From contig CAKQEP010000001.1 in assembly GCA_934230325.1 (NCBI GenBank), positions 148,739 to 212,738 of the forward strand: a stretch of 64,000 nt of DNA, given 5' to 3'. Shown piece by piece: positions 1-64,000 of this stretch. The first letter of the stretch is position 1. Every line of letters begins with the position of its first letter. The notes under the pieces are model-generated. The model had not been told where the DNA came from, made no database searches, and saw only the letters and a list, made by a program, of their open reading frames with translations. The translations under genes and the position numbers were made by a program. Origin of the DNA: an uncultured Clostridia bacterium. GTDB lineage: Bacteria > Bacillota > Clostridia > Christensenellales > CAG-314.

Positions 1-1
1 T

Positions 2-898
2 TTGGGAAGCGTAAAAAAACGCGGAGAACACGTCGTCACTTCGGTTTTGGAGCATAACTCCGTTTTGCGACCGCTTTGCAGACTTAAACAACGCGGTTTT
101 ATCGATTTGACGATTTTGACGCCCGACAAAAACATGCTTGTTTCGGCGGAAATTCTTTCTAAAGCGATTACTCCAAAAACTACTTGCGTCGTGCTGTCGC
201 ACGTGTCCAACGTGACGGGCGCAACGCAAAATTTAAAAGAGATAGGTGAAGTTTGCAAAAACAACGATATAAAATTTATCGTTGACGCCGCACAAAGTAT
301 GGGTTACTTACCTATCGATATGGCTGACGCCAACATAAATATGGTTGCATTCCCCGCTCACAAAGGTTTGCACTCGACCGTCGGTTGCGGCGTGTTGTGT
401 TTTGACGACAATAGCAAACCCGCCCCCATCAGATACGGCGGCACGGGAACGCAAAGCCATCTTTTATCGCAACCGACGGATTCGCCCGAAGCGTACGAAA
501 GCGGAACTCTAAATTCTCCTGCGATACTCGCTTTAAACGCCGCTTTTGACTGGCACGAAGCAAACAAAACAAAGTTTTTAAACCAAACTAAACTCGTACA
601 AAACACTATTGCGGAAGGACTTGCGGATATTAAAAACGTTAAAATTTACAGCGTGCAAAATCAAAGCGGAATAATAACTTTTAATATCGGGGAGAGCGAC
701 AGCAACGCGATATGCGACGTATTAGCGCAAAACTACGGAATATATTTGCGCGGGGGTTTACATTGCGCGCCGCTTTGCCACAAATATCTCGGCACGACTA
801 ATACGGGACTCGTCAGGGTGAGCGTAAGCGGAAACAATACACTTTCGCAAGCGTATATCTTTTTAAACGCCGTTCAACAAATTGCAAAAAAAATGTAA
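2..898 (+). CDS. class-V aminotransferase / cysteine desulfurase family protein (5' end outside window)
   Basis: ORF is open to the window edge. Motifs SHVSNVTG, DAAQS and FPAHKGL (PLP-lysine context) are typical of NifS/SufS/CsdA-type enzymes. Confidence 0.8.
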   Translation: MGSVKKRGEHVVTSVLEHNSVLRPLCRLKQRGFIDLTILTPDKNMLVSAEILSKAITPKTTCVVLSHVSNVTGATQNLKEIGEVCKNNDIKFIVDAAQSMGYLPIDMADANINMVAFPAHKGLHSTVGCGVLCFDDNSKPAPIRYGGTGTQSHLLSQPTDSPEAYESGTLNSPAILALNAAFDWHEANKTKFLNQTKLVQNTIAEGLADIKNVKIYSVQNQSGIITFNIGESDSNAICDVLAQNYGIYLRGGLHCAPLCHKYLGTTNTGLVRVSVSGNNTLSQAYIFLNAVQQIAKKM

Positions 899-951
899 AT
901 ACAAAATTTTTCGATTTAAACGGATAATAATTACGCCGAAAACTTGTTTTT

Positions 952-1674
952 TTACTCAAATACAACGTTGTCGGCGTATTCTTTTGCTATTTCTCGTTTT
1001 TTATCGTCGTCTACAAGCCAACACAGCACCTTGCCGCCTTTTTGGCGGTATTTTTTTACGTGCTTATTATCAGGCAAATAGTCTACTTCGTAATTGACAA
1101 ATTGACCTTTGGAAAGCGTCAAAATGCTAAGATTGTAAAACAAACTTTTGACAAAGCTGCCGTATCCCGTAATGTTTCCGCCGCTCAACTGCCCAGTTGT
1201 TATATCCGTTTTAGCGCGAGCATATCTTACGCACAAAGGGTAAAAACTTTGGTACGCAACTGTTTTGCGGTCGTAATTTTTAAGCAAATCGGTTGTTGCG
1301 TCTACAAGTTTTTTATGATTTTTGTTTTTGGTTTTAAACTCTATCAAAAGTGGCGCTCTGCCTCGCACTTCCTTTAAAACTTCGCTCAAAAGCGGAATTT
1401 TTTGCCCGTCAGACAAATTGAGTTTTTGTATGTCGGCATAGTCGGTATCTTCTACGCACCCGTCAACGTTGCAAAGACGGTCAAATTTGTCATCGTGAAA
1501 AACTACGACTTGTCCGTCTTTGGTAAGTCGTACGTCGAGTTCTATGCCAAATCCGTTTTCTACGGCATTTTTAAAGGCGGCGAGACTGTTTTCCGCGCAA
1601 ACTCCTTTAAACAATCCTCTGTGAGCCAAAGGAACGGAAAGAAACAAATCAAAATCGGTCGCTTTTTTTATCAT
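952..1674 (-). CDS. glycerophosphodiester phosphodiesterase family protein
   Basis: GDPD motifs AHRG...ENSLAAF...G..IELDVRLTKDGQVVVFHDD. Start placed at the ATG of MIKKATDF; the track start at 1692 is a TTG. Confidence 0.8.
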   Translation of the reverse strand: MIKKATDFDLFLSVPLAHRGLFKGVCAENSLAAFKNAVENGFGIELDVRLTKDGQVVVFHDDKFDRLCNVDGCVEDTDYADIQKLNLSDGQKIPLLSEVLKEVRGRAPLLIEFKTKNKNHKKLVDATTDLLKNYDRKTVAYQSFYPLCVRYARAKTDITTGQLSGGNITGYGSFVKSLFYNLSILTLSKGQFVNYEVDYLPDNKHVKKYRQKGGKVLCWLVDDDKKREIAKEYADNVVFE

Positions 1675-1708
1675 GTATTTATTATAAAGCAAAAATCAAA
1701 AAACTGCT

Positions 1709-2185
1709 CTATTTCACATACCAGTTTTCGTAATATTTTTTAAGTTGCTCGGTAAGTTGCACCCCCGCTATGTTTTCTACGGGCTTAAACAAATCGTCAA
1801 CGGAATTGTCTTTGCCGTCAAAAGACTCGGCATTATCCCCAAATTGCGCCGACGCCGTTTCCGTTTGCTCTTTTTTTGTCGCATTTTCCGTCGTCGGTTG
1901 CGCGTCGGACGTTTTGCCGCCCGCAAACTTGTTTAAAAACTCCATAGCGACGGGATTGCTCATTACTTCGCTTATTATTTGAGACATATCGGCGTCTTTT
2001 TGTTTCATTTTGTTAAACAAAGAAACAAGTTGCAAAATCTGTCCTATTTCGTCGATATTCATATTTTTAAAGGCGTTGTTTATACGAGAACCCATATCGT
2101 TCGCCCCGCCCGTTTGGTTTGTTTCGGTTTTTTTTGACATCATATTCATCAACAAAAAACCGAGCAAAATAGGAACAAAATTCAT
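1709..2185 (-). CDS. hypothetical protein with N-terminal hydrophobic anchor
   Basis: 158-aa ORF with SD GAGGAGG 6 nt upstream of the ATG. No recognisable domain. Confidence 0.5.
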   Translation of the reverse strand: MNFVPILLGFLLMNMMSKKTETNQTGGANDMGSRINNAFKNMNIDEIGQILQLVSLFNKMKQKDADMSQIISEVMSNPVAMEFLNKFAGGKTSDAQPTTENATKKEQTETASAQFGDNAESFDGKDNSVDDLFKPVENIAGVQLTEQLKKYYENWYVK

Positions 2186-2275
2186 TTATATCCTCCTCAA
2201 AGCCATTTAATTTGTACTCAATATATTTTATGCAAGCATATATTTGATAGTGAACAACTTTATAAGGAGATTTAT

Positions 2276-2632
2276 ATGCAAAACGATTACATAAACTATT
2301 TTGAGGAACAACGCAAGTTTTACGACAACCTTGACAATCAAACCAAAAACCAACCGCAAAAAAAAGAAGAATCGCCTAAAAATCAAAAAGAAGAAAAGGA
2401 ACAAATAACAAAACAGTCCGCGCAAACTTTTAAAAATCTGGCGGAATACTACAACGACAAAGGAGAAGACAAACTGATTGCCGACATTTACAACTCGGTA
2501 AAACAACAAAAACAAGCGGGAAAACTCGATAATGCGCAAATAACTCAATTTGCAAAAAACATCTCCCCTATGCTCAACGCGCGGCAAAAAGAAAAACTCG
2601 ACGCGTTGGTCGCGCAACTGACAGAATTGTAA
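2276..2632 (+). CDS. hypothetical K/Q/E-rich protein
   Basis: 118-aa ORF with SD AAGGAG upstream, followed by an intrinsic terminator. Confidence 0.5.
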   Translation: MQNDYINYFEEQRKFYDNLDNQTKNQPQKKEESPKNQKEEKEQITKQSAQTFKNLAEYYNDKGEDKLIADIYNSVKQQKQAGKLDNAQITQFAKNISPMLNARQKEKLDALVAQLTEL

Positions 2633-2669
2633 AAGAGAAGGCTAAAAACCTTCTCTTTTGATTTTTTTA
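2632..2669 (+). terminator. intrinsic terminator
   Basis: Hairpin aaagagaagg-ctaaaaa-ccttctcttt followed by a T-run. Confidence 0.7.
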
Positions 2670-2730
2670 TACGTTTTTTTCGGTTTGTGTTAAAAACCAA
2701 CCGCTTATAACAAAAATACGCGTAGCGGCT

Positions 2731-4206
2731 TTATCCGAGCAGCGTTTTTGCCCTTGCAAACATTGCGGTATAGTCGCTCGGGTTGACTTTGTTTTCTTCT
2801 TTGGGCGTAAATCCTATCCCGTGAATATTTGATCCTTTGGGAGTATAATATTTGGCTATGGTAAAATACAAGCCGTAATAGTATGTTTTTTTGGTAATAT
2901 TGCCTTGCATATCGGTGTAATAAAAATCACCCGTATAGTTAAGCGGATAGCACGTTTGCGCTATTCCTTTGCCGAAAGAAGTCGCTCCGACGTGCGTACA
3001 AGTGCCGTAATCGAGCAATGCGCCGAGCAACAATTCGCTTGCGCTTGCGCTGTTTTCGTCGGTAAGCACTACTATAGGTTTTTTGGCTGCCGCTTGATTA
3101 ACGTCAAAGTATTGATTAAAAACGCTCTTGGTCTTGTACTTTTCTTTAGATTCTCTCAATCTGCCGTCAAGCGTAGTGACGAGATAATCGGTTTTTGTCG
3201 GATTTGCAAAGTCATAAATAAGATATGACGCAATTTTTGTCGCTTCGTCTACGTAACCACCGGGATTGCCCGTCAAATCGAGTACGAGTTTGCCGTTGCC
3301 GCCGTAGACTTGCTTAAATTTTTCCATAGCGGTTTCAAACTCTTTTGACGCCGACGTTGACTGAGTCATTCCGTTGTCGTCGAGATATGACAACGTTTCA
3401 AAACTGTTTATCCTTATATATCCGATATTTGTTCCGTCAAGGGACGCAAGATTAAGTTTTGTTTTTAGTGTGGCGTCGGTTATGTCGGTGTTTGCCGCGC
3501 CGAAGTAATAATCGACAAAATTGTTTTCGTATCTGATTTTTTTGACTTCGGCAGTATTAAGCGTCAAATCGTCGGTAGAAGTCGCCCCCATAAGTCCGCG
3601 AATATAGGTGAACTTTACCGTAGTGTTCCAGTCCCCGTTTAAAATTTCGCTGATTGCGGATTCCTTCGCCGTACGTAAATCTACCGTAGTATAACCATCG
3701 CGAGCCACCGTCACGACGAGGTCGCCGTTTTGCAAACCGGATTTGTACGCGCCGCTACCGTAATAAACGTGCGCGACGTAATAGCCTATTTGCGTTTTGA
3801 TAAAAGATACTCCAAAAGTCGGAGATTGCGACTCCGTAGGATTCATCAAGTCGTACATTTGCGCGGGCGAAAGCAACATTCCGTATCCGTCTATGGTTTG
3901 CAACATAGCCGTACCCGCATTTGTAATCATTTGGTCTACTATTGCGTCCCAGTTGTTTGCGTCATAGTAGATGCTTCCGCTTTTTACTTCCTGCAAAACG
4001 GTATCGATTATGCCCGATTTTGCCGTTTTGTTTGTGCGACCGACAAGCATACCGCAAGTAAAAATAAATACGGCGCATATCAGACACGCAAAAACAGTAA
4101 GTATTTTTGAGCCGATTTTTTTGTTTTTGGGCGCGGGCGGCGGATTGTTGTAAGAGTCGTCGCGCTTAAAATTTTTGTTGTATTCTTCGTCAAAAAAATC
4201 ATTCAT
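2731..4206 (-). CDS. S41 family C-terminal processing peptidase, N-terminally membrane anchored
   Basis: Motifs LVLDLTGNPGGYV and VVLTDENSASASELL (S41 Ser/Lys protease). TM segment ILTVFACLICAVFIFTCGMLV. Start at MNDFF (ATG 4206) overlaps the upstream stop (CATGAATGA). Confidence 0.85.
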   Translation of the reverse strand: MNDFFDEEYNKNFKRDDSYNNPPPAPKNKKIGSKILTVFACLICAVFIFTCGMLVGRTNKTAKSGIIDTVLQEVKSGSIYYDANNWDAIVDQMITNAGTAMLQTIDGYGMLLSPAQMYDLMNPTESQSPTFGVSFIKTQIGYYVAHVYYGSGAYKSGLQNGDLVVTVARDGYTTVDLRTAKESAISEILNGDWNTTVKFTYIRGLMGATSTDDLTLNTAEVKKIRYENNFVDYYFGAANTDITDATLKTKLNLASLDGTNIGYIRINSFETLSYLDDNGMTQSTSASKEFETAMEKFKQVYGGNGKLVLDLTGNPGGYVDEATKIASYLIYDFANPTKTDYLVTTLDGRLRESKEKYKTKSVFNQYFDVNQAAAKKPIVVLTDENSASASELLLGALLDYGTCTHVGATSFGKGIAQTCYPLNYTGDFYYTDMQGNITKKTYYYGLYFTIAKYYTPKGSNIHGIGFTPKEENKVNPSDYTAMFARAKTLLG

Positions 4207-4852
4207 GTTTAGTTTCCTCCATCGCTTTTTGCAAATCGAATTTAACAAAATCAAGGGCTTTGCCCAAAGCGTTTGTTATATTATTACTCAAAAAAAGACA
4301 GGCGATACCGTTTGCCCGACAAAATTCAACGACGTCAAAAACGACAGCGTCGATATCTTTGTCACGTCCGAGTACGTCGTCAAAAACAGCCAACCTCACC
4401 TTGCGGGCAAAAGCGCGCGCCAAAGACACTTTAAAAGCGTCCGACACAGACAGTTTTTTTACCTTTGCGTCCAGCAAATCCGTCAATCCGTACCGCTCCG
4501 ACTGCCGCTTTACCGCTTGGGCAACGGTCGCTTTGTCCGCTTTGCGCTGTTTTAAACCAAAGGCGATATTGTCCTTTACCTTACCCTTTAAAAACAACGG
4601 CGGATAAGTAAAAAAAGCAATATCTCGGTCTTGCGGCAAAACTTCCGTTAACGGTTTGCCGTCAAAAAAAATTTCACCTTCAAAATCCTTTTCTATCCCC
4701 GTAAGAATTTTTGCGAGAGTGGTTTTGCCACCCTGAACCCCCAACGCAATCGTTGCAATTTCTCCGTCGGCAAGGTCAAAAGACAGTCCGTCGATAGCGG
4801 GATAATCGTCGTAGCGATAATGTTTTTTTAGATTGTTGACCTTTAATATCAT
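4199..4852 (-). CDS. ABC-ATPase-like protein with degenerate catalytic motifs
   Basis: ABC NBD layout, but Walker A is GVQGGKTT (one residue short of GxxGxGKST), the signature is LSVSD rather than LSGGQ, and Walker B is LAVFDD with no catalytic Glu. ATGA overlap with the upstream HD gene. Confidence 0.7.
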   Translation of the reverse strand: MILKVNNLKKHYRYDDYPAIDGLSFDLADGEIATIALGVQGGKTTLAKILTGIEKDFEGEIFFDGKPLTEVLPQDRDIAFFTYPPLFLKGKVKDNIAFGLKQRKADKATVAQAVKRQSERYGLTDLLDAKVKKLSVSDAFKVSLARAFARKVRLAVFDDVLGRDKDIDAVVFDVVEFCRANGIACLFLSNNITNALGKALDFVKFDLQKAMEETKHE

Positions 4853-5430
4853 AGTTGCAGTTGGTCGAGCGTCAATTTAAACGCAGGAACAAAATGCTCG
4901 ATAAAAAAATCTATCTCATTGCTTTTGTACGCTTTGAGTTGATTCAACACGCCGTCGCGAGCAGAAACAAATTCTTTGTTGCCATACTTTACTTCTTCCA
5001 GACATTTGAGGTATGCGCAAAGTTTGTCGGCGTACTTTACCCATATATAGTCGGCGTCGTTTTCATCAAAAATTTTGCGGTAATCGCTTTGCATTTTTTC
5101 GGGCAGCAAACCGACGAGTTTTTCCCCCGCCAAAGCCTCTACCCGCTTGTAATTTGTTTTTAGTTCCTCATTGAGATACTTTATCGGCGTCGGCATATCG
5201 CCCGTCAAAATTTCGCTTGCGTCGTGATACAACGCTTTGACGGCTATTGCGTCGGCATTGAGAGAATTGCCAAAATATACGTTTGATATTTCTGCAAGAC
5301 AATGCGCTACGACGGATACAAAGTAACTATGCTCCATTAGATTTTCTCTCTCCGTGTTGCGCATAAGACTCCACCGAGTAATATATTTCATTCTATTTAA
5401 AAACGCAAAAAAACTGTTCGTGTCGCTCAT
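4849..5430 (-). CDS. HD-domain 5'-deoxynucleotidase, YfbR-like
   Basis: The N-terminus MSDTNSFFAFLNRMKYITRWSLMRNTERENLMEHS aligns by eye with E. coli YfbR. HD motif YHDASEILTGDMPTP. The track start at 5481 is a TTG and is rejected. Confidence 0.8.
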   Translation of the reverse strand: MSDTNSFFAFLNRMKYITRWSLMRNTERENLMEHSYFVSVVAHCLAEISNVYFGNSLNADAIAVKALYHDASEILTGDMPTPIKYLNEELKTNYKRVEALAGEKLVGLLPEKMQSDYRKIFDENDADYIWVKYADKLCAYLKCLEEVKYGNKEFVSARDGVLNQLKAYKSNEIDFFIEHFVPAFKLTLDQLQL

Positions 5431-5474
5431 AAAAATTATTTTAACATATTCCTGTAAAAATTGCTCGTTTTTTG

Positions 5475-5503
5475 TTGACAAATTTTTGTAATCGTGCTAA
5501 TAA
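5475..5503 (+). promoter_or_regulatory. sigma-A type promoter for riboswitch-thiT
   Basis: TTGACA, 17-nt spacer, TAATAA. Confidence 0.5.
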
Positions 5504-5517
5504 TATCAGCGTAAATA

Positions 5518-5629
5518 ATATATCGGGGTGCCCAACAGGCTGAGAACATACCCGCTAAACCTGTCAAGATAATGCTTGCGTAGGGAAAATACACGTTTTT
5601 TCACCTCGCGGTTTTGCGAGGTTTTTTTG
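5518..5629 (+). promoter_or_regulatory. TPP (THI-box) riboswitch with terminator expression platform
   Basis: cggggtgcc...ggctgaga...accc...aacctg...ataatgc..gcgtagggaa matches the THI-box consensus. It is followed by hairpin acctcgc-ggtttt-gcgaggt and a T-run (5603..5629). Confidence 0.9.
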
Positions 5630-5677
5630 TAGGTTTTGTCGCTTGGACTGTGAGCAACTCCAAATCGGAGGTTTTTG

Positions 5678-6400
5678 ATGTCAACTTTATTACTCGAAAC
5701 GGCAGAAGAACTTGCTCAAAAAAAGACGGCTATATGGATTTCCGTCGGCGCTATCGTTTTGCTTGCGCTCGTCATCGTTTTGCTTTCTTTCAAAAACAAA
5801 AAAGCCGATACGAGAAGCATCGCTTTTGCGGGCGTCTGCACTGCAATGTCTTTTGCTTTGTCTTTTGCAAAAATTCCTGTCGGAGCGTTTGGCGGAAGCG
5901 TTACCGTCGCAAGTCTCGTGCCTTTGCTCATTTACGCTTTTGCTTTCGGCCCTATCAAAGGCTTGATGGCAGGCGTAATCTTTGGATTGCTGCAATTTGT
6001 ACAAGATCCTTATATCTTTACCCCTTTGTCCTTTGCTTTGGACTATATTTTGCCAAATGCGGGTATTGCCTTTGCGGGATTGACGGGTTACTGGTTTAAA
6101 AAACCGCGCACTGCGCTGTGCTTGGGCGCAACGTTCTGCTATGTTTGGAAGTTTGCAATGCACTTTTTCAGCGGTTTGCTTTACTTCAATGCGGGTTGGA
6201 TTGTAGACGGATTGCCCGCTACAAACGGTTGGATTTATAGTTTTGTATATCAATGCACATACGTTCCTGCGGATATGGCTATTTGTCTTGCGGTAATCGT
6301 TCCGATAGCGTGCACACCGGCTCTTAAACGTATTATGAGCGTTTTACGTCCGCAAAAAGAAGAAAAACCAACGGAAGAAAAAGCAGAAAATCAAGCATAA
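5678..6400 (+). CDS. thiT: thiamine transporter ThiT-like (ECF S-component type) membrane protein
   Basis: Multi-pass membrane protein directly downstream of the TPP riboswitch. SD GGAGG 6 nt before the ATG at 5678. Confidence 0.75.
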   Translation: MSTLLLETAEELAQKKTAIWISVGAIVLLALVIVLLSFKNKKADTRSIAFAGVCTAMSFALSFAKIPVGAFGGSVTVASLVPLLIYAFAFGPIKGLMAGVIFGLLQFVQDPYIFTPLSFALDYILPNAGIAFAGLTGYWFKKPRTALCLGATFCYVWKFAMHFFSGLLYFNAGWIVDGLPATNGWIYSFVYQCTYVPADMAICLAVIVPIACTPALKRIMSVLRPQKEEKPTEEKAENQA

Positions 6401-6563
6401 ACAAACCAAACGACAAATTGATTTTATTTGACGATTCGACAAAAAAATTAAAGTCAACTTAAGTTTATATTTACAACAAAAAAAGGGCTGTCGCAAAAAA
6501 ACCAAAATTTTCTTGCGGTAGCCCCTTTCTTTTTTAAATAAATTGATTTTGATTTTTCTTAAA

Positions 6564-6986
6564 TCAATCGTTTTTAATCATGGTAAGATGTTGCAAAACC
6601 TTTTGTTGGTCAATAGAACAATCTTCTCCGCCGAGCGGCCAAATGTTTATACCGTCCGCATCCTTGCGCGGAACAATATGCACGTGATAATGAAAAACCG
6701 TCTGTTGCGCGCTTACGCCGTTGGCGTTTAATACGTCCACTCCGCTAAAACCGCAGTCGTCAACGTAATGACGGCTTATTTTTTGCACCGCTATTGCAAT
6801 CGCGGCAAGATAATCTTCGTCGCAATCAAAAATGTTTGTGCAATGCTTTTTGGGGATAACAAGCGTGTGCCCGTACGCGTCGCGTTTGATGTCCAAAAAA
6901 GCAACGACTTTTTCGTCTTCATAAATTTTGTAAGACGGAATTTCACCTTTAACTATTTTACAAAAAATACAATTAGAATTATACAT
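6564..6986 (-). CDS. HIT family protein (histidine triad nucleotide hydrolase)
   Basis: CIFCKIV...; HYHVHIVPR histidine triad. Start at MYNSNC with SD GAGGTGG. Confidence 0.85.
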   Translation of the reverse strand: MYNSNCIFCKIVKGEIPSYKIYEDEKVVAFLDIKRDAYGHTLVIPKKHCTNIFDCDEDYLAAIAIAVQKISRHYVDDCGFSGVDVLNANGVSAQQTVFHYHVHIVPRKDADGINIWPLGGEDCSIDQQKVLQHLTMIKND

Positions 6987-7109
6987 TGTCCACCTCTTTA
7001 ATATTGTACCACACGAGCAAAAAAAATTCAACCTAATTTTGAGTTTTAATTTTTTAATCGAATAAAAACCTGCTGTTTTTGACTGTTTTGGTTTAATTGC
7101 CAAAAACGC

Positions 7110-7138
7110 TTGAAAAAAATCCGTTTTTGTGTTAATAT
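7110..7138 (+). promoter_or_regulatory. promoter of tRNA-Leu
   Basis: TTGAAA, 17-nt spacer, TAATAT, about 11 nt before the tRNA 5' end. Confidence 0.5.
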
Positions 7139-7149
7139 TCTTAATGCTT

Positions 7150-7233
7150 GCGGATGTGGCGAAACTGGCAGACGCGATAGACTTAGGATCTATTGTTTAT
7201 GACGTGCAGGTTCAAGTCCTGTCATCCGCACCA
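7150..7233 (+). tRNA. tRNA-Leu (anticodon UAG), class II with long variable arm, CCA encoded
   Basis: Acceptor gcggatg/catccgc. Anticodon arm ataga-CTTAGGA-tctat. T-loop ttcaagt. Ends in CCA. Confidence 0.9.
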
Positions 7234-7392
7234 GCGTCGGCTACGCTTTTAGTCGGTACACAAAAGACTTGCTCGTCGGCAAGTCTTTTTGTATACCTTC
7301 CTTTATGCTTGCCGACTTGCTTACTTCGGTAGTACTTAAAACTTTTTTGTGACGCTTCGCTTCGCTCGCTATTCCGTCGCTGTCGCTCCTTA
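7234..7392 (+). repeat. tRNA-linked conserved element, copy 1 (159 nt; contains terminator-like hairpin 7262..7292)
   Basis: Block-wise homology to 62405..62562 (minus strand). Block A gcgtcggctacgcttttagtc abuts the CCA. Then a hairpin, block B ttcctttatgcttgccgactt, tagtac, and block C aaaacttttttgtgacgcttcgcttcgctcgctattccgtcgctgtcgctcctt. Confidence 0.7.
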
Positions 7393-7413
7393 CAAGTCCT
7401 GTCATCCGCACCA
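7393..7413 (+). repeat. exact 21-nt duplicate of the tRNA-Leu 3' end (T-loop C56 to CCA)
   Basis: caagtcctgtcatccgcacca is identical to 7213..7233. No tRNA 5' half precedes it. Confidence 0.95.
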
Positions 7414-7506
7414 AACAAGAATAATACTAACCTTGATGGGAAGTCGGAGTTCGTATTATTTTTTACACGTGAGTATTTCGGAATTATTTGTAGATTAAAG
7501 CAATGG

Positions 7507-8682
7507 TTAACAAACCACTTCGTCCATTAAACTTGCCAACAGTTTCATTCGCTCTTCTACCATATCCCATTTTTGAGAGCCTTTAGAAATAAGTGCAATT
7601 AAGCGATATTTTTCAATTTGTTCTTTCGTATACCCCTTAAATTCTTCATCTAATGCTGTTGCTTTCGCAGAACTAAAGGCGGACAACTTTTTATTAACGA
7701 TATACAATTGATTAAGTTTTTTCGTGGCATTTTCCACAAAATTTACGAAGCCATATCCGCATAACATAAATAAAAATTTGACAAATCTTTTATTTATACC
7801 CGAAGAAAACTTCCAAGTGTTATCTGCAGCGAGGCCGTCCAATTGCGCAATCAATAAATTCGTTCTGGTCAATGCTACTCCCGTAATACCTTGTGAGTTT
7901 TTAACATATTCAATAATATCAGCATCGATACCGCCCATAGGTAATTTTTCTTCAAATATTCCAATGGCAGCATAAAATAATTTATCAAACTCCTTTCTTT
8001 TATCTTCCCACGATAATTTACCTAAAAGATTTTTGCTATTCACGCGCAATAAATACTGCTCTAATTGTGAATCGGGAATAGAGTTTATAATTTCTCCAGC
8101 ACGTAACCGTTCTTGATTTTGAACGAATCTAAAATATTCTGCAATTACATTGTCATCTTGATGAGAAATATAAGTCAGAGCCATATTATAAGAATCAAAA
8201 TCCGATCTCATTAAACTTGCAAGAGTATTGTAGGTCAAAAAAACTTTTTGACCTTTAAGGTATCTTCTATATAGTTTTATTGCTTCAGTATCTTTGCCTT
8301 TATTATTTTTTATATCGTATTCATAAGATTCAACATTGTCTTTAATGATTCTTTTTGACAAATCATCATTTACGGAAAAATCACCTTGTGTAAACTCATA
8401 AATAGTTGTCAATCTTTGTTGACCATCCACCACTTCTGTGTCTGCTCCTTTATCATTGCGCTCTGTCAAGTTTCTAATTATAACACTTCCGACAGGGTAT
8501 CTTGACAAAATACTAAAAATAAGTTTTTCTTTAAAATCTTGATTCCAAACTGTACCGCGTTGGTATGATGGTTGTAAATCTAATCGATCATTTCCTATTT
8601 GATTTTTAAAAGCCGTAATTTTACTCATTAAAGTTGCAATAGGAAGAGATTCGTTATTAAATTTTATTCTTGTTTCCGCCAT
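7507..8682 (-). CDS. DUF262 (ParB-like / GmrSD N-terminal type) domain protein, stand-alone
   Basis: Motifs QPSYQRGTVW and VVDGQQRLTTI (DGQQR) are typical of DUF262. There is no DUF1524/HNH C-terminal domain. SD AAGGAG. A+T-rich relative to the flanks. Confidence 0.75.
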   Translation of the reverse strand: MAETRIKFNNESLPIATLMSKITAFKNQIGNDRLDLQPSYQRGTVWNQDFKEKLIFSILSRYPVGSVIIRNLTERNDKGADTEVVDGQQRLTTIYEFTQGDFSVNDDLSKRIIKDNVESYEYDIKNNKGKDTEAIKLYRRYLKGQKVFLTYNTLASLMRSDFDSYNMALTYISHQDDNVIAEYFRFVQNQERLRAGEIINSIPDSQLEQYLLRVNSKNLLGKLSWEDKRKEFDKLFYAAIGIFEEKLPMGGIDADIIEYVKNSQGITGVALTRTNLLIAQLDGLAADNTWKFSSGINKRFVKFLFMLCGYGFVNFVENATKKLNQLYIVNKKLSAFSSAKATALDEEFKGYTKEQIEKYRLIALISKGSQKWDMVEERMKLLASLMDEVVC

Positions 8683-8782
8683 AAATATCTCCTTATATTT
8701 GTTATTTTATTAGATTCTAGCATAAAATTAAGAAATTGTCAATAGTTTTGAGTAAACTTTAATAGAATCTTTATAAAATTTT

Positions 8783-8807
8783 AAAAGCCGAGTTTTTCTC
8801 GGCTTTT
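8783..8807. terminator. intrinsic terminator (bidirectional shape)
   Basis: aaaagccgag-ttttt-ctcggctttt. Confidence 0.7.
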
Positions 8808-8810
8808 ACA

Positions 8811-9113
8811 CTATATATCTGCACTAATTTCATAAATGACATTGTCATCGTCGAACAAACTCATTTGCGAATACATAATTGGTGAAGTTGCATAACAAGT
8901 TGTTATCAACTTCTTCAAGTGTAAAGCATTAAAGTTTAACGCAAAATAGTTAAAATAATTGCTTTTATAAGGATCATCACAATGGCAAAAAACGGTTTTA
9001 TTATTAAAATATTTCCTATAATGCCTTAACTTATTTTCAATTGTGGTTAATTGAGTATAAAATTCATCGGTTTTCCCAGCACTGAAGATTTGCAAATTGC
9101 TGTTGGTTACCAC
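8811..9113 (-). pseudogene. N-terminal about 100-aa fragment of an M.EcoRI-like adenine DNA methyltransferase
   Basis: TDEFYTQ..IENKL.HYRKYF..KTVFCHCDDPYKSNYFNYFALNF..L.LKKLITTCY matches, from my memory of the sequence, the N-terminus of M.EcoRI (SDEFYTQ..IENEL.YY..HF..KVVYCNCDDP..SNFFKYFAVNF..LGLKKLIASCY). The ORF stops before the NPPF catalytic motif. GTG start with SD AAAGGAG. Confidence 0.6.
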
Positions 9114-9218
9114 TTTTTGATGCTCCTTTCGTATGCGTAATGAGCATCAAACATAATAATAGGTGCACATTTTTATGCTGTTTTTTTATGGCATTATGGT
9201 TTTAAACTTTAATACCAA

Positions 9219-9254
9219 GAAAAAGACGGCGGAATTTTTACCGCCGTCTTTTTC
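9219..9254 (-). terminator. intrinsic terminator of the feo operon
   Basis: gaaaaagacggcgg-aattttta-ccgccgtctttttc, with a T-run on the minus strand. Confidence 0.75.
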
Positions 9255-9298
9255 TCAATTGGAGATAAGATCTATAAATATCGGTTGTATTTGATATG

Positions 9299-9463
9299 CT
9301 ATTTTGTTTTCGAATCAGTTTTGCAAGAAGAGCAACCGCTACAATGCTGACAATCAGAACAAGCGCAAGAACATTTGCCTTTCTTTTTTCTGATGATAGC
9401 GGCAATAATAACTCCTACAACGACGCCCCCTGCCAACACGCCGACAAGTATTTCGCCTAACAT
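9299..9463 (-). CDS. FeoB-associated Cys-rich small membrane protein (54 aa; not in the ORF track)
   Basis: Translation MLGEILVGVLAGGVVVGVIIAAIIRKKKGKCSCACSDCQHCSGCSSCKTDSKTK: one TM helix, a basic stretch and a CxC-rich tail. The start overlaps the feoB stop (ATGTTAG). Confidence 0.75.
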   Translation of the reverse strand: MLGEILVGVLAGGVVVGVIIAAIIRKKKGKCSCACSDCQHCSGCSSCKTDSKTK

Positions 9464-11802
9464 GCAACGCATCCTCCTTTTGTTCTTTTATTTTTGTAAA
9501 TTATTAGCAATACGACTGCCGCAATTACTGCTGCCCAGATAAATGCCGTCCACCACCAACTGCCGATTGTATAAACCGCAGCGGCTACTACGTAAGAAGC
9601 GGCAATCCAAAAGATTAGCGTACCTACGTAAGATTTGTGGTTTGGCAACTCTGCTTTTGCGGTTGCAACCGCCGCAAAACACGGTATCGTGGTCATATTA
9701 AACGCTATGAAGGATATTAAAGCGGGAATGCTTATGTTGGTTGCGATTATCATTGCTTGTACGGCGTCGACGCCTTCTTCGTTCATGATATCAAGACCTG
9801 CAAATTTGTCCCCGAACTCAGCCCGCGCAACCACGAGCAAGCAAGACGCGATTGTAGAGAAAGTTGCAATGACGTTTTCCTTTGCAATAAGTCCCGTTAT
9901 TGCCGCCACGACAAACACCCAGCCGTATTTTCCCAACTGACTGCCGAATCCCAACGGGGTAAAAAGCGGCTGTACGAGTTGCGCAAGGTTTGCAAGTATA
10001 CTGTTGTTTACTTCCTCGTCGGCAAGCAATTGCCAGTTGAAGGAAAAGTGCGTAAGCACCCAAATGACGATCGTTGACGCAAGTATAATTGTAAAGGCTT
10101 TCTTGATGAAATGCTTTGCTTTGTCCCAAAGGTGCAACATCAGGTTTTTAAATTGAGGCGCGTGGTATGCGGGCAACTCCATAATAAAGGGCGGAGTTTC
10201 GCCTTTGAGCGTTGTTTCGCGCATCAAAATTACGCTCAATATTGCCGCAAGAATGCCGAGCAAATACATTGCGTAAGTGATAAGTTCTGCGTTGCCCACT
10301 TTAAAGAATGCAACAATACCTCCCGCAACTGCCGTCAAAATGGGCAATTTTGCACCGCAAGAGAAGAAAGGTATTACTCTGACGGTAGCGATACGTTCTT
10401 TTTCGTCCGCCAAAGTTCTCGTGTTTATCATAGCGGGCACAGAACAGCCGAATCCCATTATCATAGGCATAAACGCTCTGCCCGACAAACCGAATTTGCG
10501 GAACATTCTGTCAAGAATAAAGGCAATTCTCGCCATATACCCCGAATCCTCCAAAATAGAGAAGAAAAGGAAAAGCACAAGGATAGGCGGCAAGAAAGAC
10601 AACACTGCGCCAAGACCGTCGATAATGCCGTTGTTGATAAGACCAATAGCCCATTTAGCCATGCCGCTGTCTTCTACAAGACCTTGTATCCAGCCAAACA
10701 GTTCGCCTACCAACATATCGTTCCATACGTTGTTGATAATGACTCCCGGAGAAAATACAGCGCCGTCGTATACGGTAGCAAGCCATCTCACGCCGTAACT
10801 GATAGGTTCTCCGTCCGAATTCAAAAGACCGAGTTGTTCAAGCGTAGGCAATTTGTATATTGCGCCCAAATACAAAAAGTCCTCCGAAAAAGTGAGATGG
10901 AATATCGCAAACAAAATCACCAAAAAGATGGGTATACCAAATATTTTGTGGGTGAGAACTTTGTCGGCTTTGTCCGATTTGGACATTTTTATGCCGCCCC
11001 TGTCCTTTCTCTTTAATGCGGGAGAATAGTTTTTGGATATGTACTTGTATCTTGCGTCCGCTACCAACGCTTCAAAATCGTCACCGAATATGTCGTCTTT
11101 AAACGTCTTTTTAAAATCGTTGACCATTTTTAACGTTGACGGGTGCATTTTTACTTCTATCTCGTCGTTTTCCGTAAGTTTAACGGCGTGAAAAAGCGGA
11201 TTGTCTACGTTTTGACCTTCCAAAGCGATTTTTACGTCACCGATAAGATGACTCAGCGCGCTTTCTCCCAACACGGAAACGCCTTCGCGAGGAGTTTGAG
11301 AAGTATTTTCTACGCGCTCCATCAACTCTTTAAGACCGTTTTCCTTAAGGGCAGAGATTTTTACGACGGGAACGCCGAGTTTTGACTCAAGAAACTTTTC
11401 GTCAATAGCGTCGCCTTGCTTTTCTACTGCGTCCATCATGTTGAGCGCGATTACCATCGGGCAATCCATTTCCATAAGTTGCGTAGTAAGGTAAAGGTTG
11501 CGCTCGAGGTTTGTCGCGTCAACTATGTTGATGACGCAATCGGGTTTTTCTTCTATGATATATTTGCGGGCAATTACTTCTTCCGGAGTATACGGCGACA
11601 AAGAATATATACCCGGTAGGTCGATAATGTTTGCGACAAAATTGCCGTTTTTGTACGTGCCTTCCCTTTTGTCTACCGTCACGCCGGGCCAGTTTCCCAC
11701 GTGCGCCGTAGACCCCGTCAGACTGTTGAACAACGTCGTTTTGCCGCTGTTTGGGTTGCCCGCAAGCGCAACTGTCAAAACTTTTTTACTTTTTTCCGTC
11801 AT
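9457..11802 (-). CDS. feoB: ferrous iron transporter FeoB
   Basis: N-terminal G-domain GNPNSGKTTLFN, DLPG and NMMD, plus a large polytopic membrane domain. Confidence 0.95.
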   Translation of the reverse strand: MTEKSKKVLTVALAGNPNSGKTTLFNSLTGSTAHVGNWPGVTVDKREGTYKNGNFVANIIDLPGIYSLSPYTPEEVIARKYIIEEKPDCVINIVDATNLERNLYLTTQLMEMDCPMVIALNMMDAVEKQGDAIDEKFLESKLGVPVVKISALKENGLKELMERVENTSQTPREGVSVLGESALSHLIGDVKIALEGQNVDNPLFHAVKLTENDEIEVKMHPSTLKMVNDFKKTFKDDIFGDDFEALVADARYKYISKNYSPALKRKDRGGIKMSKSDKADKVLTHKIFGIPIFLVILFAIFHLTFSEDFLYLGAIYKLPTLEQLGLLNSDGEPISYGVRWLATVYDGAVFSPGVIINNVWNDMLVGELFGWIQGLVEDSGMAKWAIGLINNGIIDGLGAVLSFLPPILVLFLFFSILEDSGYMARIAFILDRMFRKFGLSGRAFMPMIMGFGCSVPAMINTRTLADEKERIATVRVIPFFSCGAKLPILTAVAGGIVAFFKVGNAELITYAMYLLGILAAILSVILMRETTLKGETPPFIMELPAYHAPQFKNLMLHLWDKAKHFIKKAFTIILASTIVIWVLTHFSFNWQLLADEEVNNSILANLAQLVQPLFTPLGFGSQLGKYGWVFVVAAITGLIAKENVIATFSTIASCLLVVARAEFGDKFAGLDIMNEEGVDAVQAMIIATNISIPALISFIAFNMTTIPCFAAVATAKAELPNHKSYVGTLIFWIAASYVVAAAVYTIGSWWWTAFIWAAVIAAVVLLIIYKNKRTKGGCVAC

Positions 11803-12031
11803 TTGCTACCTCCATTTCTATCGACGCCGCCTCCGTTTTGCGCAAAGACAGTTCGTAATTGCGAATCGTTATTTCCATAGGATCTCCGAGCGGGGCTTTT
11901 TTTCTTAAGTAAATTTCCGCACCGGGCGTAATCCCCATGTCAAACAATCTTCTTTTGATTTTCGGCTCGCCGTCTACGCGACGAACTATCCCTTTTTGAC
12001 CGATTTTAAATTCTGATAACTTTACTAACAT
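11786..12031 (-). CDS. feoA: FeoA family protein
   Basis: MLVKLSEFKIGQKGIVRRV...RRLFDMGITPGAEI (FeoA/SH3-like). SD AAGGAG. Overlaps both the upstream stop and the feoB start. Confidence 0.85.
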   Translation of the reverse strand: MLVKLSEFKIGQKGIVRRVDGEPKIKRRLFDMGITPGAEIYLRKKAPLGDPMEITIRNYELSLRKTEAASIEMEVANDGKK

Positions 12032-12258
12032 GTTTCTCCTTGCGTCACCAAGATTTTGGCGGCTAAATTTCTGTCTAATGCAAGTCTGCAATCCTTTATC
12101 AACAGCACGACGCTGCCGTCAACGGAAGATATGACTTTAAAGTTGCTGTTTATCGAGATACCGAGATTTTCCAAATGCTTTTTGGTTTTGTCCTCTGCCA
12201 TGACTTTGATAACTCTAAGATTAACGTCTGTCGGCGCAACTACTAACGGCATAAGCAC
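12025..12258 (-). CDS. feoA: FeoA family protein (second copy)
   Basis: LRVIKV....K.HLENLGISINSNFKVIS is the FeoA pattern. The start is GTG 12258 or ATG 12252. Confidence 0.75.
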   Translation of the reverse strand: MLMPLVVAPTDVNLRVIKVMAEDKTKKHLENLGISINSNFKVISSVDGSVVLLIKDCRLALDRNLAAKILVTQGETC

Positions 12259-12346
12259 CTCACTATCTCGTTTTTGGACTCAATCAATTTGTCCCATACG
12301 ATTTTTCTTTTATTCATATTTGCCTCTTGTGTTTTGTTTATTTTGT

Positions 12347-12366
12347 TGAATATGACTTCATATTCA
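12347..12366. promoter_or_regulatory. candidate Fur-family operator (9-2-9 inverted repeat)
   Basis: TGAATATGA-CT-TCATATTCA lies 15-34 nt downstream of the feo -10 box. Confidence 0.35.
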
Positions 12367-12380
12367 TCTTTGACAGCGAT

Positions 12381-12409
12381 ACTATAACACCATTAAATTA
12401 GTTTGTCAA
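12381..12409 (-). promoter_or_regulatory. promoter of the feo operon
   Basis: On the minus strand: TTGACA, 17-nt spacer, TATAGT. Confidence 0.5.
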
Positions 12410-12502
12410 GCAAAATGCGAAACTTTTTTCATATTTTTTTAAACACAATTAGTCTTGCATTTATCTTAAAAATGAGTTATAATAGGTTTGAGGAGAAAAA
12501 GA

Positions 12503-13105
12503 ATGTCTAATACGATAAGGACGCCGCAGCAAGAACGCTCGATAGAAACAAAAAACAAACTTATAGACGCCGCTTACAAATTGTTTTCCACCGACGGATA
12601 TTACAACACTAATACGGCGGCTATTGCAAAGTGCGCTTCCGTGTCGACAGGCATTGTCTACGGCTACTTTAAAGATAAACGCGACTTGCTGTTGGAAGTG
12701 TTGGAAATTTATATCAAAAACGTATTTGACCCGATACTCCTTAATTTTGACAAGTTGCAATATCCCGTAGACTTTAATCGGCTTGTGCCGCAAATCGTTC
12801 AGATTGCGATACAAGCGCACAAAGATAACGCAAAAATACACGAAACGTTGCACTCCCTCACCTCGACCGACGACACTGTTAATATGCGTTTTATCGAGTT
12901 GGAGGACGATATAACAAACAAACTTGTCAAAAAACTTACGGAAGCAAAAGTTACGACGCCAAACCTTACGGAAAAAATTCACTTGTCTATGGATATAATA
13001 CAGTCTTTTGCCCACGAAACCGTTTACGACAACCATCAATATATCGATTACGACGTAATGACAAAACTCGTAAGCGATATAATAATAAAAATGTTTACGC
13101 AATAA
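12503..13105 (+). CDS. TetR/AcrR family transcriptional regulator
   Basis: N-terminal HTH KLIDAAYKLFSTDGYYNTNTAAIAKCASVSTGIVYGYFKDKRDLL. SD GAGGAG before ATG 12503. Confidence 0.85.
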   Translation: MSNTIRTPQQERSIETKNKLIDAAYKLFSTDGYYNTNTAAIAKCASVSTGIVYGYFKDKRDLLLEVLEIYIKNVFDPILLNFDKLQYPVDFNRLVPQIVQIAIQAHKDNAKIHETLHSLTSTDDTVNMRFIELEDDITNKLVKKLTEAKVTTPNLTEKIHLSMDIIQSFAHETVYDNHQYIDYDVMTKLVSDIIIKMFTQ

Positions 13106-13124
13106 GATAACGATAACAAGTATT

Positions 13125-13571
13125 ATGATAAGAAAAATAACAAAAAACGACAAACAGATATTTCTTGAATTGACCGACAAATTCTACAAATCAGACGCGG
13201 TATTGCACGATATACCAAACAAAAACCACGTCGCGGCGTTTGAACACATGGTAAACGACGCACTGTATATGGACGGATACATCGTCGAGTCCGACGGCAA
13301 ACCCGTCGGGTACGCCATCGTATCCAAAACCTTTTCACACGAGGCGGGCGGCATTGTATACTGGCTGGAAGAATTGTATATATTGCCTGACTATCGCAAC
13401 AAATCTCTCGGCAAGCAATTTTTTGATTTTATTAACAATCAATGCGACGACTCGGTGAGCAGACTCAGGTTGGAAGTCGAACCCGAAAACCATGCGGCAG
13501 TACGCCTGTATTTAAGACAAGGCTTTAAAAAACTCGAATACGTTCAATATATAAAGGAATTAAATATCTAA
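13125..13571 (+). CDS. GNAT family N-acetyltransferase
   Basis: YILPDYRNKSLGKQFF...LRLEVEPENHAAVRLYLRQGF (acetyl-CoA binding motif A). Confidence 0.8.
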   Translation: MIRKITKNDKQIFLELTDKFYKSDAVLHDIPNKNHVAAFEHMVNDALYMDGYIVESDGKPVGYAIVSKTFSHEAGGIVYWLEELYILPDYRNKSLGKQFFDFINNQCDDSVSRLRLEVEPENHAAVRLYLRQGFKKLEYVQYIKELNI

Positions 13572-13769
13572 TTCCTGTTTTCGCAACCTTAAATCGTCCG
13601 TATTTATAATATTTTCCCGTTTAGTGACGCAAAACCCAAAAGTTAACCGCTTTAAGTATTGCGTCGCTTTTTAAATTTGATTTTTTAACAAAAAAACCCG
13701 TTATGCTCAGGTTGTAGGGGCATAACGGGCAATTTCTTATTAACCAAACGGATAAATCAGATGCTTGCT

Positions 13770-15458
13770 TTATTCTATTGAAAAAATGTAGTGGTACAAC
13801 GGTTGACCGCCGCGATGTACGTCAACGTCCATAAAGGGATAAAGTACCGACAACTCCTCCGCCAACGCTTCTGCGTCTTCCTGTGAAACGCCTTCTCCGT
13901 AATAAAGAATAAGCGTTTCGTTGTTTTCCGTCACCATCTTCCCGATAAGTTCTTTAGTGACGGTGTTGACGTCGTTGCCTTTAGTGCGAATCTTGTTGTT
14001 GTCAAGACCTATTATATCGCCTTTTTTAAGGTCCATTCCGTCTATGGACGTAGACCTTACCGCATAAGTCACGCTGCCCGCTTTGACCGACGTCAAGGCT
14101 TCGTTCATGCTTTGAAGGTTTTCGTTTATGTTGATTTCCGTATTATACGCCAAAGTCGCCGCTATGCCTTGCGGAACGTTGGTGGTCGGCACTACGAATA
14201 TTTGTTTGTTTGTGACGAGAGAACGCGATTGCTCCGCCGCAAGAATTATGTTTTTGTTGTTGGGCAAAACAATAACGTTTTCCGCATTTATTTTTGAGAT
14301 TGCGCCCGCTATGTCGTTTGCGGAAGGATTCATCGTTTGACCGCCTTCTACGATTCTGTCAACGCCGAGATCTTTGAATATGACGCCAAAACCGTCCCCC
14401 GCGCATATCGACAACAGCCCTATGTGTTTGCGTTCCGCCTCGTATTTGGCTTTAAGTTGGCGGTTTTGCTCCATCATATTTTCAATTTTGATGTGGTCAA
14501 CTTCTCCCATCTTGAGAGCGTATCCCAAAGCAACGTTGGGCGTGTTGGTATGAACGTGTACTTTAACCAAAGATAAATCGCCTATTACCAAAACGCTGTC
14601 GCCTATGCCGGTAAGTTTTTCTCTCAATTTGTCGATATCGGCAACCGTCGTTTTTTTGTAAAGGTTTATAATGAAAAATTCCGTGCAATAACCAAACTCA
14701 ATTTCGTCGAGAGAGGCATAGTCGATTATTACGTCCTCTACTATCTTGTCGCCGCTTGACGCAAGTTTGGGCGCTACGGCAATCGGCGGCACAACTCCGT
14801 CGTCTGCGCCTTCTATTTCCTCACCGAGATACCCCTTTAAAAACCCTTTAAAGATTATGACAAGTCCATAACCGCCGCTGTCAACGACGCCGGCTTTTTT
14901 AAGTACTTCCAAAAGGTTGGGCGTTTCGGCAAGTATTTCCTCTCCTTTGTCGATAAGTTCCTGCAAAAAATCGGCATAAGTGAGATTGATTTTTTTGGAT
15001 ATTTCTAAAGCGTGCTCCGTAATAACGCGGATAACGGTGAGAATAGTGCCTTCTTTAGGCTTTGTAACTGCGTTGTAAGCCAACTCTACACCGCTTTTTA
15101 ACGCTTTTGCAAACAGTTTTATGTCAACTTCTTCCGACGCGCCGATGACGGTGGCAAAACCTTTGATTATTTGCGAAAGAATAACGCCGGAATTGCCTCT
15201 CGCGCCACGTAATGCGCCTTTTGCTATGCTCGTAGTAAACGCTTCCATCGTGGTGGACGCATTTGCGCTCGCTTCCTTTACGGCAGAAAGCAAGGTCAAA
15301 GACATATTTGTGCCGGTATCGCCGTCCGGTACCGGAAACACGTTTAACGAGTTGACAGTTTCTTTATTTACGTCAAGCATCTTGCTTGCCGCATTAAACA
15401 TCTTTTTTAATACGATGGTTGTTATTACTTTAGAAGTATTTGTATGTGCAGCAGTCAT
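13770..15458 (-). CDS. DAK2 domain fusion protein YloV
   Basis: VFPVPDGDTGTNM and RGNSGVILSQ (DhaL/DAK2 N-domain) with a long C-terminal domain. Conserved position after asp23/yloU. Confidence 0.9.
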   Translation of the reverse strand: MTAAHTNTSKVITTIVLKKMFNAASKMLDVNKETVNSLNVFPVPDGDTGTNMSLTLLSAVKEASANASTTMEAFTTSIAKGALRGARGNSGVILSQIIKGFATVIGASEEVDIKLFAKALKSGVELAYNAVTKPKEGTILTVIRVITEHALEISKKINLTYADFLQELIDKGEEILAETPNLLEVLKKAGVVDSGGYGLVIIFKGFLKGYLGEEIEGADDGVVPPIAVAPKLASSGDKIVEDVIIDYASLDEIEFGYCTEFFIINLYKKTTVADIDKLREKLTGIGDSVLVIGDLSLVKVHVHTNTPNVALGYALKMGEVDHIKIENMMEQNRQLKAKYEAERKHIGLLSICAGDGFGVIFKDLGVDRIVEGGQTMNPSANDIAGAISKINAENVIVLPNNKNIILAAEQSRSLVTNKQIFVVPTTNVPQGIAATLAYNTEININENLQSMNEALTSVKAGSVTYAVRSTSIDGMDLKKGDIIGLDNNKIRTKGNDVNTVTKELIGKMVTENNETLILYYGEGVSQEDAEALAEELSVLYPFMDVDVHRGGQPLYHYIFSIE

Positions 15459-15479
15459 AAATCTCCTGAATTATGCGTT

Positions 15480-15830
15480 TTACAGTCTGATACCCACAAC
15501 GTGAACGTTGACTGTATCAACAATCATTCCCGTAAAACTTTCCAAACCGTATTTAATCGTTGCTTTAAGACTATCCGCCACAGCCTGAATGTTAAGACCG
15601 AAACTAAGGATAACGTACAAATCGATAAAAATACGATTGTCTTTTGTAATTACTTTGACGCCCCTGCCCAAACTGTTGCGTTTGAGTATGTCCGAGCAAG
15701 CGTCCGAAAAATTGCGAGGTACTTTGTCCACCACACCGTAACAGTCCATGGCAAGGCGTCCGGCGACGCACGCTACCGCATCGTCAGTAATTGTAATTTC
15801 CCCATAACTGTTTGAAGTATGAAGCGCCAT
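15480..15830 (-). CDS. Asp23/Gls24 family envelope stress protein (YloU-like)
   Basis: 116 aa, GEITITDDAVACVAG....CYGVV pattern, synteny with yloV. Confidence 0.85.
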   Translation of the reverse strand: MALHTSNSYGEITITDDAVACVAGRLAMDCYGVVDKVPRNFSDACSDILKRNSLGRGVKVITKDNRIFIDLYVILSFGLNIQAVADSLKATIKYGLESFTGMIVDTVNVHVVGIRL

Positions 15831-16015
15831 ATATACCTCCGTGATATTTATTTATTGTACCTTATTTTTAAAATTTTTACAAGTATATTTACAGCAAAAA
15901 TTGCAATTTAAGAATATTTTTACCTGTTTTTTTGTTTAAAATCCTTTTTGCAGAAATAAAGACGGCAAAAACAATGCAAAATCACAAAAAAAATAAAAAG
16001 TTTGCTTTAAAACAC

Positions 16016-16044
16016 TTGCAAAATATGCGCTTTAATGCTAATAT
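16016..16044 (+). promoter_or_regulatory. promoter of rpmB
   Basis: TTGCAA, 17-nt spacer, TAATAT. Confidence 0.5.
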
Positions 16045-16085
16045 AGTATGGTTGAAAAAATAACGCTACTCAGGAGGATTCTTAA

Positions 16086-16274
16086 ATGTCCAAACAATGT
16101 GCAATTTGCGGCAAAGCCAAAATGTCCGGTAATCTTGTCAGTCACTCCAACATCAAAACACCAAGAACATACAATGCAAATCTTCACAAGACGCAGGTAG
16201 AGATAGACGGGAAACCCCAAAAAGTATATCTCTGCACTCGTTGCAAAAGGACTTTAAACAAGGAAGAAAAGTAA
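16086..16274 (+). CDS. rpmB: 50S ribosomal protein L28
   Basis: MSKQCAICGK....GN.VSHSN.KT.R....NL is characteristic of L28. Confidence 0.9.
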   Translation: MSKQCAICGKAKMSGNLVSHSNIKTPRTYNANLHKTQVEIDGKPQKVYLCTRCKRTLNKEEK

Positions 16275-16306
16275 TACTTTTTTCCTGTTTTAGGCTTGTC
16301 CTTTTT

Positions 16307-16336
16307 AAAACAAAGGTTTTGCGCCTTTGTTTTTTT
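16307..16336. terminator. bidirectional intrinsic terminator
   Basis: aaaacaaagg-ttttgcg-cctttgtttt flanked by A- and T-runs. Confidence 0.75.
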
Positions 16337-16538
16337 AATGCTCGTTTTTTTGGTCGTTTTGCCGTGTGCAAACCACAGAAACAACTCCTACTTTATGACC
16401 TTTTTTAAAAGCAGAAGTTTTAGTATGGGCGACAAAAAACGCGGAACTTTGCAACAAAAAATCTTCATACGATACCTCCCCTGTCGAGATATTGTATGAA
16501 GATTTGTTTTTTTTGGTTACTTTTTTATCGTGACGATA

Positions 16539-17186
16539 TTAAAGACACTTTAATTCTCTTATCATTTTTGCCTTGTCGGTCTCTTTAAACACGGCGCTGC
16601 CCGCCACTACGGCGTCTGCGCCCGCTTGATTTACTCTAAGTACGTTTTCCGTATTTATGCCGCCGTCAACTTCGATAAGAATATTTCTGTCGGAGATAAT
16701 CTTTTTGACTTCCTGCGTTTTTTCAATCGCAATTTCCATAAATTTTTGTCCGCCAAATCCGGGTTCTACCGACATAACGAGTACGACGTCGATATCGTCG
16801 AGATAAGGCTTTATCGATTCTACGGGAGTATTAGGCTTTATGGACAGCCCCGCTTTTTTGCCGCATTCCTTTATCTTTTTAAGCGTTTGAGCAACTTGTT
16901 GCGTCGCTTCGATATGTACGGTTATTACGTCTGCGCCGTTGTTTGCAAACTCCTCGATATAGCGTATAGGCTCGGTAATCATAAGATGCACGTCCATAGG
17001 AAGTTTTGTCAACTGTCTTATGTCCTTTACCATCTTTTGACCGAAACTGATGTTAGGCACAAACACGCCGTCCATAACGTCAACGTGTATCCAGTCCGCT
17101 TTAGCGTCTTCGAGTTGCTTTATCGCTTCGCCTATGTTTGTGAAATTCGCCGCCAAAATACTCGGCGCAACTATCAATTGTTTCAT
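16539..17186 (-). CDS. rpe: ribulose-phosphate 3-epimerase
   Basis: PSILAANF...HVDVMDG.FVPN...MSV.PGFGGQKF. Confidence 0.9.
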   Translation of the reverse strand: MKQLIVAPSILAANFTNIGEAIKQLEDAKADWIHVDVMDGVFVPNISFGQKMVKDIRQLTKLPMDVHLMITEPIRYIEEFANNGADVITVHIEATQQVAQTLKKIKECGKKAGLSIKPNTPVESIKPYLDDIDVVLVMSVEPGFGGQKFMEIAIEKTQEVKKIISDRNILIEVDGGINTENVLRVNQAGADAVVAGSAVFKETDKAKMIRELKCL

Positions 17187-17228
17187 TTTTTACTCCTGTA
17201 ACAATGTGTATTTTAATGATAATTTATT

Positions 17229-18113
17229 TTAAAATTTTTCTTTTTCCTGACGGCGTAACTCGTTGTACAACTCAACGTATCTGTCGTAACGTCGTTTGCT
17301 TAATTTGCCTTGCTCTACCGCTTTTTTTACCGCGCAATCCGGTTCTGTCGTGTGGGTGCACATATTAAAACGACAATCTTTGAGCAAGGCGTACAAGTCG
17401 TCGTAATACAAGGCAAGTTGGTCGGACTCGACATCCGTTAATTCGTAAAGGCTGAATCCCGCAGTATCCACAACAAAGCCGCCGTCTTTTAGCGGGTAAA
17501 TTTCGTTGTGCCTCGTAGTGTGTTTGCCTCTGTCGGTTTTTGAGGACAACTCCCCCGTAGGTTTGTTTAGGTTGGGCAAAAGAGCGTTGAGTATGCTGGT
17601 TTTGCCTACCGCAGATTGCCCTGCAAAACAAACCGTTTTGCCCGCTATTGCGGCTTTGAGCGTCGATATTCCTTCTCCCGTAAACGTTGACACGGTAATA
17701 ATGCCGTTTACGAGGTCGGCGTACTGCTCTTGCGCGTCTATAAAAAATTCGTCGGGAACAATATCGGTTTTGTTTATGACAAGGTCGAGCGCAACGCCTT
17801 GTTTGTTGCAATTAGCAATTATTTTGTCGATAAGCAAAAAATCGGGCGCAGGCAACGACGAAACTATCGCAAACACTGCGTCTACGTTGGATACGGCAGG
17901 TCTTTTGAGAAAGTTTTTTCTTGGCAGAATTTTGTTTATCGCGCAAATTTTGCCGTCTTGCTCAAACTCTACGTCGTCGCCGACAACGATATCGTCGTAA
18001 AAGTACTTTACTTTTTTGCGGGCATAACAAACGCATTTAACACCGTCGCAGTATACGGTGTATTTTCCGCCGACGCCTTTAACTACCTTTCCGATTTTTT
18101 TAGTATCTCTCAT
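17229..18113 (-). CDS. rsgA: ribosome small-subunit-dependent GTPase A
   Basis: NKTD, GQSAVGKTSILNAL, and a C-terminal Cys cluster C.H..EP.CAV. Confidence 0.9.
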   Translation of the reverse strand: MRDTKKIGKVVKGVGGKYTVYCDGVKCVCYARKKVKYFYDDIVVGDDVEFEQDGKICAINKILPRKNFLKRPAVSNVDAVFAIVSSLPAPDFLLIDKIIANCNKQGVALDLVINKTDIVPDEFFIDAQEQYADLVNGIITVSTFTGEGISTLKAAIAGKTVCFAGQSAVGKTSILNALLPNLNKPTGELSSKTDRGKHTTRHNEIYPLKDGGFVVDTAGFSLYELTDVESDQLALYYDDLYALLKDCRFNMCTHTTEPDCAVKKAVEQGKLSKRRYDRYVELYNELRRQEKEKF

Positions 18114-19134
18114 TCTTTATCACGCGCCTACGCAATTGCCCGCATGCTCCGTCAATATCTACGCCTATCTGACGTCTTAACGTTGCGGAAACTCCGTTTT
18201 TGGTAAGTTTGTTTAAAAATTCCGTTGCGGCGTCATCCGCAGTAGGTTTTAAATCCCTTTCCTTTACCGGATTTAGCCTAATCAAATTGACGTGACAACT
18301 AAACCCTTTTGTCAGCCGCGCGAGTTTTGCTACGTCCTCGTCTGTATCGTTTTGCCCCTCCGTCAATACGTACTCAAAAATAACGCGCCTGCCTGTTTTT
18401 AAAAAATAATATTTTGCCGCTTCCACGACTTCGCCCAACGGGTACGCCTTGCTTATCGGCATAAGAACGCAACGTTTTTCCTGTCGCGGCGAGTGCAACG
18501 ACACTGTGAGATTGACCTGCAAACCCATATCTGCAAGTTGAATGATTTTGGGCGCTATACCGCAAGTAGACAGACTGATGTTTCTTTGCGAAATATTTAT
18601 GCCGTCGGGGGCGTTTACCGATTTTAAAAATTTTATCGTATTGTCAAAGTTGTCAAGCGGTTCGCCGCTTCCCATCAAAACTATGTTGGTGATTTTTCTG
18701 TCGTCGGCTGTGCCGCCGCAATATCTGTTTACCGCAATTACCTGACCGAGAATCTCGCCCGACGACAAGTTTCGCACAAGTCCGTCAAGCGTGCTTGCGC
18801 AAAATTTGCAACCCATACGACAGCCTACCTGCGTGGATACGCACAGCGTGTTGCCGTATTTATATTTCATAAGTACGCCCTCGATAAGGTTGCCGTCGTA
18901 CAACTTGTACAAAAACTTTTGAGTACCGTCCTTTGACTCAAACTTTTTTAGTATCGTAACGGGACAAGCGATATGCTCGGCTTTAAGACGTTGCCGCCAC
19001 TCTTTTGGCAAGTCCGTCATTTCGTCAAAATCCGCTCCGCGATATAGCCATTTGTATAATTGTTTTACCTTGTAAGCCTGTACGTCGGCAAACAATTCCG
19101 TCAACTCGGATAACGTATAATCGAGCAAAATCAT
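18100..19134 (-). CDS. rlmN: 23S rRNA/tRNA (adenine-C2)-methyltransferase RlmN (radical SAM)
   Basis: CVSTQVGCRMGCKFCAST and GSGEPLDN. Confidence 0.9.
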   Translation of the reverse strand: MILLDYTLSELTELFADVQAYKVKQLYKWLYRGADFDEMTDLPKEWRQRLKAEHIACPVTILKKFESKDGTQKFLYKLYDGNLIEGVLMKYKYGNTLCVSTQVGCRMGCKFCASTLDGLVRNLSSGEILGQVIAVNRYCGGTADDRKITNIVLMGSGEPLDNFDNTIKFLKSVNAPDGINISQRNISLSTCGIAPKIIQLADMGLQVNLTVSLHSPRQEKRCVLMPISKAYPLGEVVEAAKYYFLKTGRRVIFEYVLTEGQNDTDEDVAKLARLTKGFSCHVNLIRLNPVKERDLKPTADDAATEFLNKLTKNGVSATLRRQIGVDIDGACGQLRRRVIKNERY

Positions 19135-20423
19135 TTTTCTTTCACCAAGCCGGCAATATAAAAACCGTCCGTATCGTGTTTGTGCGGTAATAATTGCAAA
19201 TCAAGGCTGCCGTCGTCGGATTTTATCGGCAAATCGAGCGGTATCAGTTTAAAATGGTCGTTATGCTCCAAAAAGTTTTTGACGTTGAGAGTATTTTCTT
19301 CCGCAAACACCGTACACGTCGAATACAAAAGCACCCCGCCGATTTTGAGATAATTTTTGGCTATTTCGAGCATTTTTTGTTGTATCTCTACCAACTTGTC
19401 TACGTCTTTCTCCGTGCGAAACATTTTGATTTCGGGACGGCTGGACACAACGCCAAAACCACTGCACGGCGCGTCCAACAAAACGTAATCAAACTTGTTG
19501 AAAAATGCGGGATTAACTTCTGTTGCGTCGTTCTGCTCCACCGTCACGTTGTCCGCATGCATACGCTTTGCGTAGGAAGATATCAATCTCAACCTATGCG
19601 GGTAAACGTCGCAAGCGACTATCTTTGCCGAAGGCTGCAAGCCCGCTATGTATACGCTTTTGCCGCCCGGCGCGGCGCATAAATCAAGTACGTTGCTGTC
19701 GGGTTTAACGTTTAACGCCCTTACCGTAAGCATACTTGACAAACTCATAGGAGTACACTCTCCCGAAGCGGTCAAGGAAGTAACGTCGCCGTACACTTTA
19801 ATCGCGTCGTCAAGGCAAGTTTGTTTAAATTTAAGTCCTTTTGCGACAAGTTTGTTTTTAAACTCGTCAACGGAAATTAGAGTGGTGTTTATTCTCAGAC
19901 ATGTGGCGGTATCGTCGTTGCCATCAGAAATTTTTATCGCTTCCTCCTCTCCGTAATAATCTTTAAGTTTGTTTAACGCCCACAAAGGATAACTGTTTTG
20001 AATGGACGCGCGTTTGAGCGGCTCTGTAGGATATTCAAAGGAATTTTCCTCTTTTGCTTTGGCAATATTGCGCAAAACGGCGTTGACAAAGTTGGCTACG
20101 CCTGCTTTGCCTATTTTTTTTGCGTAATTGACGCAATCGTTTACCACGACGGCGGAAGGTATAGACAACTCTAATATGCAAAACGCGCCGATTTTGAGCA
20201 AAACAAAAAGCGCAGGCTTTGTCTGCGGCGCAAACAACTTGATAATATAATCGAGTTTTATGTTTTTGTCTAATACTCCGTAAACTATTTTTGTCACCAA
20301 CGGCTTGCAATCCGACGGCGTGGTTTTTAACGTTTTGTTAAGCGTTGCGTTGCTAAACGCATGTTCTTTGTAAATCGGAGTAAGACACTCGTAACTTATT
20401 TCTATTGCTTTTTGCGTACTCAT
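19131..20423 (-). CDS. rsmB: 16S rRNA (cytosine967-C5)-methyltransferase RsmB
   Basis: NusB-like N-domain, DLCAAPGGKS and DAPCSGFGV. Confidence 0.85.
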   Translation of the reverse strand: MSTQKAIEISYECLTPIYKEHAFSNATLNKTLKTTPSDCKPLVTKIVYGVLDKNIKLDYIIKLFAPQTKPALFVLLKIGAFCILELSIPSAVVVNDCVNYAKKIGKAGVANFVNAVLRNIAKAKEENSFEYPTEPLKRASIQNSYPLWALNKLKDYYGEEEAIKISDGNDDTATCLRINTTLISVDEFKNKLVAKGLKFKQTCLDDAIKVYGDVTSLTASGECTPMSLSSMLTVRALNVKPDSNVLDLCAAPGGKSVYIAGLQPSAKIVACDVYPHRLRLISSYAKRMHADNVTVEQNDATEVNPAFFNKFDYVLLDAPCSGFGVVSSRPEIKMFRTEKDVDKLVEIQQKMLEIAKNYLKIGGVLLYSTCTVFAEENTLNVKNFLEHNDHFKLIPLDLPIKSDDGSLDLQLLPHKHDTDGFYIAGLVKEK

Positions 20424-21352
20424 AATCTATCAAATTTTTGCGGACGATTTTTAAGCCCGTTTAAAAAATCGCATATAGCCATTCTTTTGCCTTCTGCCGA
20501 CTGAACATCGGTAAGAGCAAGCGACGTGCCGTTGCCGCAACCGACAATCATCTGTTTTTTTTCGTAATGTATTTCCCCTTCTTTTAACGGTTGACCTATA
20601 TCGCCGCTAAACACACGGCAGTTGTATATTTTAAATCGTTTTCCGTTTAAAACGGAATATGCGGCGGGAACGGAGGACAAACCGCGTATTTTGCAGGAAA
20701 GTTTATCGGCGGGTATACTCCAATCGATAATTTCTTCTTCCGCCTTGATTTTTTTGCAAAACGTGACTTGTTTTTCGTCTTGCGGCGTAAAAGTCGCCTT
20801 GCCCGCTTTTATATCGTCCAACGTTTTTACCAGCAAATCTCCGCCGAGTTTTGCGAGTTTTAAAAACATATCGTCGGCGGTGTCCGAAGGTAAAATTTCT
20901 GCCGTTGCTTGCGCGACGATATCGCCCGCGTCCATTTTTAAAGCGGTTTTTACTATGGTCACGCCTGTCGTTGTCAACCCGTCCATAACCGCCCGCTGTA
21001 TCGGCGACGCTCCTCTGTACTTAGGCAACAAACTACCGTGAACGTTTATCACTCCGTGCGGAGCAACGGACAAAACTTCTTCCGACAACATCTGACCGTA
21101 CGCCGCCGTGACAAAAACGTCTGCGCCGAGAGTTTTTAACGTTTCAACGCCGTCTTCGGATACGTTTTGCCAGTCGTAAACGACGATGTCTTTGCTCAAA
21201 GCAAAACTTTTTACTTCGCACTGTTTGAGTTTGTTGCGATTGCCGAGTTTGTCCGGCTGACACACGACGCACAACACGGTATTGTCGCTGTCAAGCAATC
21301 TTTCCAGTACTATTCGCCCAAACTCGGGAGTCCCCATAAAAACAATTTTCAT
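20420..21352 (-). CDS. fmt: methionyl-tRNA formyltransferase
   Basis: MKIVFMGTPEF...INVHGSLLPKYRGASPIQ. Confidence 0.9.
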   Translation of the reverse strand: MKIVFMGTPEFGRIVLERLLDSDNTVLCVVCQPDKLGNRNKLKQCEVKSFALSKDIVVYDWQNVSEDGVETLKTLGADVFVTAAYGQMLSEEVLSVAPHGVINVHGSLLPKYRGASPIQRAVMDGLTTTGVTIVKTALKMDAGDIVAQATAEILPSDTADDMFLKLAKLGGDLLVKTLDDIKAGKATFTPQDEKQVTFCKKIKAEEEIIDWSIPADKLSCKIRGLSSVPAAYSVLNGKRFKIYNCRVFSGDIGQPLKEGEIHYEKKQMIVGCGNGTSLALTDVQSAEGKRMAICDFLNGLKNRPQKFDRL

Positions 21353-21359
21353 TTGCTCG

Positions 21360-21869
21360 TTAAACGTCCTTTATCAAGCCCTTTTTTAAATCTTTGTAAG
21401 TGTAAGGGCGACCTTTTTTGTCGCGTAACATTTTGTCGACAAAAAGAATACCGTCGAGATGGTCCAACTCATGAAAAAACACTCTCGCAAAATATCCGTT
21501 TGCTTCCGCAACTTGTTTTTTGCCTGCGCGGTCAAAAAACTCTACTTTAACGTAATCCGGACGTTTTACTAGACCTCTTTCTTCCTCTACCGACAAACAA
21601 CCTTCGTCGTCGATACTGCTTCCCGCCGTTTTTACTATGACGGGATTGACTAATTCCAACGTTTTGTCTTCGTAACTAATCACCACCACGCGCTTTAACA
21701 CGCCAACTTGCGGCGCGGCAAGTCCGTAACCGTCGTGATGAGCGAGAGTTTCGTTAAGGTCGTCAATCAACTCTGCAAGTCTATCGTCAAACTTGTCCAC
21801 AGGTTTGCATTTTTTGGACAGAACTTCGCCGCCCTCTTTGCCTAAAACAACAATTTTTCTCGTAGCCAT
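21360..21869 (-). CDS. def: peptide deformylase
   Basis: GYGLAAPQVG, EGCLS and HELDHLDG. Confidence 0.9.
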   Translation of the reverse strand: MATRKIVVLGKEGGEVLSKKCKPVDKFDDRLAELIDDLNETLAHHDGYGLAAPQVGVLKRVVVISYEDKTLELVNPVIVKTAGSSIDDEGCLSVEEERGLVKRPDYVKVEFFDRAGKKQVAEANGYFARVFFHELDHLDGILFVDKMLRDKKGRPYTYKDLKKGLIKDV

Positions 21870-21879
21870 AATTTTATAC

Positions 21880-24075
21880 TTAATTGAGGTTTTGCGGGTT
21901 AATCTCCGTAAAAACCGTCACCTTATCGTTTTTTAAAGAATCGGTAATACCGTATACTTTGTTTATCGTATCTTCTGCGGCGTCGCAAGTCAAACGCATT
22001 ACTATTTCAAACCGCTGTTTGCCTTGCAATTTTTTTACCGGACAGCGCATCTTTTGCAAAAACAAAAAATCGTCCGGATTTTGCGCCGACAATTTTTCTA
22101 TATCGTCATAATGTTTGTTGAGCAAGTCTATGCACGGCTGGCTTTGTTCTCCCGTATACAAAATGCGCACGATTACGCAAAACGGAGGAAACTCCGCCGC
22201 CTGCCGCATATTGATTTCCCTATTGAAAAATCCTGCGTAATCTTGTTTTGCGGCAAATTGCAAACAGTAATGGCGCGGATTGTAACTTTGCAAAATCACT
22301 TTGCCGCTCTGCTTGTCGCGCCCGCTACGTCCCGCAACCTGCGTCAGCAACTGAAATGTTTTTTCTGCCGCAAGGTAATCGCCGTAATACAAACTTTGGT
22401 CGCCGTTGAGTATGCCTACCAACGTTACGAAAGGAAAATCGTGTCCTTTTGCCAACATCTGCGTACCTACCAAAATTTGCGCCTCCCTTTTAGAAAAAGC
22501 GTCGAGAATTTTGACGAGTCCGTCTTTGGTTTGCGTGGTATCTGCGTCCATTCTCAAAACTTTTACGTCGGGAAAAAGTTGTTTTAGGCGCGCTTCTACC
22601 TGTTGATCCCCTACAAAACCTTGTTTGACATACTCGCTTTTGCATTTGGGGCATTTTGTAAACATATTAAACCGTCTGCCGCAATAGTGACATTTGAGCA
22701 ATCCGTCGTCTTTGTGATAAGTAAGGCTTACGTCGCAATCCGGACATTTGGCTACATAACCGCATTTGACGCACATAACAAAACTGCTGTATCCGCGACG
22801 ATTTAAAAACAAAATCGCTTGATTGCCTTCGTTTACCACGCGCGTAAGTTCTTCCGTCAACTCGCGAGAAAAAATATCATTGTTGCCTGCGCGCGATTCC
22901 GCCGCCATATCTACTATGGATACTTCCGGCAACGGCATTTTGTTTATTCGCTCGGGCAAGGTCAACAATTCGTACTCGCCTTGACGCGCTTTGTAAAAAC
23001 TTTCCAACGACGGAGTTGCGCTGCCCAAAACGAGATTGCAACCGTTTTGTTTGCAGCGATATTCCGCAATTTCACGCGTATCGTAACGCGGATTGCTATC
23101 GGAAAAATAACTCGAGTCATGCTCCTCGTCGATTATGATTACTCCTATATCGGTCAACGGCGCAAACACCGCGCTCCTTGCTCCGATAGCGATTTTTGCC
23201 TCGCCTCGCTTTAACCGCAACCATTCGTCGTATCTTTCGCCCGCCGACAAGCCGCTGTGAAGTATCGCAACGGTATCGCCAAACCTGCCGCGAAACAATT
23301 TGAGCATGTTTGGCGTCAAAGAAATTTCCGGCACCAACATTATTGCGGTTTTGCCTTGTTTGACAAAATACTCAATGACGGTCATATACACTTCTGTCTT
23401 GCCGCTACCCGTCACTCCCCACAAAAGAAATTTTTTGTCCGTTTCCGTCGTGATTTTTTCTACTACCGCCGACTGGTCGGGCGTAAGCGTGTGCGACAAA
23501 CTTTTGTCTTGCACCGTTTTGTAAGGTTTTCTGTTTATCGTAACGTCGTAAACTTCTATCAGCCCTTTTTGCAACAACGTTTTTGTAATAGAAGAACCAA
23601 ACTTTTTGTTTAACAACTCAGTAAGAGTATCGCCGTTTTGCTTTATATATTCAAGCGCGGCTCGCTGTGTTTTTGCCGTTTTTGACAAAGTAGCAAATAT
23701 TTGCTCCTCCGTAAGCAAGCCGTTAAGTTTTGCTTTGCGTTTGACAAGCGGCGCGATGCGATTTTGACGCATTTCGCTCGGTATCGCAAGACGCAAAGCG
23801 TCTACCAACCTCAAATGATTTTTTTTGCGCATATACGTGCAAAGGTCGAGCATATCGAGATTGATTGCAGTAAAATCATCGAGTTGTCGTTGTATGCTTT
23901 TTAGTTTTTGCGGCGGAACGTCGCTGGCTTCTTTTTGACCTACGACAAATCCTTCTATAGTTCTGTTACCAAAAGGTACGGCAACTCTGCTGCCGACCTC
24001 TATATCTTCCCCTTTGTAGTCAAAAACTTTGTCCGTTTGAGAGGTGGATATATCAACGATAACTTCGTAAATCAT
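21880..24075 (-). CDS. priA: primosomal protein N' (replication restart helicase PriA)
   Basis: [16 protein letters not shown], and Zn fingers CVKCGY..KCPDCD...CHYCG. Start at MIYEVIV, just after the coaBC stop. Confidence 0.9.
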   Translation of the reverse strand: MIYEVIVDISTSQTDKVFDYKGEDIEVGSRVAVPFGNRTIEGFVVGQKEASDVPPQKLKSIQRQLDDFTAINLDMLDLCTYMRKKNHLRLVDALRLAIPSEMRQNRIAPLVKRKAKLNGLLTEEQIFATLSKTAKTQRAALEYIKQNGDTLTELLNKKFGSSITKTLLQKGLIEVYDVTINRKPYKTVQDKSLSHTLTPDQSAVVEKITTETDKKFLLWGVTGSGKTEVYMTVIEYFVKQGKTAIMLVPEISLTPNMLKLFRGRFGDTVAILHSGLSAGERYDEWLRLKRGEAKIAIGARSAVFAPLTDIGVIIIDEEHDSSYFSDSNPRYDTREIAEYRCKQNGCNLVLGSATPSLESFYKARQGEYELLTLPERINKMPLPEVSIVDMAAESRAGNNDIFSRELTEELTRVVNEGNQAILFLNRRGYSSFVMCVKCGYVAKCPDCDVSLTYHKDDGLLKCHYCGRRFNMFTKCPKCKSEYVKQGFVGDQQVEARLKQLFPDVKVLRMDADTTQTKDGLVKILDAFSKREAQILVGTQMLAKGHDFPFVTLVGILNGDQSLYYGDYLAAEKTFQLLTQVAGRSGRDKQSGKVILQSYNPRHYCLQFAAKQDYAGFFNREINMRQAAEFPPFCVIVRILYTGEQSQPCIDLLNKHYDDIEKLSAQNPDDFLFLQKMRCPVKKLQGKQRFEIVMRLTCDAAEDTINKVYGITDSLKNDKVTVFTEINPQNLN

Positions 24076-25256
24076 TTTATCAGTCCTGCGGCTTTGTCCA
24101 AAATGACCTTTGCGCATTCCGTCTTTGTCATTTTGCCAAAGTTTTCCGCTCCGTCTTTGTCTACCAAAGATATAATATCGGTATCGACGTTAAATCCCGC
24201 GCCCTCTTGCGTTACGTCGTTGGCAACGATAAAATCGGCATTTTTTGCAACGAGTTTTTTTTGCGCGTTTGCAATTAGATTTTCCGTTTCCGCCGCAAAC
24301 GCTACCAAAACTTTTTTACCTTTTTGCTTGCCGACGGCTGCCGCTATATCGGGATTCTTTTTAAACTCCACGACAAGACTTTGGCTTTTTATTTTTTGCG
24401 GAGAATATTTTTGCGGCGCATAGTCGCAAGGCGCGGCGGCTTTTACTATCAAATCCGCTTTTGCAAGGTTGTCCATCACCGCATCGTACATTTCTTGCGT
24501 GGTGTCTACGTTTATTACCGTCGCGCCGACAGGCACTTCTGCCGTGTGACGTCCCAAAACGAGAATGACTTTAGCCCCTCTGTCCCGTGCGTTTTTAGCA
24601 ATTTCGCAACCCATTTTTCCGCTACTGAAATTAGTGATAAATCTTACGCCGTCAATTTTTTCTATGGTTGCGCCCGCAGTGATTAGCACGGTTTTACCAT
24701 CGTAATCTCTTTTGAGCAAAAGAATATCGGCTATTGCGTCAAAAATTTTTTCTGGCTCTGCCATACGACCTTTGCCGACGTCGCCGCACGCCAAAAGTCC
24801 GTCGTCGCCGTAAATAAATTTTACGCCGCGTTTTTTTAACGTTTCGGTATTACAAACGCACGCGTCGGAAGTAATCATACCGGTATTCATAGCCGGCGCA
24901 AACAATATAGGCGCTTTTGTCGCCATAAGCGTAGTAGAAAGCATGTCGTCCGCGATACCGTTGGCATACTTTCCTATGATGTTGGCGGTAGCGGGCGCAA
25001 CGACAAAAACGTCGGCTTTTTTAGCCAACGCGACGTGCATTACTTCCCATTCCCTTTTTTCCTGAAAAGTGTCCGTTGCGACAGGGTATCCGCTCAACGT
25101 TTCAAAGGTGAGCGGCGAAACAAACTCTCGCGCGTTTTTAGTCATTATCACTCTTACTTCCGCGCCTGCTTTTTTGAGTCTGCTCACCAACTCGCACGTT
25201 TTGTAAGCGGCAATACCGCCCGTCACTCCCACTACTACGGTTTTGTTTTTAAACAT
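24072..25256 (-). CDS. coaBC: bifunctional phosphopantothenoylcysteine decarboxylase / phosphopantothenate-cysteine ligase
   Basis: Flavoprotein N-domain GVTGGIAAYK and DFP C-domain ITAGAT.E.ID.VRFI.N.SSGKMG. Confidence 0.9.
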   Translation of the reverse strand: MFKNKTVVVGVTGGIAAYKTCELVSRLKKAGAEVRVIMTKNAREFVSPLTFETLSGYPVATDTFQEKREWEVMHVALAKKADVFVVAPATANIIGKYANGIADDMLSTTLMATKAPILFAPAMNTGMITSDACVCNTETLKKRGVKFIYGDDGLLACGDVGKGRMAEPEKIFDAIADILLLKRDYDGKTVLITAGATIEKIDGVRFITNFSSGKMGCEIAKNARDRGAKVILVLGRHTAEVPVGATVINVDTTQEMYDAVMDNLAKADLIVKAAAPCDYAPQKYSPQKIKSQSLVVEFKKNPDIAAAVGKQKGKKVLVAFAAETENLIANAQKKLVAKNADFIVANDVTQEGAGFNVDTDIISLVDKDGAENFGKMTKTECAKVILDKAAGLIK

Positions 25257-25451
25257 TTATTCCCTTACTATTTTGATTTTGCCTTCCATCAATTCGTTGG
25301 CGGCGTAACTTATCGTTTTGACGTCGGTTTTAAATTCGTCTTTCTCTTGCTTGATGTTGAGTTCCTTTGCTCTTTTGGCAATAATACAACACAAAATGTA
25401 TTTGTTGCCCGCTTTGTCCGCTAATTGATCGATTGCCGGTTTTGTAATCAT
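25257..25451 (-). CDS. rpoZ: DNA-directed RNA polymerase subunit omega
   Basis: 64 aa, NKYILCCIIAKRAKEL, between gmk and coaBC. Confidence 0.85.
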   Translation of the reverse strand: MITKPAIDQLADKAGNKYILCCIIAKRAKELNIKQEKDEFKTDVKTISYAANELMEGKIKIVRE

Positions 25452-25454
25452 ATA

Positions 25455-26027
25455 TTATCTGTTCTCCTTTATTATTTGTTCCACTTGCTTTACCGCCGTG
25501 TCAAGGTCGTCGTTTATGACAATAAAGTCGTATCGGTGTTTAAGTTCGAGTTCCTTTTCTACGCGAGCAAGACGTTTTTCTATCGCTTCGACGCTCTCGG
25601 TGTTGCGGCGTACAAGACGTTTTTTGAGTTCTTCCGTAGAAGAAGGCATCACAAACACGGCAACTGCGTCGGGATAATTAGATTTGACTTTAAGCGCGCC
25701 GCGTACGTCTATCTCCAACAAAACGTCTTTGCCTTCGTCGAGTTTTTCAAAAACAAACCGCTTGGGCGTGCCGTAATAGTTTTCAAAATGGTCGTCGTAC
25801 TCCAAAAACTCGCTGTCGGCTATCATTTTTAAAAAATCGGCTTTGTCGATAAAAAAGTAATCTACGCCGTTTTTTTCGTTTTGACGCGGCAACCGAGTGG
25901 TAGCCGATACCGACAAAACCATATCGGGAAAAAGCGGCAACACCTTTTTTACTATCGTGCCTTTCCCTGCGCCGCTCGGACCGCTGATTATAAACAAACT
26001 GCCTTTTTTGATGCTATTATTCAACAT
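25455..26027 (-). CDS. gmk: guanylate kinase
   Basis: SGPSGAGKGT and TTR.PR..E..G.DYFF. Confidence 0.9.
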   Translation of the reverse strand: MLNNSIKKGSLFIISGPSGAGKGTIVKKVLPLFPDMVLSVSATTRLPRQNEKNGVDYFFIDKADFLKMIADSEFLEYDDHFENYYGTPKRFVFEKLDEGKDVLLEIDVRGALKVKSNYPDAVAVFVMPSSTEELKKRLVRRNTESVEAIEKRLARVEKELELKHRYDFIVINDDLDTAVKQVEQIIKENR

Positions 26028-26889
26028 TTTGTATTTGTTCTCTTACCTTTTCTATCTCGTTTTTTAAAGCGAGCGCTTTGTTTGTAAGCGCCAAATTATT
26101 GGATTTGCTACAAACGGTGTTTGCCTCTCTGTTAAACTCCTGAACCAAAAAGTCAAGTTTTTTGCCGGTAGGCTCGCTCAACTCAAATATTTTGCGTATC
26201 TGCGTTATATGACTTTTTAAACGAGCCGTTTCCTCGTCGATATTAGATTTATCTACAAAAAAAGCCACTTCGTTTGCAAGTTTAGATTCGTCTATATCGA
26301 CGTCTGCAAGCGCTTCCTTTATTCTGTCCTGAAGTTTTTTGCGATAGTCTTCTACAACGGAAGGCGCAAGCAAAATTATCTCGTCTACCAACGTTTCTAT
26401 GTTGTTGACAAGCGCAATAAGAACTTCTTTAAGCCTTTCTCCCTCCGCTTGCCGCATATTGTCGAGATTTTTTGCCGCAATATCGCAAGCGTCGGTCACC
26501 ATCTGTTTTAAAACGCATTCGTCGTCGTCGGGAGTTTCTACGGTGAGTATATCGGAAGTTTTGAGCAGTCCCGTTACCTGAAAATCGTTTTTTAATCCAA
26601 ACTCGTTTTCAATCAACGCCGCCGCGTCTACGTATCCTTTTGCCAACTGCATATCGACTTTTACCGTCTTTTGCTTGTCGCAATCTTCGTAATTGAGATA
26701 TACGTCGACGTGCCCCCTGTTTAGTATTGCGGACAACCTGTTGCGAATTACGTCTTCAAAGGGCATAAACAAACGAGGCAACCTTGCGCCGATATCCAAA
26801 AATCTGTGATTTACGCTTTTTAACTCTACGACAAGACGTCTGCCGTCTTTTAAAACTTCCGCCTTGCCATAACCCGTCATGCTTTTCAT
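26017..26889 (-). CDS. YicC family stress-induced protein
   Basis: MKSMTGYG...ELKSVNHRFLD and C-terminal EFNRE.NT..SKS. Confidence 0.85.
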   Translation of the reverse strand: MKSMTGYGKAEVLKDGRRLVVELKSVNHRFLDIGARLPRLFMPFEDVIRNRLSAILNRGHVDVYLNYEDCDKQKTVKVDMQLAKGYVDAAALIENEFGLKNDFQVTGLLKTSDILTVETPDDDECVLKQMVTDACDIAAKNLDNMRQAEGERLKEVLIALVNNIETLVDEIILLAPSVVEDYRKKLQDRIKEALADVDIDESKLANEVAFFVDKSNIDEETARLKSHITQIRKIFELSEPTGKKLDFLVQEFNREANTVCSKSNNLALTNKALALKNEIEKVREQIQNVE

Positions 26890-28259
26890 ATGTTGCCGTC
26901 CTTTAACGCCGTTTCCGTCTGATAGGCTATCGAAAAAATATCTTCCTCTCTGTCGTGAGTCGCCATAATTTGCAAACCGAGCGGAATACCGTTACCGTCA
27001 AATCCCATAGGAATACTCAACGCAGGTATGCCCGTCAAATTACACACGATAGAAAACAAGTCGGAGGTAAAACCTTTTTCGTTGGGAATATCTTCGTGCT
27101 TTTTTAAGGCTCTCAACAAGGTAGTCGGACTGAGTATGACGTCGTATCCGTCGAGAATATCGGCAATTTGTTCTCTGACCTTTTCCCGCGTGAGATACGC
27201 TTTGTTGATGCTGTTAAAATCTTTTTCTTCCAAGATTTTTTTGCCGAAACCTATGCGCTTGTTAACTTCCTTTCCGCATTTGTCCAAAACGATGCTGTTT
27301 GGATGCAGTTGATTGAAAAAATCAAAGCTCTCTACCGCTTCCGTCGTGCAAAGCACGGTATATGTCTGCGCTATCTCGCGAGAAAACTCAAAAGATATGC
27401 CTTCCGCTTTGTAACCGAGCCTTTTTATCGCGTCGACGGCGTTGGTATACGCTTTGTAAACGTCATCGTCGATAAAAGCGTTGTCAAAACTATCGAGATA
27501 CGCTACCTTCAACTTTGGTTTGTGAGGTTTAAAGCACTTTGAATAGTCTTCTTCCTTTTTTTTGATAACGTTGAACATCAACGCGGTATCGCGCACGTTT
27601 TTCGCAAGACAACCGATATGGTCCAAAGTTTTGCTCAAAGGAAACATTCCGTCGCGAGATACGCTGTTGAAGGTGGGTTTTAAACCGCACACGCCGCAAT
27701 TTGCCGCCGGTTGACGTATGCTCCCCCCCGTGTCAGAACCCAACGCGCCAAAAACGCTGCCGACGGAAACCGCAACCGCGCTTCCGCCGCTGCTACCGCC
27801 TGCGCTGTACTCCGTATTGTATGGGTTGGAAACTTCTCCGAAAAACGAATTTGTGCTGGTAAACCCCATCGCAAACTCGTCCATATTAGTTTTGCCAAAT
27901 ACAATGGCGTCCGCCAAACGTAATTTTGCAACGACGCTTGCGTCTGTACGAGGTATGACGTTGTTGCTCAAACTACCGCTCGCGCAGGAAGTAGGATAAT
28001 GCTCCGTACTCATGTTGTCCTTTACGCCTATCGGCACTCCCGCCAACGCTCCTACCTTTTCACCTTTTGCTATTTTGTCGTCTATCGCTTTCGCTTGGCG
28101 CAATACGTAATCTTGGTCGACGGCGGTAAAAGCGTTTAGATTTTTTGTTTGTCCGTATATTTTTAGACATTCGGCGTTCAACTCTACTGCAGTAATTTGC
28201 TTTTTTTGTATTAGTTGCGCCGCGTCCGTTAAAGACAGATTTTTTATATCCGCGTACAT
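26886..28259 (-). CDS. amidase (amidase-signature family, GatA-like)
   Basis: GGSSGGSAVAV and GSDTGGSIRQPA amidase signature. No gatC or gatB nearby. Confidence 0.8.
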   Translation of the reverse strand: MYADIKNLSLTDAAQLIQKKQITAVELNAECLKIYGQTKNLNAFTAVDQDYVLRQAKAIDDKIAKGEKVGALAGVPIGVKDNMSTEHYPTSCASGSLSNNVIPRTDASVVAKLRLADAIVFGKTNMDEFAMGFTSTNSFFGEVSNPYNTEYSAGGSSGGSAVAVSVGSVFGALGSDTGGSIRQPAANCGVCGLKPTFNSVSRDGMFPLSKTLDHIGCLAKNVRDTALMFNVIKKKEEDYSKCFKPHKPKLKVAYLDSFDNAFIDDDVYKAYTNAVDAIKRLGYKAEGISFEFSREIAQTYTVLCTTEAVESFDFFNQLHPNSIVLDKCGKEVNKRIGFGKKILEEKDFNSINKAYLTREKVREQIADILDGYDVILSPTTLLRALKKHEDIPNEKGFTSDLFSIVCNLTGIPALSIPMGFDGNGIPLGLQIMATHDREEDIFSIAYQTETALKDGNI

Positions 28260-28338
28260 ATCTTTAATTCGTTTCCTATTTGTGATATTTTGTCGTTATT
28301 TTATATTATAACACACTTTTTATTATAGTCAAAACCTT

Positions 28339-30318
<1,980 letters not shown>

Positions 30319-32451
30319 TTACCCTAAAATGGTCAACGGAGCGTATTTTAACGCCAAAGTTTTTTTGCCGACGCTTGCAAACACCACGTCTGCGTTGTCG
30401 CCGCTTACGGATATTATCATACCCTCTCCGTACACTTTGTGCAATACTTTTTGACCTGTTTTATACTGCCCAGATACCACTTGTTTTGGCGTGTTGACTT
30501 CCCTCGCAGAAATACGAGCAGTTTCCTTTCTGTCGTACAGCGGTACTCCGTCATCGTCGTAGCGTTGTTCTCTCGGCGGAGCGTCAATTATTTCCGTATA
30601 AAATTTGCTCGGCGGCATGTACTTGCGTTCACCGTACAAAAATCTGCTTTGCGCTCTCGTGATAAACAACCGCTCCCTTGCGCGCGTGACGGCAACGTAC
30701 ATCAATCGGCGTTCCTCCTGCATTTGCGGCAAACTTAAAATTGCGCGCGTAGAAGGAAAAATTCCGTCGTCCAAGCCGACAACAAAAACGACTTTCCACT
30801 CCAACCCTTTTGCCGCATGTATCGTAGCGATACTTACGTAACCGTTTTGCTCCATATCGTCCGCGTCGCTTTTTAAACTCACGCTTTCCAAAAAGTCGCT
30901 TAACGTCGCTTGCGGATTTGCCGTAGAAAATTCGTTTGCCGCCGCTACTAATTCGTTGAGGTTTTGAAGTCTTGCGTTGTCGTCGTCGTTTGAGTACTGC
31001 CCGACAAGACCGCTCATATTCAAAAGCGTCGCAACAACTTTGGGTAGCGAATCGGTTTTTGACATATTTGCAAGCCCGACGACTATATCAAAAAAGTTTG
31101 TAAGTTTTATCGTCGTACCGCGATTGAATACGTTTGAATTTTCTATGCCGTTTAGCGCCAACAAAAGGCTTGTGTTTTTTGCCGCCGCTACTCCGCGCAA
31201 CTTGGATATCGTGGCGTCTCCTATGCCTCTTTTAGGCTCGTTTATCGCCCTTAAAAAGGCTTCGTCGTCATACGGATTTACAGCTAATCGCAAGTAAGCC
31301 AAAGCGTCCTTTACTTCCTTACGCTCAAAAAATTTAAACCCGCCAAAAACCTTAAAAGGTATTCCGTAGGACATACATTCCTGCTCAAACGTGCGCGACA
31401 AAGCGTTGACGCGCATCAAAATGGCAAAATCGCCGTAATTATATCCCCGTCCTACAAGCGCGTTTATTTGTTGCAAGGCAAAGCGAGCCTCTTCTCCCTC
31501 GCCGGTGGCGCAAAACGTTTCCACTCTTACGCCGTCCGTATTTTCCGTCCACAAAGTCTTTAAAAATCTGTCCTCGTTTTTTGAAATCAGTTTGTTTGCA
31601 ACATTGAGAATTTTTTTGGTACTGCGATAGTTTTGTTCGAGATAAAAGACTTTTACGTCTTTAAAATCCCTTTTGAACTTTTGCATATTGTCGGCGTTTG
31701 CGCCGCGCCAACCGTAAATAGATTGATCGTCGTCCCCTACGACAAATATATTGCCGTTTTCTCCCGCCAACATTTTGAATATATCGTACTGAACGGTATT
31801 AGTATCCTGAAATTCGTCGATATTGATATATTTAAAAGTATTGCGATATTTTTGCAAAACGCTCGGTTGTGTGCTAAAAAGCAAAAAAACGTTGTAAAGT
31901 AAATCGTCAAAATCCATTGCGTTGGATTGTTTGAGCGTGTTTTGATATTCCGTCATTACCTTTGCAACGCTTTCGCCGTCTTCTTCCGCGTCGATATTTG
32001 CTTCCTTGATAAAGTCGCGAGGGTCTATGCCCGCGTTTTTGGCTTGACTCAAATATCTCAATACTTTTTCTTTGGATTTTTCTTCCGCGCCTTCCTTGCA
32101 AAGGCGTTTTACCACTTTTTCGGAATCTGTGTCGGTATATATGGTAAAACCGTTTTTGTAACCCAACAATTTTGCTTCTGCGCGAAGAATTTTTGCGCAC
32201 ATACTATGTATGGTACATACGGTCATTCCGCCGCAATCGCAAACGGACGCTATGCGTTCTTTCATTTCGTTTGCGGCTTTGTTTGTAAAAGTTATCGCAA
32301 GAATATTTTGCGGCAATACGCCGCTATCGATAAGGTTTGCTATGCGAGCAGTCAATACGCGCGTTTTTCCGCTGCCTGCGCCCGCCAAAACCATCACTGC
32401 GCCTTCAAGAGCCTGCGCCGCCTCTTGTTGTTGTTTGTTTAGACTAATCAT
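30319..32451 (-). CDS. pcrA: ATP-dependent DNA helicase PcrA/UvrD family
   Basis: AGAGSGKTRVL, DEFQDTN, YRS and VTRA motifs. Confidence 0.9.
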   Translation of the reverse strand: MISLNKQQQEAAQALEGAVMVLAGAGSGKTRVLTARIANLIDSGVLPQNILAITFTNKAANEMKERIASVCDCGGMTVCTIHSMCAKILRAEAKLLGYKNGFTIYTDTDSEKVVKRLCKEGAEEKSKEKVLRYLSQAKNAGIDPRDFIKEANIDAEEDGESVAKVMTEYQNTLKQSNAMDFDDLLYNVFLLFSTQPSVLQKYRNTFKYINIDEFQDTNTVQYDIFKMLAGENGNIFVVGDDDQSIYGWRGANADNMQKFKRDFKDVKVFYLEQNYRSTKKILNVANKLISKNEDRFLKTLWTENTDGVRVETFCATGEGEEARFALQQINALVGRGYNYGDFAILMRVNALSRTFEQECMSYGIPFKVFGGFKFFERKEVKDALAYLRLAVNPYDDEAFLRAINEPKRGIGDATISKLRGVAAAKNTSLLLALNGIENSNVFNRGTTIKLTNFFDIVVGLANMSKTDSLPKVVATLLNMSGLVGQYSNDDDNARLQNLNELVAAANEFSTANPQATLSDFLESVSLKSDADDMEQNGYVSIATIHAAKGLEWKVVFVVGLDDGIFPSTRAILSLPQMQEERRLMYVAVTRARERLFITRAQSRFLYGERKYMPPSKFYTEIIDAPPREQRYDDDGVPLYDRKETARISAREVNTPKQVVSGQYKTGQKVLHKVYGEGMIISVSGDNADVVFASVGKKTLALKYAPLTILG

Positions 32452-33412
32452 TTTCTTCTTTAATCACTATTCCTTTGACAAAATAAGGCTTCTTTTTATT
32501 TTCGTAATAACTGACAAAATACCACGTATTAAGTACGTAAGACGCAAAGGATATCAGCAAAACGATAAGTATAAACGCCACCAAAGTTTTAAAGAGCAAA
32601 AGCGCGGCGGCGCAAAGAATAGTGCCGATACACACTATCACCAGCGATTTGAGTAGCAACCACCAAAAATCGTCCATCATAACGACTATGCATTTTTTGA
32701 GCGATTGAGATACCTTGTCGCATTCGTTTACCGTCACGGGCAACCAGTATGCAAACAAAGCGTTGCGGATACCAAACATAAACATCATTACCAACAACGC
32801 GAATATTACGCCGGCAAGCCCGAGATTAACAAACACGAGAATATACGTCCCTGCCGAAATCATAAATGCCGTCCAGTCCAAAAACAAAAACAACAGCGCG
32901 CGCATAGCGACAAAACGTATTCCTACGCCAAAGTTTTTAAACATCGTCCACAAAAAGTATGTTCGGGTATTTGTCGCCATAAAACGATTGACTATGCAAA
33001 AAGTAGGATATACGGCAAGTCCGAAAACAAAGTAGTACAAATATGCTACGATTATCGCAAACAAAACCGCAGTAGAAAACTTTGCGCTAAAATCGGGTAT
33101 TGCGTTTATGGAATCTCTTACTTTGGCAAAAAAATCCGCCAACTTTTGAGGAAATTCCTCCGCAATCACGTCGTCCCAGTTAAACAAATCGTTTAAAATA
33201 TCCTGCGCGCCGCCTATCAATCCGTTTTGTTTTATTACGTCGTTTATTACGTTTGCAAAACTGATAAAAAACCAACTAAATATTGCGGCGATAAGACACA
33301 ACGCAAGTATTTGCGCAACCAACGATTTGAGATGAACACGATAATTTGTCGACACGAGTTGCATCGTTTTTTTAAAATACATACCTCTTTCCTCCTCTTG
33401 TCGTTTTGTCAA
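32444..33412 (-). CDS. hypothetical multi-pass membrane protein
   Basis: 322-aa ORF with several long hydrophobic segments. The stop overlaps the pcrA start by 8 nt. Confidence 0.6.
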   Translation of the reverse strand: MTKRQEEERGMYFKKTMQLVSTNYRVHLKSLVAQILALCLIAAIFSWFFISFANVINDVIKQNGLIGGAQDILNDLFNWDDVIAEEFPQKLADFFAKVRDSINAIPDFSAKFSTAVLFAIIVAYLYYFVFGLAVYPTFCIVNRFMATNTRTYFLWTMFKNFGVGIRFVAMRALLFLFLDWTAFMISAGTYILVFVNLGLAGVIFALLVMMFMFGIRNALFAYWLPVTVNECDKVSQSLKKCIVVMMDDFWWLLLKSLVIVCIGTILCAAALLLFKTLVAFILIVLLISFASYVLNTWYFVSYYENKKKPYFVKGIVIKEEND

Positions 33413-34296
33413 TCGAATATTTTAATTTTTAAATCGCCGCGCTTTGTTTCCGTGTACTCTGCGTATTTGCAAGCAGAGTAAGACGGCAAAATCATTAGCC
33501 ACCACAGATACATCAAAAACCTCAGCAAAGTGCCGAGCGCAAATCCGAGTTTTTGCGAAAAACCAACGACTTTGCTCAAAATTTCGTACCCGACGATAAG
33601 CAACTGCGTACAAATCACCATAACGATTATCTTTAAGGTAAACTCCCAAAATCTTCTGCCTACGATCTGCGCAGAGTACGCCATCGCAAACCAAAAGCGG
33701 TATCCGTCAAAATACATACTCGGCGGCGTCAACATAAACAGTCCCAAAAAGATAAAGTAGACGATATAGAAAAAAACGGTAAAAACGACGCCCAACACAA
33801 AAAACGTCCACCCTTTTGCTATGACGGACAAAAGAACGATTGCGCCGCTGAGCAACAAAACAATCAAATGGTACGCTACAAACATCAGCGCGACGTAAGG
33901 CAAAAGCGCCGATATACTGCCAAAAAAGTTTTTTAGCACCGCTTTAAAAGAGTGCGTGCCGAATTTTATGTGCCTTTCTACCATAGTAAGACTGCAACAA
34001 AGCCCCACAAAGGTCACAACCATAGTCAACAACCAAAACCATATGGAATTGATTCCGAACAAACCGTGCGGTTTTACGTTGACAAAAGAAAAATATCCGT
34101 ACAAATCGTTGTAAAAATCATCAAAAACGATTGCGTTGCCGGAGTTTATCGTATCGGCAATTTTTCTGAATAACGCCGCAGGTCCGTCAGGCGCCTGAAA
34201 AAAAGCAAGCATTACCGCAGGCAACGCCACAAACGGCAAAAAGTAAAAAATATTTCTTAACGCATACGCAAAAGGCGATTTTGATTGCAATCTCAT
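33409..34296 (-). CDS. hypothetical multi-pass membrane protein
   Basis: 295-aa hydrophobic ORF with 4-nt overlaps to both neighbours. Confidence 0.6.
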   Translation of the reverse strand: MRLQSKSPFAYALRNIFYFLPFVALPAVMLAFFQAPDGPAALFRKIADTINSGNAIVFDDFYNDLYGYFSFVNVKPHGLFGINSIWFWLLTMVVTFVGLCCSLTMVERHIKFGTHSFKAVLKNFFGSISALLPYVALMFVAYHLIVLLLSGAIVLLSVIAKGWTFFVLGVVFTVFFYIVYFIFLGLFMLTPPSMYFDGYRFWFAMAYSAQIVGRRFWEFTLKIIVMVICTQLLIVGYEILSKVVGFSQKLGFALGTLLRFLMYLWWLMILPSYSACKYAEYTETKRGDLKIKIFD

Positions 34297-35462
34297 ATTC
34301 TTTTCTCCTTTTCCGGCACAAATTCCACCAAAACGGAATTTAGCAGATAAATTTTTTGCGGCGGAACAAACACTTTGCCGTCTTTTTGTTTGAGCATTTT
34401 GTTGCTAAACAAGTAATCCGTCTGCGCTTTGTATACGGTCAAAAAATCGTCGCCAAACCGATTTTTAAAGTCGTTCAATTCAAACCCCTCCGTCTTGCGA
34501 AGATTTAACATAACGTATTCAAAAGCCGCTTCTTGCCCCGTTATCCGTTTTTTTGACGTGACAGGCAATTTGTTTTGTCCTAATCTTTTGTAATACAAAT
34601 CGAATTTTTTTGTATTAGCATACCGCGAGCCGCCAACAAAAGAATGCGCGGCAAGCCCTATACCGACGTATTGTCCCCAGTCCCAGTAATTAAGGTTGTG
34701 TTTACATTCAAAACCTTTTTTTGCAAAATTGCTGACTTCGTAGCGGGCAAATCCGTTTTTATCCAACAAGTACGCCGTTTTGTCGTAGAAGTCCGTCACG
34801 GCATCGTCGTCGGGCAACGTAACTTTTTTTGTTTTTACCGCCTTAAACAACGGCGTTCCTTTTTCTAAAATAAGTCCGTAAGCAGATACGTGCTTGACAA
34901 AATCATAGTCGCATACAACGTTTAGGGTGTCCGTTACGTCTTTTTCGGTTTGCTGCGGAAGCCCCAACATCACGTCTACGTTAACGTTGTCGCATCGTTT
35001 TCCTATCGTTTCCGCCGCCATACAAAACTGTTTGAAGGTGTGCGGTCTACCTACTGTTTTAAGCAGTTTGTCCGAAGCGGTTTGCAATCCCAAAGAAAAT
35101 CTATTGACTCCGGCGTCGCGCATGGCCTTGACAAAGTTCTCGTTTACGCTGTCCGGATTGCCCTCAATAGTAAACTCCGCGTCGGATAAAACAACAAATC
35201 TTTTGCGGATATGTCGTATTATTTCCGTCAACATAGCGACGGAAAAATAACTCGGCGTACCGCCTCCGATATATATCGTTTTTATTATTTTGTCCGCAAC
35301 CGACGGAGAAACGAGGTCAATTTCTTTTTTTATCGCGTCGAGATACGCTCCAAACTCGGTTTCTCGATGCGCAAAACTGCAAAAATCGCAATAAGCGCAC
35401 TTGGACTTGCAAAAAGGTATATGCAGATACAAACCGATAAGGTCGTCGCCCGATACAAACAA
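34293..35462 (-). CDS. hemW: radical SAM heme chaperone HemW (coproporphyrinogen III oxidase-like)
   Basis: LYLHIPFCKSKCAYCDF. Start placed at TTG 35462 with SD GAGGA, immediately after the lepA stop. The longer track ORF would overlap lepA. Confidence 0.8.
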   Translation of the reverse strand: MFVSGDDLIGLYLHIPFCKSKCAYCDFCSFAHRETEFGAYLDAIKKEIDLVSPSVADKIIKTIYIGGGTPSYFSVAMLTEIIRHIRKRFVVLSDAEFTIEGNPDSVNENFVKAMRDAGVNRFSLGLQTASDKLLKTVGRPHTFKQFCMAAETIGKRCDNVNVDVMLGLPQQTEKDVTDTLNVVCDYDFVKHVSAYGLILEKGTPLFKAVKTKKVTLPDDDAVTDFYDKTAYLLDKNGFARYEVSNFAKKGFECKHNLNYWDWGQYVGIGLAAHSFVGGSRYANTKKFDLYYKRLGQNKLPVTSKKRITGQEAAFEYVMLNLRKTEGFELNDFKNRFGDDFLTVYKAQTDYLFSNKMLKQKDGKVFVPPQKIYLLNSVLVEFVPEKEKRI

Positions 35463-35464
35463 TT

Positions 35465-37267
35465 TTATTCCTCGTCTATTTTGAGTATGGACATAAACGC
35501 TTCCGACGGTATGGCTACGCTGCCAACCTGACGCATACGCTTTTTGCCCTCTTTTTGTTTTTCCAAAAGTTTCTTTTTTCGCGAAATATCGCCGCCGTAA
35601 CACTTTGCCAAAACGTCTTTACGCATTGCCTTGACCGTTTCTCTCGCAATTATTTTTCCGCCGATAGCCGCCTGAACGGGTATCTCAAACATTTGACGCG
35701 GAATTACGTCGCAAAGTTTTTCCGCTATTTTGCGTCCTCGCGCATACGCTCTGTCTTCGTGAACTATACAAGACAAAGCGTCGCACATTTCGCCGTTTAA
35801 CAGCATATCGAGTTTGACGAGTTTGCTGGGTTTATAACCCTTTATTTCGTAATCCAAACTCGCATAACCGCGCGTGCGTGACTTTAAAGTATCAAAAAAG
35901 TCGTAAATAATCTCGTTGAGCGGTATTTCGTAAGTTATTCTCACGCGTTTTGTGTCGAGATAGGTCATATCGATAAAAACGCCGCGTTTTTCCTGACATA
36001 AATCCATTATGCCGCCGACGTAATCGGGCGGTGAATAGATATAAGCCGTCACGATAGGCTCTTCCATTCTCTCTATGCTTGTGACGGGAGGCAGTTTTGA
36101 CGGATTGTCTATTTCAAGCATTTGCCCGTCGGTGGTATAAACGTGGTAACTTACGCTGGGCGCGGTAGTGACCAAATCGAGGTCAAACTCTCTCTCCAGC
36201 CGCTGTTGAATGACGTCCATATGAAGCAGCCCCAAAAATCCGCACCTAAAACCAAATCCCAACGCAAGCGACGTGTCGGGCGTATACTGCAACGCGGCAT
36301 CGTTTAGTTTGAGTTTTTCCAACGAATCTTTGAGGTCGTTGTACTTGCTGCCGTCTGCGGGGAATATCCCGCAAAACACCATAGGTTGAACTTCCTTGTA
36401 CCCTTTAAGCGGCGTTTCCGTCGGATTGTCCGCGTCGGTCACCGTATCGCCTACGTGAGCGTCGGACACTGTTTTTATGCTTGCGGCAATATATCCGACG
36501 TCGCCTGCCGACAATTTTTTTGTGGGCAGCATCGACGGAGTAAAAATTCCCACTTCCGTAACGTCGTATATTTTGCCGCCCGACTCAAACATTTTGAGTT
36601 TGGTGCCGTTTTTGACTTCTCCGTCAAATATTCGCACAAACAACAAAACACCCTTGTAATTGTCGTATACGCAGTCAAATATCAAACCTTTGAGCGGTTT
36701 TGTCGGATCTCCTTTAGGCGGCGGAACGTTTTTTATTACGTCAATCAAAACGTCCTCGATGTTTAGTCCTTCTTTTGCCGAAACAAGCGGAATATCGTCG
36801 GCAATCAAACCCAACTCCTCGATTTCCTCCTTTGCTTCGTCTATGCGGGCGGAAGGTAAATCTATTTTGTTGATTACCGGTAAAATTTCCAAATCGTTGT
36901 CCAAAGCAAGATAACAATTTGCTACGGTTTGCGCTTCTACGCCTTGACTTGCGTCAACGATAAGTACTGCGCCTTCGCACGCCGCCAAACTGCGCGATAC
37001 TTCATAAGTAAAGTCTACGTGTCCCGGCGTGTCGATTAGATTCAATTCGTACTCTTCGCCGTTGTAAGTATAAGTAATGTTGACGGGGGCAAGTTTTATG
37101 GTTATTCCCCTTTCTCTCTCCAAATCCATCGAATCGAGAATTTGATTTTCCATATCCCTTTTTGCCACGCGTCCGGTAAACTCTATTAGCCTGTCGGCGA
37201 GAGTGCTTTTGCCGTGATCTATATGCGCTATAATGCAAAAATTGCGTATTTTATCCATTTTGTTCAT
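35465..37267 (-). CDS. lepA: translation elongation factor 4
   Basis: [24 protein letters not shown], and the LepA C-terminal domain. Confidence 0.95.
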
Positions 37268-37448
37268 TCTGTTATTATACCTAAAAAATCCGTCTTATGC
37301 AATCGGTTTTAATGCAAAAAATCATATTTTCGGCAAAATTTAATTCTTGTAAACTTGTTAGCTATATTATATATACAATTCTTGCCTTTTTGAGTAAATT
37401 ACATTATAATGTGAAAATAACTTAATTTTACAAACAAGGAGATATACT

Positions 37449-39233
37449 ATGAAAAGATTTTGGACTTTTGTTTTAGGCATCGTTATCGGCTGGGTTATCC
37501 TTGCGGGCGGCATAGTCGTAGCCGCATACGCATTAAAACCTTCAAATTTCAATGTTTCTACCGGCTGGCAAAACAAAGATAACGAAAAATTCGACGATAT
37601 GTCCATTGCTACCATATTGACCAAAGGCATACAACTTGCAAGCAGCAACAATTTGACAATGCAATCGGTGCAAGACGCTTACGGACTCGATATTCTTAAA
37701 CAAATCGGGCTTGAGGGCGAAGATTACGACGCTCTCAAACAAAAAACCTTTCAACAAATAACGTCAAACCCCGCAGACGCATTCGGCGGAATCAAACTTG
37801 CGCCGTTTTTTTCAAGCAACGTCGGCAAAAAAATCGCTTCGATACCCAAACCGATACTCGACGCTTGGAGCAAAAACGAAGTGACGGCGAGCGCTCTCAT
37901 AAACAAGGACTTTACAAAATTACTGTCCGACATAACGCTCGGCGACCTTGTGACAAATCTTTCCAAAACGGGAATGGCGGGCGTCGTTGCGGGCAAAGAT
38001 TTAGGCAAAGTTTACACCGCATTAAAAGCCGACAACGCAGACCCCGTTAAAACGCTTTGCGAAGGCGCGCTTGTCGGACACGCTCTCAATTACACCACGA
38101 CGGAAGCAGACAACGTGGACGGTTTTTCCGTCGTCATAGAAGGCAAAGTGCTACAAAGCGGTACGACCTATTACAAATCCGTCACGATAAACGACGTTAC
38201 TACTTGGGCGGTTGCGGAAATTCACTGCGACGACGAGGAAGCGGGACACGTTCACGAAGAAAAATGCTACGATATACAATGGCTTACCGCGTCTAATACA
38301 AAACCCGAATCTTTGATGAACTCTTTGGCTAATCTACCGCTTTCTTCTTTGCTTGACGGCAATTTTAAGGTCAACGACGCAACGGAAGGCTTGTATATAG
38401 GCGACGTCATGAATTACACGCGCAAATCCGACGGCTGGTACGACGGAGAAACAAAAGTCAAACCGATAATGCAAAATATCGCAGACGTAAAATGCGAAAC
38501 GCTGCTTAATACCGGCATAGATATCGATGCGGTGCTAAAAGACATAAAATTGCGCGACGTAATAACGATAGACGAAACTTCCCCCGTCATACTCAAACGT
38601 ATGAAAAATTACAAAATACTAAACATTGCCGACGATATCGACAAAGTTTATATAGGCGATTTGCAAGAATACCACCGCAAACCGATAGACGATTTGTCGG
38701 CTTATACAATCGACGTTTTGGACGGCTCGATAAAAACCGACGGCTCAAATTATGTTAAAACCATTGACGAAGAATGGTATCAGGCAGAGTTGACGTGCAG
38801 TCTCGCCCACTCCCACACCGTAAATTGCTACGAGTTTGTTTGGTACAAAGACAACGCTTATACAAACAAAGTCGGCGGAATACAAGGTTTGATGGTCAAT
38901 ATGACTATGACAACCTTCGATATAGGCGATATAATGACCAAAGTCAACGATTTAAAGTTTACGGAAGTAATAAAGTGCGATGCTTCTGTCGGCGCGCTTT
39001 CCCTTATCCCTGCGGAAACTACCGTCGGAAATCTTCCACAAGCGATGACCGACGCCGTAAACAACAGTACTATAAAACAACTTATGGACGCAGGGTTGCT
39101 CACAATAAGCGACGACAACCAAACCACGCTTACAAACGTCTTTGGCGGCAATGCGTGGACCGAGTGGTCGGTCGCAACGTTTATCGACAACGTGGTAACG
39201 CAACTAAAAAGAATACCCGCTTCTACTCCCTAA
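37449..39233 (+). CDS. hypothetical N-terminally anchored large protein with internal repeats
   Basis: SD AAGGAG. TM helix FWTFVLGIVIGWVILAGGIVVAAY. Duplicated C..H.H...CY..W module. No known domain recognised. Confidence 0.6.
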   Translation: MKRFWTFVLGIVIGWVILAGGIVVAAYALKPSNFNVSTGWQNKDNEKFDDMSIATILTKGIQLASSNNLTMQSVQDAYGLDILKQIGLEGEDYDALKQKTFQQITSNPADAFGGIKLAPFFSSNVGKKIASIPKPILDAWSKNEVTASALINKDFTKLLSDITLGDLVTNLSKTGMAGVVAGKDLGKVYTALKADNADPVKTLCEGALVGHALNYTTTEADNVDGFSVVIEGKVLQSGTTYYKSVTINDVTTWAVAEIHCDDEEAGHVHEEKCYDIQWLTASNTKPESLMNSLANLPLSSLLDGNFKVNDATEGLYIGDVMNYTRKSDGWYDGETKVKPIMQNIADVKCETLLNTGIDIDAVLKDIKLRDVITIDETSPVILKRMKNYKILNIADDIDKVYIGDLQEYHRKPIDDLSAYTIDVLDGSIKTDGSNYVKTIDEEWYQAELTCSLAHSHTVNCYEFVWYKDNAYTNKVGGIQGLMVNMTMTTFDIGDIMTKVNDLKFTEVIKCDASVGALSLIPAETTVGNLPQAMTDAVNNSTIKQLMDAGLLTISDDNQTTLTNVFGGNAWTEWSVATFIDNVVTQLKRIPASTP

Positions 39234-39293
39234 CGCATACGCTATCGTACAAAAAAGAACGCAATTTTTGAATCCTTTTTTTGTCGGATAATA

Positions 39294-39323
39294 TTGACAG
39301 GTACAAAGCAGATATTGTATAAT
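39294..39323 (+). promoter_or_regulatory. sigma-A promoter (extended -10)
   Basis: TTGACA, 18-nt spacer ending in TG, then TATAAT. Confidence 0.5.
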
Positions 39324-39357
39324 AAACGCATCAAAACACAGGAGGTACTTTTTTATC

Positions 39358-39675
39358 ATGAAAAACAACGACAGCGGACTTTTTAGAATATTTGATATTT
39401 TAGCAAAAATATTTGCCGTTATTGTGCTTTTGGCTATCATTGCTCAAAACCTTGCGGCGTTTAGTTGGATGCCCGCGCAGGTAATCACCGTCGCAAACTA
39501 CGTATTGAGTTATGCCACGATAATTCTTGCGGGACTCACCGCGTTAGAACTCGGCACAAAACACGGCTGGTTTTTGACTATTATCATCCTCTTGGTCATT
39601 GCTCTCGCTCTTATCCCGAGATTTATCCCGTCGGTATGGGAGCAAATACTCAATGCTTTGGGCGTAAGCGCATAA
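39358..39675 (+). CDS. small hypothetical membrane protein
   Basis: 105 aa with three hydrophobic helices. SD AGGAGG. Terminator downstream. Confidence 0.55.
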   Translation: MKNNDSGLFRIFDILAKIFAVIVLLAIIAQNLAAFSWMPAQVITVANYVLSYATIILAGLTALELGTKHGWFLTIIILLVIALALIPRFIPSVWEQILNALGVSA

Positions 39676-39690
39676 AACCAAACAAACTTT

Positions 39691-39718
39691 AAACCGTCGA
39701 AACAATCGACGGTTTTTT
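39691..39718 (+). terminator. intrinsic terminator
   Basis: aaaccgtcga-aacaa-tcgacggttt followed by a T-run. Confidence 0.75.
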
Positions 39719-39852
39719 ATTCCGATTGAAAGATTATCGAGATAAAAACTATGGTATTAAAAAATCGACGGCAATTTACCGTCGATTTTTTGTAGTAATA
39801 ATTCAGAACAAACAAATCGGTTATCGATACAAAAAAACCTTATACGCTTTTT

Positions 39853-41037
39853 TTAAAAACCGATTTCCTCTCTACATTCGACAAAGGCTTTAACGCATTT
39901 GTCGATATCTTCGTGCGTGTGAGCCGCAGACATTTGCGTGCGGATACGCGCCTTGTCTTTAGGCACTACGGGATAGAAAAATCCCGTTACGTATATGCCT
40001 TTTTTGAGCATAAGGTCGGCAACCTTTTGGCTGAGAACCGCATCGTACAACATTACCGGAATGATAGCGTGGTCTTTGCCTATGAGGTCAAACTTGTTGG
40101 CTTCCATCTGCGCGCGGAAGTATTTTGCGTTGTCCATTACTTTATCGCGCAAAGACGTGTCTTTGGTGAGCATTTCCAAAACTTTCAAGGTAGTAGCGCA
40201 AATAGCGGGCGCAACGGTATTTGAGAAAAGGTAAGGACGGCTACGTTGACGAAGCAAATCGATAATTTCTCTCCTGCCGCTGGTAAAGCCGCCGCTCGCT
40301 CCGCCGAGAGCCTTTCCGAAAGTACCGGTGATAATATCGACTCTGCCGACAACGCCGCAATACTCCGCCGTTCCTCTGCCGGTTGCGCCTACAAAACCGG
40401 TAGCGTGACTGTCGTCTACGACAACCAATGCGCCGTATTTCTCTGCCAAATCGCAAATTCCTTTAAGGTTTGCGATTATGCCGTCCATACTGAATACGCC
40501 GTCGGTGACGATTACTTTGTGTTTGCAACCGTCGGCTTCCGCCTGTTTGAGTTTTGCTTCCAAATCTTCCATATCGTTGTTTGCGTAACGATATTTGTGC
40601 GCTTTAGAAAGACGTACGCCGTCAATAATACTTGCGTGGTTGAGAGCGTCGCTTATTATTGCGTCGTCGGGCGTGGTTATGGTTTCAAACAAACCGCCGT
40701 TTGCGTCAAAGCAACTGCTGTAAAGAATAGTGTCGTCGGTGGACAAAAATTTGCTTATCGCCCCTTCCAACTCTTTATGTATCGTCTGCGTGCCGCAAAT
40801 GAAACGCACGCTGCTCATTCCGTAACCGTATTTGTCATAACTTGCTTTTGCCGCCGCAATAAGTTCCTTATTATCGGACAAACCCAAATAGTTGTTTGCG
40901 CAAAAGTTAAGCACGCCGTTTGCTTTGGTAGTATCTATTTTTGCGCTTTGAGGAGTGGTGATTATGCGTTCTTCCTTCCACAACCCGCTTTTTTTAATGT
41001 CGTCGAGAATCCCTTGAAAATACTTGTTGTCTATCAT
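39853..41037 (-). CDS. kbl: glycine C-acetyltransferase (2-amino-3-ketobutyrate CoA ligase)
   Basis: FCANNYLGL, DDSHATGF.G..GRGT, and SFGKALGG-type PLP lysine context TFGKALGG. Confidence 0.9.
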   Translation of the reverse strand: MIDNKYFQGILDDIKKSGLWKEERIITTPQSAKIDTTKANGVLNFCANNYLGLSDNKELIAAAKASYDKYGYGMSSVRFICGTQTIHKELEGAISKFLSTDDTILYSSCFDANGGLFETITTPDDAIISDALNHASIIDGVRLSKAHKYRYANNDMEDLEAKLKQAEADGCKHKVIVTDGVFSMDGIIANLKGICDLAEKYGALVVVDDSHATGFVGATGRGTAEYCGVVGRVDIITGTFGKALGGASGGFTSGRREIIDLLRQRSRPYLFSNTVAPAICATTLKVLEMLTKDTSLRDKVMDNAKYFRAQMEANKFDLIGKDHAIIPVMLYDAVLSQKVADLMLKKGIYVTGFFYPVVPKDKARIRTQMSAAHTHEDIDKCVKAFVECREEIGF

Positions 41038-41056
41038 AAAAAATTGCTCCTATTGA

Positions 41057-42094
41057 TTATTTTACCCAGTTGAGAATGATTTTGCCGCTCTTGCCGCTGT
41101 TCATATCGGCAAAGCCTTTTTCAAAGTCGTGATAATCGTATTCGCCGGTGATAATTGCGGATACGTCCAAACCGCTCTTTAACATCGACGTCATCTTGTG
41201 CCAAGTTTCAAATACTTCTCTGCCGTAAATGCCCTGCAACGTTAGCATATTAAATATGATTTGGTTCCAGTCCACCTTTGTGTTTGGACCTTGCAAACCG
41301 AGCATCGCTATCTTGCCGCCCATAATCATATTGTCAATCATTTCGTTAAAAGCGACGCCGCTACCGCTCATTTCCAAACCGACGTCAAAACCTTCCGTCA
41401 TGCCGATTTGTTGCTGAACGTCCTTAATACGAGTGTTGAGCGTGTTTACTGCGATAACCGACGGACAAACCTTTTTTGCAAGTTGTAGTCTGTAATCGCT
41501 TATGTCCGTCAAAACGACGTTTTTTGCGCCTACGTGACGGCAAATAGCCGCCGCCATTATTCCTATAGGACCTGCGCCCGTGATAAGAACGTCCTCTCCC
41601 ACCATACCGAATTTTAGCGCGGTGTGCGTTGCGTTGCCGAGCGGATCGAATATAGCGTACATTTTTTCCGGAATATCTTTGTCACACAACCAAAGGTTGC
41701 TGATGGGAATACTTGCGTATTCGGCAAATATGCCGTCTCTGTTTACGCCTATGCCTTGCGTGTTGGGGCAAAGATGTCTGCGCCCCGCGCGACAATTGCG
41801 GCAAGTACCGCAAACGACGTGACCTTCCGCAGAAACGAGGTCGCCTACTTTAAATGCGTTTGTATAGCCTTTAATCTCAACAATTTCCCCTACGAATTCA
41901 TGACCTATCGTCATAGGAGGTTTGATAGTGTTTTGTGACCAAGCGTCCCAATTGTAAATGTGAACGTCTGTGCCGCAGATAGCGGTACGACGTATTTTTA
42001 CCAGTGCTTCTCCGTCTTTAAGCACGGGTACGTCCTTGCGAACAAGTTCCAACCCTTGTTGCGCTGCAGGCTTGATGATTGCGTCCATCTTCAT
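41057..42094 (-). CDS. tdh: L-threonine 3-dehydrogenase
   Basis: Zn-ADH motifs GHEFVGEIVEIG-like and C..C..C..G....C, GAGPIG, synteny with kbl. Confidence 0.9.
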   Translation of the reverse strand: MKMDAIIKPAAQQGLELVRKDVPVLKDGEALVKIRRTAICGTDVHIYNWDAWSQNTIKPPMTIGHEFVGEIVEIKGYTNAFKVGDLVSAEGHVVCGTCRNCRAGRRHLCPNTQGIGVNRDGIFAEYASIPISNLWLCDKDIPEKMYAIFDPLGNATHTALKFGMVGEDVLITGAGPIGIMAAAICRHVGAKNVVLTDISDYRLQLAKKVCPSVIAVNTLNTRIKDVQQQIGMTEGFDVGLEMSGSGVAFNEMIDNMIMGGKIAMLGLQGPNTKVDWNQIIFNMLTLQGIYGREVFETWHKMTSMLKSGLDVSAIITGEYDYHDFEKGFADMNSGKSGKIILNWVK

Positions 42095-42155
42095 TTTTAG
42101 TACCTCTAAAAAATATTAAATTTTATTATCAACGAGTTAAAAAACACGCAATAAA

Positions 42156-43307
42156 CTATTTTGTAATGCCGTCGGCGGCTATTATGCCGCTAACAAATGC
42201 AAAATAAAGATTATAACCCCCGCAAGGTCCGTCAACGTCGACAGCCTCACCCGTCACGGCAATACCGTTTGGCAACCTAAAATTGCCGTCGAGATATTTT
42301 GTATCCACGCCGCCGCAAGTAACTTGACTTAAAGAGTAGTCCGTGACTTCCGCATCAAAAAACATAAGATTTTTGACCTTTTCCGCAAGTTTTTGCGGGG
42401 TGCGCTCGGTTGTTTTAAGCACGTATTCACTCAATTTGTTGGGCAACAAACCTACAAACAAATCGTTGGCGTCGTAGCCGTCTTTTGTTCTTTTGTTTAA
42501 TATGCTTGTCAATTTGTCGGTATCGAAATCAGGCAACAAATCAAGGCAAAGATCAAATTTTGCGGCGTCGCCCGCAACTCTCGCTCTTGCGATAAACATG
42601 CTGATATTAAGCGCGCATATCCCGCTTATTCCAAAGTCGCGAAATAAAACTTCCCCTTTTTCCTCTGCGACAAAGCGGTCGTTTTTAAAAAGTTTAACGT
42701 TTGCGCGCGCTCTCGTACCCGAAAGCAAACCGCTCGGATTTTTGATTTTTAACGGCGTAAGCGACGGACTCGTTGCCGTCAAATACTTTTTGTCGATAAT
42801 GCGCTCTATATCTGTCTGAGCCGCTTGCGAACGACTCCCCGTCGCAACGATAACTCTATCGGCAAAAAAATCGCCTTTTGTCGTTTTTGCGAGATAGCCG
42901 CCGCATTGTTGTTCAACGGCAAAAACGTGGCAGTCGCAAATGATTTTTACGCCGCAACGCGACGCATTAAGCCGCAAAGCGTCACAAACGGTGTTTGCGG
43001 AATAGGTGACGGGGTAAACTCTCCCCTCCTCGTCGGGACAAGAAAGAAAAATACCGCACTCGTCCAAAAAATCCGCGTACCGTTGCTTTGCGGCGTCGGT
43101 AAAGCATTTTTTAACAAAATCTTTGTTTTTGTATTTTTCACAAGACTCGTCGGCGTTTTTGATATTGCATCTGCCGCCGCCCGTCATAAGCAGTTTTTTA
43201 CAGACGCGGCTGTTTGACTCCGCCACTACAACATCGTCACTGCGCCGCGCGCATATTATTGCGGAAACCAACCCGCTGACTCCTCCGCCTACGACAAAAA
43301 TCTTCAT
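42156..43307 (-). CDS. HI0933-like FAD-dependent oxidoreductase (aminoacetone-oxidase/BaiN family)
   Basis: MKIFVVGGGVSGL dinucleotide fold and GGGRCNI motif. Confidence 0.75.
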   Translation of the reverse strand: MKIFVVGGGVSGLVSAIICARRSDDVVVAESNSRVCKKLLMTGGGRCNIKNADESCEKYKNKDFVKKCFTDAAKQRYADFLDECGIFLSCPDEEGRVYPVTYSANTVCDALRLNASRCGVKIICDCHVFAVEQQCGGYLAKTTKGDFFADRVIVATGSRSQAAQTDIERIIDKKYLTATSPSLTPLKIKNPSGLLSGTRARANVKLFKNDRFVAEEKGEVLFRDFGISGICALNISMFIARARVAGDAAKFDLCLDLLPDFDTDKLTSILNKRTKDGYDANDLFVGLLPNKLSEYVLKTTERTPQKLAEKVKNLMFFDAEVTDYSLSQVTCGGVDTKYLDGNFRLPNGIAVTGEAVDVDGPCGGYNLYFAFVSGIIAADGITK

Positions 43308-43382
43308 ACGTCAATTATAAACACATTTGCAAAAAATGTAAAACATTTATTGCGGCAAAATACAAATAATCGGATAAAATTT

Positions 43383-43931
43383 TTATTTGCTGTCGCCGCT
43401 TGCGCTCCCGTAAACTTTTTCGTACTCGGTAAGATACTCTTCTATTTTAAGCATCGCTTCTTTCGCGTCGCATATTTTGTTTACCGCCGTTTTTTTGCCT
43501 TCCAAAGTTTTGTACACGGTAAAAAAATGCATCATTTCTTCCGCAATATGAAAAGGCAAATCGTTTATGGACTTGTAAGTGTTGTAAGTAGGATCGCCAA
43601 AAGGAACGGCTATTATTTTTTCGTCGAGATAGTGTTGGTCCACCATTGCAATCATGCCTATGGGATAGCATCTTACCGTGCAGTTTGTTTCTATCGGCTC
43701 GCTACACAAAACAAGCACGTCGAGGTGGTCGCCGTCGGCGGCAAGAGTGCGCGGTATCAAACCGTAATTTGCGGGGTAGCGCGTAGCGGTATAAAGCACT
43801 CTGTCAAGTATAATATAACCCGTTTCTTTGTCTAACTCATATTTCATTTTGCTGCCTTTTGTTATCTCTATCAAAGCAACAAAATCGTCGGGTTTAATTC
43901 TGGATTTGTTAATTTTGTCAATTCCTATCAC
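43383..43931 (-). CDS. ppa: inorganic pyrophosphatase (family I)
   Basis: YELDKETG...DR.LYT...YP.NYG.IP.T...DGD.LDVLVL. Confidence 0.9.
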   Translation of the reverse strand: MIGIDKINKSRIKPDDFVALIEITKGSKMKYELDKETGYIILDRVLYTATRYPANYGLIPRTLAADGDHLDVLVLCSEPIETNCTVRCYPIGMIAMVDQHYLDEKIIAVPFGDPTYNTYKSINDLPFHIAEEMMHFFTVYKTLEGKKTAVNKICDAKEAMLKIEEYLTEYEKVYGSASGDSK

Positions 43932-44076
43932 TGCGCATTTTCTCCTATTGATTGATTATACCGCAAAAGTTGGTTTTTGTAAACAATATTCACACAATCG
44001 GGTAAATATTTTCACAATGTCAGACATAGAACAAACCAAGACCTTACTAAAACGCCTACTTACGGAGCATAAACGC

Positions 44077-45264
44077 ATGGATATAGTGGCAAAATTTGGC
44101 GGAAGCAGTCTTTCCGACAGCAAAAACTGGAAAAAAATAGCCGACATATTAAAAGAAAACAAACAGCGCAGACTGGTAGTGTTGTCTGCGCAGGGAAAAA
44201 GATTTTTTAACGACATAAAAGTCACCGATTTGCTTATCGAGTATTGCTCAAAAACCGACTCAAAACAAAAGAACAATATTTGGCAACAAATCAAGGCAAG
44301 ATACGCCGCAATCGCAAAAGATTTCAGCGTTGATTTTAATGCGGTATTAAACGAAACGGAACAATCTTTACCCCTTTTGTCACGTTGCGCCGTCATAAGT
44401 CGCGGAGAGTATTTGTCCGCAAAACTTTTTGCTCTCATAAACAACTTTACGTATCTCGAAGCGGCAAAGTTAATCAAATTCGACAAGGACAAAAAACTTT
44501 TGACCGACCTCACCTTTCAACTTTTGCGCGACGCCGTATCCGACGGAAAAAAGTATGTTATCGGCGGTTTTTACGGTAGCGACACGCAAAACCGAATTGT
44601 GTTGTTTGACAGAGGCGGCAGCGATATATCCGGCGCGCTTTTTGCTGCTGCGGTTAATGCTGAAATGTACGAAAACTGGACGGACGTAAGCGGTTTTTAC
44701 GTATGCGATCCGCGTATAGTGCTAAATCCCGTCAAAATAAACTGTATGTCTTTTGAACAACTAAAAACTCTGTCGCGATACGGCGCGGGAGTACTGCACG
44801 CCGACAGCGTTTATCCTGCGTCGACGAGAGGTATACCGATAATAATAAAAAGCATATTCAAGCCGCACGACAGCGGCACTTCTATCGTTCGGCAAAATTC
44901 TACGCAAAGCACAGTCATAGGCATAACCGCTCTATCTGCGTTAAAAATAAAGCGATACCGCAATTCTAAATACTCTAATATACCCGACAACCCCCTGTTT
45001 TTTTGCAGAACCGATAATTTTGATTTGATATACCTAAAGCAAGGCAACAAAATCGACGGTAAAGAACCGTCGCAAACGACGGCTATATTGACAGTGGTAC
45101 ATAACAATGTGAAAAATATCGCCGATATTGTCTGTAAAACGCTTGACGAAAACGACGTATCAAACCATTTGCTTTGTTATGACGACCGCATGTTGATGAC
45201 TGAAATTTCTCCGTTGTTTTCTGCTCGCGCGATAAAAAAAGTATACAATCGTTTTTTTGAGTAA
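44077..45264 (+). CDS. aspartate kinase
   Basis: VAKFGGSSL, FDRGGSD and TDV.G.Y..DPR. Start at MDIVAKFGG with SD GGAG; ATG 44017 is an alternative. The track ORF extension overlaps ppa. Confidence 0.8.
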   Translation: MDIVAKFGGSSLSDSKNWKKIADILKENKQRRLVVLSAQGKRFFNDIKVTDLLIEYCSKTDSKQKNNIWQQIKARYAAIAKDFSVDFNAVLNETEQSLPLLSRCAVISRGEYLSAKLFALINNFTYLEAAKLIKFDKDKKLLTDLTFQLLRDAVSDGKKYVIGGFYGSDTQNRIVLFDRGGSDISGALFAAAVNAEMYENWTDVSGFYVCDPRIVLNPVKINCMSFEQLKTLSRYGAGVLHADSVYPASTRGIPIIIKSIFKPHDSGTSIVRQNSTQSTVIGITALSALKIKRYRNSKYSNIPDNPLFFCRTDNFDLIYLKQGNKIDGKEPSQTTAILTVVHNNVKNIADIVCKTLDENDVSNHLLCYDDRMLMTEISPLFSARAIKKVYNRFFE

Positions 45265-45267
45265 AAA

Positions 45268-45303
45268 AAGCGTTTCTTTGTTGCAATAAACAAAGAAACG
45301 CTT
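45268..45303. terminator. intrinsic terminator between convergent genes
   Basis: aagcgtttctttgtt-gcaata-aacaaagaaacgctt. The T-run is on the minus strand. Confidence 0.7.
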
Positions 45304-45387
45304 AAATCCGTTTAAATTTTGATATAAATCAGGGTTTTTTGAATATTTTTATTCTTTTTTTGCGGTTTTTTTGACGGCAAACAACCC

Positions 45388-46626
45388 TTACTTTATTTTT
45401 TTGCTTTCTATGTAATAGCGTTTTTCTGCCGCTTCTCCCATAGAAAACGTTTTGCGCGGAAATGCTCCGACTTTGAGTACATAATCAAACAAATCGTTTT
45501 TGTCAAGCGGCGGCAAAGTGATACCGATTGCGTTTTCTGCTTTGTCTACAACTTGTTTGAGGTCTTCCAACCCGTGTACGTAGTCCACTTTTGCGCCGTC
45601 GTGCGTCTTGATATAATTATCTATATACTCTTGAACTTTACCCACTGCAACCGCTGCGTTTTTGGGAAGTTTGATTTTTTGTTCTCCGTTTTGTTTGGTA
45701 TAAACGATGCAATCTGCGTCTCCGCCGCATACCTTTAAAAATCCTTCCAAAAAGTCCGGCTGTACGTTAAATACGGCGCGATGAATAGGCTCGAATACCA
45801 AACCCGCGTCGTGAAGATTTTCCACTTCTACCAACGCAAAACGCGCGGGGTGATTTTGTCTTTCTTCGGGAGAAAGGTTTTGTTTTATCGTTTCCCAACA
45901 CGCTTTTGCCGTTGCGAGAGAGTGGTTTCCGTCACCGACCGCAAACTGCATGACTTCTTTGTCCGTACCGTAAAGGCGTTTGAGATAATCTTTGTCCATC
46001 AATTTGTCAAGTTTAGCAATAACTTCGTCGGTGTTTTCTACCTTGTATCCAACGACGTGTCCGCCGTCCATATTAAGGTCAAAATCGTAAAGTTTTTGCA
46101 GTTTGTTTCTGTTTTGATAAAGATTTTCTATTATTTTTTGTTCTCTGTCGTCAATAAGAAGCAAAATATGCGGCAACTCGACGGGCGCGTTGATACGTAT
46201 TTTTTTGCGCGGCGGGATACGTTCTACAACGGTACCTTCCGTTGCGCGGATAAGAGCGTGATCTTCTCTGACAAAACTGTACGCTTCCAAGTCTACGGCA
46301 AGCACAAGCCCCAAACGGTGCGGGGTGACTGCCGTCGTTCTGTCTATCAAAACCATACATTTGCCGATATCGGTCAAAGTGCCGTCCTGCAAGTATTTGT
46401 TCATAGTGGCGTTGATATTGTCTATGATAGGTTGATTGTCTTGCGACAAAAACGCTTCGGGAAAAATCATTCTCAAAGTGCTGGGCGTGTTGCCGACTGT
46501 TTTGTCAAGTTGATGCCAGTACTCCGGCTGACTTGTAAACTGATCGCAAGCCACGACCGCCCATTTAGACATATCCACGTTTTTTGCGGGCATAAGAATA
46601 TCCGCTGCCTTTACAATGCTATTCAT
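45388..46626 (-). CDS. DUF1015 domain-containing protein
   Basis: 412 aa. N-terminal ILMPAKNVDMSKWAVVACDQFTSQ and central VGDGNHSLATAK resemble DUF1015. SD AAAGGAGA. Confidence 0.7.
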   Translation of the reverse strand: MNSIVKAADILMPAKNVDMSKWAVVACDQFTSQPEYWHQLDKTVGNTPSTLRMIFPEAFLSQDNQPIIDNINATMNKYLQDGTLTDIGKCMVLIDRTTAVTPHRLGLVLAVDLEAYSFVREDHALIRATEGTVVERIPPRKKIRINAPVELPHILLLIDDREQKIIENLYQNRNKLQKLYDFDLNMDGGHVVGYKVENTDEVIAKLDKLMDKDYLKRLYGTDKEVMQFAVGDGNHSLATAKACWETIKQNLSPEERQNHPARFALVEVENLHDAGLVFEPIHRAVFNVQPDFLEGFLKVCGGDADCIVYTKQNGEQKIKLPKNAAVAVGKVQEYIDNYIKTHDGAKVDYVHGLEDLKQVVDKAENAIGITLPPLDKNDLFDYVLKVGAFPRKTFSMGEAAEKRYYIESKKIK

Positions 46627-46662
46627 TTTGTCTCCTTTATTTTTTAAGTCCGGTGACTTTTT

Positions 46663-46803
46663 TTAAAATAAGTATCCTATGCAAAGCCAAATCAAAACTC
46701 CGGCAATCACTGCCAAAACTTTTGCGGGCCAATGCTCTAAAAACACGTGCTTAAACCATTGTTTTACCTTGCGGCTTTTTTCCGTCTGTTGATTACTCTT
46801 CAT
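46663..46803 (-). CDS. 46-aa single-TM ORF resembling only the N-terminal anchor of CdaR/YbbR (not in the ORF track)
   Basis: MKSNQQTEKSRKVKQWFKHVFLEHWPAKVLAVIAGVLIWLCIGYLF. The start overlaps the cdaA stop. Compare B. subtilis CdaR N-terminus FLNNRWAVKIIALLFALLLYV (from memory). Confidence 0.3.
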   Translation of the reverse strand: MKSNQQTEKSRKVKQWFKHVFLEHWPAKVLAVIAGVLIWLCIGYLF

Positions 46804-47653
46804 AATTGCCTATCCTCCAAAAAGCGTCCTTGTCCTTTGCCGCTTTGACGTCGTAACACAACTGCAAAGCGTTGGTGAGAGAACTGCCGTCGAGATAACG
46901 TTTGATATGCTTGTCATACATGGCGGTGATTATGCCCGTTTCTTCCGACACTACTATCGCGGTAAGGCTCGGATGCGACTCCGTAATACCCATAGCGGCG
47001 CGATGGCGCGTGCCGAAGTCTTTGGGCAGGTTAACGTCCTGACTGAGCGGAAGATAGCACCCCGCCGCAAGTATTCTGTCCCCTTTTATTATGACCGCGC
47101 CGTCGTGTAGCGGCGATTTGGGGAAGAAAATAGTTTCCAACAGTTCGCTACTGATTTTTGCGTTGATATAAGTTCCGCTTTCAATTATATAGTCGTAAAT
47201 ATTGTCTTTTACGACGATAATAAGCGCGCCGACGTCCGTCTTTGACATGTTTTGGCATGCTTTAACTATTTTGGCAATATTTGCGTCGATTTCCTCCGGA
47301 CTCAGCACGTTTTCCTCTCCGGTTGAGAAAAACAAAAAGCGTTTTGCAAGGCTTGCTTTAAACACGTCTCTGCGAATATCGTTTCGGAAAAGTATTATCG
47401 TAAGCAAAACGTACAACTCTATCACTACCGCAAAGAGAACTATAAAAAATCCTTTGCGTCCGTCCTTGCACAAAAACGTAAACCCGAAAGTCAGGACGAC
47501 AAGAACAAATAAAAAGTACGCCAAAAAGGTATTGTTGCGTCTTGCGGCATAACAATACACGTACATGACCGACGCCACTAATAATATAATTTGCAAAGCG
47601 TCTACAAAACCGAATCCGGCAAAAACCTGCGAAATATACTGTGCAAAGTCCAT
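46793..47653 (-). CDS. cdaA: diadenylate cyclase CdaA
   Basis: Three N-terminal TM helices and DAC domain motifs DGAVII, RHRAAMGI and VVSEETG. Start at MDFAQY with SD GGAGG. Confidence 0.9.
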   Translation of the reverse strand: MDFAQYISQVFAGFGFVDALQIILLVASVMYVYCYAARRNNTFLAYFLFVLVVLTFGFTFLCKDGRKGFFIVLFAVVIELYVLLTIILFRNDIRRDVFKASLAKRFLFFSTGEENVLSPEEIDANIAKIVKACQNMSKTDVGALIIVVKDNIYDYIIESGTYINAKISSELLETIFFPKSPLHDGAVIIKGDRILAAGCYLPLSQDVNLPKDFGTRHRAAMGITESHPSLTAIVVSEETGIITAMYDKHIKRYLDGSSLTNALQLCYDVKAAKDKDAFWRIGNYEE

Positions 47654-47730
47654 AAAAAACCTCCGTATTATAATACAACATATTTTGCCGCTTTGCAAGT
47701 CATTTTGAGATAAATTTTGTTTTAAAACAC

Positions 47731-47757
47731 AAAAAATTGCCGTTTTTACGCGGCAAT
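47731..47757 (-). terminator. intrinsic terminator
   Basis: Minus strand: attgccg-cgtaaaaa-cggcaat followed by a T-run. Confidence 0.65.
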
Positions 47758-47776
47758 CTCTTATACGTCTTTAAAT

Positions 47777-48271
47777 TTATTTGTCGTAATCGTCATCATC
47801 GTCCGACTCGTCGTCTTCGTCGTCATCGTCGTCAAACTCCTCGTCGTCGTCATAAAAATCAAAATCGTCTACTTCGTCAATAGGCTCGCTTTCCTCTTCT
47901 TCCTCCTCCTCGTCTTCGGCTTCCTCCTCGCCTTGCAACTCTTCAAGAGGAATCTCTATCTTGTCGCTTTCGTACTCGTCGGGATCGTCGTCAAGATAGT
48001 TGCGCCATTCGTCGTCGTTTTCGTCCAAAGGATCGCGATTGTCTTTTGCTGCCGCGCACGTGTCGCACATCTCGTCCTCTACGTTGATATACACGCGTTT
48101 GCAAATAGGACAAAGTTTTGTGAGTTCTTCCTCCAATTCGAGGTCGTCGTCCTCCAAAATGACGCTGGACTGCATACCCAACTCGGCTTTGCAGACGTCG
48201 CACATTTCTTGACGGCTATCCATATAATTAAGTTCACAGCGAGGGCATTTTACATACTTGATTTTAGACAT
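47777..48271 (-). CDS. double zinc-ribbon protein with extremely acidic C-terminal tail
   Basis: Two copies of CP.C-x11-CD.C. By my count 55 of the last 88 residues are D/E. It has its own promoter, SD AGGGAG and terminator. Confidence 0.6.
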   Translation of the reverse strand: MSKIKYVKCPRCELNYMDSRQEMCDVCKAELGMQSSVILEDDDLELEEELTKLCPICKRVYINVEDEMCDTCAAAKDNRDPLDENDDEWRNYLDDDPDEYESDKIEIPLEELQGEEEAEDEEEEEEESEPIDEVDDFDFYDDDEEFDDDDDEDDESDDDDDYDK

Positions 48272-48297
48272 AAATAATCTCCCTAATTTGCTATGGT

Positions 48298-48326
48298 ATT
48301 ATATATACAAAATCGTATTTTGTAAA
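48298..48326 (-). promoter_or_regulatory. promoter of the acidic zinc-ribbon gene
   Basis: Minus strand: TTTACA, 17-nt spacer, TATAAT. Confidence 0.55.
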
Positions 48327-48393
48327 CTGTTTTTTGTATTTTTTTCCAAAAAAAACGGAAAAAGCGTTTTGCTCCTCCGTTTTGCGTGTATTT

Positions 48394-49500
48394 TTAACAA
48401 TCGGCGGCAAACAAAATGTAGGTATCCAAGCCCAAACCGACCTCGTTTACGTTGAGATTTATTACCCTGCCGCCTTTTATCGCTTTTTTGCCGTAAGTGC
48501 AATAACCGCCGCTTATCGTGTTTGCCAAAAGTATTCCTTCGTAATTGACTTGATAATGGTTTTGGTGGTCGTGTCCGCTAAAGGTTGCGACCGTGCTGCC
48601 CAACTCCTTGATTTTTGCAAACATTCCGGTGTTTTTGCCGCTACAACAAACTTTTTCAAACTTGCCGTCAGATTCGGTAAAATTTTGCGTTGCGATTGCA
48701 TATTCCGGCAAAGGAATATGAAAAAACGCAAGGCTCGGCGGCATAAAACCGATTTCGTTTTTGATGCCCGTCAAATACCACTCGTACCAACTTACCGTGC
48801 TTTTGCTAATCGGCGCGTACTTGCCCTCTTGCTTGTCTTTGCCCGCTTCGTTGCTGTCCAAAAGAATAAAACTGCCCTTTATCTCTCCTGCGGCGTTTTT
48901 TAAGTTTATCGCATAATTACCGAGCGTCTTGCCGTAAAGTCCGTCGTCAAGGTTTGTCGGTCCGACGTCAAACAACGAATACTCTGATTTTTGCAACATA
49001 TCGCACAGCCGAGTTTTGTCGGCAAACCCCGTGCTGTCGTGGTTGCCGAAAGTCATTGCCCACTTGATGCCGCGTTTAGCGCATTGCTTGTCGATAAATT
49101 TAATCCACTTTCTCAATGCGTTGGCGTTGTCTATTGCAAAGGTAGTATCTCCCGTCACTACTACGAGGTCGGGATTAGTCTTGTCGATAAGTCTTTCCGC
49201 AAGGTCAAGAGTTTTTAAATCCAAACTTCCCGTACCGCTCAAAAAATGCAAATCGGTCAGTTGAAGTATAGTAAAATTGCCGTTGACGTCGGCGGTGACA
49301 GTAGAATAATTTGCCGAGTTGAAGGTATCCGTCGCTTTCCATTCGTATGGCGTCAAGTCGGATTTTAAAGTAAAAACAAACATTCGAAACACTACGTACA
49401 AAACCATTCCCGCAGAAATGATGCCCCAAAGCACCCACGCAAACCATCTGCGAAAACCTATTGCTTTATACTCCGCGTTTTTGTTGGAAATCACACCCAT
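48394..49500 (-). CDS. membrane-anchored metallophosphoesterase (calcineurin-like)
   Basis: LTDLHF, VVVTGD, GNHD and GHDH motifs. N-terminal TM helix. Confidence 0.8.
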   Translation of the reverse strand: MGVISNKNAEYKAIGFRRWFAWVLWGIISAGMVLYVVFRMFVFTLKSDLTPYEWKATDTFNSANYSTVTADVNGNFTILQLTDLHFLSGTGSLDLKTLDLAERLIDKTNPDLVVVTGDTTFAIDNANALRKWIKFIDKQCAKRGIKWAMTFGNHDSTGFADKTRLCDMLQKSEYSLFDVGPTNLDDGLYGKTLGNYAINLKNAAGEIKGSFILLDSNEAGKDKQEGKYAPISKSTVSWYEWYLTGIKNEIGFMPPSLAFFHIPLPEYAIATQNFTESDGKFEKVCCSGKNTGMFAKIKELGSTVATFSGHDHQNHYQVNYEGILLANTISGGYCTYGKKAIKGGRVINLNVNEVGLGLDTYILFAADC

Positions 49501-49518
49501 AGTATTTTTCTTCCGTTG

Positions 49519-50019
49519 TTAAAATTTTTTTGGATTGTCGTTTTTGTAAGTGCAAAAAGTTATGCTGTAGTCACCGTCTTGCTGCGGTTGACTTTCTTGC
49601 ACAAGCCGCCAGTTTTTGTTCTCGTCGAGATTAGGGAAAAAAACCTGCGCGCCGCCATCGGCGTCAACTTTTGTGACATACGCGGTATCGCAGTAATCGA
49701 GCATAAAGGCGTAAAACATTGCGCCGCCGATAACAAAAACGTCTTGCGAATCATACCCGTCAAGCACTTTAAAAAGTTGTTTGGCGTCGTCTACCACTAT
49801 GCAATCGTCGCGTTTTTCTCCGTTGGGATACAATACGACGTTTGTTCTGTTTTTGAGAGGTTTACCTTCGGGAAAAGATTTTAGAGTGTTGCTACCCATC
49901 GCCACTACTTTGTCGGTCGTTTTTTTGCGAAAAAAAGCCATATCCGACGGCAGTTTAAACAATAATCCGTTGTTTTTGCCGATGCCCCACTTTTTGTCAA
50001 CCGCTACGATAATATTCAT
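49519..50019 (-). CDS. folA: dihydrofolate reductase
   Basis: MNIIVAVDKKWGIGKNNGL.F.LP.D..FF...T...VVMG..T; adjacent to thyA. Confidence 0.9.
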   Translation of the reverse strand: MNIIVAVDKKWGIGKNNGLLFKLPSDMAFFRKKTTDKVVAMGSNTLKSFPEGKPLKNRTNVVLYPNGEKRDDCIVVDDAKQLFKVLDGYDSQDVFVIGGAMFYAFMLDYCDTAYVTKVDADGGAQVFFPNLDENKNWRLVQESQPQQDGDYSITFCTYKNDNPKKF

Positions 50020-50847
50020 TTAGATTGCCACCTCCGGTTTTACGTCAAAATCGTTGTATTTGTAATCTATCAATTTAAAGTCGTCGGGTTTAAAGTCATA
50101 AAAATCCGTTTTGTCCGCCAAAACAAACTTTGGCGCGTCGTATTGCGGATTTTGTATCATTTTTTCTATCAGCGGTACGTGACGGTCGTAAATATGCGCG
50201 TCCGCTATGACGTGAACCAACTCGCCCACCTTAAAACCGCTCACTTTTGCAAGCATACTCAACAAAGCGGCGTACTGCGCTACGTTCCAGTTGTTTGCCA
50301 CAAACATATCTTGCGAACGTTGATTCAACAATCCGTTTAGCGTGTCGCCAGATACGTTGAGCGTAAAAGAATATGCGCAAGGATACAAATTCATTTCGTG
50401 CAAATCCTTGTGAACGTACATATTGGCCATTATTCTACGGCTGTAGGGGTTGTTTTTAAGGTCGTAAAGTATACGGTCGACTTGGTCAAACTCACCTTCG
50501 GGATAGACGCTTTTTTGAGCGAGTTGGTATCCGTACGCTTTGCCGATAGTACCGTTTTTGTCCGTCCAACTGTCCCAAACTCCGCTGTTTAAATCGGAAA
50601 CTCTGTTGCTCTTTTTTTGCCAAATCCAAAGCATTTCGTCCACGCAACTTTTAAAATAAGTGCGACGCAGAGTGATTATCGGAAACTCCTTTTGCAAATC
50701 GTACCTGTTGACCAAACAAAACTTTTTTATCGTGTGCGCGGGCGCGCCGTCCGCCCAGTGAGGACGTACGGAAACGTTTTTGTCGCTCCACCCGTTTAAA
50801 AGTATATCCTTTACGTTGTCTACAAATATTTTGTCCGCTATGCTCAT
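50020..50847 (-). CDS. thyA: thymidylate synthase (ThyA type)
   Basis: 275 aa, PCAYSF (active-site Cys context) and NQRSQD. The stop abuts the folA start. Confidence 0.9.
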   Translation of the reverse strand: MSIADKIFVDNVKDILLNGWSDKNVSVRPHWADGAPAHTIKKFCLVNRYDLQKEFPIITLRRTYFKSCVDEMLWIWQKKSNRVSDLNSGVWDSWTDKNGTIGKAYGYQLAQKSVYPEGEFDQVDRILYDLKNNPYSRRIMANMYVHKDLHEMNLYPCAYSFTLNVSGDTLNGLLNQRSQDMFVANNWNVAQYAALLSMLAKVSGFKVGELVHVIADAHIYDRHVPLIEKMIQNPQYDAPKFVLADKTDFYDFKPDDFKLIDYKYNDFDVKPEVAI

Positions 50848-50860
50848 TTGCGATTCTCCG

Positions 50861-51973
50861 TTACCTGTAATCTATCGTTATGCAAAAATCGACGTCGTGG
50901 TCTACGTTTTTGTTGAGTTTTTGTTTTATGTCCTCTGCCGTTGCCAAAGAACCGAACGGCACCGCAAGGTCAAACAACACTCTGTTTCTGCTACCGTACA
51001 CAACGCGAAAGTCGTGTATGTCAAACTCGTCAAATATACTGCCGAGATACTTTTCTACTTCGGCTTTTTTTTCGTTGACGTATTTGTCGTCGCACACTAT
51101 CGGATCGACGTGAATAAGCAATTCTATGCCGTCCTCTTTAAAAAAGTCGCGCTCGATAGCGTCGGCGAGTTCGTGCGCGGAAGTGATAACGGTGTTTGCG
51201 TCAACCTCCGCATGCGCCGTCACAAAACGTTTTTGCGGGCCGTAATCGTGTATCGTCAAGTCGTGCACTCCGAGAACTCCGTCATAAGACAATATTTTGT
51301 CTTTGATGCGTAGTTTTTCTTCCTGAGTAGGCGCAACGCCGATGAGATTGTCGAGAGTGTCCCGCGCCGTTTTTATCCCGCCTACAAAAATCAATACGCT
51401 TACCAAAAGTCCCATGTACCCGTCGAGATTGACTTTGGCAAAATGACCTATTATCGACGCCGCAAGTATTGCCGCAGTACCTACGGTATCGCTCACGCTG
51501 TCAACCGCCATCGCTTTAAAAAGAGGTAAATTTCTTTTTTTGCCCAAAACGTTAAAGCAGACAAACATAGCAAACTTTATCGCAACGGAAACGGCAAGAA
51601 CAATAACAAGCAAAAGGTTGTATTGCGGCAGATAAGGCTGTTTAAAATTGAGAATAATTTTTTTGACGCTTTCTATGGCGAGTTGTATTCCCAAAACGAT
51701 AATTACAAAGCCTATCAAAGTGCCTGCGACGTACTCCATTCTTTCGTGACCGAACGGGTGTTTTTTATCTGCGGGTTTTGCGGCTATCTTTGAAGAAATC
51801 AGCGCAATGACGTTGTTGCCTGCGTCGGACAAGTTGTTTACGGCGTCGGCAGATATGGAAATATTGCCGAAAAGCGTTCCCAAAACAAACTTTGCCACGC
51901 ATAGCAAAATATTTGCGGTCAATGCGGACGCCGCGCCGATAATATTTGTTTTAGTGCGATTTTTGTCTGTCAT
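50861..51973 (-). CDS. cation diffusion facilitator family transporter
   Basis: Six TM helices with HPFGHERMEY and DSVSD motifs, plus a cytoplasmic C-terminal domain. Confidence 0.85.
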   Translation of the reverse strand: MTDKNRTKTNIIGAASALTANILLCVAKFVLGTLFGNISISADAVNNLSDAGNNVIALISSKIAAKPADKKHPFGHERMEYVAGTLIGFVIIVLGIQLAIESVKKIILNFKQPYLPQYNLLLVIVLAVSVAIKFAMFVCFNVLGKKRNLPLFKAMAVDSVSDTVGTAAILAASIIGHFAKVNLDGYMGLLVSVLIFVGGIKTARDTLDNLIGVAPTQEEKLRIKDKILSYDGVLGVHDLTIHDYGPQKRFVTAHAEVDANTVITSAHELADAIERDFFKEDGIELLIHVDPIVCDDKYVNEKKAEVEKYLGSIFDEFDIHDFRVVYGSRNRVLFDLAVPFGSLATAEDIKQKLNKNVDHDVDFCITIDYR

Positions 51974-52124
51974 AATGCCCTGTCGGTCGGGATAACAACT
52001 CGTCGCCGCCGCTTTGTTTTGCGATTTAAAACCTTCGCTTTTGTTTTGTCCGCAAGTTTTTTGACGTTGACGATTGATATTTCTGCGTTATATTTTACTT
52101 TTTTTTGGGCGTATTGTCAATTAT

Positions 52125-53456
52125 TTAAGTATCATTACCCGACAAGATATCGTTTAAAGCGTTTTGTATCTGCTTTTTTGCAAATAAAAAACCGTTTTTG
52201 ACCGCAGATTGAGTTTTTCCTTCTATAAAACAACGAATTTTGGGTTCTGTCCCGCTAAATCTGAGAACTATACGCAACAACGGATATTTTTGATTAAAAA
52301 TCGCAATTATGTTGCCCAAAGTATTGTTTTGCAAAAATTCCTGCTTTTGCGCGTCGGTACAAACAAAATTTTCGGTAATGCTTTCAAAAGGAACGTATTC
52401 TGCCGTATAATCGAAAATATCCCCTTTTTCTACGACGATTTTGCTGACGAGCAAAGCGTTGATTATCGCGTCGCTACCCGTAGCAAAATCACTCAATAAA
52501 TAGTGACCGCTGTTTTCTCCGCCTACGTTACAACCTTTTTTGGTCATCGCTTCGTATATTTTGCTGTCGCCTACGTCGGTACGCAACAGTTGTATACCTG
52601 ATTTTTTTAATGCGTTGCTCAATCCGCCGTTGGTCATTATCGTACCTACCGCAGTCAAACCGAGTAGTCGATTGCTTTGTTTAAAATATTTGCAAAAAGC
52701 GTAAAAAATCCTGTCCGCTTCTACGGCTTTTCCGTCGGCAACAACCGCAAGCCTGTCTGCGTCGCCGTCAAAAGCAAATCCGATATCGCAACCGTTGTCT
52801 TTCATCTGAGACAACAAAAAATCCGTTTTGGTTGCGCCGCACCCGACATTTATCTTGTCGCCCCTGTTAAAATCGCAATACGCCACTACCTTTGCTCCGC
52901 ACTCCGCAAAAACTCGCTTTGCCACTTTGTACGCGCTGCCGTAACAACAATCCAAAGCAACTTTAAGCCCGTCAAGATTTGCGTCAACCGCCTTCAAAAC
53001 GTATTTTGCATAAGCGTCTTCGCCACCGTCGTAAACCTGCGCGACGGGAATTTCCGTCGGCAAAACGACGTTGAATCCGTCGATAAACTCGCTCAATTCC
53101 ACTTGAACTTTTTCGCATATTTTTATGCCGTATTTGTCAAATACTTTAAGCCCGTTGTACTCGGGCGGATTGTGGCTTGCGCTTATCATGACGCCGTACC
53201 CCGCTCCGCTTATGCGGGTAAAATATGCAACCGCATTTGTCGGCGTAACGCCGAGATTTATCGTTTGACCGCCATAATCGTTTACGCCTTTTGTCAACGC
53301 CGCCGTCAATTCGCCGCCGCTTACGCGAGTATCGCAACCGGTCACGATAATCTCTCCGCCGAGTTTGACAAGTCCCGCTCCCAACGCGTACGCCGTTTCT
53401 TTGGTCAACGTTGCGCCGTATACGCCTCTTATTCCGTCCGTACCGAATAAATTCAT
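52125..53456 (-). CDS. glmM: phosphoglucosamine mutase
   Basis: FGTDGIRG, active-site SASHNPPEYNGLK, DGDADR. Confidence 0.95.
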   Translation of the reverse strand: MNLFGTDGIRGVYGATLTKETAYALGAGLVKLGGEIIVTGCDTRVSGGELTAALTKGVNDYGGQTINLGVTPTNAVAYFTRISGAGYGVMISASHNPPEYNGLKVFDKYGIKICEKVQVELSEFIDGFNVVLPTEIPVAQVYDGGEDAYAKYVLKAVDANLDGLKVALDCCYGSAYKVAKRVFAECGAKVVAYCDFNRGDKINVGCGATKTDFLLSQMKDNGCDIGFAFDGDADRLAVVADGKAVEADRIFYAFCKYFKQSNRLLGLTAVGTIMTNGGLSNALKKSGIQLLRTDVGDSKIYEAMTKKGCNVGGENSGHYLLSDFATGSDAIINALLVSKIVVEKGDIFDYTAEYVPFESITENFVCTDAQKQEFLQNNTLGNIIAIFNQKYPLLRIVLRFSGTEPKIRCFIEGKTQSAVKNGFLFAKKQIQNALNDILSGNDT

Positions 53457-53577
53457 ACAAAAAAACCTCCTCCGCTATTATATGAAACGAGAAGGTTTTT
53501 TTATCCAAAGAAAAACGTCGGTTGTTTTTTACAATTTTTGGTCGTTTGACCGTTTACGACGCTTTTTACGTCAAAAT

Positions 53578-53961
53578 TTAAAGGCTGCTTTTTTCCTTGT
53601 TGAATTTTTCCACAGCCTGACGGTATCTTGCGGACAACTTAAACAAATACGCTTGTTTTTGACTTTCCGTCATTTCCTCCGTAAGGCTTTTGTCCGCTAA
53701 CATACCTATCGGATTTACCACCACAGCGTCTTGCGTCAATATGGCTTTTACCCTTTCGTAAAACTGCTCGTCGCTTTCGTAATTGCTGTTGTAGATTTTG
53801 TCTTTCAAAACCTGCTTTTGCTTTACCATAAGTCCGTCGCGACTGATTCCGTCGTTTTGGCAGGAATTAAGATACAAAGCCCTTTCGGACTTGACCTGAC
53901 TCCAAAAATCGTTTTTAAGTCTTTGTTTTGCCTGTTTTGCATAAGTTTTAAAAGTAGACAT
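53578..53961 (-). CDS. hypothetical protein
   Basis: 127-aa ORF with SD GGAGGA. No domain recognised. Confidence 0.5.
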   Translation of the reverse strand: MSTFKTYAKQAKQRLKNDFWSQVKSERALYLNSCQNDGISRDGLMVKQKQVLKDKIYNSNYESDEQFYERVKAILTQDAVVVNPIGMLADKSLTEEMTESQKQAYLFKLSARYRQAVEKFNKEKSSL

Positions 53962-54120
53962 AAAATTTCCTCCGATAAATATTTGTGTTTATTGTTTGCA
54001 TTATTCCGTTGTTTCTTTTGACGAGGTTGTCTTGGACAACCTATTATTTTTGCGAGTAATAGCAAAAAGTCGGCAACGCCAAAAACTCCCGTCGTTTTTG
54101 TTTTTATCCTAAATTAAAAT

Positions 54121-54153
54121 AAAAAAATCCGTCGACAAAGTTTGGTCGACAGA
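54121..54153 (-). terminator. intrinsic terminator after rpsU
   Basis: Minus strand: tctgtcgac-caaacttt-gtcgacgga followed by a T-run. Confidence 0.65.
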
Positions 54154-54192
54154 ATTTTCTTTAGTGTAAAAAAAGTATTAAGTTTGCCGTAA

Positions 54193-54372
54193 TTAACCGC
54201 GAACGTTGCGTTTGCGCGCCGCCTCAGCCTTTTTTTTGCGACGTACGGAAGGTTTTTCGTAATGCTCCTTTTTTTTAAGGTCACCGATGATACCGTCGCG
54301 AGCGCATTTACGTTTAAAACGACGTAACGCGTTGTCGAGTGTTTCGTTGTCGCCTACTCTTATCGTGGACAT
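54193..54372 (-). CDS. rpsU: 30S ribosomal protein S21 (59 aa; not in the ORF track)
   Basis: Translation [59 protein letters not shown] is the S21 pattern. SD GGGAAGGGGG. Confidence 0.85.
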
Positions 54373-54475
54373 AGTCTGTTTCGCCCCCTTCCCTCAATCG
54401 GTTAATTTAACGCTATATCATTTTATTAAATTAGATTGCGTTTGTCAAGCAAAACAAACAAAATAATTCAAAATT

Positions 54476-57313
54476 TTATGTTTGCATGAGTCGCTTGGTT
54501 TTGTTGAGAACTTCTGCGAGATATTTGCCCGTATAACTATCCTTGCACTCCGCAATCTGCTCGGGCGTGCCGACGGCTACGACGTTGCCGCCTTTGTCGC
54601 CGCCTTCTTTGCCTAAATCTATGACGTAATCCGCTACTTTAATTAGGTCGAGATTGTGTTCTATAACCACGACGGTGTTGCCGTAAGAAACCAACCTCTG
54701 CAAAATCTTAACTAATTTGTCAACGTCCGCCGCCGCAAGTCCCGTCGTAGGCTCGTCCAACAAATACATGGTTTTGCCTGTGTTTCGCTTGGATAATTCC
54801 GTACTTAATTTTACTCTCTGCGCTTCTCCGCCCGACAAACTCGTTGCGGATTGTCCGAGTTTAATGTACCCCAACCCGACGTCGTACAAAGTTTGCAATT
54901 TGTTTCTTATCGGCGCGATATTTTCAAAAAACAAAAGCGCTTCTTCTACGCGCATATCGAGTACGTCGGCAATACTTTTGCCTTTATACTTGACTTGCAA
55001 CGTTTCCCTGTTGTATCTTGCGCCGTGACACACTTCGCACGGAACGTAAACGTCGGGCAAAAAGTTCATGGCTATTTTTAGTATGCCGTCGCCGCTACAG
55101 TTTTCGCACCTGCCGCCGCTGACGTTAAAGGAAAAACGCCCCGCCTCGTACCCTCTCTCTTTTGCGTCGGGAGTTGCCGCAAACAAACGCCTTATGTGGT
55201 CAAACATTCCCGTATAAGTTGCGGGATTGCTACGCGGCGTACGACCTATCGGGGATTGATCTATGACGATAACGTTGTCGAGATTTTCTTCCCCCGTGAT
55301 TTTTTTGCACTCCGTTTTGACGGGCTTTGCGCGGTTGAGTTTGTTTAAAAGGTACGGAGCGATAATTTCATTTACCAAACTGCTCTTACCGCTGCCGGAT
55401 ACGCCCGTCACGACGGTGAAAGTTCCCAACGGAATTTTTACGTCAACGTTTTTAAGGTTGTTCTTTTTTGCACCCGTCACAACCAAAAATTCACCGTTGC
55501 CATTGCGTCTTTCCGTCGGCACGGGAACAAATTTTTTGCCGCTCAAATATTGACCTGTGACGGATTTTTCGCACGCCATAATATCTTCCGGAGTGCCCGT
55601 CGCAACTACTTCGCCGCCATGCACGCCGGCAAGCGGCCCTATATCTACGACAAAATCAGCCGCTTTTATCGTGTCGTCGTCGTGCTCCACTACAATGACA
55701 GTATTGCCTATATCGCGCAAACGTTTTAATGTGTCAATCAACCTTTGATTGTCGCGTTGGTGCAAACCTATGCTCGGTTCGTCAAGAATATACAGCACTC
55801 CGGTAAGTCCGCTGCCTATTTGCGTCGCAAGCCTTATCCTTTGCGCTTCTCCGCCCGATAGCGTGGACGCCGAGCGATTTAATGTGAGATAATCGAGTCC
55901 GACGTCGCATAAAAATTTCAGCCGCGCTTTAATCTCTTTGAGCAACATTTTTGCAATGGTTGCCTGCGTTTCCGTCAAAACGAGGTTGTCAAAAAACTCC
56001 TGCATCTTGTCTACGGACAACTCGCATAACTCAAAAATGTTTTTGTCGGCAACTTTTACCGCCAAAACCTCTTTTTTGAGTCTTTTGCCGCCGCAAGTCT
56101 TGCACGGATAAGTTACCATATATTTTTCGTACTCGCGCCGTACAAAATCGCTCGTACTTTCGCGATAACGACGCGTAAACATAGGAATAAGTCCTTCCCA
56201 GTCCGACGTGTAATTGCCGTTGAAAGATTTGGTTTTGTAATCGAATCGTATTTTTTCGCCGCCGTTGCCGTACAACAGCATATTGTAAACGTCTTTTGGC
56301 AAATCCTTTATCGGCGTGTCCTTGCTAAAACCGTAGTGGCGGGACAACGCCGTAAAGTAAGAGTCCATCCAAGTCCCCGCGTCGATGTTAAAACCTAAAA
56401 ACCGCACAGCGCCTTCGTTAAGGCTTTTGGTTTTGTCGGGTATCATAAGGTCGATGTCAAAAGATTTTTTAAAACCCAACCCCAAACACTCGGGACACGC
56501 GCCAAACGGACTGTTGAAACTAAACATTCTCGGCTCTAATTCTTCTATGGTTATACCGCAATCGGGGCAAGCGTAAAGAGTAGAATACAGCGTTTCGGTT
56601 TGTTCCGTTTTTATTACGACCAAACCTTCCGCAAGTTTTATCGCCGTTTCCAGACTGTCGGTCAATCGACGAGAAATATTTTCCTTTACGACGAGTCGGT
56701 CGATTACGACGCCGATATTGTGTTTCTGCTGCTTGTCAAGCACGATATCTTCGTCCAGACTGCGCATTTCTCCGTCTACAAACACGCGAACGTATCCCTG
56801 ATTTTTTAAAGACGAAAAAAGATTTTTGTATTCTCCTTTTCTGCTGCGTACTACGGGCGCGACGATAACAATTCTCGTACCCTCCGCCAACTCCAAAACT
56901 TTGTCGGCAATTTGGTCTACCGATACTTTGGTAATTTTTTTGCCGCATTCGGGACAATAAGGCGTACCGATACGGGCGTACAGCAAACGAAGATAATCGT
57001 ATATCTCCGTCACCGTGCCTACCGTACTGCGGGGATTGTTGCTCGTGGTTTTTTGGTCAATGGAAATAGCGGGGCTTAAACCCTCTATCGATTCTACGTC
57101 CGGCTTGTCCATCTGCCCCAAAAATTGACGGGCATAAGCGGACAAACTCTCTACGTATCTGCGCTGACCTTCCGCAAAAATCGTATCGAATGCCAAACTG
57201 CTCTTGCCGCTACCCGATATTCCCGTAAAAACAACGAGTTTATCTCTCGGTATGGTAAGATTTATCCCTTTGAGATTGTTCTCTTTAGCGTTTTTTATTA
57301 CTATTTCTTTCAT
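54476..57313 (-). CDS. uvrA: excinuclease ABC subunit A
   Basis: Two ABC modules ([25 protein letters not shown]), Zn fingers, LSGGE signatures. Confidence 0.95.
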
Positions 57314-59267
57314 TTTTTTCAGTCAATTTGTCAAGACGTTTTGTCATTTGAGCAATCTTTTCCCTGAGTTGGATTGCTCTTTCAAAATCAAGGTTGCCCG
57401 CCGCAACTTTCATAGCCGATTTGAGTTTTGCTATGCCGTCGGCAAGTTCTCTCGGCGTTTCTCCCACTGCTTTTTGAGAAATAGCCAACGTGTTTTTTAC
57501 TCCGTGTTTAATCGTTTGGGGGATAATGCCGTGTTTTATATTGTATTCGTTTTGAATGTTGCGTCGACGATTTGTTTCGTCAATCGCGCGTTTCATACTA
57601 CCCGTAACAGTGTCGGCGTACATTACCACTCTGCCTTTGTCGTTGCGGGCGGCGCGCCCTATCGTTTGAATAAGACTGCTTTCGCTACGCAAAAAACCTT
57701 CTTTGTCTGCGTCGAGAATTGCGACGAGTTGAACTTGCGGCAAGTCAAGACCTTCTCTCAACAAGTTTATGCCTACGAGAACGTCAAACTCGCCGTTTTT
57801 TAGCCCGTTGACTATATCTATACGCTCCAAAGTGTCTATATCGCTGTGCATATAACGCACGCGTACGCCTCTGTCCGACAAGTAAGAAGTCAACGCTTCC
57901 GCCATTTTTTTGGTTAGCGTCGTAACAAGCACTCTGCCTTTATCTTTGACTACGGCGTCGATTTGGTTTATCAGATGGTCAATCTGACCTTCTACAGGCA
58001 CTACTTCTATAATCGGGTCGAGTAGTCCCGTAGGTCGTATTACTTGCTCTACCACTTGTCCCGCCTGCCTCAACTCGTACTCGTCGGGCGTGGCGGATAC
58101 GCATATCATCTGACCTATGCGACTGTCAAACTCGTCAAATTTGAGCGGTCGGTTGTCGTACGCGCTTTTAAGCCTGAATCCGTAATTGACAAGGTTGTCC
58201 TTTCTCACTCTGTCGCCGTTGTACATTCCCCGTATTTGCGGCAAGGTGATGTGGCTTTCGTCGATAAAAGTTATAAAATCTTCGTTGAAGTAATCCAACA
58301 AAGTATACGGCGGTTGCCCCGCCTTTCTGCCGTCAAAATAACGAGAATAGTTTTCTATGCCGTTGGTGTACCCCATCTCGCGCAACATTTCCACGTCGTA
58401 ATTTACGCGCTGATTCAAGCGGTAGGCTTCTATCGCTTTGCCCGCGTCTTCAAATGCCTTTACCTCTTTTTCTTTATCGCGCAAAATATGATCAAGACAA
58501 CTTTGCATCGTGCTGCCTGATACTATATAGTGCGTCGCGGGAAAAATAAAACAATGCAACAGTTCGCAAACAACCCTACCCGACACCGCTTCGTTTTCCG
58601 TTATTCTGTCCACTTCGTCACCGAAAAACTCTATTCTTATGGTTTTTTCCGAACTCTCCGCAGGGAAAACCTCTACTATATCTCCCCGTACCCTAAACGT
58701 TCCGCGCCTAAAATCCGTGTCGTCGCGCTTGTATTGTATCTCGACAAGGCGCGAAATAACCTCTTCGCGGCTTACGCTGTCGTGAGGTCTTAACGACAAA
58801 CTCATTTTGTAATACTCCATAGGCGCGCCTAAACCGTAAATGCAACTGACCGACGCAACAACGATAGTGTCGCGCCGCTCGTACAAACTACACGTGGCAG
58901 AGTGACGCAACTTGTCGATTTCGTCGTTTATCGACAATTCCTTTTCTATATACAAATCGCGGCTGGGTATGTAGGACTCGGGCATATAGTAATCGTAGTA
59001 GGAAACAAAAAACTCTACCCTGTTTTCGGGAAAAAACTCCCTAAACTCGTTGCATAACTGCGCCGCCAAAGTCTTGTTGTGACTTATAACGAGCGCGGGA
59101 CGATTTGTCTTTGCTATGACGTTTGCCATAGTAAAAGTTTTTCCGCTCCCCGTGACGCCGCGCAAAACTTGAGTGCGCAGACCGTTGTCTATGCCCTCTA
59201 CAAGTTTGCTTATTGCCTGCGGTTGGTCGCCGCAAGGTTGATAATTTGAAACGAGTTTAAAATCCAT
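57285..59267 (-). CDS. uvrB: excinuclease ABC subunit B
   Basis: [14 protein letters not shown], the beta-hairpin region, and the C-terminal UVR domain [11 protein letters not shown]. Confidence 0.95.
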
Positions 59268-59304
59268 AAATATTAAGTCGTCGTTTGCTTTTTTGGTTGC
59301 GACG

Positions 59305-60087
59305 TTATTGACGTTGCTGACGGTTTAGATTGTAAATTATGTTCAATCCTTCCAAAGACAAACCTCTGTCAACGACGTCAAAAAATTTTTGATTGTCAAA
59401 AGATAACAGTTGGCTGAGTCCGCCCGTCGCAATAACTTTGCAATCGGGTAGGTTTGCTTCCGCCCGCAGTTTTTTGACGAGATACTCAACTTGCCCTTCC
59501 ATACCGTAAATCACGCCGCTTTGTATCGCTTTTGAGGTGCTGTTTGCAAGCGCAACGGCAGGACGCGACAACTCGACTTCCGGCAATCGCGCCGCGCTGG
59601 ACGCAAGACTCTTTATCCCCGTCCTTATACCTATAGTTATGCAACCGCCTAAAAATTCGTTTTTGTCGTTGACTACGTTAAAGGTCGTCGCAGTACCGAA
59701 ATCTATCAGAATGTACGGCGGCTTGTACTTTTTGCTCGCCGCAACGCAGTTTATTATTCTGTCGCTACCCAACTCTTTGGGGTTTTCGTACTTAATGTTC
59801 AACCCCGTCTTTATGCCCGTGCCGACAACAAGCGGATTTACGTTAAAGTAATACTCCAACATGTGCGTTACGGTGTAATTTAGTTGAGGAATAACGCTAC
59901 TAATAATTCCGCCTTCAAGTTGCGACAAGTCGATATGCTCGGTAAACATAAGTTGTTTTATTATGCTACCGTGTTCGTCGCCGGTGCGGGACACGTCGGT
60001 AGATATGCGCCAACTATATTTGAGTTTGTCGCCTTCAAACAGTCCTATTTTCATGTTGGTGTTGCCTATATCTATCGCTATTATCAT
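59305..60087 (-). CDS. coaX: type III pantothenate kinase
   Basis: [11 protein letters not shown]...DFGTATT...ATGG. Confidence 0.9.
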
Positions 60088-60169
60088 AAGTTTTTTCCGC
60101 CTTCGTGTTGCTTTTATTTTTTGATTTTTTGTTTAAAAAAATACTATTTGACTAATAACCGCCGCAGAT

Positions 60170-60847
60170 TCAGTCTAAACCGTCTTTGCTTTCCGCGTCG
60201 GCAAACTTGCCCTTTTGTTGCCCTTCCTCTTTTGCGGCTCGTTTTAAATTGTTTCCGTCTATGCCCAACTTTAAACCATGTCTTACTCCCAAAACGACGA
60301 GCGGCGAAACAATCGCGCTGATAAGATACTCCGGTATGATATTAGTAAATATTACTACTTTGATTATCGCAAACAAACCGGTGTATTCCTGCCCCATAAC
60401 CTTTTTGCAAATGTTTAAAGCCGTCAAAAACAATACGGTGTTGACCATGTTTCCGACAACGACAGATACGCTCATAGCGGTGATTTGCGCCTTTTTGCTC
60501 TGATTGTTTTTAAAACACTTTAATATCAGCCGATAACAACAAAAAGCCGTTATCCCGACAAAAATTCTCGGCAACAAGGTTACGAGCGGATTGTTTTGCG
60601 GAATTTCTCCAAACAACAAGGCTTTTACCCAACTGGCAAGCCCAAACATAACCCCCGCCAAAAATCCGAATCTATAATCGTTGAATAGAAAACATAGGGT
60701 AAAAGTCACCGCCAAAGTGACCGTCGCCGTCGATATTCCCGACGGTAAAGCAAGACTTATCGTCTTGTCAAGCATCATCGCAATAAAGATGAGCGCAAAC
60801 ATAATAGCCATCACGGCTACAAAATAAGATTTTTTGTTGTTAATCAT
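60170..60847 (-). CDS. multi-pass membrane protein, possible ECF-type vitamin S-component (context only)
   Basis: 225 aa from MINNKK (SD GGAGG) with about 5-6 hydrophobic helices, immediately upstream of coaX. The function is an inference from context. Confidence 0.45.
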   Translation of the reverse strand: MINNKKSYFVAVMAIMFALIFIAMMLDKTISLALPSGISTATVTLAVTFTLCFLFNDYRFGFLAGVMFGLASWVKALLFGEIPQNNPLVTLLPRIFVGITAFCCYRLILKCFKNNQSKKAQITAMSVSVVVGNMVNTVLFLTALNICKKVMGQEYTGLFAIIKVVIFTNIIPEYLISAIVSPLVVLGVRHGLKLGIDGNNLKRAAKEEGQQKGKFADAESKDGLD

Positions 60848-61076
60848 CGTTGACCTCCTGCGCGCAACCGTCGCGCGGCGTATAATAAAATATAATATCA
60901 AAGTACCGCTCTTTCCGATACGGTCTATTTGATAGTTTAGCACAATTTAGCAAATTTGTTAACCGTTTAAACAAAATTTTTGTTCTTTTGCAACGATTTT
61001 TGCGTAACACATTTTTTTGAGGCTGCGTAAATTATTATAGGCACAACAACGTGCAAATATATATACGGAGGTAAAA

Positions 61077-61316
61077 ATGTTTAACAATATGTTCGGCAAC
61101 GCGGAAGAAGGTCGCGAAGGCTGCTGCGGCGGCGGGTTTAACCTTTGCGGATGCAACTGCCTGTGGATATTTTTGGTTATTCTGTTTTTGTGTTGCTGCT
61201 GCGGCGGAAAAAGCAAAAACTTTAACCTCAACATCAATCCATGTTGCTTGCTGCTCGCAATAGCGCTACTGTTTTGCTGCGGCGGCATATCATTGAGGTC
61301 TTGTCCCAAAGCATAA
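61077..61316 (+). CDS. small Cys-rich hydrophobic protein (14 Cys in 79 aa)
   Basis: Strong SD ACGGAGG 6 nt before the ATG. Repeated CCGG motifs. A terminator-like hairpin follows at about 61358..61385. Confidence 0.55.
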   Translation: MFNNMFGNAEEGREGCCGGGFNLCGCNCLWIFLVILFLCCCCGGKSKNFNLNINPCCLLLAIALLFCCGGISLRSCPKA

Positions 61317-61458
61317 TACATAAGACTCAACGACATAATACCGCAAATCACAAATTCAGGGGGCTTTGACTGCCCTCTGTTTTTGTTTCGGTTTAATATT
61401 TAAACCCCCTATCGCTCCCCGCCCGATAAATTTTTTTGTAAAAAGTATATTTATTTTG

Positions 61459-61487
61459 TTGACATAATTTTACTTTTGACTTATAAT
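61459..61487 (+). promoter_or_regulatory. consensus sigma-A promoter of tRNA-Gly
   Basis: TTGACA, 17-nt spacer, TATAAT. Confidence 0.65.
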
Positions 61488-61501
61488 CATTAAGCAAATT
61501 T

Positions 61502-61576
61502 GCGGGAGTGGCTCAGTGGTAGAGCGCTGCCTTGCCAAGGCAGATATCGCGAGTTCGAATCTCGTCTCTCGCTCCA
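61502..61576 (+). tRNA. tRNA-Gly (anticodon GCC), CCA encoded
   Basis: Acceptor gcgggag/ctctcgc. Anticodon arm ctgcc-TTGCCAA-ggcag. T-loop ttcgaat. Confidence 0.9.
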
Positions 61577-61584
61577 ACAAATTA

Positions 61585-61623
61585 ACGTACCTTTATTCGA
61601 CACGACAAAGGTACGTTTTTTTT
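61585..61623 (+). terminator. intrinsic terminator after tRNA-Gly
   Basis: acgtaccttt-(12-nt loop)-aaaggtacgt followed by a T-run. Confidence 0.75.
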
Positions 61624-61703
61624 AAAAAAAAGATGCGGTTAACCGCAACGACATTCAAACCATTATTAAAACGCGATAAATCGGAATTTGTAAGGATTAA
61701 AAA

Positions 61704-62201
61704 ATGAAAACGACAATTCGCAAAGTTAGGAAAGGCGACGAAAACATTTTGGCTTATATTCAAACCGAAAGTTGGAAAGCCGCGTTTGCGGGTATCATCG
61801 ACGACGAAACGTTGAAAAAATGTACAAACATTGAAAAAGCAACGGATATGTATTATCGGCTTCTTAATGACGACAAAGGAAACGGTTATATTCTTGTTGC
61901 GGAAGGAACGCCTCGCTGTATCGCATACTGGGATGCGGCGCGAGATGCGGAATTTGCAGGAAAGGCTGAATTGATTTGTATCCATAGCCTGCCGGAAAAG
62001 TGGCGTAAAGGCTATGGCAGTCAGATGATGAATCGTGTTATTAAAGATATAAAAGCCGCAGGTTTTTCCGAAGTAGTGTTGTGGGTATTTAAAGATAACA
62101 CTCGCGCAAAAACTTTTTACGAATCGATGGGATTTACTCTTACCGATTTTTCTAAACGGTTTATTGATACCGAAGAAGTCCTCTACTCATTAAAATTATA
62201 A
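61704..62201 (+). CDS. GNAT family N-acetyltransferase
   Basis: IHSLPEKWRKGYGSQMM and VLWVFKDNTRAKTFYESMGF. Confidence 0.8.
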   Translation: MKTTIRKVRKGDENILAYIQTESWKAAFAGIIDDETLKKCTNIEKATDMYYRLLNDDKGNGYILVAEGTPRCIAYWDAARDAEFAGKAELICIHSLPEKWRKGYGSQMMNRVIKDIKAAGFSEVVLWVFKDNTRAKTFYESMGFTLTDFSKRFIDTEEVLYSLKL

Positions 62202-62220
62202 TAAAATTGTACAAACCAAA

Positions 62221-62250
62221 AAAGACTTGTCAACAAGCAGGTCTTTTTTT
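62221..62250. terminator. intrinsic terminator (A-run/T-run flanked)
   Basis: aaagacttgt-caaca-agcaggtcttt followed by a T-run. Confidence 0.6.
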
Positions 62251-62251
62251 G

Positions 62252-62383
62252 GTTGCGACTACAAAGCGGAAAAAACGGGAACCCAAAAAGTTGTAAAACT
62301 TTTTGGGAAAAGGAGCAGCAAGCGTAAAAGCAAAAAGACCGTCCAAAGGACAGTCTTTTGCAAAAATCGCTTTGCTGCGACGT
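62252..62383 (-). repeat. degenerate extra copy or fragments of the tRNA-linked element
   Basis: Read on the minus strand: acgtcgcagcaaagcg, hairpin gcaaaagactgtcc/ggacggtctttttgc, acgcttgct-gctcctt (block C with an internal deletion of about 26 nt), a second hairpin, then ccgctttgtagtc (3' half of block A). Confidence 0.4.
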
Positions 62384-62404
62384 TGGCAAGGGTAGCAGGA
62401 TTCG
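62384..62404 (-). repeat. exact 21-nt duplicate of the tRNA-Gln 3' end (T-loop C56 to CCA)
   Basis: tggcaagggtagcaggattcg is identical to 62563..62583. There is no tRNA 5' half. Confidence 0.95.
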
Positions 62405-62562
62405 CAAGGAGCGAAAGCGACGGAATAGCGAGCGAAGCAAGCGTCACAAATAAGTTTTGAATACGGCTGTACTAATAAAGTCGGCAAGCAAATAAGGAAC
62501 AATAAAAAAGGTTTGCTTGTTTGCAAACCTTTTTTATTGTGACTACAAAGCGTAGCCGACGC
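62405..62562 (-). repeat. tRNA-linked conserved element, copy 2 (158 nt)
   Basis: Minus-strand order: CCA, gcgtcggctacgctttgtagtc, hairpin aaaaaaggtttgc/gcaaacctttttt, ttccttatttgcttgccgactt, tagtac, aaaacttatttgtgacgcttgcttcgctcgctattccgtcgctttcgctcctt. Confidence 0.7.
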
Positions 62563-62637
62563 TGGCAAGGGTAGCAGGATTCGAACCTACGAATAACAGG
62601 GTCAGAGCCTGTTGCCTTACCGCTTGGCGATACCCCT
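62563..62637 (-). tRNA. tRNA-Gln (anticodon CUG), CCA encoded
   Basis: The reverse complement aggggtatcgccaagcggtaaggcaacaggCTCTGACcctgtt...ggttcgaatcctgctacccttgcca folds as a cloverleaf. Confidence 0.9.
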
Positions 62638-62669
62638 ATACCTCGATTGCCGATTAAATCAGCGTATAC

Positions 62670-62697
62670 ATTATACTTCTTTTTTGTGTTTTGTCAA
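62670..62697 (-). promoter_or_regulatory. promoter of tRNA-Gln
   Basis: Minus strand: TTGACA, 16-nt spacer, TATAAT. Confidence 0.55.
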
Positions 62698-62781
62698 CTT
62701 TTTTTGCGCAGTTTTGGCGGTTTTAACCAAAAAATTTGCAAGCAAGCATAGTCCATCGTACAAAACGTTTCTCGCTCAGTA

Positions 62782-63297
62782 TCACCACTCGATGATTTTA
62801 ACTTCGTTTTTGTCGGGCAAAAAAATATTGAGATCTTTTGTAAGGTCGGTATTTTTTGCAATAACCGTCGGTTTTTGTTTTATGTAAGTACCCGTGCTTT
62901 CCGCAAGCAAATTATGTTGCTTATCAAAAATTTTTGCGCTTGCCACAAATCCGCGAGAAAAATTTTTGTCCACTTGTCCGACGGCAAGCAACTCCGTATC
63001 GAGCGGAGTCGGTTTGTGATATTTGACGGTAATACTTCCCGTGACGGCAAGCGTATCAGGCTCTGTAAGCCACACGGCTCTGCCTGCTATTTCGTCAAGC
63101 ATAGCGCATACCACGCCGCCGTGCGTACGCTCGGGATAACTCTGATGTATTTGTTTTGTTTTAAAAACGCTGATTACCTGCCCTTCTGTCGTTTCGTAAA
63201 AAGGCGCAAATAATCCCGCTTTGTTGTCTTTGCCGCAAATCAAACAATCATAACTGTTTGTTTGCTTTTTTGCTATTTTAAATATCATTTTTTCCAT
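62782..63297 (-). CDS. PaaI family (hotdog-fold) thioesterase
   Basis: N-terminal C.ICG and HGGVVCAMLDEIAGRAV. Confidence 0.8.
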   Translation of the reverse strand: MEKMIFKIAKKQTNSYDCLICGKDNKAGLFAPFYETTEGQVISVFKTKQIHQSYPERTHGGVVCAMLDEIAGRAVWLTEPDTLAVTGSITVKYHKPTPLDTELLAVGQVDKNFSRGFVASAKIFDKQHNLLAESTGTYIKQKPTVIAKNTDLTKDLNIFLPDKNEVKIIEW

Positions 63298-63444
63298 TTT
63301 GACTCAATATGTTAAACAAAAAATATTTGCATTTTTGTCGGCAAAACTCTTGTACGTATGTTTGTTTTTGCGACAAAATATTTTTTTCTTGTATTAAGGC
63401 GAAACGCGTCTTTAAGGTGTTACCTCAAAGACGCGGCAAAACGT

Positions 63445-63768
63445 GAGAGCAGTCTATAAGCCGAGTTCTGTATTTGACGGCCATCTATCTACGCCTTGCG
63501 TCTCCGCAAGGCTCCAGCGACATATCGAGACGTCGGGCAAACGTTTTATCTCATTTCTTGCACCGAGCGGGGTTTACATTAACGACGAGTTACCACGCCG
63601 TTCGTAGGCTCTTACCCTACGTTTCCACCCTTGCCAAAATTTTGGCGGTTTATTTCTGTTGCACTTTCCTTAAAGTCGCCTCCACCGGGATTTCTCCGGC
63701 GCTCTGCCCTATGGTGCTCGGACTTTCCTCGTTGGGGAGTTGCCCCACCGCGACCGTCTGGCTGCCTC
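63445..63768 (-). ncRNA. rnpB: RNase P RNA, bacterial type A
   Basis: Minus strand: gaggcagccagacggtcgc...GAGGAAAGTCCGAGCaCCATAGGGCAG...AGTGCAACAGAAAtAAACCGCC...GGTAAGAGC...GTAAACCCC...ACAGAACTCGGCTTAT. Ends are approximate, within about 5 nt. Confidence 0.9.
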
Positions 63769-63863
63769 GATTATTATTTTATACCACTCTTTTAATTTTG
63801 TCAACCGTTGGCAACAAGTACAAGCAATGCAAATACAATATACGTATAGGGAGGGCAACGACA

Positions 63864-64000
63864 ATGTTTTTTAGTGCGATAGCGAGTTTTTTTGCAAAGG
63901 TGTTTTGTATGGGCGGATACGTTTCTTCAGGAACGGCGTACCCGCGCCCCCTTTCCAAAGAAGAAGAAACGGCGTGCTTAATAGCCATGCAAAACGGCGA
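63864..64000 (+). CDS. sigK: sporulation sigma factor, pro-sigma-K-like N-terminus (3' end outside window; SigE not excluded)
   Basis: SD GGGAGGG. MFFSAIASFFAKVFCMGGYVSSGTAYPRPLSKEEETACLIAMQNG has a hydrophobic pro-sequence followed by GYVS...P.PL..EEE..L......G, as in clostridial/Bacillus pro-sigma-K. Confidence 0.6.
   Translation, partial: MFFSAIASFFAKVFCMGGYVSSGTAYPRPLSKEEETACLIAMQNG

Follow-up and report, generated by a model that had tools for sequence, protein, structure and literature searches.

A gene-less insertion of 135 to 180 bp with a conserved core of about 45 nt at the 3' ends of tRNA genes in uncultured gut Clostridia

The 3' ends of tRNA genes are classic landing sites of prophages and genomic islands, and an integrative element that replaces the native trailer of a tRNA typically brings a terminator with it. 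To our knowledge, the smallest users of these sites carry genes or derive from gene-bearing elements. For instance, CIMEs, which are cis-mobilizable attL-attR pairs without recombination genes described in streptococcal ICE families, are kilobase-sized deletion derivatives of identifiable ICEs. The ssrA-specific islands of Dehalococcoides reportedly form arrays of units bounded by a repeat of about 20 nt from the 3' end of this tRNA-like gene; unlike the module described here, they are said to bear genes and to have an adjacent site-specific recombinase. Integron cassettes, some of which are gene-less, have one site per circle, rely on recognition of a folded single strand, and join next to a fixed site, such that older units lie distally. 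Lastly, MITEs are small, noncoding, nonautonomous, multicopy, and strain polymorphic, with terminal inverted repeats and fixed duplications of 2 to 10 bp that are not specific to tRNA ends.

Work on the attP and attB sites of mycobacteriophage Ms6, which belong to the T-loop class of tyrosine integrases, provides a mechanistic point of comparison. The 26-bp Ms6 core covers the whole T arm, including both stem strands and the full 7-nt loop, and changing the attP core alone retargets the Ms6 integrase to the T-loops of other tRNAs (PMC1762012). Casposons, which are 8 to 20 kb long and have terminal inverted repeats, Cas1, and PolB, also integrate at tRNA 3' ends, where they leave target duplications of 14 to 35 bp and can reinsert in tandem at the same site (PMC4779613).

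Here, we describe a module found twice in a stretch of 64,000 nucleotides (the window) from an uncultured Clostridia bacterium of the CAG-314 lineage (GenBank contig CAKQEP010000001.1, positions 148,739 to 212,738). Directly after the CCA of tRNA-Leu(UAG) and of tRNA-Gln(CUG) lies a module of 159 or 158 nt, respectively, followed by an exact copy of that tRNA's own C56 to A76. The features of the window are as follows.

7150..7233, plus strand: tRNA-Leu(UAG), intact, CCA encoded; insertion target and left border (ARAGORN; Rfam tRNA, 57.5 bits)
7213..7233, plus strand: proximal 21-nt repeat (tRNA-Leu C56 to A76), exact duplicate of 7393-7413
7234-7392, plus strand: interior of the Leu module, 159 nt
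7234..7261, plus strand: block A, beginning directly after the CCA (alignments)
7262..7290, plus strand: the module's own terminator hairpin, with an A-tract, an 11-bp stem, and a T-tract (sequence, alignment, and fold)
7298..7318, plus strand: block B, TTCCTTTATGCTTGCCGACTT (alignments)
7349..7392, plus strand: core C, GTGACGCT..GCTATTCCGTCGC..GCTCCTTA, the sole part conserved across species, always abutting C56
7393..7413, plus strand: distal exact copy of tRNA-Leu C56 to A76, missing along with 7234-7392 in the empty allele L013
61502-61576: tRNA-Gly(GCC) (ARAGORN and Rfam)
62205..62275, minus strand: U3, a partial third unit with the second half of block A and a hairpin nearer the Leu type (alignment)
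62300..62383, minus strand: U2, an older decayed unit with an A-like start directly after the distal CCA and a terminator hairpin (alignment and terminator scan)
62384..62404, minus strand: distal exact copy of tRNA-Gln C56 to A76 (0 of 100 shuffles)
62405..62562, minus strand: Gln module with block A, terminator (62499-62540), block B, and core C (62405-62447), 78% identical to the Leu module
62563..62637, minus strand: tRNA-Gln(CUG), intact (ARAGORN and Rfam)

An earlier note on this DNA had described, behind tRNA-Leu(UAG) at 7150..7233, a 159-nt segment closed by an exact 21-nt copy of the tRNA's 3' end, and ARAGORN, Rfam, and a shuffling analysis all bear this description out. The Leu 21-mer, CAAGTCCTGTCATCCGCACCA, occurs exactly twice in the window (7213-7233 and 7393-7413; 0 of 100 shuffles), as does the Gln 21-mer, CGAATCCTGCTACCCTTGCCA, on the minus strand (62563-62583 and 62384-62404; 0 of 100 shuffles). 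No tRNA 5' half was detected before the distal 21-mer by ARAGORN or by a permissive Rfam scan, in agreement with the claim that the copy is not a second gene. Behind tRNA-Gly(GCC), there is no module, and the trailer is ordinary.

The two interiors align from end to end at 78% identity (126 of 161 columns), so the homology that had been proposed between the 159-nt and 158-nt segments holds over their whole length. Identity reaches 95% in the first 20 and last 40 columns and falls to 55 to 75% across the middle, with 55 to 65% in the hairpin region. Since the interiors are only 78% identical, the Leu and Gln modules represent old, separate lineages rather than recent mutual copies. Nevertheless, both distal 21-mers are perfect despite 22% divergence of the interiors (P of about 0.008 if neutral). 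The flanks of the two loci are unrelated, as are the tRNAs, and a recent segmental duplication, which unrelated flanks exclude and which would sit poorly with interiors at 78% identity, was rejected as an explanation. A 23-mer from block C has no occurrence in the window other than those in the Leu and Gln modules. Two more copies of the module, U2 and U3, lie distal to the Gln copy in a decayed state; the core remnant of U2, ACGCTTGCTGCTCCTT, has an internal deletion.

The block structure proposed for the module stands as far as homology goes, with two corrections: the homologous part of block A reaches about 21 nt, and a "tagtac" motif placed after block B does not occupy homologous positions in the two copies. 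The first 21 nt of block A (7234-7254) are common to the Gln copy as 16 identical nucleotides, a 1-nt gap, and 5 identical nucleotides, and the last 7 nt diverge. GTCGGC in block A is able to pair with GCCGAC in block B (block A versus the reverse complement of block B, p=0.004/0.038). The hairpin stem differs between the Leu and Gln copies at two positions, both of which are compensated (A-T to G-C and C-G to T-A), and thus the stem has changed with its pairing kept, as the earlier note had read it. In the Gln copy, a terminator scan identified an 18-pair terminator with a T-run, flanked by A- and T-tracts; the Leu hairpin has only two G-C pairs and therefore falls below the scanner's rule of at least three.

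Strain variation shows that the module is an insertion. Same-species contigs L006 and L007 have filled alleles identical to the window at the Leu locus. In contrast, the Logan contig L013 (run ERR7746751) reads gcaggtt-CAAGTCCTGTCATCCGCACCA-aacaagaataatac, the last segment starting with aacaag: the T arm of tRNA-Leu runs directly into the sequence found after the window's distal 21-mer, and the CCA is genome encoded at this empty site. The filled and empty alleles differ by exactly 159 + 21 bp. This exact difference excludes a decayed tandem tRNA gene, and the presence of an empty site in the same species defines the module as a discrete 180-bp insertion. The search for empty sites in sister strains, which the earlier note had recommended, thus uncovered one, and it upheld the idea that a discrete unit enters at tRNA 3' ends, where C56 to A76 is left behind or regenerated. 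Of the findings that had been named as contrary to that idea, a full tandem tRNA gene was seen in no sister genome, and the flanks of the two loci, being unrelated, do not fit a segmental duplication. A decayed second tRNA gene was also rejected on other grounds, including the lack of any ARAGORN or Rfam signal and the occurrence of the same core before 3' pieces of five tRNAs, in addition to the clean 180-bp empty allele.

In a further run, ERR7738273, the contig on the tRNA side ends in ..ccgcacc, and the contig on the opposite side begins with agtcctgtcatccgcacca-aacaag. Logan assemblies are built with k=31, a word length above that of the 21-nt repeat, and so contig breaks flanking the 21-mer suggest that filled and empty alleles coexist in this sample. 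At the Gln locus, all of the strains looked up are filled and identical, with no empty allele among them. The genes adjoining the Leu locus encode a HIT protein, a GmrSD-type protein, a methylase fragment, and FeoB, such that a GmrSD/methylase islet follows tRNA-Leu. Sister species reached via homologues of the HIT protein (L020-L032) have no tRNAs and no units there; the synteny of tRNA-Leu is not conserved.

Beyond the window, the module is recognizable through core C, a segment of about 45 nt made up of GTGACGCT, 12 to 15 variable nt, GCTATTCCGTCGC, 1 to 13 variable nt, and GCTCCTT(A/G). An nhmmer profile of core C matches the window at 7349-7393 (E=1e-11), and copies beyond the window were found in L001, L002, L009, and L039-L050. 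The invariant blocks of 13 and 7 nt recur across at least four species and five tRNAs. Core C and its C56 junction lie behind tRNA-Leu(UAG), tRNA-Gln, tRNA-Arg, tRNA-Leu(GAG), and tRNA-Pro(GGG), and the hosts beyond the window are uncultured gut Clostridia. In all copies, C56 of the tRNA 3' piece directly follows core C, and this junction is invariant. Every copy of core C that we found is tRNA linked, with none elsewhere to speak against the earlier note. Between the CCA and core C, all of the sequence is lineage specific; the sequences that follow the CCA are unrelated between lineages (GCGTCGG.., TCTGACAG.., GTAAATAAG.., and CTTTTGAAG..).

A scan of 185,579 species, each with one representative genome, with the 20-mer TTCGCTCGCTATTCCGTCGC returned two loci. 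In L001, from an uncultured Christensenella metagenome-assembled genome (MAG), tRNA-Arg(ACG) is followed by a terminator, core C, and cgaactcc.., a decayed tRNA-Arg 3' piece. In L002, from a Clostridia MAG, tRNA-Leu(GAG) is followed by tandem 128-bp units that each close with core C and caagtcgccgacaccgcacca. The distal copy in L002 departs from the tRNA next to it at 5 of its 21 positions and, unlike the proximal copy, mismatches the tRNA 5' half. This distal copy fits another tRNA-Leu, and the array has an N-gap and may be misjoined. The claim that each copy has its own tRNA-specific 21-mer stands at the window loci, and tRNA-Pro shows a like arrangement; the exceptions are the differing distal copy in L002 and decayed distal copies in L001 and L041. 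Units in L001, L009, and L002 have an extra tRNA-specific segment, an inverted copy of tRNA positions 60 to 72/75, which is not present in the window copies. Arrays also contain decayed units and a second unit family. In addition, a BLAST search against phage records led to MT835800, a sequence from human feces labeled "Bacteriophage sp." that proves to be a piece of a chromosome carrying a hydrogenase operon; it begins inside an array of 135-bp units.

The neighboring hydrogenase protein was used to reach 23 strain contigs of a species like "Clostridium sp. CAG:349," of which 20 were scorable at tRNA-Pro(GGG). Eleven of these have no unit, seven have one, and two have at least two. Together with the Leu locus, this means that two species are polymorphic for both the presence and the number of units. 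Unit-free alleles consist of the tRNA, a 55- to 68-nt trailer (S) with a terminator, and the flank, while one-unit alleles consist of the tRNA, S, a 46-nt core C, and the 21-mer. The S of the unit is about 95% identical to the trailer of unit-free alleles. A 13-nt indel in S yields an inverted copy of the tRNA-Pro 3' end, and this too is found in unit-free alleles. In L040, S is repeated after the 21-mer to give a duplicated block of 89 nt; between the two copies of S in this block there are three to four differences, at positions that are also variable among strains. More generally, in L040 and L042, the proximal S and the S beyond the distal 21-mer differ at strain-variable positions. In contrast, L045, L049, and L050 have an unrelated trailer after the distal 21-mer, which leaves a repeat of exactly 21 nt. 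The same S-C unit occurs in two unrelated trailer backgrounds of one species. Across the family, the repeat starts at C56 throughout and extends to the right over different lengths: 21 nt at three independent sites (the window copies and L045/L049/L050), 68 nt in L002, where the copies are not identical, and 89 nt in L040.

The tRNA-Pro gene also offers an internal contrast. In L041, L043, L047, and L048, a tyrosine-integrase prophage has integrated into this very gene by classical means, and its scar is a 45-nt repeat that starts from the anticodon loop and has no core C. In L037 and L042, a MITE of 415 bp, with inverted repeats of 22 bp, interrupts core C. A candidate kinship between core C and a small hairpin module downstream in L049 was rejected; they have in common a 12-mer, TTCCGTCGCTCT, at only p=0.013.

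Searches for genes, structure, and parents of the module gave consistently negative results. No open reading frame is conserved between the copies because indels shift every frame, and a 708-amino-acid concatenation of core open-frame translations from five copies gave 0 of 8,000 word-sharing candidates at E <= 10. Rfam yielded nothing relevant for the module at the gathering cutoff or at E up to 10, no sigma-70-like promoter was detected inside it, and core C with the 21-mer has no conserved fold (RNAalifold, -0.98 kcal/mol, 0 compensatory pairs), which speaks against the earlier suggestion of a structured RNA module. Terminal inverted repeats are lacking as well (p=0.53 for Leu and 0.23 for Gln, relative to shuffles, when the first 45 nt are compared with the reverse complement of the final 45 nt); with a left end unconserved between lineages, this disfavors a two-ended transposon. 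Pfam assigned 30 large open reading frames in the window to housekeeping functions, with no recombinase, transposase, Cas1, PolB, or reverse transcriptase among them, and the neighboring genes are housekeeping or defense genes, with no recombinase beside any copy. The earlier statement that the window has no recombinase gene thus holds for these 30 frames and for the genes adjoining tRNA-Leu and tRNA-Gln.

Likewise, no larger, integrase-bearing parent with core C was found in the 185,579 species representatives, in IMG/VR, or in INPHARED. Among the 2.9 million viral contigs of IMG/VR, the 20-mer had no match, and the gapped core pattern had one chance match in a phage tail gene. The sole match in INPHARED was a mislabeled bacterial scaffold rather than a phage with core C. 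An exact scan of JGI metagenomes with the 20-mer gave three matches, all by chance inside a high-GC soil coding gene, and a plasmid BLAST gave one chance match only. A phage BLAST with the tRNA-Pro unit and the L001 array produced nothing new, and the core C profile revealed no divergent copy elsewhere in about 300 kb of fetched loci, prophage ends included.

How, then, does the module compare with the known systems? It works most like a CIME or an att-site mini-element, and a CIME-like attL-attR mini-element is the best fit among the candidates that the earlier note had listed. Like CIMEs, it has att-type direct-repeat flanks, no integrase of its own, presumed movement or accretion by a helper, and tandem arrays at one site; unlike them, its unit is 135 to 180 bp long, has no identifiable parent, and keeps the same architecture across tRNAs and species. 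Features of the T-loop integrase class are present, namely, a direct repeat of a tRNA 3' end with an intact tRNA on one side and empty sites, whereas two others, a symmetric core and a linked integrase, are absent. As in Ms6, the repeat extends from the T-loop to the acceptor end and the tRNA is regenerated, and in Ms6 a core change retargets the site; identity in the module, however, begins at C56, its left half is the unrelated GCTCCTTR, and no int gene is adjacent (PMC1762012). In all five tRNAs, C56 is preceded by GCTCCTT(A/G) and not by G53-T54-T55 and the stem.

The module resembles casposons in its place at tRNA 3' ends, its long repeats of tRNA sequence, and its tandem arrays at one site but has no terminal inverted repeats and no Cas1 that we could see (compare PMC4779613). 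It is as small, noncoding, multicopy, and polymorphic as a MITE and, without inverted repeats and with its specificity for tRNA ends, is neither a MITE nor a casposon. The genuine MITE inside core C of L037 and L042 shows this contrast within a single locus. Integron attC sites offer a looser analogy: core C of three lineages is flanked by inverted arms of tRNA origin that may be attC-stem-like. The module nevertheless lacks IntI and the GTTRRRY core, its junction is TT|C rather than G|TT, and the window copies have no such arms. Three further candidates were rejected: an IS91-type GTTC/CTTG target, which gives no duplication; an IS200/IS605-TnpB "scaffold plus flanking guide" arrangement for core C and the 21-mer, given a foldless core and no TnpB in sight; and a homing spacer of a type V-K CAST, for which no transposon is present.

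The family is therefore a real, polymorphic, gene-less, tRNA-end-specific insertion with an invariant core of about 45 nt. We tentatively favor, at a probability of roughly 40%, a bare attachment-site mini-element whose movement would depend on single-site recombination in the T-loop by an enzyme acting in trans. Such a gene-less miniature integrative element would amount to an attachment site with its own terminator. When excised, the unit would read core C, tRNA C56 to A76, and then the trailer with its intrinsic terminator, for a size of 180 bp at the window loci and of 135 bp at tRNA-Pro. Core C would serve as the binding site for a recombinase whose gene lies elsewhere; this enzyme would recombine the unit with the T-loop of a matching tRNA gene, with strand exchange between T55 and C56. 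After integration, the tRNA would keep a correct 3' end and gain the element's terminator, and the displaced original 3' end would become the distal 21-mer behind core C. Arrays could grow as further units integrate or through unequal crossing-over, the units most distant from the tRNA then being the oldest, and the reverse reaction or slippage between 21-mers could restore the empty site. Recombination would presumably be conservative, with a crossover at 55/56 and the enzyme in trans, and each lineage probably keeps to one tRNA and rarely switches its target.

Several observations argue for such an attachment site. Only the C|C56 junction is conserved across lineages, which favors a bare site and single-site recombination, and a shared core C with unrelated sequence after the CCA is expected of a circular, one-site element rather than of a two-ended transposon. 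The fixed start at C56 and the variable right end point to an att identity block instead of a target duplication of fixed length. The differing S copies in L040 and L042 look as if an incoming unit had carried its own copy, and the compensated terminator stem is a further point for an integrative element. The lack of terminal inverted repeats, the age and separateness of the Leu and Gln lineages, and the precedent of Ms6 retargeting through its attP core count in favor as well. The inverted tRNA segments, which go beyond what a target duplication accounts for, suggest that the L001, L009, and L002 lineages are tied to one tRNA.

Against the attachment-site reading, there is no recombinase beside any copy and no full-length parent with core C. 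The identity block starts from C56 and leaves out T54, T55, and the T stem's 5' strand, and so it does not form a symmetric core like that of the 26-bp Ms6 attP. Apart from core C, the half-sites vary with the tRNA, and a double-stranded circle of 135 to 180 bp is a poor substrate for recombination. At the window loci, where each tRNA's exact C56 to A76 sits between identical A and C borders, target copying is simpler. Also, with a T-loop crossover, a mismatch would be expected in the proximal copy rather than, as in L002, in the distal one, although this MAG has an N-gap inside the array.

Among the other readings, target copying is the one that we weigh most seriously, even though we consider it unlikely. 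A nonautonomous element would enter by staggered cuts at T55|C56 and A76|N77, and gap repair would then produce a true 21-bp target-site duplication; the enzyme, encoded elsewhere, would be a tRNA-shape-reading transposase or a Cas1/casposase-like integrase. Copying accounts directly for one module behind two unrelated tRNAs with each tRNA's own C56 to A76 between identical borders, for a repeat length of exactly 21 nt in all cases with an unrelated native trailer (the empty and filled Leu alleles and L045/L049/L050), for distal 21-mers that stay perfect next to 22% interior divergence (P of about 0.008 if neutral), and for the lack of a symmetric recombinase core. Casposons set a precedent with their 14- to 35-bp duplications from tRNA 3' ends and tandem reinsertion, but all described bacterial casposons are intergenic (PMC4779613). 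Copying cannot yield the tRNA-specific inverted segments inside units, and it fits poorly with the missing terminal inverted repeats and a left end unrelated between lineages, with the 5 of 21 mismatches in L002, and with the 89-nt block of L040, whose two copies are unlike. Moreover, the window copies are old (78% identical), with no recent burst, and the window frames scanned encode no transposase or Cas1. A related proposal, to which we give a somewhat smaller chance, is that core C is the sole cis-requirement of an undescribed, tRNA-shape-reading insertion system of gut Clostridia that would join GCTCCTTR to C56 of any tRNA gene and copy C56 to A76 from the target. Its enzyme might act on folded single strands like an integron integrase, be Cas1-like, or be RNA templated. 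That the units are instead passive relics of larger integrative elements, themselves immobile and varying through homologous recombination, repeat slippage, and allele exchange, strikes us as improbable. tRNA loci are hot spots, as the integrase prophages in the same tRNA-Pro gene (L041, L043, L047, and L048) and the GmrSD/methylase islet behind tRNA-Leu illustrate; arrays do hold decayed units and a second family, and deletion between direct repeats of 21 to 89 bp would recreate empty alleles. Random decay, however, would not leave invariant 13- and 7-nt blocks in at least four species and at five tRNAs while all else differs, nor the same A-terminator-B-C architecture at two tRNAs or the same S-C unit in two unrelated trailer backgrounds of one species. 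Core C is also missing from the 2.9 million viral contigs and the phage genomes, and the scar of the tRNA-Pro prophage (a 45-nt repeat from the anticodon loop, without core C) is of another kind.

Two further readings appear to us very improbable. One is RNA mediated: a reverse transcriptase would extend the CCA of a mature tRNA on an element transcript, the primer would be recopied, and the cDNA would anneal into the tRNA gene. There are parallels in Neurospora retroplasmids, whose cDNAs are primed by mitochondrial tRNAs, and in the retroviral primer-binding site, which is regenerated by copying the tRNA primer. The element does start exactly at the CCA end, the repeat is tRNA specific and has A76 as its precise last position, and a segment complementary to the tRNA 3' end is present in some units. 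Yet that segment spans the discriminator and CCA positions, occurs in alleles without core C, and is not in the window copies, and since the CCA is genome encoded at the empty site, it is not diagnostic of an RNA-mediated route. We know of no block to reverse transcription at tRNA position 55, no reverse transcriptase was seen in the window frames scanned, and the module has a strong terminator after block A and no detectable internal promoter. The other, of similarly slight probability, is that a host-beneficial RNA or regulatory module, such as a 3'-trailer small RNA or a tRNA-like decoy, is kept for function rather than mobility. The strong conservation of block A and core C, the perfect distal 21-mers, and a terminator maintained via compensatory change would suit such a role. 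The unit is nevertheless dispensable, being absent in 11 of 20 readable tRNA-Pro alleles and having its core split by a MITE in two strains; no Rfam match emerged at E up to 10, no internal promoter was detected, and core C with the 21-mer folds at -0.98 kcal/mol without a covarying pair.

Whichever way it moves, a unit of 135 to 180 bp that carries only a terminator and a core of about 45 nt varies in present-day gut populations. Such units fragment short-read assemblies where tRNA genes lie, give rise to annotations of partial tRNAs, and place terminators after tRNA genes. If target copying is true, they would point to a new tRNA-directed insertion chemistry, and if a shape-reading system is at work, a signal of about 45 nt would be able to colonize many tRNA genes without damage. 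If single-site recombination is true, the unit would be among the smallest integrative elements known to us, and core C would provide a compact handle for finding the recombinase.

Gene-less units that end in tRNA 3' pieces also occur outside the core-C family: in an uncultured Christensenella metagenome-assembled genome (MAG) (L001, 3950-4540), the core-C unit at tRNA-Arg is followed by a tandem array of three units, each about 220 nt long, that belong to another family. Each carries its own terminator and has as its 3' end cgaatactccttatggtgcgca, a slightly changed tRNA-Arg 3' piece.

At the tRNA-Leu locus, a "native" hairpin lies beyond the distal 21-mer (window 7420-7460; AATAATACTAAC, 17 nt, GTTCGTATTATT). 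The empty allele of the same species (L013) also has this hairpin, which is similar to both 22-bp inverted repeats (GCCAACAGATAATAATACGAAC) of a 415-bp miniature inverted-repeat element (MITE) that interrupts core C in two tRNA-Pro(GGG) contigs (L037 and L042) of a different species. By this likeness, the hairpin may be a collapsed mini-copy of the MITE family. Farther out lies a small islet:

Window 7507-9113, minus strand: defence-type islet between the tRNA-Leu locus and feoB
Within 7507-9113, minus strand: GmrSD_N/DUF262 protein, 391 aa
Within 7507-9113, minus strand: EcoRI-methylase fragment, 100 aa

The islet suggests that an older island was once present at tRNA-Leu; no additional tRNA-Leu 3' remnant was found as far as window 9600.

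Prophages have entered the tRNA-Pro(GGG) gene that core-C units also use in four strain contigs, all via the anticodon loop, with a repeat that starts with ATGGGGTTCAAG. Their integrases are 406 to 409 aa long:

L041, 5115-6338, minus strand of the locus: prophage tyrosine integrase
L043, 4984-6204, minus strand of the locus: prophage tyrosine integrase
L047 and L048, 5178-6407, minus strand of the loci: prophage tyrosine integrase

A motif close to the prophage integrase end, TTGACGACAA, is found again as a direct repeat in the unrelated trailer, Y, beyond the distal 21-mer of L045, and its recurrence suggests, from sequence, that this trailer is an old phage-arm remnant. Y takes the following form in two other strains:

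L049, 4955-5560, and L050 (reverse complement): Y region that follows the distal 21-mer, about 590 nt long

Here it comprises three successive modules, each with a TTGACA/TATAAT-like promoter, a long hairpin, and a T-run, which could be small RNA genes; Rfam gave no match for them. The trailer S behind tRNA-Pro (L035 to L055) is polymorphic for a 13-nt indel, ATGTCGGGTGAGA. Where these 13 nt are present, the trailer repeats the tRNA-Pro 3' end in inverted orientation over 14 nt, with the discriminator and the initial C of CCA among them, and comparable inverted copies occur at tRNA-Arg in L001 and, more weakly, at tRNA-Leu(GAG) in L002.

Two structured RNAs in the window are ordinary:

Window 5514-5603: TPP riboswitch upstream of a thiamine-transporter-like gene
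Window 63440-63769: bacterial RNase P RNA (class A) near the tRNA-Gln locus

In some strains of one related species, a 342-bp insertion with an 89-aa open reading frame of no known family lies between rpsU and a helix-turn-helix gene (L022, L023, L026, and L027, 3716-3985); it is absent from other strains (L020 and L021).

The array record L009 (GenBank MT835800.1) is titled "UNVERIFIED: Bacteriophage sp." It has an NADH-dependent [FeFe] hydrogenase operon with 99% identity to Clostridiales MAG proteins and looks like a bacterial chromosomal fragment rather than a phage. Short-read contigs L008, L014, L016, L018, and L033 have ends that fall within units or at unit edges; the unit family fragments assemblies at tRNA loci, and MAG-based surveys will under-represent the core-C unit family.

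Follow-up and report, generated by a model that had tools for sequence, protein, structure and literature searches.

tRNA genes are classic landing sites of mobile DNA, and a direct repeat of the tRNA 3' end that starts in the T-loop is the classical signature of an island inserted by a tyrosine integrase. To our knowledge, one recombinase serves one tRNA in the known cases. Casposons, which depend on the Cas1 casposase, also insert at the 3' end of tRNA genes and are characterized by a long, ruler-like target duplication (14-15 bp), terminal inverted repeats, tandem arrays and small non-autonomous copies; their known hosts are mostly archaea. The CTX phage attP(+), acting with XerCD, and integron attC sites integrate as folded single strands.

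The sequence analyzed here lies behind a tRNA-Gln(CTG) gene in a 64,000-nt stretch of DNA from an uncultured Clostridia bacterium (the window). It shares with tRNA islands and CIMEs the direct repeat of the tRNA 3' end starting in the T-loop, the intact tRNA, the serial accretion of copies and a presumed need for an enzyme in trans, as well as a presence/absence polymorphism with precise borders (179 nt, 10 contigs). In contrast to these systems, the element is only about 130-170 nt long and gene-less, and one family uses the same junction at about a dozen tRNA species instead of one fixed attP core. Furthermore, no cognate integrase or full-length parent was found around about 140 loci, and the conserved module of the family, designated M, occurs also away from tRNAs. 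The likeness to casposons and to CRISPR spacer integration, drawn from general knowledge of these systems, consists of the tRNA 3' end as target, a long repeat of possibly fixed length, the arrays and the small non-autonomous form; unlike casposons, the element has a repeat of 20 nt and no terminal inverted repeats. MITEs and REP/BIME-like repeats are similarly small, multicopy, gene-less, hairpin-rich, intergenic and strain-polymorphic. The element differs from MITEs in the lack of terminal inverted repeats (by eye, its left end GCGTCGGCTACGC is unrelated to the right-end reverse complement GCAAGGAGCGAAAGCG), in its strict target position and in its 20-nt repeat of a specific gene (tRNA nt 57-76), compared with 2-10 bp of arbitrary sequence. 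With the CTX attP(+) and attC sites there is a resemblance only: the long imperfect hairpin of the element could rebuild a target duplex and allow shape recognition at many targets, but no dif-like or attC-like consensus is present.

The features of the locus, together with those of a companion locus at tRNA-Leu(TAG), are collected in Table 1. The tRNA-Gln gene is preceded by a consensus promoter (TTGACA-16-TATAAT, 62697-62670), and its encoded CCA is followed on the minus strand by 158 nt (62562 down to 62405) and then by cgaatcctgctacccttgcca (62404 down to 62384), which is identical to the last 21 nt of the tRNA at 21/21 positions. The chance expectation for an exact 21-mer repeat within 200 nt is ~200/4^21, roughly 5e-11. 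The Leu locus has the same layout, with a 159-nt element followed by caagtcctgtcatccgcacca. End-to-end alignment of the two elements gives 126 identical positions (79%), in agreement with the earlier note, which had described homologous elements of almost equal length, each closed by an exact copy of the tRNA 3' end. The homology begins at the first base past the CCA (GCGTCGGCTACGCTTT in both) and ends at the repeat; the differences between the two copies within the terminator-like hairpin are compensatory changes. These are the only family copies in the 64-kb window, and both of their repeats are perfect with respect to the resident tRNA.

Table 1. Features of the tRNA-Gln and tRNA-Leu loci, in coordinates of the window.
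Feature	Position	Strand	Evidence or remark
tRNA-Gln(CTG), intact, CCA encoded	62563..62637	minus	ARAGORN and Rfam tRNA (60 bits); target and left border of the element
Gln element, 158 nt	62405..62562	minus	sequence; 79% identity to the Leu element
Terminator-like hairpin of the Gln element, 18-bp stem and T run	62499..62540	minus	terminator scan, consensus fold
Outer stem around this hairpin, GCGTCGGC paired with GCCGAC	62555-62562 and 62480-62485	minus	consensus fold
Degenerate inverted T-arm copy	62453..62468	minus	AGCCGTATTCAAAACT vs AGCAGGATTCGAACCT, 12/16 identical
Module M, 42-nt variant, GACGCTTGCTTCGCTCGCTATTCCGTCGCTTTCGCTCCTTGC	62404..62445	minus	right end of the Gln element
Direct repeat GAATCCTGCTACCCTTGCCA	62384..62403	minus	exact copy of tRNA-Gln nt 57-76
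Native trailer of tRNA-Gln	62290..62383	minus	adjoins the tRNA directly in empty strains
Partial copy of the left part of the element, CGCTTTGTAGTC and terminator hairpin	62200..62275	minus	local alignment, inverted-repeat pair
tRNA-Gly	61502-61576		ARAGORN, Rfam
tRNA-Leu(TAG)	7150..7233	plus	ARAGORN, Rfam
Leu element, 159 nt	7234..7392	plus	module M at 7351-7393
Direct repeat AAGTCCTGTCATCCGCACCA	7394..7413	plus	exact copy of tRNA-Leu nt 57-76

No ORF was found inside the 158-nt Gln element, nor any promoter-like site. The DNA fold of its hairpin region has a z score of -4.5. Since the element carries this terminator hairpin directly behind the tRNA, the tRNA gene stays both intact and terminated. 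The native trailer has a terminator of its own beyond the repeat (62333-62359), so that M and the repeat sit between two terminators. The degenerate inverted copy within the element was compared with AGCAGGATTCGAACCT, the reverse complement of tRNA-Gln nt 51-66; such a copy is far clearer in other family members (L042, L032 and L006/L074/L111). By eye only, ACGCTTGCTGCTCCTT in the native trailer resembles an internally deleted M. The partial copy further downstream aligns locally to the Leu element with a score of 58 (shuffle maximum 51) and to the Gln element with a score of 46, which is inside the shuffle range. It exists in empty strains too and may be what is left of an earlier insertion, or else a terminator module that is shared.

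The Gln locus is flanked by GNAT acetyltransferase and thioesterase genes, the Leu locus by HIT and GmrSD-type genes. The possibility that the 55 kb between the two inverted copies form one large mobile element was rejected, as the genes scanned in this interval are ordinary chromosomal ones (FeoB, FakA, Rpe, RsgA).

Module M forms the sharply bounded, near-invariant right end of the element, with a length of ~40 nt and the consensus GACGCTCGC(AG)GCTCGCTATTCCGTCGCT(TC)GCTCCTTAC. It measures exactly 40 nt in 50 of the 109 distinct copies; the longer forms carry 3-60 extra bases, all at one internal point. By eye, this internal spacer shifts the reading frame between copies, and M was therefore rejected as a small peptide. 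Outside the 18-mer GCTCGCTATTCCGTCGCT, the core of M that served as the census query, all positions but three are conserved at 94% or more, and the base after M is a purine in 104/109 copies. The scan of species-representative contigs (one genome per species) returned at least 117 stretches; the loci retrieved contain 131 matches to the 18-mer among those listed, comprising 119 true family members and 12 chance matches. A scan of metagenome contigs added 34 loci with 37 true copies. Together, the matches listed amount to about 150 M copies, found in gut genomes and metagenomes of Christensenellales-like bacteria; nearly every host is a Christensenellales-like Clostridia MAG of human, ruminant, horse or chicken gut origin. 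Several contigs terminate within or next to M-family copies.

The family appears to be undescribed. No paper containing the M sequence or describing such a family was found in the literature, and IMG/VR holds no exact M matches. Among the Rfam 15 covariance models, only tRNA, RNase P and TPP reach the gathering score in the window; across the element nothing relevant appears at E values up to 10, and a search of eighteen family loci gave no match. A plasmid origin was discarded because BLAST matches in plasmids are at chance level only, and a phage origin because the sole 'phage' match, MT835800.1, is a mislabelled bacterial contig with hydrogenase genes. A search of the metagenome contigs with a window-specific pattern for a donor copy gave 0 matches.

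The relation of the family to tRNA genes is apparent from the genome census. Among the matches listed, 48 M copies have a tRNA gene on the same strand within 900 nt upstream, and in 21 of these 48 the next 20 nt match nt 57-76 of that tRNA at 16/20 positions or more, the match being perfect in 15 of the 21. These tRNA-linked copies represent 16 loci and 11 tRNA species among the matches listed (Arg-CCG, Gln-CTG, Leu-CAA, Leu-TAG, Lys-TTT, Pro-GGG, Ser-CGA, Ser-GGA, Ser-TGA, Thr-GGT and Val-GAC), and in all 21 the repeat matches the tRNA gene just upstream. Copies at Leu-GAG have a 1-nt deletion. Copies at Val-CAC, Ser-GCT and Ala-CGC come in addition from the metagenome contigs, which also contain a decayed one at Gly-CCC. 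The family is large, is polymorphic and reaches beyond the two copies known to the earlier note, with the same junction (TTAC or TTGC, then nt 57) throughout: the element ends in TTAC (...CTCCTTAC) in 19 of the tRNA-linked copies and in TTGC (...CTCCTTGC) in 2. Because this last C is constant, the demonstrably tRNA-specific repeat is nt 57-76, that is, 20 nt. The same note had placed the start of identity at C56 of the T-loop; the constancy of the junction stands, whereas this C56, the last C of M in the Gln element, is the constant last base of the element, and strict identity runs from nt 57.

In many genomes and at about a dozen tRNA species, the elements have the same architecture and a uniform size (~130-170 nt), always beginning immediately behind the CCA end. 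Left ends differ between subfamilies, and the left border can be shared between different tRNAs from the first base past the CCA, as for L023 at Ser-TGA and L056 at Ser-CGA. The 20-nt repeat ends exactly at the CCA in the window copies and in L023, L056 and L035. In L006, L042, L054 and L074, the similarity runs past the CCA, the sequence after the repeat resembling that after the tRNA. Tandem arrays of two or three units occur at L006, L013, L053, L063, L075, L094, L159 and L190, and two different elements stand in series at one tRNA-Ser in L095. Regarding age, some repeats do differ from the resident tRNA, a point raised in the earlier note, and the divergence is common to the related genomes L035/L117; this indicates older insertions and a repeat that is not generally maintained. 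Perfect repeats, such as both of those in the window, look young. An element-borne distal repeat was considered for L063 and L094 and rejected: with mismatches at only 3-5 positions, these two are compatible with decay, as L064 is with recombination between two tRNA-Val loci.

Related strains show an empty site at the Gln locus. Ten contigs (L123-L132) from near-identical strains, picked by a thioesterase allele (P0001) with 99% identity to the thioesterase of the window, carry the same tRNA-Gln locus minus exactly 179 nt, which correspond to the 158-nt element plus the 21-nt repeat. They come from Hadza and other human gut samples, with the same gene order and near-identical DNA. The empty allele reads ...GTAGGTT-CGAATCCTGCTACCCTTGCCA-ACGTCGCAGC..., the tRNA being joined directly to the sequence that follows the repeat in the window; it has a single tRNA-Gln, only one copy of nt 57-76 and no fragment, and nothing larger than 179 nt is present in either allele. 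This base-precise absence in near-identical strains identifies the Gln element as an insertion/deletion polymorphism and not as a product of tRNA-cluster decay, an alternative that had been envisaged for the 21-mer duplication. The empty alleles fall into two haplotypes, differing by an 81-nt indel and by the orientation of the terminator loop, and the filled allele has features of both. Because the filled allele is thus intermediate, one insertion is more parsimonious than two deletions, although a deletion between the 21-nt direct repeats that flank the hairpin is possible and would yield the same empty site. The Leu site is also variable between relatives: in L147/L148, the tRNA-Leu is followed by unrelated DNA with neither the element nor the GmrSD gene. 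As the whole downstream region differs in these two relatives, they provide no clean empty site for the Leu copy.

Taken together, the precise polymorphism, the shared interior, the constant junction, the arrays and the near-invariant M agree with a non-autonomous element whose enzyme is encoded elsewhere. The 158-nt sequence is probably (at roughly 0.6) a copy of a small, gene-less, non-autonomous mobile family specialized for tRNA 3' ends. Against this reading stands the screen of the surroundings: the ORFs around 105 and, in a second round, 139 loci were clustered and examined for simple recombinase motifs, and no enriched recombinase, transposase or nuclease emerged within 8 kb; the clusters contain only ABC ATPases, AraC regulators and translated repeats. 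No Cas1 was seen near the copies in this screen of the loci, whose motifs were not Cas1-specific, and no free circular or junction form of the element was seen. There is also no integrase in or beside the window elements, which supports the earlier note in setting them apart from classical tRNA-integrating islands. In L087 and L202, a large serine recombinase gene stops immediately upstream of the family member. These recombinases were rejected as the enzyme of the element: with junctions inside the acceptor strand of the same tRNA, they have the appearance of separate prophages that inserted there independently.

The enzyme of such a non-autonomous family would recognize M on the element and the universal T-loop (GGT-TC-RA) on the target, and would join the two at position 56/57, leaving 20 nt of tRNA on both sides. 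Two routes can be envisaged. In the first, the cuts would be staggered by a fixed 20 bp from the T-loop, which would reach the CCA end in any tRNA; the left borders common to different tRNAs favor this route. In the second, a small circular or hairpin-folded form already carrying nt 57-76 would integrate in the Campbell manner. The inverted T-arm copies and the similarity past the CCA favor this Campbell-type route, or else truncated tandem copies. Because of the similarity past the CCA in four loci, a fixed 20-bp stagger would alone be insufficient, and truncated tandem copies or a longer homology would be needed. The inverted T-arm copy and the long hairpin also suggest a folded single-stranded intermediate that may mimic the target duplex. 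The lack of terminal inverted repeats and the variable left end make the element a poor fit to a two-ended transposon, and the cognate-specific inverted T-arm present in some elements is not predicted for a target-blind one.

M occurs in four other settings as well. It is found in arrays of short hairpins spaced by TATATCATC, often just past tRNA terminators; in a MITE-like unit with at least 12 copies in one Christensenella MAG; in the loops of GC-rich hairpins; and in tRNA 3' fragments or nearly complete tRNA copies, where it separates the T-stem from the acceptor strand (L013, L020, L030, L090, L208). When filled and unfilled contexts are compared by eye, M takes the place of a TC dinucleotide in each of them: GGT-TC-RA in the T-loop and, again by eye, CTG-TC-GACC, ATA-TC-ATC and ACC-TC-GACC outside it. 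In locus L086, the left flank belongs to one locus type and the right flank to another, which implies recombination among M copies.

To the left of M, several members carry a fresh inverted copy of the cognate T-arm and, after it, a short copy in the sense orientation. The order in L042 is tRNA, trailer, reverse complement of nt 45-62, CAAG, nt 46-54, M, nt 57-76 and the trailer again; L032 contains the reverse complement of nt 60-73, and the tRNA-Thr elements of L006/L074 and of L111 each track the T-stem of their own tRNA. Alignment scores are higher against the own tRNA than against other tRNAs (mean 14.5 vs 10.9, p = 0.04), an effect driven by about half of the elements. In the window subfamily, the inverted segment is degenerate and not clearly cognate-specific, the window copies ranking mid-field, and a role of the tRNA-complementary segment as a guide was rejected for this subfamily on account of the weak statistics (p about 0.04-0.05).

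These findings only partly support the view of the earlier note that the tRNA T-arm/acceptor architecture is recognized and not a fixed core sequence. The T-loop sequence GGTTCRANTCC is nearly universal and could itself be the fixed core. The full T-arm/acceptor fold is not required, since M stands equally in hairpin repeats away from tRNAs and, within tRNA fragments, where the T-stem meets the acceptor strand. Moreover, the internal inverted cognate T-arm of several members makes target information borne by the element possible. What is targeted could be the sequence of the universal T-loop, or no more than a TC within hairpin DNA. A bolder proposal, which we regard as rather unlikely, is that M marks a new insertion system: an enzyme would insert M-bearing DNA at TC in hairpin or T-loop-like DNA, the inverted target copy within the element would serve as a hairpin guide or mimic, and retargeting would require a few base changes and no new recombinase.

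Among the alternatives to a non-autonomous mobile family, the one that survives best, though improbable, is the scar of a classical island or prophage that carried its own integrase, an internal deletion having left the two att arms and the small element being immobile. The direct repeats of the tRNA 3' end match the tyrosine-integrase signature; tRNA genes are integration hot spots here, as the serine recombinases upstream of the members L087 and L202 illustrate, and tRNA 3' fragments come after island-like cargo in L024 and L025. However, such scars would hardly be uniform in size and architecture at about a dozen tRNA species in many genomes, nor share one interior between different tRNAs. 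Near-identical strains differ by precisely these 179 nt, neither allele has anything larger, M is found in non-tRNA contexts too, and the screen within 8 kb of about 140 loci yielded no integrase.

Slightly less credible is a by-product of template switching at hairpins, of the tandem-inversion-duplication type, in which the polymerase would snap back at the terminator hairpin, copy trailer and tRNA 3' part backwards and then switch back, with M as a separate small insertion. The direct-inverted-direct layout of tRNA segments and the hairpin junctions of several members (L042, L006, L111) are of this kind, the elements of L006/L074 and L111 track their own tRNA-Thr sequences, and the excess of own-tRNA over other-tRNA scores points in the same direction. 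In the window, the tRNA 3' part with its trailer and the right half of the element form, by eye, a long quasi-palindrome centered on the terminator loop; the predicted DNA folds support only the terminator and the outer stem, not the whole quasi-palindrome. Against this origin, the Gln element is unlike the local trailer, as the empty strains show, and shares 79% identity with the tRNA-Leu element, so that its interior is not local. A rare spontaneous event would not recur at many loci with the same foreign, conserved 40-nt module at about a dozen tRNA species, and in the window subfamily the inverted segment is not clearly cognate-specific.

A selected functional module (a spare terminator with a decoy or antisense unit that would influence tRNA maturation by pairing with the T-arm/acceptor strand, or an sRNA with a tRNA-like 3' tail) is equally hard to credit, for although M is extremely conserved across species, a strong terminator is supplied directly behind the tRNA and an internal segment is complementary to the tRNA 3' part in some members, the closest relatives live without the element, the repeats decay in older copies, M and the repeat lie between two terminators with no promoter-like site in the element, no Rfam family matches, and the frame-shifting spacer in M (by eye) leaves no peptide.

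The family thus presents a gene-less element of ~160 nt that uses one base-precise junction at about a dozen tRNA species while each tRNA is kept functional, with a 40-nt M that is nearly invariant across many uncultured gut species. It may account for some of the contig breaks that these metagenome assemblies show near tRNA genes, and annotation pipelines could mistake the tRNA 3' fragments that it leaves for prophage att sites. For the abundant Christensenellales of the human and ruminant gut, the element is a strain-level marker. The enzyme, if found, could prove to be a recombinase or a transposase guided by the universal T-loop or by folded DNA that mimics this loop; if true, this would be a new way of choosing safe insertion sites and a possible tool.

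Between the tRNA-Gln element and the neighbouring GNAT gene, the terminator hairpin occurs in three forms among near-identical strains (the window and contigs L123-L131), which differ by the orientation of the loop, TTGTTG versus CAACAA, and by SNPs in the arms. This variation looks like hairpin flipping through recombination between the arms. In the same region, seven of the related contigs (L123-L128 and L130) carry an 81-nt insertion, at window positions ~62205 to ~62215, which includes a small hairpin of its own, CCACCGCTTGGAGCGGTGG, and is absent from the window and from L129 and L131. The segment ACGCTTGCTGCTCCTT of the native tRNA-Gln trailer is also found in the strains that are empty at this tRNA, and its sequence may represent the trace of a far older insertion.

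Features in the window and at loci L087 and L202 (~, approximate position)
Feature	Position	Strand	Context
TPP riboswitch	window 5514-5603		upstream of ThiT/YuaJ-like transporter gene
Small defence-like islet	window 7507-9113		directly 3' of Leu copy
GmrSD_N-domain gene	window 7507-8682	minus	part of islet behind Leu copy
Short EcoRI-methylase-like ORF	window 8811-9113		part of islet behind Leu copy
Terminator hairpin	window 62219-62247		between element region and GNAT gene; compared with L123-L131
ACGCTTGCTGCTCCTT	window 62300-62320		native tRNA-Gln trailer; resembles module M minus centre
Class A RNase P RNA	window 63440-63769		adjoins thioesterase gene
Large serine recombinase gene end	L087 ~1600-1660	module M on plus	cognate tRNA Leu-GAG
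Large serine recombinase gene end	L202 ~5440-5490	module M on plus	cognate tRNA Val-CAC

Behind the same tRNA-Leu, the relatives L147 and L148 carry wholly different genes at the place of the islet. In L149 (a Logan contig of sample ERR7746751), the 5' half of tRNA-Leu(TAG) is fused to a 3' half that differs from the usual one and has an acceptor strand unable to pair with the 5' end; the fusion is an assembly chimera or else a genuine hybrid that an integrating element left behind. The TPP riboswitch and the RNase P RNA of the window are both ordinary.

Module M, the near-invariant right end of the element family, also occurs outside the tRNA-linked copies. The class 2 loci (L067, L106, L025, L027 and others) are arrays, 100-300 nt long and often placed right behind tRNA terminators, in which short GC-rich hairpins are separated by TATATCATC up to the midpoint and by the complementary GATGATATA beyond it; no Rfam family matched these arrays. 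Within one genome, the MAG MGBC114095, a MITE-like repeat is present in many copies (L003, L005, L018, L033, L050, L084, L093, L096 and L108), with units such as GAGATTTCTCCGCTACG...CGAAATGAC, both with and without an internal module M. MT835800.1 (L145, L152), a record of the phage collection labelled 'Bacteriophage sp.', was rejected as a phage: it is a bacterial chromosomal contig with genes for a HydABC-type hydrogenase, NAD synthase and Dak kinase, and at its end a divergent family member is repeated in tandem.

At L087 and L202, the end of a large serine recombinase gene lies immediately upstream of a family member, and a degenerate copy of the cognate tRNA 3' end overlaps its final codons. 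This overlap suggests prophages that use these same tRNAs, recombining within their acceptor strand.
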